Under the pieces are notes generated by a model. The model saw only the letters and a program-made list of their open reading frames with translations. It had not been told where the DNA came from and made no database searches. This document shows positions 1-42,737 of a stretch of DNA of 42,737 nt, one piece after another. Both the position numbers and the translations under genes were made by a program. Source of the DNA: Octopus bimaculoides (taxonomy: Eukaryota); contig NC_068982.1 in assembly GCF_001194135.2 (NCBI RefSeq), positions 106,294,530-106,337,266 on the forward strand. The letters run 5' to 3'. How positions within the stretch are numbered: position 1 is the stretch's first letter; the number at the start of each line of letters is the position of its first letter.

Positions 1-44
<44 letters not shown>

Positions 45-180
45 GCATAAATACAAACACACACATACGCATGCACATGCATATGTACATGTGTTGATAT
101 ATCTATTCATACATTCATGTATGCATTAAAATAGACAAACAGATAGACAGACAGATAGATAGATAGATAGATAGATAGAT
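1..180. repeat. (AT)n at 1-43 and (AGAT)n at ~142-180
   Basis: Direct reading of simple repeats; ends at a 10-N gap (181-190). Confidence 0.95.
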
Positions 181-190
181 NNNNNNNNNN

Positions 191-501
191 ACAACAACAA
201 CAACAACAACAACAACAAGAACATGGAACCGTGGTGCCGTGTAGGTAGGGTTCGGGAGATCAAACCGTTCCAATACATGAAGCTTCACTTCCATGAGCTC
301 ATTGTATCGCTGTAAGTGGCAACAAGAATTCTACTGGAGCTGTAGGATGTGATTAGAAATAAGAAAGGCGATAGAGGAATGAGACTGACGTTGTGAGCGG
401 TGAATATATTGTAACTGTGCTGCTCGTTGTAAGCTGCTGGGATTGTGAAAGGCTTTTGCATAGATGAAATCTGTACTGGTGAGTAATTAGAAATACCGGG
501 G

Positions 502-593
<92 letters not shown>

Positions 594-927
594 TGTGTGT
601 CTGTGTGTCTGTGTGTGCGTGTATGTGTGTGTGTATGTATTTGTGTGTAATTTGGGTGTCGCTGTGCGCATGTCCATTTTCAAGATTCAATGGAAAGTCA
701 CACGCACTATGTATGTATGTATGTATGTATGTATGTATGTATGTATGTATGTATGTATGCATTTACGTATGGGTGGATGAATGCATGGAGGGATGCGTGT
801 GTGCATATGGGTGATTGTATCTATATATGTATTTATGTGTGTATGCATGTATATCACTTGTGTAATAATATTGAATTTTCTACGTCTATTTTTATGTACC
901 TTGATTACTCATAGTTTATCACACATA

Positions 928-970
<43 letters not shown>
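191..970. other. Small contig between two 10-N gaps, rich in (AAC)n, (GT)n, (ATGT)n and (AT)n
   Basis: Bounded by N181-190 and N971-980; sequence 104-180 recurs identically at 981-1057. Confidence 0.75.
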
Positions 971-1029
971 NNNNNNNNNNTATTCATACATTCATGTATG
1001 CATTAAAATAGACAAACAGATAGACAGAC

Positions 1030-1091
<62 letters not shown>

Positions 1092-1640
1092 GTTTACTGT
1101 ATTCACACACTGTGATGTATATCGTCGATTTATAGGCATGTTTAAGCGTATGAACAGGATTAAGAGTGAATGTTTAACAAAGTGTTAAATATTTGTGAGA
1201 TAATAACAACTTCAATAACATCTGTAATGTGACGTTAGCAGACATCAACTCTAACCCAGGTTGACATGTTTGTAGACCTCTACAGATGCATACAGGTGCC
1301 ATTCTGAATGTTAATTGGTCATAATTAATTCTATTCTCATATCTTTACATGTTCAATAAACTTAGCATCTGAACTTCGTTTAAAGGAATTCAAGCAACTT
1401 ATGCCTTCGGTAGTCGAACAATACAGACAAAGAAATCTTCGTGTAACAGACACTTGTAAGAGGCAATTGAAAGCATCAGCATTCTAAAATAATGCATAAC
1501 ACATTATGTGGGGAATGTCAGATATGGAAGTGCAATGAATTTTAAATGCCTTATGATATTTTATTTTATTTCACTGTATTTTATGTTCGAAGTACAAACG
1601 CATCACATCTTGCTTGAAATTCGTTTATTATTGATAAAAA

Positions 1641-1787
1641 TAGTAGCTTCTGCTACAGGCACACGCCTGAAATTTTAGTGGGAGAGGACAAGTCGAATGC
1701 ATTGCCTCCAGTGCTCAACTGGTACTTATTTCATCGACTCCAAAAGGGTGAAAAGCTAAGTCAACCTTGGCGGATTTTGAACTCAGA
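1641..1787 (-). mobile_element. tRNA-derived SINE, family A (working name), 5'-truncated
   Basis: Reverse complement matches the copies at 2492 and 17258 (AACTGGTACTTATTTCATCGAC...TTTGAACTCAGA). Confidence 0.8.
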
Positions 1788-2243
1788 CGGCTGAATGAAC
1801 ATCAATATATTGAAGCTGATTTCCTTGACTCAGCCCCTATCAACCTCATGTCCATTCTTAATGTATCAAGGCATAATTCTTTGGAAAGAAACTGGCGTCG
1901 ATAGAACCACTACAGAGGTGACAAAGTTTAGGTTGTTAAATGGGACATTATTCGATTAAATAACAGGTATTCTAAGCTTGATTTTGTTTCTGCAAAGCAC
2001 CAATATTCCGCTTGCAGGAGGCAATCGTTGCTGCCGTTTATACTGAAAGATATGTCTTAGTTGCCATAGATTTAACAGAAGACTATGAAATTCCAGATTA
2101 GCTTCCTCTACCTCCATTAATTTTGTACCAAATCAAGAATAAGCAATAAATGCAATACAAAACTATTTATAGACGACTACCAGTCTATCTATCTATGTAT
2201 TTATGCATCTACACATAGACACACATAAACACGCACGCACGCG

Positions 2244-2287
<44 letters not shown>

Positions 2288-2491
2288 TGATGATTGTTTT
2301 ACCTTTTCAGATGACAGCCGTCTCACTTTCACCTTGATTGTTCTGATTTACTTTCATCTTTACATGTGCGTGGATATCCATCGTTATAGGATTTTATAAA
2401 ATGCAAAATGGATCAAGAAATGAAATGATAGTGAGACATCTAAACGTTATTGGATATAAGATCATATACTACCAATATCTCAAACATAAAC

Positions 2492-2710
2492 AGGTGGCGA
2501 GCTGGCAGAATCGTTAGCACGCCGGACAAAATGCTTAGCGGCATTTTGTCTGTCTCTACGTTCTGAGTTCAAAATCCGTCGAGATAGGCTTTACCTTTCA
2601 TCCTTTGGAAGTCGATAAAATAAGTACCTGTTGAGTACTGGAGTTGAAGTAATCGACTTACACCCTCTCCCAAAATTGCTGGCCTTGTGCCAAAATTTGG
2701 AACCACTATT
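2492..2710 (+). mobile_element. SINE family A, full length
   Basis: A-box-like TGGCAGAATCG, B-box-like GAGTTCAAAATCC, shared body, tail CCAAAATTTGGAAACCACTATT. Probable TSD CAAACATAAAC (2481-2491) / CAAACACAAAC (2712-2722). Confidence 0.9.
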
Positions 2711-2941
2711 ACAAACACAAACACGCCATACGCACAAAAGAGGAGTTATCTGCGATGCTCCCTTAACACAACATACAGAACGTTACAAAACAAGACATAA
2801 ATACTCAAGAAGCACTCATAAGCTGCAATACACAACCAATTCAAGTAATGTATTAAATTTATCATGGATTATAGAAATTTCGTTTTAGCCTTAAATTTCT
2901 CCACAATAAATCAAGACAAAGGAATACGAACATAATAGCTT

Positions 2942-3305
2942 TTATTTTTACTTATTTCAATCATTGGCCTGTGGCCTTGTTGGGGCACTGATTTGAAGGG
3001 TTTTATTGAAAAAAATCGACCCCACCACTGATGTTTTTATTTTTTTTCAAGTACTTATTCTATCGGTACGTTTTGCCAAACCAACAGTTTGTGAAGGCGT
3101 AAAGCCTACATTGGGTGTCAAGCGGTGAGTGGGGGGACAAACACAGGCACGCGCGCGCACGCGTACACACACACACACACACACGAACACACACATGCAG
3201 ATGCACGTATATTGGACGGGTTTCCGCAGTTTCCGTTAACCATGTTCGGTCACAAGACGTTGGTCAGCCCTGACCTGTAGTAGAAAATACTTGCCCAAGT
3301 GCTGC
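2942..3305 (-). mobile_element. SINE family B (internal microsatellite), 5'-truncated
   Basis: Reverse complement aligns with the full copy at 22974-23405, including the internal (CA)n/(TG)n tract and the GAAATAAGTAAAA-like tail. Confidence 0.8.
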
Positions 3306-4024
3306 TAAATCTGTTCATCTCGCCTTGTCGTTTAGCTAACCGAGCTGCTCCACCAGGATTTACTAGCAGAGCAGAAACAGGAATAGCAGTAGCAAAATCA
3401 CAACAACAACAATAGCGAGAAAGACATATAATTAAAGAGGGAAGTCCAATATCTGATCCTGAAAGCATGGGTTAATATCTGAGGAAAATACATCTTGCAA
3501 ATAAAGTAAGGTCTTACATATTTAATGTAACGAACAGAAAAATTTTAATTAACTGAGATTATCCATACAATTAGTAGACAAAAACTCCTCCTAGACTGTC
3601 TAAAATCTAAAATGACAACAAAACTGAGTTAATTGAAGCTTTTCTCCCCATTATATTAAATATATGAGACATTACTGAACGTATACAATAATTGGTCCAC
3701 TCAGTCATTACGCGCCGACCGTACATTTATATTCGCTTAAGTGTTGTTTTGATAGTATTTAGTATTTCCAAGAAGAGAAACAAAACAAAACAAAAACAAA
3801 GGATTCGTTTAGTTTTTAATTACAAGACTATCATTATTGTTTTACGCAAGTTGATTAGATTTACACACGAAAGATTTTATTGTGGTTACAATCGTTTGAA
3901 AGCCACAAATGAATAATTACATGTATAAGGTCAGCTTCTTTCTCATCTAAAAAACAGAAAGTCTCATTAACTATCCACCTAAGCATTATTGACACTAAGA
4001 ATCAAAGAAGGAACTTCTAAGGGG

Positions 4025-4143
4025 CTTCTATTGGTCACTCGACCTACTAGAAATAGCAGCCCATTCCATTTCAGCTGACGGCTTGAATACCTCGAACCTT
4101 AGGTCAACTCAGTTAGGGTTCACTAGGGACTATAAGCAACAAC
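4025..4143 (+). mobile_element. Old dispersed repeat, family D remnant
   Basis: GGTCACTCGACCTACTAGAAATAGCAGCC head and (AAC)-like end shared with remnants at 22865, 26500 and 30160. Confidence 0.45.
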
Positions 4144-4609
4144 TTAGACGCTTTAAAAAGAAATCTTCTGTAATGAGTAAGACTACAGTTTTAAACACGC
4201 TTTGGGGGTATAGACAGATATAAATACAGCTTTCTATTCTCTTTACGTACTCTTTATGTAATGTGCCCGAAAGATATTATCAAGTTGCATTTACATTTCT
4301 TTGCATTACATAGCGTAAGTAACGGAAACTGCAGTCTGAGATGTATTTCTGCCTTGAGAAATTCTTAAAGATTTTGGTTCGAGCCTAGTTCCATTTTTCT
4401 CTTGTATTTCATTATATCTTCTTTCAGCTATTTTTATTCCTTTTACCTCCACTTACATTCCTTCATTATTCTCTCTCATACTTTATTTCTTCTCTTCCTC
4501 CGCCTCTCTCTGCATAATTGTATATTTTTCTCACTTTTTCTCAACCGAGCTGTATCACTACCTCTTTTCTTAATTTCCCAGCGTCTACCCCGTCTTACAC
4601 TTTGAAACT

Positions 4610-4667
4610 TTCTATCTCTCTCTCTTTCTCACTCATTCTCTCTCTCTCTCACTCACACACTCACTCA

Positions 4668-4759
<92 letters not shown>

Positions 4760-4760
4760 A
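4610..4760. repeat. (CT)n microsatellite within a ~700 bp pyrimidine-rich tract (about 4400-5107)
   Basis: Direct reading. Confidence 0.95.
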
Positions 4761-5624
4761 TATGGTTGTCTCTCTGTCTATCCTTCTATCTTTGTCATTC
4801 TCTATATCATTGTCTCATTGACTCTCCATATCTATGTTATTTTATCACATTACCGCTCTAATTCCCTCTTTTCTTTTCTGCTTCTCTCTTATTCTTGCTA
4901 TTGATACCTTTCGCACTGTTTTTTTCCGTCATACCATTTATTTCATCGTCTGCTTGAATGATTGTCACACAAACTGATGACTGTTGGTTTCCTCTTTCTC
5001 TCCTCCCTCTCTCTCTTTTATTCTCCCCCACTTTGTCAATCTCTCGCCTGTCTGTTTATCTATTTAATTTACCTCACTTTGTAATATAATATTTATCTTT
5101 CTTTCAGGTGAGTTATTGTTTCTTTTTCCTTCTTCCTAGCTCTATGAAATAAGTATCATCAGTAACACATCGATACTGTCTACAGCCTTGCTTATCGGAA
5201 TTTCCGTTTTTACCTAATCGACAGAAATTATTACTGTATCTCCTGCTCAACTCCGTAGAAAAGAAACAAACACTTTTTGAGCCGCTTTCAATTTGAACAA
5301 AGATATTTCACTTTTTCAATACCATCGATACTTTTGAATTAGGCGTCACTACATTATGTTTCTTGTGCTCTTTAAACAATACATTATAATTGATTTTGAA
5401 ATAATAAATTATCAGGTCATCTCTTATTGACAAGTTCTGTAAAACAAACAGCAATCGGTAGGCGAGTTTATAATTGAAACCATCCTCATTCTCAATTAAT
5501 ATGTAGGCTTTTACCTGACTAAGTTTTCATTACTATTTCAGTGAAGTGTCACAGATAACAGGGTGCCAGCCTAGATGTTGAATGGTATCTATTCAAAAAT
5601 CCAAGTACTAATTTTTTACCTCTT

Positions 5625-5785
5625 ACTCGTCGACTATATCTCCACAGTTCCCATTTAAGCAAATTCCACTCACAAGGTACTGGTCAATCTGAGGCTACGG
5701 TAAATGATACCTGTCCAAGGTGTCACATTATATAATCTTATCTGGAATCATCCGGTCGTTAAATATATCATAACCACACACATAA
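5625..5785 (-). mobile_element. SINE family B, decayed 5' part
   Basis: TTCCACTCACAAGGTACTGGTCAATCTGAGGCTA...CCAAGGTGTCAC is the reverse complement of the family B core. Confidence 0.55.
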
Positions 5786-6744
5786 TAGAATCGATTAATT
5801 GATTGGATAATTAGCTATATTGATTACAATAGACTTTTTGGTTTGACCAACACACGTCAAACGTAATTTCATTTATAGTAAAACAGAAAAAAGCAAATTA
5901 GAAACTTCATAGCAACTAAAGTTCTTAAACACTGATCTTGGAGCTTTGAATACTTTGAAATTCGTCCAATCCTTTATTGCACCAGAGACGATGATATAAC
6001 TAGCAATAAGATAGTTACATCGATTATATGTATTCCTCTTAAGAATCTCAACAAAAAATTCCAATGTTTTGATAAGTAATCTCTGATTATATGCAAAACT
6101 TGTTTTCAGTGGACCAAGTCTTCAACTTATTTCTATTAACAGTTGTAATCTTTTACTTAGGTTACTAATATCCTTGGGAAATACATAAGCTTCACATATT
6201 CCCAGATTCGTTCTACGCTAATATCTGATTCTACATGGGGTTTTATCTTTCGAGACGAACGAACACCACAATTGCCTTTTCACATCTATAAATGTGAGAA
6301 GTTATTTCGAAATTAATATAGCAACCCAGTGCAGCATACCAGTTACTGAAATGTGTCACCAAGCAAATTTCAGTTTTGTATCTCTGATTTCAAATCTTGT
6401 ATGGTCACAAATAAATTTTCTTTTACATTGATTATTTTTATCATAACGCTACCCTTTTGAAAAAAAATCTAACCTATCAAATTAATCTAGTGTTGTACGT
6501 AATCTAACCGTTATTTGAGATTATTTTCTAATCTTTCCACTTTGACAGCGTTTTAGATATACAAGTTTGCAAGTTTATAATTCTTCTTTAAGCTGTTTCT
6601 ATGGTGCTTTCTTGTATTTTGGTACAAAGATTGGAATATCGAATGTGCAAATCAGAAAAAAAAAATGATCATTTTTACAAAATTTGCCAATGTAATTTGC
6701 ATATGTCAATACATAGGTATTTTTTTCAGCTGCAGAATAAATTG

Positions 6745-6761
6745 ATAGATAGATAGATAGT

Positions 6762-6842
<81 letters not shown>
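6745..6842. repeat. (AGAT)n microsatellite
   Basis: Direct reading. Confidence 0.95.
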
Positions 6843-6844
<2 letters not shown>

Positions 6845-8586
6845 GAATAAATAAAAAAGTAAATTACTTGTTCTGCTACAAAACAACAGTTTTAAGCGGA
6901 CCAGATTGATGAACGAATAGCGGAATGCGACGGCAGCGAAAGATTTGTAATTAACTTGATATATTTTTTCTACTCAGCTTTGTTTCCATTTATCAGCAAC
7001 CGATAAACGAAGACCAGAAAGAAAGAATCATTGACAGAAAGAAAGAGAAAGAGAAGGTTGTAAGAAATATGTTGTAATAAAGAGAAAGAGGTATTGTAGA
7101 ATACAGAATGAAGTTTTGGTCAGTCGATGCTATGACGGATGGGCTTGAACTTATTACTAAAAACTGTCACTGATTACACCAGTTCGCAGAGATGTTGCTT
7201 CCTCTTGCGGAGTTTGACGCGCGTGTTTTCCTAATAAATTTCCATTCAGAGCAACCGATAAAAGTTTTTTTTCGAAGAAAGATAAGATGCATGGTTAAAA
7301 CACAGCTGTCCAGAATGAAAGAAATATCTTCTGTAAACGATAAAAGAACAAAATAAATAAATAATTAAATAAATATATAAATAAATAAATAACATCTATT
7401 TTGTGGTGTCAATCAAAATGGTTCTTCCATTTTACTGTGATTTATTTTATTACAAATTTAATGTTACTTGGAATTTCAAATACCCTATCAAGTATTGTTT
7501 TTAATATCATTTAAATACCTTGGGTTTTACGATGAGATTGATTATTCCTAAATAAAACGTAACTTTAATTTATCTTTTGCTTGTAAAGTTTTCCTATATA
7601 TTACGCCTTTATTTTCTTTTGTTTTAAACAACGCTTAGATAGCAGAGTCTTGGTTAGCCGTGTCAATAAAGCATAAAACTACGATTGATAGGTCAACGTC
7701 CGAATCCAAGGACACTAGTGAAAGTTAACAACAACTAGTTCATAGATGAGTTTGCTAAGTTCAGTTGCCACAAAGAGTGGAGAATACAATTTTTGAGGTT
7801 CCTTACACTTCGTGTGTGAGAAAAAGAGTGAGCAAAAGAAAGAGATACCGCTGTTGCTTAGGCATTACTTAGTTCACGCCTTTTAGCAGGGTGTCAACTA
7901 AATAACAAAAACCGGCTCCGGTATTTAATGTCAGATGAGAGACTTCAACCATATTAATCTGCCTTTTCACTGGGATTTTGTGTTAGTGAATAAGTTTTAA
8001 CTGCGAGCTGTAGTAATTTTACAAAGACTGACTGACTGAAAGAATGAAAGAAAAGAAGAAAACGGACTCATATATGGGAATGTAAGTACTTGAGTATATG
8101 ACTGTTTGCTGTACATGATATTTGTAAGTTTACGTATAGTGAAACTATCGATGCAAAATCAAATGTGTTGTTATGATAAACAATTTCTCTTCTGTAATAT
8201 GACTTCTACTTTTTGCCATAGAATGAACAGTAGTGAGTTGAGTGAGTTGAGACAAGATTTCCTAGTTTAACTGTATTCAAACAAGAACGACTTAACACCA
8301 CTTACTTGCTGATCATATGATAATTTTTGTCATTCGTGTTTCATGAAAATGCAGCTGGTGCAATGATTTGTAGATATTTGAATAGATTGTATACAAGGGA
8401 GAGTGAAACCATTCGAAATATATTATAGATTGTGTAGATCTAAAAATAAGTAGGTGGGCATGGCCGTGAACGGAAGAAAAACTTTGGTGGTTACTCCCAA
8501 TGAGTACTACAAAAGTTTCCACGAAATGAAAGCGGGTCATCGGGCGAGTTGTGGACTTCACTGCTAATCTAATTGCTAGTGGACGA

Positions 8587-9468
8587 TACGAGGGGTACCC
8601 AAAAGGAACTGGAATTTTGCAATATTATTTTGTTCACTCAGTTTTACATGTTTTCACGTTTATTGCCTTCAAAGTATTTTCCATTTGAAGCAATGCATTG
8701 GTCCAGATGTATTTTCCACTGTTGGAAGCGGTGCTGGAACTCTTGCGAAATGATGCCTTTCAACGCCTCCGTCATTTTTTTCTCACTTCTTCCATGTCTG
8801 CAAATTCCGTAGCACCAGCTTTCCTCACCAGTGGTGACCTTCGAAAAAAGGTCCGGATCAACTTCCAACTATTTTTTCAGTTCACGACACGCATTCAGTT
8901 GTGACTGCTTTTGACCTTCCATGAACAAGCGAAGCATAAAATTTGTTGCAACCCTTTTCATTCGCAATTCTCCGCTCAAAATTCGTTGGCAGGAGATCCA
9001 GGATATACCAGTCACATCAACAAGTTCGTCAATTGTTTGGTAACGGTCTGCCAAGATCAGTTCCTGATGTTTTCATTCATTCGGGAGGTTGACGGTCGTC
9101 CTGAACGAAGTTAGTCTTCAAGCGACAAGTGACTATTCCTAAAGCGTGGAAACCACTTATAAACTTGTGATTTCTTCATAGCAGCATCCTTGTAAGCTGT
9201 TTGAAGCATGACAACTGTTTCGGCCGCTGTTTTCTTCAGGAGAAAACAGAATTTCACAGAAGCACGCTGTTCTGTCGTTTTAGCCATCGCAAAAATCGAC
9301 AAACATGGGAGAAGCACTGCAAAACAAAGACGGACTTAATCCGTCGAAGCAAGCAGACAGACTGATGTCTGACGATCGCACCAAGTGGCATCTAGCGGCG
9401 GAAGCTCGAAATACAACGGGTTTGTCTCACAGAGAACGTTTCTGGTTTCTTTGTGTATCCCTAAGTTA
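8587..9468 (-). mobile_element. mariner (DD34D-type) transposon, internally deleted and inactive
   Basis: Minus-strand peptides MAKTTEQRASVKFCFLLKKTAAETVVMLQTAYKDAAM..QVYKWF.RF (ATG 9287), DRYQTIDELVDVTGISWISCQRILSGEL, VTTGEESWCYG and FQQWKIHLDQCIASNGKYFEG. Degenerate TIRs TA-CGAGGGGTACCCAAAAGGAACTGGAA (8587-8614) and TTCTGGTTTCTTTGTGTATCCCTAAGTTA (about 9440-9468). Confidence 0.92.
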
Positions 9469-9949
9469 TCTGGCTGCAGCGATCTGTTAATTGCTTTTTA
9501 CAGACACCTATTTATTTTGTTGTATTTAGTTAAACCATACGATTGAAGTGATGGGGGTTTTAATCGAGTGTTCGCTGTTGCCGCTATACTGATGGTGAAA
9601 AAATAATTAGATAGCTCAGAGTGAGCCCTACCGGTTTGCACACGAATTGCGTAGAATGAAGAAACATAGGCATCAAATCAAAAGAACTCAGGGATTAATT
9701 TTAAAATTTAACATTCATTTAAAAAAAAATCCTAGGCTTTATGGATAATTATTATCAGCTTTTATAACTTAATAATATATGTGTATGTATGTGTGTATTT
9801 GCGTGAGAGTGTGTATATGTTTATGAATGTTTGTGCGTTTGTGCGTAGACACAAACACACACATACACACACACACATATATATGCATATATATGTGTGC
9901 ATATATATGTTTATGAATATTTATGTCAACACGACATTATATATATATA

Positions 9950-10370
9950 NNNNNNNNNNNNNNNNNNNNNNNNNNNNNNNNNNNNNNNNNNNNNNNNNNN
10001 NNNNNNNNNNNNNNNNNNNNNNNNNNNNNNNNNNNNNNNNNNNNNNNNNNNNNNNNNNNNNNNNNNNNNNNNNNNNNNNNNNNNNNNNNNNNNNNNNNNN
10101 NNNNNNNNNNNNNNNNNNNNNNNNNNNNNNNNNNNNNNNNNNNNNNNNNNNNNNNNNNNNNNNNNNNNNNNNNNNNNNNNNNNNNNNNNNNNNNNNNNNN
10201 NNNNNNNNNNNNNNNNNNNNNNNNNNNNNNNNNNNNNNNNNNNNNNNNNNNNNNNNNNNNNNNNNNNNNNNNNNNNNNNNNNNNNNNNNNNNNNNNNNNN
10301 NNNNNNNNNNNNNNNNNNNNNNNNNNNNNNNNNNNNNNNNNNNNNNNNNNNNNNNNNNNNNNNNNNNNNN
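9950..10370. other. Assembly gap (N)
   Basis: N run flanked by (TA)n. Other large gaps lie at about 27248-28223, 33429-33856 and 39593-40517; small ones at about 11106-11140, 29014-29023 and 29760-29769. Confidence 0.98.
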
Positions 10371-10756
10371 TATATAAGAAAACATCCTAGCAGATATCAA
10401 GTAAGAACTCAGTATAAAGGAAGAATGTTAAACTTCCAACAAGTAAATGTATGTAGAATACAAATCCCAGGTAAATTCTCATGCCTGACAGATAAATCCA
10501 ACAAACCTTATGCAGAATTTTAAGAAATTCATAGAATTAACAACAAACAATGATATATACGAAGAAAATCATATCTTTATTTTAGATCACACCTTAAAAA
10601 TCCAACAATTGTTTTAATTGCATTAAATATGCATATATATATATATATTCATATATATTCATAACCCCCCCCACACACACACACACACACACTCACACAC
10701 ACATACACACATATACGCACACACATACACACATATACGCACACACATACACACAC

Positions 10757-11089
10757 AATATTATTAAAGTTAATAATAATATGTACGAAAATTTATGTCA
10801 ACACGACATTATCAAGGTAATCCAAACTGATGAAATTGTAGGTGGACATCTGATAAATTTTAGCTGTTAAAAAACGTTAATAAAAGAAACGCCAAACCAA
10901 AATTAACTTTGGACATGCATTCATTCACACAAGAGCGAAAGAATTTGGTCTGGCGTTTCTTTTTGTTAGCGTTTTTTAACAGTTAAGATTTTTTAGATGT
11001 TCAGTTAGAATTTCACTAATTTGGATTACCTTGACGATGTTGTGTTGACATAAATTTTCGTATATACTATTATTAATTTTAATACTATT
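10757..11089. mobile_element. Foldback/MITE-like element with ~148 bp inverted arms and a 37 bp spacer
   Basis: 10757-10904 is the reverse complement of 10942-11089 at roughly 85% identity by eye; flanked by (CA)n and (TA)n. Confidence 0.8.
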
Positions 11090-11430
11090 ATGTATATATA
11101 TATANNNNNNNNNNNNNNNNNNNNNNNNNNNNNNNNNNNNTATATATACATATGAAAACAAAATAGAATGAAACAACTACGGAAGATTTGTATTATATGG
11201 TTAAAAAAATATATTAGAATCGTCATGTTAGGAAAATGATATAAAATTTTGTGTACAGTGGTATTGTTTTGGGAGAAATAACCGGTTTCGCATTTTCTTT
11301 TCAAATATATCAAATTTCTTAACGGACGTTGTGTCATCTATTCGTTATGGTGTGATGTAGAAGAGTTCGAAACAGGGCGAGATAATCATGGAATTTTTTC
11401 GGTATAAGGGAGATAATAAAAAATGTTAGG

Positions 11431-11954
11431 AATGGTCCTCATTCATTTAAGACATCACCTGGATAATGGCGGCCTTCAGTAGAAGCAAGGGTATTTTGAG
11501 GAAGTCTATTAGTCTCCTATTCAACGACTGCAAATGTAGCAGTCCATGTTATTTAAATGCGGCACGTTTGAAGGCAAGTTCGGTGTAACATGAGCGTAAA
11601 GGTTGTTTGACATCCATTCTTGAGTTTGTGAGTGCAGGTTTTGTGAGAAGGTATTAAGTTTTGTTAAAACACGTATAGCCTTTCACTACTAACGTACTTG
11701 ATCTACCCAGGGCTAAATCACTGTCTCCAGCATCTCAACGTATCTAGCTGCATTAATTATTTACCTCAGTGGAAGTAAGTGAAGTGGCATGACATAACTT
11801 TCATTATTCATCACTCCCCAAACCATTACAATTGCTGGAAACTTATTGTGCACACTCTGGAAACATCAGAAGAATATGTATATAACCAGCTGTCATTTCT
11901 CCTGTTTAACTTTTGGTCTTGGTCGGAGTTTTTCTCATCAGACAAGAATCAAAG
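11431..11954 (-). pseudogene. Decayed maT/DD37D-like transposase catalytic domain
   Basis: Minus-strand translation across stops and frameshifts gives FLSDEKNSDQDQKLNRRNDSWL; KFPAIVMVWGVMNNESYVMP; INAARYVEMLETVI*PWVDQV; YVF*QNLIPSHK; QEWMSNNLYAHVTPNLPSNVPHLNNMDCY; LKAAIIQVMS*MNEDH. Confidence 0.85.
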
Positions 11955-12589
11955 CAGAATAAATTTTACAATAAAAAAAAACTACGATTAAGAATTCTAA
12001 GGATAGCTTAACTATAACCTAAACTGTTATGCAATATGAAAGATAGCATAAGCCATCTTTGATCACCGAAACCAAACTTACGTCACAAAATTAATATGAA
12101 ATCAAGAGCCTTTAACTTATTTTTCAACTTAAAGACCGAAACTTACTCTCATTTAACATTGGACATCATATTATTATGAAATAGACCGGGCTTATAATCG
12201 TGAAAATCAACTTAAGATGAACTAATGAAAATTCAAAATGAAAGCCGTGAATAATCAATACATAACTTGTACCTTTAAGTTAGTTAATCGATTCGCTTTG
12301 TGCAGTTTTAGCTATACAGCACTTGGCTTTTCCCACTTTTGTAGGAAAGGAATCATTTACATATTAAATAACATAGAGATCTCATAACACTAATTAATCA
12401 AAATATATTATGAAAATATTTTATTGAGACATTTACTTCAGAAGTGTTAATTTATACACTACGTTTTGATGAGGGCGAAAGTGAGGCTAACAGTTGGCGG
12501 TGTTATGAGATGTCATTCAAATGCATTGATATTCTTCCCGTATTCTTTCACTCCTTTCAATCAATAGACTGTGGTAATGATGAAATAGT

Positions 12590-12764
12590 ACTTTTAAGGG
12601 TATGGTTGATCACATCGACTAAGTAGCTCATTTGCTTTTATTTATCGACATCGGAAGGATGAAAGGGGAAAGTCGGTCTTAGGGAAATTTTAACTCTGAA
12701 CTTAGAGAAGTAACTAAATACCACAAGGCATTTTATCCGATGCTCTATCGATTCTTCCAACCCC
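12590..12764 (-). mobile_element. SINE family A, old decayed copy
   Basis: ATCGACATCGGAAGGATGAAAGGGGAAAGTCG...TAACTCTGAAC...CGATTCTTCCAA matches the family A reverse complement. Confidence 0.7.
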
Positions 12765-13164
12765 TATCCTATATCTACCAACAACCTCCCTATAGATGAT
12801 ATATTTTAAAATGGAAAACTATATAACCACAGGGCTATCGCGCGATTCATATTAGAAGATTGCTTAAATGTAGTATTTGATTTTCATTCAACACTTAGAT
12901 TATACGGTATTTGAGAAGAAATGTGTATTTATGTTAAGTAATTTAATTAGTATGAGGTACTCTTAAAGTGTATTTCGCGCTAATTATATTAGTATGATGT
13001 AAGTAATACATTTTAGTTACCACAAGCTAATGCAAGAAATTAAATATTTAACTTCATAGAAAAAGATGAAGGCCCAGAGATACAAACTTCATTACACGAC
13101 TGAAATCTATTTTGTCTGATATTCACAATTCCCAAAAGTTGAAAAATAGTAAAATCCAGAGCAA

Positions 13165-13597
13165 TTTTTACCCTGCGCGCGTAAGCGAAGGCAGGGTACT
13201 ATAATCATTTGCTTTGTCTTTTTGTCTGTGTGTTTGCAAAATTACTGGGAAACTGCAGAACGGATTTTCCCCAAATTTGGCAGAAATGCTTATTGGGTAA
13301 GTGGCTCGAAATTATGAACATTTCGTTTGATTATCTTTAAGAAACATTTTTTTTCAATCGAACTTACAAATTTCCCGATAAGCAAACGGTCATATTATTT
13401 TGTTCATTTTCTTTTTCTTATGAATCGACCCTCGCCTGCGAGCTTATAGATCATGGTGTACCTATGCGCCTAGACACGTGTGGGTACATACATACATACA
13501 TACATACATACATACATACATGCATACATACATAAATACAAACATAGATATGCGACGGTGTGTGTGTGTGTGTGTGTGTGCATGCGTGCGTCTGTGT

Positions 13598-13689
<92 letters not shown>

Positions 13690-13971
13690 AGTGATGAATT
13701 CGAGGGTTCCGTTTATTTACGAGTTGATTTCTTAAGTTCACCAGAGTATAAATACCTATAATGGTGATACTTGAAAAAATAAATAGAACTTACAAAGTTC
13801 TCGATATGCAAGTGGGCATATTATTTTGTTCACTTCCTTTTTCATATGAATCTACCCTCGTCTGTATGTGTATAGATCATGGTGTAACTGTGCGCATAGA
13901 CACGTGTGGGTACATACATACGTACATATATATGTGACTGTGTGTGTGCGTGCGTCTGTGTGTGTGCGTGC

Positions 13972-14009
<38 letters not shown>

Positions 14010-14228
14010 CGTGATGGATTCGAGGGTTTCGTTTATTTACGAGTTGATTTCTAAATTTCACCGCAGTATAAATACCTGTAATGGTGATACGTAAAAAAAT
14101 AATAATAATGATAATAATTCATTTCAATTAAAAAGCATGGGTAAGCAACACATTGTAAGCCACACTATAATTTGCAAAAAAAATTATCTGCGCGCAGGGT
14201 ATGCATCGTCCCTCCGATACTTTTTTTT
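13165..14228 (+). mobile_element. DINE-1/HINE-like non-autonomous Helentron (rolling-circle) element with internal tandem repeats
   Basis: T-run, then sub-TIR TACCCTGCGCGC (13169-13180). Short IR GCAGGGTA (13191-13198) pairs with its start. A GTCT/GTGT-rich stretch and core follow. Perfect 12 bp complementary sub-TIR GCGCGCAGGGTA (14190-14201), 3' hairpin ATCG-TCCCTC-CGAT (14205-14218), then T8 (14221-14228). Confidence 0.75.
13360..14100 (+). repeat. Two tandem monomers (13360-13785, 426 bp; 13786-14100, 315 bp), each block A + (TACA)n + (TG)n + block B
   Basis: Both start GAACTTACAAA and end AATGGTGATAC.T.AAAAAAT; the length difference lies in the microsatellites. Confidence 0.92.
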
Positions 14229-14372
14229 CTTTCTTTCATTTTTTAAATACAACCTCTATGAAGACTATCAATCCTATATTTTTTCTTTTCTGAAAATAAA
14301 TTAACTAAAATATAGATAAATAGACAGATACGCAGGTGGATGCATGCACAGGAATGGATAAACTGGTAGCTG

Positions 14373-14386
14373 CATAGATATGCGAC

Positions 14387-14429
<43 letters not shown>

Positions 14430-14777
14430 AGCGATGGATTCGAGGGTTCCGTTTATTTACGAGTTGATTTCTTAAGTTCGCCGGAGTATAAATACATATA
14501 ATGGTGATACTTAAAAAAAAAATTAAAAACTTGAACTTACAAATTTCCCGATAAGCAGGTGGGCATATCATTTTGTTCATTTCCTTTTTCATATGAATCT
14601 ACCCTCGTCTGCGTGTGTATAGATCATGGAGTACCTGTGCGTGTAGACACGTGTGGGTACATGCATACATACATACATACATACATACATACATACATAC
14701 ATACATACATACATACTTACATACATGCATACATACATACATACATACATACAAACATACATACATACATACATACA

Positions 14778-14808
<31 letters not shown>

Positions 14809-14812
14809 GCGG
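14373..14812 (+). repeat. Third, circularly permuted monomer (block B then block A) outside the HINE-like element
   Basis: Starts CATAGATATGCGACGG(TG)n + block B, then GAACTTACAAA at 14533 + block A + (TACA)n. Confidence 0.9.
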
Positions 14813-15244
14813 AGTGGCTACTACATGTACAAACATTTTAAACGCCAGAAAAAATTTTAAAATGCCATGCGACCAACTGGAAAACATCATTCCCTGATCA
14901 CTAGATAGATTAGCAGCACACTTGATATGCTGTAGCTTCAAGCTGTCTCTTCAAATGAAGGTGCACTTCAGATTCCGCTTGGTGATTCCACAGCCTCTTG
15001 CCCTTCGTCATTCCTACAATTTCGCCAACATCAAATCCTACCCAAATATTTCACTCTACCTTTACACCAAGAAATGCAACCACATCATTTAAATTCTGTT
15101 CATGTTTTCTCAACTCGCTGAAATTCATACTAAATATTAACCACGCTAGTTTATGAAGACCTGTAAAGGCTATAGTCAGGGGACATTCTATTTAAATTAA
15201 AAAGATAAAAGCAAGAAAAAAAAACAAGTAATTGATAGAGCAAC

Positions 15245-16250
<1,006 letters not shown>

Positions 16251-17257
16251 AGGGAGTGTTTCATCTGGTATTTCATATATAGATATGCAATAGAGATTCA
16301 TTATGTACATATTAATAGGTACACACGGCAAATAAACTAGTACACAGTGACGTGCGACCGCACAAACACGCGCACATACACTAGCATATATGTGTGTGTC
16401 TATACGTATGTCAGCGTGTGTGTATGTGTGTGTGTGCGCGCCCGCGCGTATGTATGTATGTACGTATAGAGAGCACTTCAACTTGACAAGTTAACTGGTA
16501 TCTCTTAGTGAATCGTCGAACAGGTTTATTCCAGTCTGTTGATATATTTTCGAATGGGACAGCATGAATACCAAGTGTTGATAATCCGGTGGTAGAACTA
16601 GTGATGAAGAGGTTAGCTCTATTAATTATGCTGCTTCATCGGATATACACATATACATACAACACGCCCCGCACATAAATGTATGTATGTATGTATGTAA
16701 GACTGTGTATATGTATATTCATATACATACGTGTGCATATATTTATATATCGCATAATATCACACACACACACACATGTATGTATGTTGTATTATGTATT
16801 ATGAATACTTGGTATTGACAACGCCCAACAAAGCAGAAATGTGCATCTAACATTCTCACCAGCCACTGGCGGGAGAATTTTCGTCTGCCTCTGATATACA
16901 CTGTGCTTTTTAAATAAAGCACGTTCGTAAAAGATATTATCTCCGGATAAATTCTGCGGTAAATTTGTGTTTTGCGATGTATTTATATTTACTATGGTAC
17001 ACAGATAGCTATTTTAATCTATTAGATTGTCTTAATTATAACGGATATATACACACTCATAACATATATGTGCGTAGATGTTTGTGTTTGTGTGTGCCTG
17101 TCATTGTTTATCTGTGTTTGTGAGCTTGTGTGAGTTTGTGTGTGCGTGTGTGCGTGCGTGTGTGTGTGTGAGTGTGTGCGCGTTTGTTTGTGTAAACTGG
17201 TTGAAGCTAAAGGTATGTTAATCATATAGCTGATCAGGCTATATTATTATATCAGCC

Positions 17258-17484
17258 AAGGCGGCCAGCTGGCAGAATCGTTAGCACGCTGGGCGAAATG
17301 CTTAACGGCATTTCGTTTGCCGCTAGGTTCTGAGTTCAAATTCCGCCGAGGTCGACACTGCCTTTCATCCTTTCGGAGTAAATTAAGTACCAGTAAATGA
17401 AGTACCAGCTGAGTACTGGTGTCGATGTAATCGACTAGTCCTCTTCCCCCAAATTCGAGGCTTCGTGCTTTCAGTAGAAAGAAT
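17258..17484 (+). mobile_element. SINE family A, full length, with 16 bp TSD
   Basis: AAGGCGGCCAGCTGGCAGAATCG...GAGTTCAAATTCC...TCAGTAGAAAGAAT; TSD TATTATTATATCAGCC at 17242-17257 and 17485-17500. Confidence 0.95.
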
Positions 17485-17829
17485 TATTATTATATCAGCC
17501 GATGATATATGATTATTAGGCTATATGATTATTATATCATCGCTAGGAATTTGTTTCCCTAGTATGTAGCGCAACGTAATTTCAAAGCATGGTTTGTCCC
17601 TCTCGGACAAAGGAGGATTTCAATAACGCGGTAATACCTAACGAAATAATCAGAGATTCTGCTCCATAATTCAACCTATTTTGCAATTGGTGTTCATACA
17701 CGTTCAGTTGTACATCTACCTGTATTGAAGCATTGAGACAGTTGTATAGATTCTATACATGGATAACCTCTTTTGGAAGAAGTGGGCCGCATGAGACAGG
17801 CGGGTAGCACTACTTCAAGGTAACTTTTC

Positions 17830-17918
17830 GTACCATTCAGAAAGTACCATTCAGAAAGTACCATTCAGAAGGTACTATTCAGAAAGTACCTTTCAGAAAG
17901 TACCATTCAGAAAGTACC
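17830..17918. repeat. 14 bp minisatellite (GTACCATTCAGAAA) x6.4
   Basis: Units start at 17830, 17844, 17858, 17872, 17886 and 17900, with a partial at 17914; three single-base variants. Confidence 0.97.
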
Positions 17919-18571
17919 GCAGGCTGCAGTTTGCCTTGACTGAGATCATTGCTTCTCTATGGGGTGAGGGAGCTGTGAAGACTGAAAAGAAGGCAGGGAC
18001 ATTTCCGTTTAATAAAGTTAAGTTGTTTTTAAAATTTTAAACTTATCCAATATTATGGCGAAGAAAGAAAAATTATATGAATGGCTTAACAATCTTTTCA
18101 TTAGTAAAGAGAGTAGAGCAATATTCTGGGAGATGGGTTTACTATTTATCAGTTTGAGATGTACTGATTTGGCTATAGAAAATACTGTGGAACACCGCAG
18201 ACACAATATCAACGAATCGAAAACCGGCTACATCTCTCTCTCCCTCTGTTCCTTTTCTCTTTCTTTTTCTCACTCATATATACTCATAGAAAGCGTACAC
18301 ACACACACACACATACACACACATACACGTATTGATATATAGGAGATGGTGAAAAGGAGAGGTGAAGGGAGGAAGGAGGAGACTAAGACGGAAATCTTTT
18401 ATATCTCTTTAAAGGGACCATCGGGCCGTGATATGAACACCAATTTTCAGTCTGTTCAATGATTGAGTGTAGCCGAACACCCGCTACAACTATTTCACAC
18501 ATAAGTTTATTCAGGATAATCACCCCCGTAACATTTGTTTAACTTAGACATCTAAAGCAAAACCACTAGAC

Positions 18572-19359
18572 CAGCGGTTTTCAACCAGAGTCCACATGAC
18601 CCTTGGCGGTCCATATAAAATTTTGCTGTTAAAATATATGGTTTTACTTCTAGAACGTGGAGGCACAATGGCCCAGTGGTTAGGGCAGCGGACTCGCGGT
18701 CATAGGATCGCGGTTTCGATTCCCAGACCGGGTGTTCTAAGTGTTTATTGAGCGAAAACACCTGAAGCTCCACGAGGCTCGGGCAGGGGATAGTGGCGAA
18801 CCCTGCTGTACTCTTTCACCACAACTTTCTCTCACTCTTACTTCCTGTTTCTGTTGTGCCTGTAATTCAAAGGGTCAGCCTTGTCACACTGTGTCACGCT
18901 GAATATCCCCGANNNNNNNNNNCTCGGGCAGGGGATAGTGGCGAACCCTGCTGTACTCTTTCACCACAACTTTCTCTCACTCTTACTTCCTGTTTCTGTT
19001 GTGCCTGTAATTCAAAGGGTCAGCCTTGTCACACTGTGTCACGCTGAATATCCCCGAGAACTACGTTAAGGGTACACGTGTCTGTGGAGTGCTCAGCCAC
19101 TTGCACGTTAATTTCACGAGCAGGCTGTTCCGTTGATCGGATCAACTGGAACCCTCGACGTCGTTAGCGACGGAGTGCCAAGAACAACAACTTCTAGAAT
19201 ACACAAAATATCTTAATTTCTTTAAAATACAATTCCTAATAATATTTGATTATAAAAATACAACAGGATTTTTCAAAACATCGAATGGCTATGAGGGTCC
19301 ACCTCAGTGAAATATGAATCAAAGGGGTTTATAGGGGAAAGAATGATTGAGAACCACTG
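18572..19359. mobile_element. hAT (Charlie-like) MITE, ~244 bp net, interrupted by a SINE
   Basis: TIRs CAGCGGTTTTCAACC (from 18572) / GATTGAGAACCACTG (ends 19359); 8 bp flanks CACTAGAC / GGCTAGAT share the CTAGA core. Confidence 0.75.
18656..19189 (+). mobile_element. tRNA-derived SINE family C with (AAC)n tail, ~389 bp net
   Basis: tRNA-like head TGGCCCAGTGGTTAGG...GGTTTCGATTCCC; tail GGAGTGCCAAGAACAACA; TSD ACTTCTAGAA at 18646-18655 and 19190-19199. It contains a 135 bp duplication around the N gap 18913-18922. Confidence 0.9.
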
Positions 19360-20644
19360 GGCTAGATTGAGAACTACTGACCAATGACAATAAAATGTTT
19401 AAAGATTTGCTGTTACAGAATATATGAACGGAAGTGAAATACTGAATCCAAGGAAACTGACGAGTGTCTATGGTGGTAAGAATAAATCAAAAAGGAGAAA
19501 TTGTTGATTGTCATATAATCCAGATTCCAGGAGCAAAAGAAGGATCTACAGTTTGGAGCTGTTGCTTTTTAGCAGAGAATTGAAAATTATCATGAAGTGT
19601 TTGCCTAACTGAGTCAGGTGATATTCACTTTCTATACATTTTGTCAAGTGCTAAAATTTTTATGTTTTCTTCTACTATCTGTTGTATAACAGTAGCCCAA
19701 AATTTTAAATTTCCAACTACCCATAGCAAATAAATTATTCAACATTTCACGAAATCTTTCTGAATATATTCCAAGATATCACGTCAGTCATTCGGCTACT
19801 CAATCTCCCTCTCTTTCTCTCTCGTTCTTTCTCTATTCTTTCTCTTCCCTTTTCTCTATCTTTCTCTGTCTCTATCTCTGTTCGTCTGTCTTTCTCTGTT
19901 TCTTTCTCTCTCTCTCTCTTTCTCTTTCTCTATCTATCTATCTATCTATCTATCTATGTCTGTTCGTCACTTTGTCTTCACTTCCTTTACTTTCCATTGT
20001 TTGTGTTGTATACATAAGCGTATGGTATGTGTGAGATCATGCAGTGTGTATGTGCGTGTTTCTCTGTCGTGCGTGTATCCTCTGTGTAAGTGTGTGTGTG
20101 TAGGTGTTGTGCGTATCCGTGCGTAAGTGCGATAGTTTAAATATTTCATACTATCCCTTTGAAGTAATAAAATGTGAGGAATCTTTACATTACATTGTTG
20201 TGATTCAAGCAATGTCTGGTTATGAAATAGTGTGAATATACACAGATTATATAATACTATGCACTGTACAACCTCCTAGCATTTTGGTAAACAATATTTT
20301 ACTTCATTAGTCCACCATAGGTTAATAATTAGAATCTCTGTATGTCGCTTATTATACTATTAATCCGACAGAATACATGGCCCAATTGACTATTTATGTC
20401 TGGGAAGTAATCGCAAACTTGAAAACGTTACATTTTTCATACCCACCTAAGTATTTAGAACAAAATGGACACCTCACTACTTCGAAACAGCAACAACTCT
20501 CCCCCTCTCTCTATTTCTCTCCCCACCTCTCTCTATTTCTCCCCCCCCCTTTCTCTCGCTCTCTAGTGCTTCAGTTTGATAGAAAAAAACAGAGATATCT
20601 TCCATTAATCAAACGCTACTACATTTTTATTTCTTTCAAGCTTT

Positions 20645-20760
20645 AGAAAGGAAAACAACACATTGGACAATGTTACTCAAGATGTAAAAATTATGATAGT
20701 CAAGGCTGGATTGTCATTGATCAAAGTTCTCTATCAGAGTTCATTCCGGACAAACCACAG
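20645..20760 (+). mobile_element. Family D remnant
   Basis: ACACATTGGACAATGT...GTCAAGGCTGGATTGTCATTGATCA resembles 23440-23515 and 26595-26657. Confidence 0.45.
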
Positions 20761-20765
20761 ACCAT

Positions 20766-20987
20766 TAATAATCCTTTCTAATATAGACACAAAACCTGAA
20801 ATTTTAGTAGGAGAGAGTTAGTCTATGACGTCGGCTCCAGTGATCAACTGGTACTTATTCTATCGACCCCGAAAGGATGAAAGGCAAAGTTGACATCGGT
20901 GAGACTTGAATTTAGAACATAGAGCTGGAAGAAACGCCGCTAAGCATTCTGTATGTTGTGCTAACGATTCCGTCAGCTCGCCGCCTC
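20766..20987 (-). mobile_element. SINE family A, full length
   Basis: Reverse complement runs GAGGCGGCGAGCTGACGGAATCGTTAGCAC...TATATTAGAAAGGATTATTA. Confidence 0.9.
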
Positions 20988-21207
20988 AGACTAAGTGGTT
21001 ATAATAATGCGATTTTTTAAAACTCTCTGAGCTTTCAAGGGCACTAGTTCATAAATGATGCGACGCCGCTAGGGACATCCAAGTGCGTCATGGCATAGTG
21101 GTATGATACAAAGAGCATCTAAGTGTGCCGTAGATTTTCTAATGTAATTATTCCTGCCGCTCGACTTTCTTACCCTTATTCCCTTCTCTTCAAATCACTC
21201 GTAGGCT

Positions 21208-21245
<38 letters not shown>

Positions 21246-21281
21246 TCGTCGCGAAATACACACACACACACATGTACGTAT

Positions 21282-21544
21282 AAAAAAATAAATAAATGCG
21301 CCCTTTTGAAGCCTAGCCAGGCTCATGGGCCCGGTTTCTCGGTTTCAATGGCGTATGCGTTCCTCAGCTGGACGAGACGCCAGTCCATCGCAGCGTTACT
21401 CATTTTTGCCAGCTGAGTGGACTGGAGCAACGTAAAATGAAGTGTTTTGCTCAAGAACACAACGCGTCTCCCGGTCCAGGAATCGAAACCACAATCTTAC
21501 GATCATGGTGCCGACACCCTAATCACTAAGCCACGCGCCTCCAC
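21282..21544 (-). mobile_element. tRNA-derived SINE family C2, full length
   Basis: Head GTGGAGGCGCGTGGCTTAGTG...GGTTTCGATTCCTGG; tail (ATTT)n; TSD ACATGTACGTAT at 21270-21281 and 21545-21556. Confidence 0.92.
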
Positions 21545-21747
21545 ACATGTACGTATCGTCACACTGAATCATCGAACATTAAAATTAACAATGACAAACA
21601 ACAGGAGGACGTGTACATGGAATGTATCAGTTTGACGGTAAAAAGGGAGCTCTTCGTCGGAAAGGAAAAGGGAAAAATCTAGAGAAGGAAAAATATCACC
21701 AACAGCACGTCTGTAGTTACACACATACCTACGCATAAATGTATGTA

Positions 21748-21886
21748 TTTCCATCTACTGAATCCACTCACAAGGCTTTGCTCTACTTGAGGCTAAATAG
21801 AAGACAAAATGTACCACACAGTGGGACTGAATAGGGAACTATGTGGTTGAGAAGCAAAAATCTTAACACACAGCTACACAAGCGCC
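21748..21886 (-). mobile_element. SINE family B, 5' part
   Basis: Reverse complement GGCGC...CAACCACATAGTTCC...TTCAGTCCCACTG...AAAGCCTTGTGAGTGGATT. Confidence 0.7.
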
Positions 21887-22455
21887 GCGTACAGAGCAAA
21901 TAGATATGAATATTATTATAGTATTGTAATAGTTAACTGCTATTTCACTACTTTGTATTTCATGCAAAAAACATTTTTTAAGTAATAATCGAAAGGTATC
22001 TTAGAAAAGATGCATTTTTTGTAGTGTAAAATGCTTCTTTAGTAATATTTCATATTTAAAATACTTTTTACTGGAATACTGAGCATGCCTTATATGGTAT
22101 AAGATTTAACAGACGGAACTTCAAAATCGCTACGAACCTTTTCTATCTTTGTGTATGTGCGTGTGTGTTTTGAAGTTACATATAAAAACAATTTAACATA
22201 AACAGAAGAATTATTCAATACTTTTTTTTTTTAAATTAGAGTCCATATTTATTAATTATTACGTGGAAAAGTTTGACTGCGAATTCAGAATTTCAACTTA
22301 CTGGTTCTCATCTTGTAACAGCTTAATGAGGACTAGTAAGCGGAAACTTCGAAGTCATTTTCAATCTTTTTCCTGTAAATACACTCACATACACGCGTAC
22401 ACACATACACATGCAGGTACATACACACGCACAAACACACACGTACACACACACA

Positions 22456-22496
<41 letters not shown>

Positions 22497-22864
22497 GTCC
22501 ACACATACATATACATTGACGTTATTAGAATTTAGGCGATGCAACAACTTTTCCGTCTGCTCTGTCTCTTTTTCCCTCTCTCTCCCTCCCTCCCCCTCTC
22601 TCTTTAGATTGCATACACAATTTTTCACCGTTGGATATCTGTAAGCAATAATTTTGTTACAAATTACCTAACAAATGTCTTTTATGAGGAAAAAAAAAAC
22701 GCTAACTTGTCTAATGGAGACTGAAATGACACAACTTTTATCGAATAGAAATGGCATGATAGCCATTGGCCTAAGAAACTATTTCGCAGAACACAGCATC
22801 TCGAATTAATCTACAGATTTTGACTTAACTTCAAGGGATTTAGTTAACAAATGCCAGCCAAAAT

Positions 22865-23146
22865 GAGAACCGCTATATAGTCGCTCAACGTGCTAGAATT
22901 CACCGTCAAATTTCTTTCAAATCAGAAACTAATCGATTTTTGAAAAAAATTCTAGACTAAAAATTTTTAGACTAGGCGCAGGAATGGTTGTGTAGTAATT
23001 AGCTTGCTTACCAACCACATGGTTCCGGGTTCAGTCCCACTTCGTGGCACCTTGGGCAAGTGTCTTCTACTATAGCCTCGGGCTGACCAAAGCCTTGTGA
23101 GTGGATTTGGTAGACGGAAACTGAAAAGAAGCCCGTCGTATATATG

Positions 23147-23193
<47 letters not shown>

Positions 23194-23515
23194 TTGTGAG
23201 TCTGTGTTTGTCCCCCCACCATCGCTTGACAACCGATGCTGGTGTGTTTACGTCCCCGTAACTTAGCGGTTCGGCGAAAAGAGACCGATAGAATAAGTAC
23301 TAGGCTTACAAAGAATAAGACCTGGGGTCGATTTGTTCGACTAAAGGCGGTGCTCCAGCATGGCCGCAGTCAAATGACTGAAACAAGTAAAAGAGTAAAA
23401 GAGTAATTAACCAATATATTATTAAATATACAATATGACAAGATGGTCAGGGCTGGCATGCCTTTGATCATCGGTATACCCGATCTGTGCTGACATGGGG
23501 CGAAATAATAACAGA
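22865..23515 (+). mobile_element. Family D element split by a SINE B insertion (halves about 22865-22970 and 23406-23515)
   Basis: Left half GTCGCTCAACGTGCTAGAA...CAAAT; right half GATGGTCAGGGCTGGCATGCCTTTGATCAT...GCTGACATGGGGCGAAATAATAAC. Confidence 0.5.
22974..23405 (+). mobile_element. SINE family B, full length, with internal (TA)n(TG)n tract
   Basis: tRNA-like head AGGCGCAGGAATGGTTGTGTAG...GGGTTCAGTCCC, then CCTTGGGCAAGTGTCTT, microsatellite, and tail (AGTAAAAG)n. Confidence 0.92.
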
Positions 23516-24399
23516 AACAACTAAAGTGTAATAAACCAAGCTTTATATGAGCAGGAAGAAACTTTTAATAATATGAAAATATAAATTAATGAGTGAGATT
23601 TTCTGTAAGGTAATAACTACAATTTAAGAGAAAAAAATAGATACGCACAGATATGTGTGTGTGTGCGTGTGTGTACGCAAGTATGTATGTGTGTGTGGGG
23701 GGGGGGCGTGCGTGTGAATTTATAATATCTATATATAATCTACATTAATAGCGTTTTAGAAATTTGGCATGTATTTAATTAAACATGTTTACGTGTGTGT
23801 AGTTTTGTACGTATGTATGTATGATTGTATATGTTTGAGTGTATGTATGTGTTTGCATGTGCGCATGTGTGCTTTATGTGTGTAATAATGAGTGAGCGTG
23901 TGTTTGTGTGTGTATGTGTGTATGAGTGTATGGTGGCGGTGGTGGGGTATTCGTGTATGGTAAATATCTGACTTAAATGTAAGTATTGCCATCAACAATG
24001 GTAATCAGCTAAGCAAAAAGCGATGATCATTTACACTATATTCATAATTAATTAGCACAACTTGGAATTCTATTATGAAAGCTATTTCAGGATACCGAAA
24101 TTAATAATTAATACAGGAAATTAAACAAACTTTAGAAAACAAAACTACAGTGAAGTTCATTTCGAGAACACTGATTCGGCAGTATATTAAAGTTTAAAAA
24201 CAATTTATTTATTAAGCATGCCTCTACATAAAGCAAACGAACATAATTTATATTAATTTTCATTTCGGATTTTGTTCAAGATTATTATTATTTTAATGAC
24301 CTAGCCAAATAAATTAATCTATTGCAACTAATTTAATTCCTCATAACTTAAAATTTCACTTCATTAGATATCTTCATTTCGTCTTTAGCTTCATGACGG

Positions 24400-24403
24400 G
24401 TGC

Positions 24404-24481
<78 letters not shown>

Positions 24482-25030
24482 ATGTATGTAAGTATGTGTG
24501 TATACACATATATATGTATATATATATATATGTACTATATGTACATATACATATATATATACACACATACATACATACACACACACACACGCACACACAT
24601 ATATGTATGTATATGCATAGATACATGGATACGATCATACATACAAATATACATACATACTTGCATACAAACACATACATATACAAATATATTCACACAC
24701 ACATTTTCATTTAAATGGTTTTGGTTGTATTGTTATACTCGCCGTTAATTTTGAACCTATGTATACACATATGAGTGAATGAGTGTGTGCGTGCGTGCGT
24801 GCGTGTGTGAGTGTGTGTGTAAGCGTGTGTGTGAGCGTGCGTGTTGCAAATATCAGTGTATACCTACATATACTCATATGCACATTTATCTGTGTGTATA
24901 GGTGCATATAGATATAGGTGTGTGTGTGTGTCTGAGTGCTTGTACGTATATATTTATGTGATAAGTGTATATGTACGTATGTACGTGCGTATATTTTGCG
25001 TAGTGTTTATGGGTATACACGAGTGCGTGT
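24400..25030. repeat. Compound, degenerate alternating purine-pyrimidine microsatellite field
   Basis: (TA)n, (TG)n, (TATG)n, (CATA)n and (CA)n tracts read directly. Confidence 0.85.
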
Positions 25031-25897
25031 GAAAATATGAATGATAGAAAAAGAGAATATTTTTGTATCACAGAAATAAGACGTGTACATGATCAACATG
25101 TACTGAAGAAAAATACATTAATTACAAGAGATATATTGAAAGGAATATCTAGATTATTACAATATGACTTATAAACGTTGCACATTTGGTGCATCATATT
25201 GTATCAAGACATACGTCAATAGCTTCCATAAAATAATTTTTGAGACACAATAACAGAGTAAAGCTGCTCTGAATATTCCTAGTCGTCCAATTTTAACTCT
25301 TTAGAGAAAAAGCAAGCTCTGCTATATTCTTTCGTATAAGGTTCTTTTTCGTTTATCACTGAAAATAAAAATGCGATATTGTGTTGAGTCAAAAGTTTTC
25401 GAATATTTTCTAAGTTATTTGCTTTATTCGCCAAGTTACATCAAAAGCAACCTAGCATTCGAAGTAGAGGCCATTGTATTGCACCATCTGAAGCTACCCT
25501 TCTGTTAGTTCTTTGATCCTACGCTGATACCAGTTCTTTCTTGTCCGAGAGGAGATGGAAACTTCAGGGAATAAGTTCTCCGAGTCGAAGAATTACAACG
25601 AAGCTTCTACCTCCTCTTAGTTGAAGTGTCACGAGAACAAGTCGTGAGCCTTCTTTCATACATATGATGATTAGAAGATAAAAAATCGAACGAATTTTTC
25701 TGATAACCCAATACTATAGCTGTTAAAAATTGCGTCCATTATCCTAGTTTCAAATACTGCAACTAAAAAGATACATATCCTTTTCTGTTATGACATTTAT
25801 AACTGCCTACGCTGTATAGATATTGGAACGTCCCAAGTAAAAGCACTACCAGGATTTGTATTGTGGGCGCATATTCATGTATCATATATTGATGTCG

Positions 25898-25967
25898 AAT
25901 TTCGCACACATCTAGCAATTCCGGGGCAGAGGTAAGTCGATTATATCGATCCCAGTGCTCAACTAAT
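25898..25967 (-). mobile_element. SINE family A, short 3' fragment
   Basis: GGTAAGTCGATTATATCGATCCCAGTGCTCAACT. Confidence 0.65.
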
Positions 25968-26014
25968 ATGATGTATTTCTGTAACAAGCCATAAAATGGT
26001 AAGATAATCTCACT

Positions 26015-26216
26015 TAATAATATTGGTCTCAGATTTTGGCACAGGAGCGAGGATAAGTCGATTACATCGTCGTCAGTGCTCAACTAGTACTTATTTTTAA
26101 GTACTAGTTGAGCAAAGTCGACCTCTGCAGAATCTGAACTCAGAACATGAAGACGGACGAAATGCTGCTAAGCATTTTGTCCGGATTGCTAACAACCCTG
26201 ACAGTTCGACACCTTT
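26015..26216 (-). mobile_element. SINE family A with an internal 16 bp inverted duplication
   Basis: Family A head and tail present; palindrome at 26078-26113 replaces the usual ATCGACCCCGAAAGGATGAAAGG segment. Confidence 0.88.
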
Positions 26217-26499
26217 CACGTATCATATATTAATTTTGAATACGGCTTGAATGCATTTTCAAGTTACAATTGTTCAGTTTGTGATTTGATCTGAGATCAT
26301 TTATGGACGCTTCCACTGCGCGACAATATTTTTTTTATGTATGTTTTCTCAAGATAGACTCGTTTTTATCACTGATGTGAGAGAAGGAAATTCTTATAAG
26401 GCCACAATTAAATATATTGTCTAAAGTTCATTATTTCTGGAAACAATATATCAGAGGGTCACAGTTGGAACGTAGTCGATCTTAGGCCAGCATAATACA

Positions 26500-26657
26500 A
26501 CAAAACAACCATAGCCATATATTTCTGAAATGAACCCTCACCATTTTAAAGAAAACAAAAAACAGAGGTGATCAGATATTAATAGAAACCCCTAAAAAGA
26601 CAGGATGCTCATGTCTGGAACAGCTTTGATCATAGGCTGCTCAACCAGGACTAACGT
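26500..26657 (+). mobile_element. Family D remnant
   Basis: AAAAAGACAGGATGCTCATGTCTGGAACAGCTTTGATCATAGGCTGCTCAACCAGGACT. Confidence 0.5.
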
Positions 26658-27086
26658 AAAAAAAAAATTAAAAAAAAAAAAACACAAAAAACAACATCAA
26701 TACCAACAACAAAAGCAATAACAATAGTAACAACTGTTCTCCACGTCTTAATACTACTTTAATTTCTGAATCTACATGACTTTGAAGTGTGTCTATAAGA
26801 ATGTGTGTGTATAAGATGAGACTAGATAGATGTATATAGATGCATGTATTGCTATTATGAATGTTCGTATACTGTGTTTGTGTACGCGAATTTGTGTGCT
26901 GTGTATGTATTTGTTTGTTTGGTTCATTGTGTGTGTGTATGTGTGTGTGTGTGTGTTTTCAGATATATATATATATATATATATAATAAGGGTTTAAAGT
27001 TAGGACATTGTATACATGTTTATGTACTTTTTGCTTGTTTGTTTAGCAGGACGGTTGTTATATTTCTGCATCTGCGTATTATATTT

Positions 27087-27138
<52 letters not shown>

Positions 27139-28276
27139 ATGTACATAATGTACATATCTATATTTGTGTGTATGTATGTGTAAGTAAATATATATGTATG
27201 TATATGTATGTATGTATATATATATATATCTATGTATGTATATATANNNNNNNNNNNNNNNNNNNNNNNNNNNNNNNNNNNNNNNNNNNNNNNNNNNNNN
27301 NNNNNNNNNNNNNNNNNNNNNNNNNNNNNNNNNNNNNNNNNNNNNNNNNNNNNNNNNNNNNNNNNNNNNNNNNNNNNNNNNNNNNNNNNNNNNNNNNNNN
27401 NNNNNNNNNNNNNNNNNNNNNNNNNNNNNNNNNNNNNNNNNNNNNNNNNNNNNNNNNNNNNNNNNNNNNNNNNNNNNNNNNNNNNNNNNNNNNNNNNNNN
27501 NNNNNNNNNNNNNNNNNNNNNNNNNNNNNNNNNNNNNNNNNNNNNNNNNNNNNNNNNNNNNNNNNNNNNNNNNNNNNNNNNNNNNNNNNNNNNNNNNNNN
27601 NNNNNNNNNNNNNNNNNNNNNNNNNNNNNNNNNNNNNNNNNNNNNNNNNNNNNNNNNNNNNNNNNNNNNNNNNNNNNNNNNNNNNNNNNNNNNNNNNNNN
27701 NNNNNNNNNNNNNNNNNNNNNNNNNNNNNNNNNNNNNNNNNNNNNNNNNNNNNNNNNNNNNNNNNNNNNNNNNNNNNNNNNNNNNNNNNNNNNNNNNNNN
27801 NNNNNNNNNNNNNNNNNNNNNNNNNNNNNNNNNNNNNNNNNNNNNNNNNNNNNNNNNNNNNNNNNNNNNNNNNNNNNNNNNNNNNNNNNNNNNNNNNNNN
27901 NNNNNNNNNNNNNNNNNNNNNNNNNNNNNNNNNNNNNNNNNNNNNNNNNNNNNNNNNNNNNNNNNNNNNNNNNNNNNNNNNNNNNNNNNNNNNNNNNNNN
28001 NNNNNNNNNNNNNNNNNNNNNNNNNNNNNNNNNNNNNNNNNNNNNNNNNNNNNNNNNNNNNNNNNNNNNNNNNNNNNNNNNNNNNNNNNNNNNNNNNNNN
28101 NNNNNNNNNNNNNNNNNNNNNNNNNNNNNNNNNNNNNNNNNNNNNNNNNNNNNNNNNNNNNNNNNNNNNNNNNNNNNNNNNNNNNNNNNNNNNNNNNNNN
28201 NNNNNNNNNNNNNNNNNNNNNNNTATATATATATATATATATATATCGTATAATACACATATACATAGAGATAGAC

Positions 28277-28356
<80 letters not shown>

Positions 28357-28419
28357 CAGAGCCACTATTAGAGGACAAGATAGAGCAGGAAGAGAAAATA
28401 ATCCCCATCACATATGGAA

Positions 28420-28600
28420 TTATGGTTTCTAATTTAGGAACAAAGCCTTGTCAATACCATAGACCCAAGTACTTGACAGGTACTTTACTTTATCAATTTC
28501 TGGAGAACGAGGGACAAAGTTGACCTTGACGGGCCTAAGAGTGAAAAATACTGTACGGTATTTCTTCGAAATTGGCACTGGTTTTGTCAGTGTGCCACTT
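28420..28600 (-). mobile_element. SINE family A, highly decayed
   Basis: TGGTTTCTAATTTAGGAACAAAGCC...GACCCAAGTACTTGACAGGTACTT...ACAAAGTTGACCTTGACGG. Confidence 0.5.
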
Positions 28601-28977
28601 ATCACATATTAAATGATATTAAGAAATGATGAGACAAGATGTCTTGTACCATTTTGTTTAAGAATTGCAGTATTTAGTTACGTCTTACTGAGGTGAACGT
28701 CCCCTCGTGGTGTATTAATTTACATCCTCCTTCTTGATCGTGTTTATGTGTGCATATAGATTTTTTATCTTTTATATGCTTTAGCCCAAAGGCTAAGCCG
28801 TACTGGAACACACACACAAATACACACACACATACACACACACACAAATACACACACACATATACACACACACACACATATATATATATTGATTCGTAAT
28901 AGAATATAAGGATAAAAATCACGTTAATGATTTTTTAATCAAGTAGTCAGCATGCTATATGATATATTAATTTAATG

Positions 28978-29013
<36 letters not shown>

Positions 29014-29470
29014 NNNNNNNNNNAATGGACTATAAAACACAGACTAGGGTCCCAAATTAACAACAGGCTGGAGGTTGGTAGTCAATATATTATTTAGCTA
29101 CATCTGAATGCCTGTAGGTTCATTTTTGATAACATGAAAAAAAAAAAAGAGAAAAAAAAAGAAGGGAAAAAAGGAAGCTGCACGTATAACACATAACTTA
29201 GAAGCAGTGCTACTGATGTGCCTGCACACACCAGATTGAGACATGGCCGACCTCGCGCACTTCTCATAAAGAATTCCGGAAGGACCTTCGTGAGACCACT
29301 GCTGAGACGCTTCAGGAAAAAAAAAAATAGAAAAGCCGTTGGAAAACCGATTATAGCAGCGACTCCATCAATTCCTAGGGATATCTGAAGAAGAAATTTT
29401 TATTCCTAAATATCATATCAGACTATGGATGATTGAATTACAACAGTTATTATAGTCCATTGTTTGTATT

Positions 29471-29549
<79 letters not shown>

Positions 29550-29689
29550 TATTAAGAAGGAAGTAGTCAAAATTTAGCATAATTCTTAATTAGCGGTTTC
29601 GTTCGTTTAACCGAAACTCTTCAAGAAAAATTGAGACCAAGATATATGTATAATTTTATATATATGTATACATGTATATATATATATAA

Positions 29690-29750
<61 letters not shown>

Positions 29751-29769
29751 TGTGTGTGTNNNNNNNNNN

Positions 29770-29829
<60 letters not shown>

Positions 29830-29865
29830 TGTGTGTGTGTGTGTATACACACATACATAGCTATC

Positions 29866-29990
29866 CTAGCCACATCGTTTTGGGTTCAGTCCTACTGCGT
29901 GGCACCTTGGGCAAGTGTCTTCTACTATAGCCTCGGGCAGATCAAAGCCTTGTAAGTGGATTTGGTAGACGAAAACTGAAAGAAATATAT
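29866..29990 (+). mobile_element. SINE family B, 5' part
   Basis: GGGTTCAGTCCTACTGCGTGGCACCTTGGGCAAGTGTCTTCTACTATAGCCTCGGG is nearly identical to 23026-23085; a B-type 3' end also occurs at about 30378-30435. Confidence 0.85.
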
Positions 29991-30159
29991 GTTTATGTAT
30001 ATACATATATACTGGTCATCAGCACAATGTAATTTTCCAGCAACGAAAGACAATGTAATCCTCGATATAAAAGCACACCGGAATATTATGGATGGAGATC
30101 TGAGGAGGTTTTGATTAATCAAATTGACCTGGGTCTAAACAATAATTAGCTGAGCCAAA

Positions 30160-30300
30160 AATTGTGCCTCTGTTAGAAACAGCAGCCAAATCACATTTAT
30201 TACGCACTAATGTCTTAAAAATGGGTGGGGTGTATTGGTTAATATGTTTGGAAAAAAGACGAGAATGTCACTGTTTGAATAATTTTGATCACAGATCAAA
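30160..30300 (+). mobile_element. Family D remnant
   Basis: GTTAGAAACAGCAGCCAAATC...GTCTTAAAAA...AAAAAGACGAGAATGTCA...TTTGATCACAG. Confidence 0.45.
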
Positions 30301-31899
30301 AGAGGACAGCAGTGTCAATCACCCTCCTTCACCAAAAGCCAATCACATAAAATTAGCCATTGAAAAAGTGATTACACTGGTGGTGCTCCAGCGTGGCCAC
30401 AAACTTAAGGCTGAAACATGTAAATGAATAAAAGAAGGATCTACTAAATCAGAGCTGGCTCGATACCGAACAAGAACAACTATTATTTTCTTTTCTAGCA
30501 ATAAGTATACTGTCACCAAATGTACACAGTAATTCTAGGTAATATTAGGACCAGCATATAGCACTGGAGTAGTTGGAAGATCACAACAACCACAAGTAAT
30601 ACTGGCCACTCTTCAAGTGAGAGTTATAATGTATTTTACTAATTTTCATTTTCCAGCTGCTAATAATTGAGTGTAGCGTATATAGGTGAGGCTCGTGCGA
30701 ATTTTCCACCATAGATATTATGGTGCATATTTGGTGAAATCCTAAGGTTTGTAGGAGAAGATTTCTAGGAACGGATGGATAAAACAGCAACTGGATAAGC
30801 CTAAAGCTAAGTTTATTAGTAATGCTGTTAAAACGCTTCATTTAAAAACATAACGAAATTTTTTTCATTCTATCGTGGCTGACTGTAGAAACATGTTACT
30901 TTTAGGAGTGGAATCTTAAAGTTTCGACCGAATTTCTTCTTGTTGAATTAGATTATTTATACCTTACTACTAGTCCATTATCATTGACGCATCCATGGAA
31001 TAATTTTAAATGGATGAAATTAAACTGACAAAATATGATAAATTTGATAACCACATCTCTATTTTTGAAAATGAATTAAAAGTGCATCTGTATCTCTTCC
31101 ATAATTCCATAATTAGCTGCAATATACAATTTCGAACTAATAGCAACATTTTCAATCTTCAACGAACTTCTACTAAAAATTATCGAAAATTTTTGTGCGT
31201 GAGCTGTTCTTTACAGATGATTGTGTCCCTCACCACACTTTTTTTCCCAATACTCTTGAAGATGTTTAGAGATTCAAAAACTGTTTCTAGATTGCAGCAA
31301 AGAACGTCGGTCACAGAATAAACAAAAAGAAGACTGAGATCATAAACTGATTATGAAACACGAGTCTTCTCTAGATAAGTATTGCTTTTAGTAGGTTCAC
31401 AAATTGGCTTTAGAATGCTTCAGACATCTCACTTTATGCCAAAACTTAAGCGTATAAAGCAGTGATATTAACTACACTATTCATGGATCTGTATTGTCGA
31501 CAGATAAAACTATTGGACATTTTCGTCTCTATTGTTTTCGTAAAACTGTATTATTAAGTGGCAGGACACGATATCCAATACAGAAGTCTTATCTTGATGT
31601 AAAATCAGTGATATACAGACATGTGTGGCTATGTGCTTCGATGCAAAACAGAAGTTTGGGAACTTTTTTAATCAATTACTCCCAAATATATTTATTTACG
31701 CTGGCGTTACCACCTTGATTTGAAAGGAAGAAAATCATAGATTCTTTGAATTCAAAATGTTTATTGAATCTATTTATCGGAAGAATAGAATTATAAATAT
31801 AAAGCGTATTTAAAGAATGCGATAAAATAAATTAGTATCCCCATTTTGAAACAAATGGACTTTTCTAGAAACTTTTTCACTTTAGGTTTTAGAGAAATG

Positions 31900-32775
31900 A
31901 TGTTGACAACACCTTAGCAATTATTTGTAGTCCAAAAGGGATAGAGATGCGGGAAAAACCGTAAAATGTGACAACCGATGCAGACTTTGTGAATTTCCCA
32001 CTGAAGATATCACCCACATCATAAGCAGTTGTCCGAAAATGTCATCACAGTATATCTACCGATCAGACATGACGTTATAGCTAGGACACTCTATAATGAA
32101 ATCCGTCGGACGGATAATCCTGAGGACACAGAAATAAAAACCCACAATATGGTAGAAGCCATAGCTACTCAAAATGAAAAGGAATAGTGGTGGAATGTAT
32201 CAGTGAAGACCTCAATAAAATGTAAACACAACAGACCTGATATAATGATTTGGGATAGAGAAGCGAAACTGTGCACAATTGTGGAAATTAGCTGCCCGCG
32301 GATGTTAACATAAAGCTGAAGATCAGTGAAAAAGAGAACACTTATGCTGAACTATTGAGAAATCTGCAGTTACTCTATCCAGATTGCAAGTTCAGGTTTA
32401 TAACTGTAATTATTGGGGCCCTGTGATATGTATCACACTGTCTAAATACCAATCTTGAGAAAGTATGCTTCTCAAAACCAGAAGGAGAAAGCTAATTCGA
32501 AGACTACAGATCCAATCCATCACTGGAACTGTAAAAATCTGGAAAACTTTCCAGAAGTTTATCATTTAAATATATATGAGCATATCTATATATGTAACTA
32601 TATCCATGAGAATACATACATAAAACATACAAATCTGCACATACATACATGCATACATACATACAAAAATACCCTGTTGCTGATGCTGAAATTCCAACGA
32701 AGGAACCTTAGATCTAGGTTAGAAACCGGTTCTTTCTCTATTGGCAAGAAATCTTGAAATAAACAGAATAATGAC
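31900..32775 (+). mobile_element. 3' fragment of an R4/Dong-like non-LTR retrotransposon (zinc knuckle + restriction-like endonuclease + 3' UTR)
   Basis: CRLCEFPTEDITHIISSC = CX2CX8HX4C (31979-32032). Then, across 3 frameshifts and 2 stops: IRHDVIAR, KHNRPDIMIWDREAKLCTIVEISC (PD at 32236-32241), KISEKENTYAEL, FITVIIGAL; stop TAA 32567-32569. Confidence 0.88.
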
Positions 32776-32782
32776 ATACACG

Positions 32783-32866
<84 letters not shown>

Positions 32867-32945
32867 TATATATGTATGTATATATGTTTGTATGTATGCA
32901 TGTATGTATCTCTCTCTCTCTCTCTCTCTGTATATATATATATGC
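32776..32945. repeat. (CA)n, then (TATG)-like, (CT)n and (TA)n microsatellites
   Basis: Direct reading. Confidence 0.9.
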
Positions 32946-33345
32946 ATGCGTGTTTGTGCCAATGTATGTGAGTGTAGCTATTCTAATTATTACCTTTAGA
33001 TCTCCGATATTCCCATTCTTGAGATTCACTTTCCCTTTTCAGCAATTTCCTTTGTAACTTTTGGCAGACCAATTCTCAAGGCGTCATGATATCAAATCAA
33101 ACGCTGAAATTTCTATATCTGTCCACCATATTTTAATGTTTTTGTTGTTTCAAACGTCTTGTTTGTTTTTTATTCCATCGTTGCTGACTATAAAGACTAT
33201 ACAGAAAGGAGTTATGGTTACACGGAGAAATACCGATTCGGTTTAACGGCTTCTAATAACTGAATTATTTTATTTATACGCTCTTTCTTGTATTGTGTAG
33301 CTTTACTCACGTTCATTAATACTAACACACACACGCCCGCACACG

Positions 33346-33382
<37 letters not shown>

Positions 33383-34124
33383 GTGTACATACGTGTATGT
33401 GCTTGTATATTTGAGTCTATATAAGTGTNNNNNNNNNNNNNNNNNNNNNNNNNNNNNNNNNNNNNNNNNNNNNNNNNNNNNNNNNNNNNNNNNNNNNNNN
33501 NNNNNNNNNNNNNNNNNNNNNNNNNNNNNNNNNNNNNNNNNNNNNNNNNNNNNNNNNNNNNNNNNNNNNNNNNNNNNNNNNNNNNNNNNNNNNNNNNNNN
33601 NNNNNNNNNNNNNNNNNNNNNNNNNNNNNNNNNNNNNNNNNNNNNNNNNNNNNNNNNNNNNNNNNNNNNNNNNNNNNNNNNNNNNNNNNNNNNNNNNNNN
33701 NNNNNNNNNNNNNNNNNNNNNNNNNNNNNNNNNNNNNNNNNNNNNNNNNNNNNNNNNNNNNNNNNNNNNNNNNNNNNNNNNNNNNNNNNNNNNNNNNNNN
33801 NNNNNNNNNNNNNNNNNNNNNNNNNNNNNNNNNNNNNNNNNNNNNNNNNNNNNNNNNTATATATATATATATATATATTTATTTATTTATTTATTTATTT
33901 ATATATGTATATATATCTGCGCGTGTGTGTGTGTATATGTATATTATATGGTACCATTAAGCATTAGTGAAATGAAGTGTTTTTTTAACATAACGACACC
34001 ATGCAGCGTTTACATATGATTCTTCGGTATATACCGCAGTTTCAAACAATACATATTTCGTAAATAGACACTTGGACTTGTAGTTATGTAAAGCAAAGTA
34101 GAATCTTTAATTGCACAATTAGAG

Positions 34125-34308
34125 TAGTGCTCCGCAACTTTTTCACTTGTGGTATACTTATATTCTTTTCAAAATTCGGCGGCACACCTGAAGTGGAAAT
34201 ATAATTAAAAGTATAGGTAAAAAAATTGTATTCAGGTTACACTGCGGCATACCTACCAACATCTCGTGGCACACCAGTGTGCTGCGGCATACCGGTTGTG
34301 GAGCACTG
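34125..34308. mobile_element. hAT-type MITE, 184 bp
   Basis: TIRs TAGTGCTCCGCAAC / GTTGTGGAGCACTG; 8 bp TSD AATTAGAG (34117-34124) / TATTAGAG (34309-34316); subterminal GTGGCACACCAGTGTGCTGCGGCATACC. Confidence 0.85.
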
Positions 34309-34962
34309 TATTAGAGTATGGTGCTGATAACATTTATTTTAAAACTGCTTTGTTAGTGTTTCTATTATGGCCGAAAGCTGTATGAAAGAGCCCTGGTCAG
34401 TTTAGTCGTTTTGTCACAGATTACAATAGTGAGCAATTTCATTTTGTGGTATCGGTTTACCAGTCAATTTATTTTGGTATGTTTATGTATTTTTACATTT
34501 CTTTTAGATGCATCCTTAACTGTTTCCAGTCCACACTAAAATGCTTTGGTCAGTTTTAATTTTTTCACTTATTTTACGCTGAGTACTTTTCTTTTTAATT
34601 ACCGAAATGTAACAAAGGTTGCGTACACTTAACTGAGGTTTTACAAAATATATTCATTTATAAGGGTTTCACATATATGTATTCACAATTACGCATTCTT
34701 TGATTACTTTCATGTATTTTTTTTCTTCCTCTAAAAACTAGCGCTTCAATAGTTTGTTGTAGTCTGTCCCTAAATTGAAGTGTGTATTTTTACATTATTA
34801 TCTCAAATTTGTTTATGTATTTCACTTCATCATTTAATTTAGAGAATATATTTTGCCTTCTTTACTTGGGTTACTTTATAATATGATGTACGTATTTCTG
34901 TTATAATTCGTCCATATTTAACTTCGTAGCAAACAATAAAATCGTTAAAAAATCTCTCTTCC

Positions 34963-35183
34963 TAATATTAGTCTTAGATTTTGGCACAAGGCCAGAAATT
35001 TCGGGGGACGGGATAAGTCACTTATATTGTACCCCGTGCTCAACTGGTACGAATTTTATCGACCCCGAAAGGACGAAAGGTAAAGTCGACCTCGGCAAAA
35101 TTTGAACTCAGAACGTAAAGACGGACGAACTACCACTACGCATTTAGTCCGGCGCGGAAACGATTCTGCCAGCTTGCCGCTTT
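34963..35183 (-). mobile_element. SINE family A, full length
   Basis: Complete head-to-tail match to the family A reverse complement. Confidence 0.9.
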
Positions 35184-35195
35184 CATCTTTCTTCA

Positions 35196-35332
35196 TAATA
35201 TTATTGGTTTCACATTTTGGCACAAGGCCAGGAATTTTGATGCGGGACTAAGTCGATTACATCGTCCCCAGCATTCAATTGGTATTTATTTTACCCCGAA
35301 AGGACGAAAGACAAAATCGGCCTCGGCGGAAA
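35196..35332 (-). mobile_element. SINE family A, 5'-truncated, tandem to the previous copy
   Basis: TAATATTATTGGTTTCACATTTTGGCACAAGGCC...CCTCGGCGGAA. Confidence 0.85.
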
Positions 35333-36147
35333 CTTAATATTAATTAACACCCCCTAGTCCTTGTTTAGTGAATACCGTCATTTACAATTATTTTTTTTCT
35401 ACTGTCTTCATTCCAGTTTACACACACTAACTTCCAAGTTAAAAATATTCTCATGACTCCATAAGTTTCGTATAATCTCGCTTTAAAATTTCACAGTTTT
35501 GCTTGAATTAGATACTACAGCGTATAAATGAGCTTACTTCACTTACCGTCACATACTTGTAAATTCTTTAACAGTTAAATTCAACTTTAAACTCAATAAA
35601 GTATTTGAAACTCTTAAATTTATAGATTCTTTAATGTTAGGTACCTACAAAAGCTTTCAGCCAAAAACAGACTTGCTTTCTAAATTTTAAATATATAACT
35701 GACCTATTTATTGTTAGCCTTTATCTAAATATTGAATATAACTGTCTTATTTTCAAAATTTGCTCCATTCTTACAACTACTCCTCTCATTGTCGCTCCCC
35801 TTTTTATTTTATTATTTCCTTCCGTCCTCCTTAATTAACTTCTTTCTAATATACATATTGGCACTTCGATAATAAATGTTTTCCATTAGTTCTGAACAAT
35901 TCACCAATGCATGAAACAAATTTTTAAAAACTTATAAAAAATATTTGAATAAACATCAAAGTCTCTGCTTTTGAAGTATTAGGCTATTATTTAGTTTTGA
36001 CAACCTTTATTCCCACAAAGAATTATTTTTATGCATACATTCACGTGTATTGTGTGTATGTGTGTGAATAGAAATGTATGTATGTATTTCATTTTGCATT
36101 GTTACGGGTTTAAGTTTTTTATATGCATATAAGCGTGTATGTATAGG

Positions 36148-36181
<34 letters not shown>

Positions 36182-36699
36182 TTGTGTTTATGTGTGTGTG
36201 TATTATTCGACAGTAATTTACAAAAGTGACTCTGAGGCCAAGATTTCCGATTTAAAAGTACATATAAACTCATGTATAAAGTTCTATTTCTTTTGTTTGT
36301 TCTATCAGTCCTATCGAGAAAGGAAAAGGGTTGCTCTCTTCCAAAAATACCAGTACTTCCTGCAGGCAACACAATTCTGTCACGTAAATGTTGTCCGGAG
36401 CTGGATACTTCATTTTGTTCAAGGTTCGAACGTTTCAAACATTATTATATTTTAGGAGATAAGAAGAACGGTGGTTCTGCAGGAAAATGTATGAAAGGAA
36501 AGCCACAACGTACCGGGAGCTGGGAGACGGCAAAATAAAATCTTGCTGGCTCTAACAAAACGCGGGCGGAGTTGAGCTGTAAGCAAAGGAAAAAGGAGCA
36601 GCTTCTAGCCATCACAACCGACCTCACAATTGGAGGGTATTGTGGTTTAGAGTTTACCTTACATGACAGCGTCGTCTTCTTGTCGAAAGCCAGTCATAA

Positions 36700-36842
36700 C
36701 AGAATGGCTTTGTGGTTAGGGTGTTGAACTCACGATCGTAAGATTGTGGTTTCGATTCCTAGACGGGGTGATGCGCTGTGTTCTTGAGCAAAACACTTCA
36801 CTCCGTGTTGCTCCAGTCCACTCAGCTGTAGAAATGAGTTTA
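36700..36842 (+). mobile_element. SINE family C2, 5' half
   Basis: GATCGTAAGATTGTGGTTTCGATTCC...TGTTCTTGAGCAAAACACTTCA...GCTCCAGTCCACTCAGCTG matches the 21282-21544 copy. Confidence 0.85.
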
Positions 36843-37230
36843 GCCTGGAGACGGATAGGCTCCACCAGGAGTGCCATAGTAATTGAATTACAGGCATGTT
36901 TGGTCGCGCCTTCAAGTGCTTTAGTCAATTATATCAGCTCTATTATTTCACTATAAACTGAGCAGACAGCCCGATTCATCTTACACGCGACAGCAGCTGG
37001 TCAACACATACTCACAAGACGCTAATGCATGAACACTGAACGTTGATGTACAGAACATTTTCATATCCCGGACAGGTTTGGGTGTTGGTGCTTCAATGTC
37101 TTTCTTTATTAGCCACAAGCACTCAAAGAAATATATATACATGCATATATGTCCACATAAATGCACGAAAATAATTTTTAAAAAGTACGATAAACCATAT
37201 AATAATTAAAATATAGAATCATTTAAGCAT

Positions 37231-37430
37231 AAGGCGGCGAGATGGCAGAATTATTAGCACATCGGACAAAATGTTAAGCGGTATTTCTTTCGACGTCTTA
37301 CGTTTTGAATTCAAATCCTGCTGAGGTCAACTTTTTCTGTCATGCCTTCCAGATCGATAAACTAAAGTACCAGTTAAGTACTAGGGTTGATGTAATCGAC
37401 TTTTCCTCTCCCCTAAAAAATCTGGCCCTG
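37231..37430 (+). mobile_element. SINE family A
   Basis: AAGGCGGCGAGATGGCAGAATT...GAATTCAAATCC...AAGTACCAGTT...GATGTAATCGACTT. Confidence 0.88.
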
Positions 37431-37921
37431 AACTTTGCAACTGATCGGTGTCCATTTCAGGGAAATGCTGTGATCTTGGTCATTTTTATGCCAGAAATTT
37501 TAAAATTATAATTTAAAGATAAATGATATATGAAATATTGCTGGTTAGGTTGAGTTGGGCACTCAATTTTCATTGCACCACTAGCCAAAATTCAATGTGA
37601 TAACAAAGAAAATATCTTTAAGCCCAGTATCTCATCCAAAAGTATCAACCTGTAGAACCACACTTTCATTGTGCGATGAGGAAGAAATAGTTGTAGTGGA
37701 AAATACGGAAGGAAAGAAGTAGAAAAATTACAACTTTGTTCTCAAGTGTGTTTTGCTCCGGCAAATATAACTTATCTTCGCTTTCTTCTGAATTGTCTCC
37801 TGAAGCAAAGAAATGCTACAGAGTTTTACAAAATTTGCCCATCTAAAGTTCTTTTCTTGCAAAAATTCTGTCTGCTCATTGCAGCTGTTATATAAGCGGA
37901 CTGTATGGAATTGTGTAAGAG

Positions 37922-38031
37922 TTGCTGGTACTTATTTAATTGAGCCCAGAAGGATAAAAGGCAAAATAGACCTTAGCAGAATTCAGAAGTTAAAGACGGA
38001 CGATATTGCCGCTAAGCACTGCTCATCGCCT

Positions 38032-38032
<1 letters not shown>
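37922..38032 (-). mobile_element. SINE family A, internally deleted fragment
   Basis: CTGGTACTTATTTAATTGAGCCCAGAAGGATAAAAGGCAAAATAGACC...GACGGACGA...CGCTAAGCA. Confidence 0.7.
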
Positions 38033-38087
<55 letters not shown>

Positions 38088-38582
38088 ATTTCATGTATTT
38101 TCCACTAGGGCGAAGGATGAGGGTGACAATACAAATCAGATATAAAGTGTTGGAGTTTACATATAATGAAATGATAAAATAAAATAAATAAAATAAAATA
38201 AAAGGGGAGTAAGTATACATAATATACAGTGAAAAGTCAAGGGAACTATACAGAGTAGACAAAGGTTAACAAAAAAGAAAAAAAGGTGGGGAATGATATA
38301 GATGTAGTCCTTCTGATACAGAATGACCTCTAGGGGATAATCGAGGCTGTCCGAGATCCCCCTGAACACCAAGAATAAGTATTCCTTCCGATTCTCTTTC
38401 TCTGACTCACATGTCCACACTGAGAGACGTACCATCCACTCTTACCATTCTCGCAACTCTCACCCACCTTTTAATAAACTCACTCGAGGACAGCACTTCC
38501 CTCTCCACTCTCAATTTCCTTCTCAAGTGAAACCTGAAGAAGTCAATGAGACCTCTACCAAAGAGGAATGTATCTGTCTTCG
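38033..38582 (-). mobile_element. 3' end of an L1/Tx1-like LINE with T-rich 3' UTR and (TAC)n tail
   Basis: Minus-strand open frame KTDTFLFGRGLIDFFRFHLRRKLRVEREVLSSSEFIKRWVRVARMVRVDGTSLSVDM* (stop 38409-38407), then T-rich UTR and the (AGT)n run 38033-38087. Clade assigned from remembered C-terminal F...W pattern only. Confidence 0.55.
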
Positions 38583-38796
38583 ATAATAATAATTCTTTCT
38601 ACTATAGGCAAAGGCCTGAAATTTCGGGGGAGGGGGTATGTCGGTTACATGCTCAACTGGTATTTATTTTGTCGACCCCGAAAAGATGAAAGGCAAAGTC
38701 GATCTCGATGACATTCGAACTCAGAATGTAAAGACGGACGAAATCCCGCTAAGCATTTAGTCCGGCGTATTAAAGATTCTGCCAGTTTTCCGCTTT
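38583..38796 (-). mobile_element. SINE family A, full length
   Basis: Tail TATAGTAGAAAGAATTATTATTAT on the minus strand; head AAAGCGGAAAACTGGCAGAATC. Confidence 0.9.
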
Positions 38797-38819
38797 AATA
38801 ATAATAATAATTATTATTA

Positions 38820-38856
<37 letters not shown>

Positions 38857-38883
38857 GAAAAGAAGAAGAAGAAGAAGAAGAAG

Positions 38884-38927
<44 letters not shown>

Positions 38928-38930
38928 CTA
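38797..38930. repeat. Compound trinucleotide array (TAA)n-(TTA)n-(GAA)n-(CAA)n
   Basis: Direct reading. Confidence 0.95.
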
Positions 38931-40770
38931 CTTTCTTTAATACATGAACCGCTAGCAACTTTCCTGTAGCGATAAAGAAATTTATGAGAATTAAATGAAA
39001 CCGAAAAAAAATTTATATGAACTCCTGCTAATTAACGAAGGTTAATTAATCACAATTATGTTAGCAGCTGCAGTGAAAGAAGTATTGCCCAATCTTTGAC
39101 GTTTCCGTATTATATTTCTTAGTCTTACTTCAGTGATTCCTAATCGTCTTAACCGTGACGGGTATTTAAACGGGTATATATTACCTTACCCCAGCATTTG
39201 GTACTCAGATGAACTGTATTCATATTGGAAAACTCGGCTAAATATTCAGAAAGCAAACTGTGATAAACGTAGTCTTTACGTAAATAGTCGATTAAGATCT
39301 ATTGAGATCAACACAGACATCTGCACTCATTGACTTTTGCTACTTGAATTCATTGACTCGGATTATATAGACGGACGCCGAGAGACGACGTCGCAGGAAG
39401 CCACTCTCCCTATCTCGAAACCTTATTCTCTTATTCTCACGACACGACAATTTTTCTTTTTCTTTTTTTTTTTTACCTTTACTGATTTAAGCCACTCAAC
39501 TGTAGACACGCTGGGATTTTATGGTTTTTAGGCAATTATATCAACCATCAGTACGTACGTTGATTCTTATTTTAACGATCTCAGGAAGGAATNNNNNNNN
39601 NNNNNNNNNNNNNNNNNNNNNNNNNNNNNNNNNNNNNNNNNNNNNNNNNNNNNNNNNNNNNNNNNNNNNNNNNNNNNNNNNNNNNNNNNNNNNNNNNNNN
39701 NNNNNNNNNNNNNNNNNNNNNNNNNNNNNNNNNNNNNNNNNNNNNNNNNNNNNNNNNNNNNNNNNNNNNNNNNNNNNNNNNNNNNNNNNNNNNNNNNNNN
39801 NNNNNNNNNNNNNNNNNNNNNNNNNNNNNNNNNNNNNNNNNNNNNNNNNNNNNNNNNNNNNNNNNNNNNNNNNNNNNNNNNNNNNNNNNNNNNNNNNNNN
39901 NNNNNNNNNNNNNNNNNNNNNNNNNNNNNNNNNNNNNNNNNNNNNNNNNNNNNNNNNNNNNNNNNNNNNNNNNNNNNNNNNNNNNNNNNNNNNNNNNNNN
40001 NNNNNNNNNNNNNNNNNNNNNNNNNNNNNNNNNNNNNNNNNNNNNNNNNNNNNNNNNNNNNNNNNNNNNNNNNNNNNNNNNNNNNNNNNNNNNNNNNNNN
40101 NNNNNNNNNNNNNNNNNNNNNNNNNNNNNNNNNNNNNNNNNNNNNNNNNNNNNNNNNNNNNNNNNNNNNNNNNNNNNNNNNNNNNNNNNNNNNNNNNNNN
40201 NNNNNNNNNNNNNNNNNNNNNNNNNNNNNNNNNNNNNNNNNNNNNNNNNNNNNNNNNNNNNNNNNNNNNNNNNNNNNNNNNNNNNNNNNNNNNNNNNNNN
40301 NNNNNNNNNNNNNNNNNNNNNNNNNNNNNNNNNNNNNNNNNNNNNNNNNNNNNNNNNNNNNNNNNNNNNNNNNNNNNNNNNNNNNNNNNNNNNNNNNNNN
40401 NNNNNNNNNNNNNNNNNNNNNNNNNNNNNNNNNNNNNNNNNNNNNNNNNNNNNNNNNNNNNNNNNNNNNNNNNNNNNNNNNNNNNNNNNNNNNNNNNNNN
40501 NNNNNNNNNNNNNNNNNCGATAAAGGTTTTTTCATACTGAGCTACCCGGCAAAATTGTTAATTATTAATTTTATTACTAATTGATGATTCCCTGCCCTAT
40601 ATATCTATATTTTTAGTAATACCTCTAAGGTGGATGGCTAAACCCCAAACAGTCGTACGGGACTTTTTTCTATGCGGGACTATTTATGACACACACTGAA
40701 TTAAATTCAGAAAGGATTAAGAGGAAAAAGATAACGGAGAGGAAATTAAAAAGAAAGACGGAGAAATATG

Positions 40771-40847
<77 letters not shown>

Positions 40848-40848
<1 letters not shown>

Positions 40849-41197
40849 GTAGAGTAGGTCATCAGACACTACATAACAAGGGAACCGGTAGTTCTGCAAA
40901 CTCTATGGAAAACTTTAGTTTTGCATTGACTAGACTACTCTTCTTCACAGATTTGGTCTCTAAGCACACAGGGTTTCATTGAAGAAATTGAAGGGCTGCA
41001 AAGAACATTCTTCAGTTAAACAACTTCGGTTATATGACTTAAATGCTGGGAGGTCTCAAAGCTCTAAGTTTCTACTCCCTTGAACAACGTAGAGTAAGTG
41101 AGTGAGTGGGACAAAGAGACAGGGAGAGAGAGATAGAGACAGAGACAGAAACAGACAGACAGACAGACGGACGGACGGACGGACGGACGGACGGACG

Positions 41198-41252
<55 letters not shown>

Positions 41253-41630
41253 GGACAGACAGACAGACGGACAGACCGATGTTGATTTTTATGAATGGAA
41301 AATCTTGGAAGGTCATTTTCCAAAACTTTGGCATTAAAGAAAACTTTAATGCAAGAACTAGTAGTTACTGCCAACTTCTGCATATACCAACTTCAAAATC
41401 ACGAGCAAAAACAATATACTGCAACAATTTGATATTCAGAGGTGCTCTGTATTCAACTGTCTACCTAGAGAAATCAGAAACGTAAAAAGGCACCTTTACG
41501 GAATATTTAAGAAAACATTGGATAAACTACTAGCCAAAATACCAGCCAACTATAAATGGCTACATTCAAGGAAGATCAGCTGTTACTAATTCAATGATAA
41601 ACCAACTTCTAGTCACAAAGCTTGAACAAA
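40848..41630 (+). mobile_element. CR1-group LINE ORF2 C-terminal fragment, interrupted by a microsatellite
   Basis: Across frameshifts: VIRHYITREPVVLQTLWKTLVLH*LDYSSSQIWS; EIEGLQRTF; LKALSFYSLEQRR; [repeat]; WKILEG; FGI; KTIYCNNLIFRG; FNCLPREIRN; IFKKTLDKLLAKIP; GYIQGRSAVTNSMINQ. Confidence 0.82.
41097..41277. repeat. (GA)n-(GACA)n-(GGAC)n-(GACA)n compound microsatellite inside the LINE frame
   Basis: Direct reading. Confidence 0.95.
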
Positions 41631-41746
41631 ATTGAAAGCGAAATTCTAAAAATAATTAAATACAATAAAAATGAAGCGGTCTTCTAGTCCACCAACTAAA
41701 ACCAGTATGTATCTGGGTGTGTGAGAGAGAGAGAGAGCTTATGTAA

Positions 41747-41789
<43 letters not shown>

Positions 41790-42169
41790 TCAAGGGCGAG
41801 GTTGCTATTTAGTTAGATAATTTAGGAGTTAGGTTTACTTATAGAATTATTAATTTGCCGATACTGTTTTTGTACAGAGGGTAAATGTGGTTTCTTTGTT
41901 GTAGCTTAATTATTAATGTTAGTGTTTAATACTTCCTAGAATCAAGATTGAATGAATGTGGTGATATCTACGGCATGTTTGTTCCCAAACAACACTTATT
42001 TTAGTGCTGTTGACACCGCCGCATTGAATGGTAAGAGAAATTTGTTCTTGTGACCCACTAGGTATCAAAACCATAGTGATATCCGTGTGTTAGATTGTTG
42101 GTATGGCTGTTATTGTATGCGCGGAATAGTTTTATAAGACATCCATTTGATATATATATATATAGCGGG

Positions 42170-42737
42170 TTCGACTCCTATGATTTTCCAATTGGGTTCA
42201 TGTCAGGAGATTGGCTCGGCCAAGGAAGCTTTTTGATCCCATTTTCAGTCAGCCATTGTTGATTCCTTTTCGCTGTGTGGCATAGAGCCCCATCTTCCAT
42301 GAATAAAAACTCATTTTTTGGTTATGTTATCGTGTTAATACATCGGAAGTAGTCCTTGCTTAGGTATTTTGATGTAATTTTCAGAGTTTATGGTTCCAAC
42401 ACATTCGATCAGCTCAGAACGACCATTGCTGATGACAGCTCCCCACACCATTACAGAGATACCGCCATGTTTCACAGTTGGTTGGAGTCGTTTCAAATCA
42501 AATTCTTGATTGGGAAGCCTCCAGACCCAAACTCGTCCACTGTCTGAAAATAATGCAAATCTAGATTCATCTGAGAAAATCACTCTATCCTAAAACGAAC
42601 TGGATTTTTCTGACATCTCCTTAGCCCATTTCTTTCTTTTCATGATATTAATTGGTTGAAGGAGAGGTTTTCTTCTAGCTGCTCGTCCATAATACCCATG
42701 CTATGCACACACGTTCTTTGACTAACTTCTAGCTGTT
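42170..42737 (-). pseudogene. Tc1-family (DD34E) transposase relic, runs off the window end
   Basis: GYYGRAARRKPLL...[16 protein letters not shown]...TVKHGG.SVMVWG...; after a frameshift FMEDGALCHTAK...LPWPSQSPDMNPIG. There are 34 residues between the second D and the expected E position, where the E codon is damaged. Confidence 0.92.

Follow-up and report, generated by a model that had tools for sequence, protein, structure and literature searches.

Organization of the locus

We analysed a 42,737-nt stretch of the Octopus bimaculoides genome (contig NC_068982.1, positions 106,294,530–106,337,266, forward strand), referred to here as the window: a microsatellite-rich draft scaffold with ten N gaps, a G+C content of 35% and no convincing host gene. 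At 13165–14228, two inverted repeats (subTIRs) close to T-runs enclose two long tandem monomers, and approximately 1.1 monomers of the same kind follow outside. The features are listed below; L008 and L014 are loci in metagenome contigs that carry a matching 5′ end.

13165–13169, forward strand: 5′ T-run (T5), proposed as the 5′ boundary; the subTIR begins with the final T of this run
13169–13180, forward strand: 5′ subTIR TACCCTGCGCGC; an identical 12-mer heads L008 and L014
13191–13198, forward strand: internal repeat GCAGGGTA, pairing with nt 1–8 of the subTIR; the same in L008 and L014
13213–13238, forward strand: degenerate GTCT/GT tract; longer GTCY-type tracts occupy the same position in L008 and L014
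13239–13359, forward strand: unique left-flank segment from the microsatellite to the first monomer; not monomer-derived, weakly like L008/L014
13360–13785, forward strand: monomer 1 (426 bp)
13786–14101, forward strand: monomer 2 (316 bp)
14102–14189, forward strand: A-rich unique right-flank segment ahead of the 3′ subTIR; not monomer-derived
14190–14201, forward strand: 3′ subTIR GCGCGCAGGGTA, within the palindrome CTGCGCGCAG
14202–14228, forward strand: 3′ tail TGCATCGTCCCTCCGATAC and T8 (14221–14228); the 3′ terminus would lie somewhere in the T-rich tract 14221–14244
14229–14372, no strand assigned: T-rich spacer, presumed host flank; unrelated to the monomer or the flanks
14373–14817, forward strand: approximately 1.1 outer monomers, 87–93% identical to the inner units

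Inverted repeats, hairpins and T-runs

The 3′ subTIR is the exact reverse complement of the 5′ subTIR, and this 12-bp pair accounts for the only two matches to the TACCCTGCGCGC 12-mer in the window, with up to two mismatches permitted. The window has about 20 distinct perfect inverted repeats of at least 12 bp with arms separated by no more than 1.2 kb; the G+C content of the TACCCTGCGCGC/GCGCGCAGGGTA pair is 9/12, including three CpGs, as against at most 6/12 for the other pairs. Under a first-order Markov model, the chance of TACCCTGCGCGC is 3.7e-9 per site, or approximately 4e-6 for a partner within 1.2 kb. The beginning of the 5′ arm (TACCCTGC, 13169–13176) pairs with GCAGGGTA across a 14-nt loop, giving a stem-loop of −9 kcal/mol (z = −2.5; 4 of 200 shuffled sequences folded equally well). 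GCAGGGTA starts 10 nt past the 5′ subTIR, and the 5′ half of this internal repeat pair lies inside the subTIR. On the outer sides, T5 and T8 have a joint chance of approximately 3.5e-5 given the window's own run frequencies. Relative to the T-runs, the placement of the arms is asymmetric: the 5′ arm adjoins T5 (0–4 nt), and the 3′ arm stands 19 nt ahead of T8 (19–27 nt to or through the run), compared with 38–60 nt in mite HINEs (PMC4067079). These results bear out the 12-bp sub-TIRs, asymmetric in relation to the T-runs, the 5′ stem-loop and the T-run flanks on which an earlier note, made from the letters of this DNA, had based its reading of a DINE-1/HINE-like rolling-circle element carrying a tandem array.

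The 3′ hairpin described in the same note did not hold up. Only stems of 3–4 bp form there (−2.8 kcal/mol, z = 0.05), 102 of 200 shuffles fold equally well, and folding of 14185–14380 yielded nothing significant (z −0.74), with no prominent hairpin around the proposed 3′ terminus; the palindrome in which the 3′ subTIR is embedded is 10 nt long (14188–14197). The GTCT-like tract is present but minimal, consisting of two GTCT units followed by GTGTGT. Canonical Helitrons have a 5′ TC and a 3′ CTRR with a 16–20-nt hairpin approximately 11 bp from the 3′ end, and insert at A/T (PMC4067079); the element here reads TTTTTACCC at its start and CCGATACTTTTTTTT at its end, with no hairpin, and so does not have these ends. 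The dinucleotide TA adjoins the outer side of both 10-bp inner arms (CCCTGCGCGC and GCGCGCAGGG); it is self-complementary and reads as part of the 12-bp repeat.

Tandem monomers inside and beyond the proposed element

The inner array consists of exactly two complete monomers between unique flanks. Each comprises, in order, a 125-bp first half, a (TACA)n tract, ATAGATATGCGACGG, a (TG)n tract and a second half of approximately 94 bp. The tracts are (TACA)16.5 at 13485–13550 and (GT)65 at 13558–13687 in monomer 1, and (TACA)5.5 at 13911–13932 and (TG)34.5 at 13939–14007 in monomer 2, which agrees with the earlier description of 300–430-bp monomers that each contain two microsatellites. The claim that the element carries the array needs qualification: two monomers lie within it, but the array is not confined to it. 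About 145 bp past the proposed 3′ end, a second half with (GT)20 (14373–14532) is followed by a first half with (TACA)37.5 (14533–14817). This outer piece is shifted in phase, starting at CATAGATATGCGACG and ending at ATATGCGGAGTGG, which are the same point of the monomer. As both ends fall on one monomer position (ATATGCG...), it amounts to one monomer length plus about 13 bp, for which the chance under random truncation was estimated at approximately 7%.

Identities between halves are 87–93% for outer versus inner units and 85–89% for inner versus inner units; the resulting divergence of 7–15% suggests an old copy. Neither the 144-bp spacer nor the sequence after 14817 is related to the monomer or to the left or right flank, and an origin from diverged pieces of the monomer was rejected for 14229–14372, for the tail of the left flank and for the right flank (z −0.7 to 2.0). 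With just 2.0 plus approximately 1.1 units, the locus holds no long head-to-tail satellite array.

Because the monomer also occurs past the proposed 3′ end, the transposition unit is not securely delimited. Most simply, the outer monomers would be the remnant of a second, truncated family copy or a local spill-over of the array; they may equally be a local duplication or a sign of wrongly drawn boundaries. The outer unit could also represent a first step toward a free tandem array, for example, through re-insertion of a monomer circle or bypass of the 3′ end. A related, doubtful alternative keeps the Helentron ends and redraws the unit: if the locus were a composite of two HINE copies, adjacent or recombined, or the product of end bypass, 14102–14372 would be internal and the array 13360–14817 would form one larger or rearranged structure. 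The identity values fit this arrangement, as do the length of the interruption (271 bp, close to that of the missing half monomer plus its microsatellite) and a 3′ terminus without a convincing hairpin. Against it, the downstream sequence up to 15000 holds neither a further subTIR nor another left or right flank, and the array inside the proposed element is exactly two complete monomers with unique sequence on both sides.

Matching 5′ ends in metagenome contigs

We scanned metagenome, prokaryote-genome and viral collections with the pattern TACCCTGCGCGC-N8–20-GCAGGGTA, leaving the preceding T and the following microsatellite outside the pattern, and obtained 31 loci. Three of these lie on AT-richer contigs and represent two distinct sequences, L006/L008 and L014. 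In each of them, TT, TACCCTGCGCGC, a spacer and GCAGGGTA lead straight into a GTCY-type microsatellite; a preceding T and a following microsatellite are features that published descriptions give for HINE left flanks (PMC4067079, PMC7492417). The remaining 28 loci are mostly GC-rich and of prokaryote type, and none has the microsatellite; the 14 from prokaryote genomes and viral contigs look like chance hairpins. L006 has an exon (18–404) with the paired-class homeobox OAR motif (PF03826, 26.5 bits, cutoff 20.1) and is therefore animal DNA. The left flanks of L008 and L014 are 78–85% identical; a second repeat (79%) is common to L008 180–376 and L014 15–202, 0.6–1.1 kb upstream of the HINE end.

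The octopus locus has the identical TT, TACCCTGCGCGC and GCAGGGTA, and then a GT/GTCY tract, in common with L006/L008 and L014; the spacer differs, and the microsatellite is longer in the contigs. Past the microsatellite, the left flank of the window is weakly similar to those of L008 and L014 (z 1.8–3.4). The L008 and L014 contigs are short, with no tandem array or 3′ end visible on them. In the three independent 5′ ends (window, L008 and L014), a T precedes TACCC. The TT and GTCY arrangement in two distinct animal-type contigs is the best outside support for a HINE at the octopus locus.

Search for further copies and a coding partner

No second copy of a terminus or monomer lies in the other 41 kb of the window, and a self-BLAST of 13000–15000 against the window returned no copy outside 13356–14825. 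We also retrieved one 20-kb locus each from O. vulgaris (L032) and O. sinensis (L035) by means of the Tc1 and mariner remnants of the window. Neither termini nor monomers are present in these 20 kb of O. vulgaris and 20 kb of O. sinensis DNA, which have many other repeats in common with the window (up to 91% identity); the absence from this 40 kb of other octopus DNA is at best weak negative evidence. The element is likewise absent from two loci of the ENA assembly ERZ26859072, which belong to another organism (67% identity, Tc1 only). Exact scans of the metagenome, prokaryote-genome and viral collections with a 22-nt monomer core gave no match. The window has no Rep/helicase ORF, and a spurious 95-amino-acid ORF across the monomer matched just low-complexity TH repeats in the protein database. 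Rfam and tRNA scans of the window, made with a SINE in mind, returned nothing. A resemblance to a GATGAAATTTGG-like HINE 'core' motif was not counted as evidence; no relevant paper came up when the literature was searched for the subTIR or for this motif.

A further alternative is that the locus holds no mobile element at all. A locus-specific, minisatellite-like tandem duplication built around two microsatellites, with an inverted repeat and T-runs around it by chance, would account for the lack of a further copy in the window, in the octopus loci and in the metagenome, prokaryote-genome and viral collections, for the repeat units that run past the supposed 3′ end and, 12-bp inverted repeats as such being common in the window, for the subTIRs. 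We nevertheless regard it as unlikely, as this particular 12-mer is very improbable by composition, the pair is placed exactly at the T-runs, and unrelated animal DNA has GTCY microsatellites headed by the same 12-mer and internal repeat.

Other repeats in the window

A remnant of a Tc1-like transposase occupies 42185–42737 (reverse strand) and runs off the end of the window; its segment 42338–42589 (reverse strand) has 85% protein identity to an O. vulgaris entry, and the DNA is 90.6% identical to a copy on O. vulgaris chromosome OX597817.1 (L032). A mariner-like remnant at approximately 8592–9452 (reverse strand) is frame-shifted and internally deleted, its N-terminal part leading straight into the C-terminal end with loss of the catalytic core; it matches an O. 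sinensis protein, and its DNA is 78–82% identical to a copy in L035. A dispersed family of approximately 200 bp, SINE-like in size, is found in both orientations at 1648–1787, 2492–2710, 12637–12756, 17240–17495, 20767–20986, 26019–26207, 34964–35331, 37212–37430 and 38588–38806, with many copies also in L035 and one region in L032. Two copies of this family face to face may constitute the 17-bp inverted repeat 1771/2562. A repeat of approximately 430 bp, at 22973–23407 and 29860–30012, is 90–91% identical to three places in the 20 kb of L035.

An imperfect palindrome of approximately 280 bp (10784–11062), with nested perfect arm pairs of 12–21 bp centred near 10923, lies beside the N gap at 11105 and may be a foldback or MITE-like element. 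At 41150–41352 (reverse strand), a (GTCY)n microsatellite of approximately 140 bp has two hairpins of 8–9 bp ahead of it. This segment may mark the left flank of a further HINE family; as a candidate second left flank it was set aside, there being no matching 3′ subTIR before the N gap and no significant similarity to 13240–13360 (z 2.3).

Interpretation of the element

A cut-and-paste Tc1/mariner (Stowaway-like) MITE with 10-bp TIRs (CCCTGCGCGC, 13171–13180; GCGCGCAGGG, 14190–14199), a duplicated TA and an internal tandem repeat agrees with the TA that lies directly beside both arms and reads as part of the 12-bp repeat, and with the Tc1 and mariner remnants of the same window, but is improbable in view of the nested internal repeat, the GTCY tract and the asymmetric T-runs, which are HINE features not described for Tc1/mariner MITEs, and of the T before TACCC in all three 5′ ends: a Helentron that terminates in T predicts this base, whereas under a TA duplication it would be a coincidence.

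We favour the reading of 13165 to approximately 14228 as an old, non-coding Helentron-associated HINE of DINE-1 type, with a probability of roughly 0.6. HINEs, as defined by Thomas et al. (PMC4067079), have subTIRs of 12–15 bp, a 3′ palindrome and T strings at the boundaries, and insert into TT without duplication, with microsatellites and central repeats optional; in DINE-1, the 5′ subTIR contains the 5′ half of a short internal repeat located 3–22 bp away (PMC4067079). Among these features, the octopus locus has the subTIR, the internal repeat, the central repeats and the T boundary; the microsatellite is weakly developed and the 3′ palindrome is no better than chance. The DINE-1/HINE reading of the earlier note is partly supported: it holds for the first four, and falls short at the 3′ hairpin, the minimal GTCT tract and the array that spills over the proposed end.

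Several lines of evidence argue for a HINE: the 12-bp inverted repeat is exact and compositionally improbable; the internal-repeat hairpin is nested as described for DINE-1 and for the Cg_HINEs of oyster; T5 and T8 at the outer ends match the T strings of Helentrons and the oligo-T sites of Cg_HINEs; two tandem monomers stand between unique flanks, as in Cg_HINEs; L006/L008 and L014 have TT before, and a GTCY-type microsatellite after, the same subTIR and internal repeat; and the TACCC(T) start is common to the subTIRs of the partner Helentrons of Drosophila DINE-1. Arguing against it are the lack of a second copy of terminus or monomer in the rest of the window and in the two 20-kb loci of O. 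vulgaris and O. sinensis, the 3′ palindrome at chance level, the minimal GTCT tract, the weak similarity to the metagenome left flanks past the microsatellite, the monomer beyond the 3′ end, the lack of a Rep/helicase ORF in the window and the TA beside both arms, which fits a TA-duplicating TIR element too. In O. vulgaris, a Helitron expansion has been placed at a Jukes–Cantor distance of 0.09 (PMC13282606), with which the divergence of the octopus monomer halves is compatible.

What the locus itself offers is anatomy, and the steps of mobilization are those that we infer from the family. The Rep/helicase(/endonuclease) protein of an autonomous Helentron would have mobilized the element in trans, recognizing the subTIR hairpin and nicking the T-rich terminus. 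One strand would then have been peeled off 5′ to 3′ up to the region of the 3′ subTIR and inserted, with no target-site duplication, between a pair of Ts in T-rich target DNA. The monomers would be passengers; unequal exchange would alter their number, and slippage their (TACA)n and (TG)n tracts. The octopus copy is probably no longer mobile.

If confirmed genome-wide, the element would represent a structurally defined HINE family in a cephalopod and widen the Helentron-to-satellite link of Drosophila and bivalves: a useful annotation, and no new principle. As each monomer has two microsatellites, it could also help to explain why octopus microsatellites often have repetitive flanks in common.

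Comparison with known systems

The earlier note knew of no cephalopod counterpart described with 300–430-bp monomers that each hold two length-variable microsatellites, a claim of novelty that overstates the case. HINEs with tandem repeats are established in Drosophila, bivalves and other invertebrates (PMC4067079, PMC7492417) and well described in molluscs, namely bivalves (PMC7492417), and Helitron-class repeats have already been annotated in octopus genomes (PMC6279123, PMC13282606), with rolling-circle elements making up 0.7% of O. bimaculoides and 3.7% of O. minor (PMC6279123). Our literature search returned no paper describing a cephalopod HINE. The peculiarities of the octopus element are modest, consisting of long monomers with two embedded microsatellites and an extra unit outside the element.

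The closest parallels in mollusc hosts are the Cg_HINEs of the Pacific oyster, together with pearl, DTC84 and MgE of bivalves, all of them non-autonomous Helentrons that carry tandem repeats (PMC7492417). Cg_HINEs have subTIRs of 11–12 bp, an internal repeat of 7–12 bp and a spacer of 1–12 bp (Vojvoda Zeljko et al., PMC7492417), as well as GTCY/GTCC/GTCK microsatellites, mostly no more than five monomers, and oligo-T targets (PMC7492417). The octopus element follows this module order. A left flank with subTIR, internal repeat and a GTCY-type tract, minimal in the octopus, leads to a variable segment and a short array, and then to a right flank with the 3′ subTIR; T-rich DNA lies at the insertion sites of Cg_HINEs and at the proposed ends of the octopus element. 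The oyster monomers measure 140–180 bp, whereas those of the octopus measure 316–426 bp and each contain two long microsatellites; unlike Cg_HINEs, the octopus element has no detectable 3′ palindrome. We found no sequence match between the octopus element and the oyster supplementary data.

A second parallel is DINE-1/INE-1 of Drosophila. The subTIRs of the DINE-1 partner Helentrons read ATACCCTTGCAA(G) and ATACCCGTTACTC (Table S2 of PMC4067079), and in Helentron-Da-40, -Dw-40 and -Dy-60.1 they start ATACCCT or ATACCCG, with (A)TACCC(T) in common with the octopus (PMC4067079). The remainder differs, being GCGCGC in the octopus and TGCAAG or GTTACTC in the partner Helentrons. The DINE-1 core sequence is not demonstrated in the octopus element, where the 3′ stem-loop is also unsupported. 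Both DINE-1 and the octopus element have an internal repeat with its 5′ half in the subTIR, a microsatellite (weakly developed in the octopus) and TT or T-rich ends, with central repeats optional in DINE-1. The TACCCTGC-type subTIR hairpin may be conserved in flies, octopus and another animal; if so, this would suggest that one lineage of Helentron Rep proteins has a recognition site that is both ancient and conserved. The joint proposition that a HINE-borne repeat has here been caught just outside its carrier, and that the subTIR hairpin is conserved from fly to octopus to another animal, is a questionable one.
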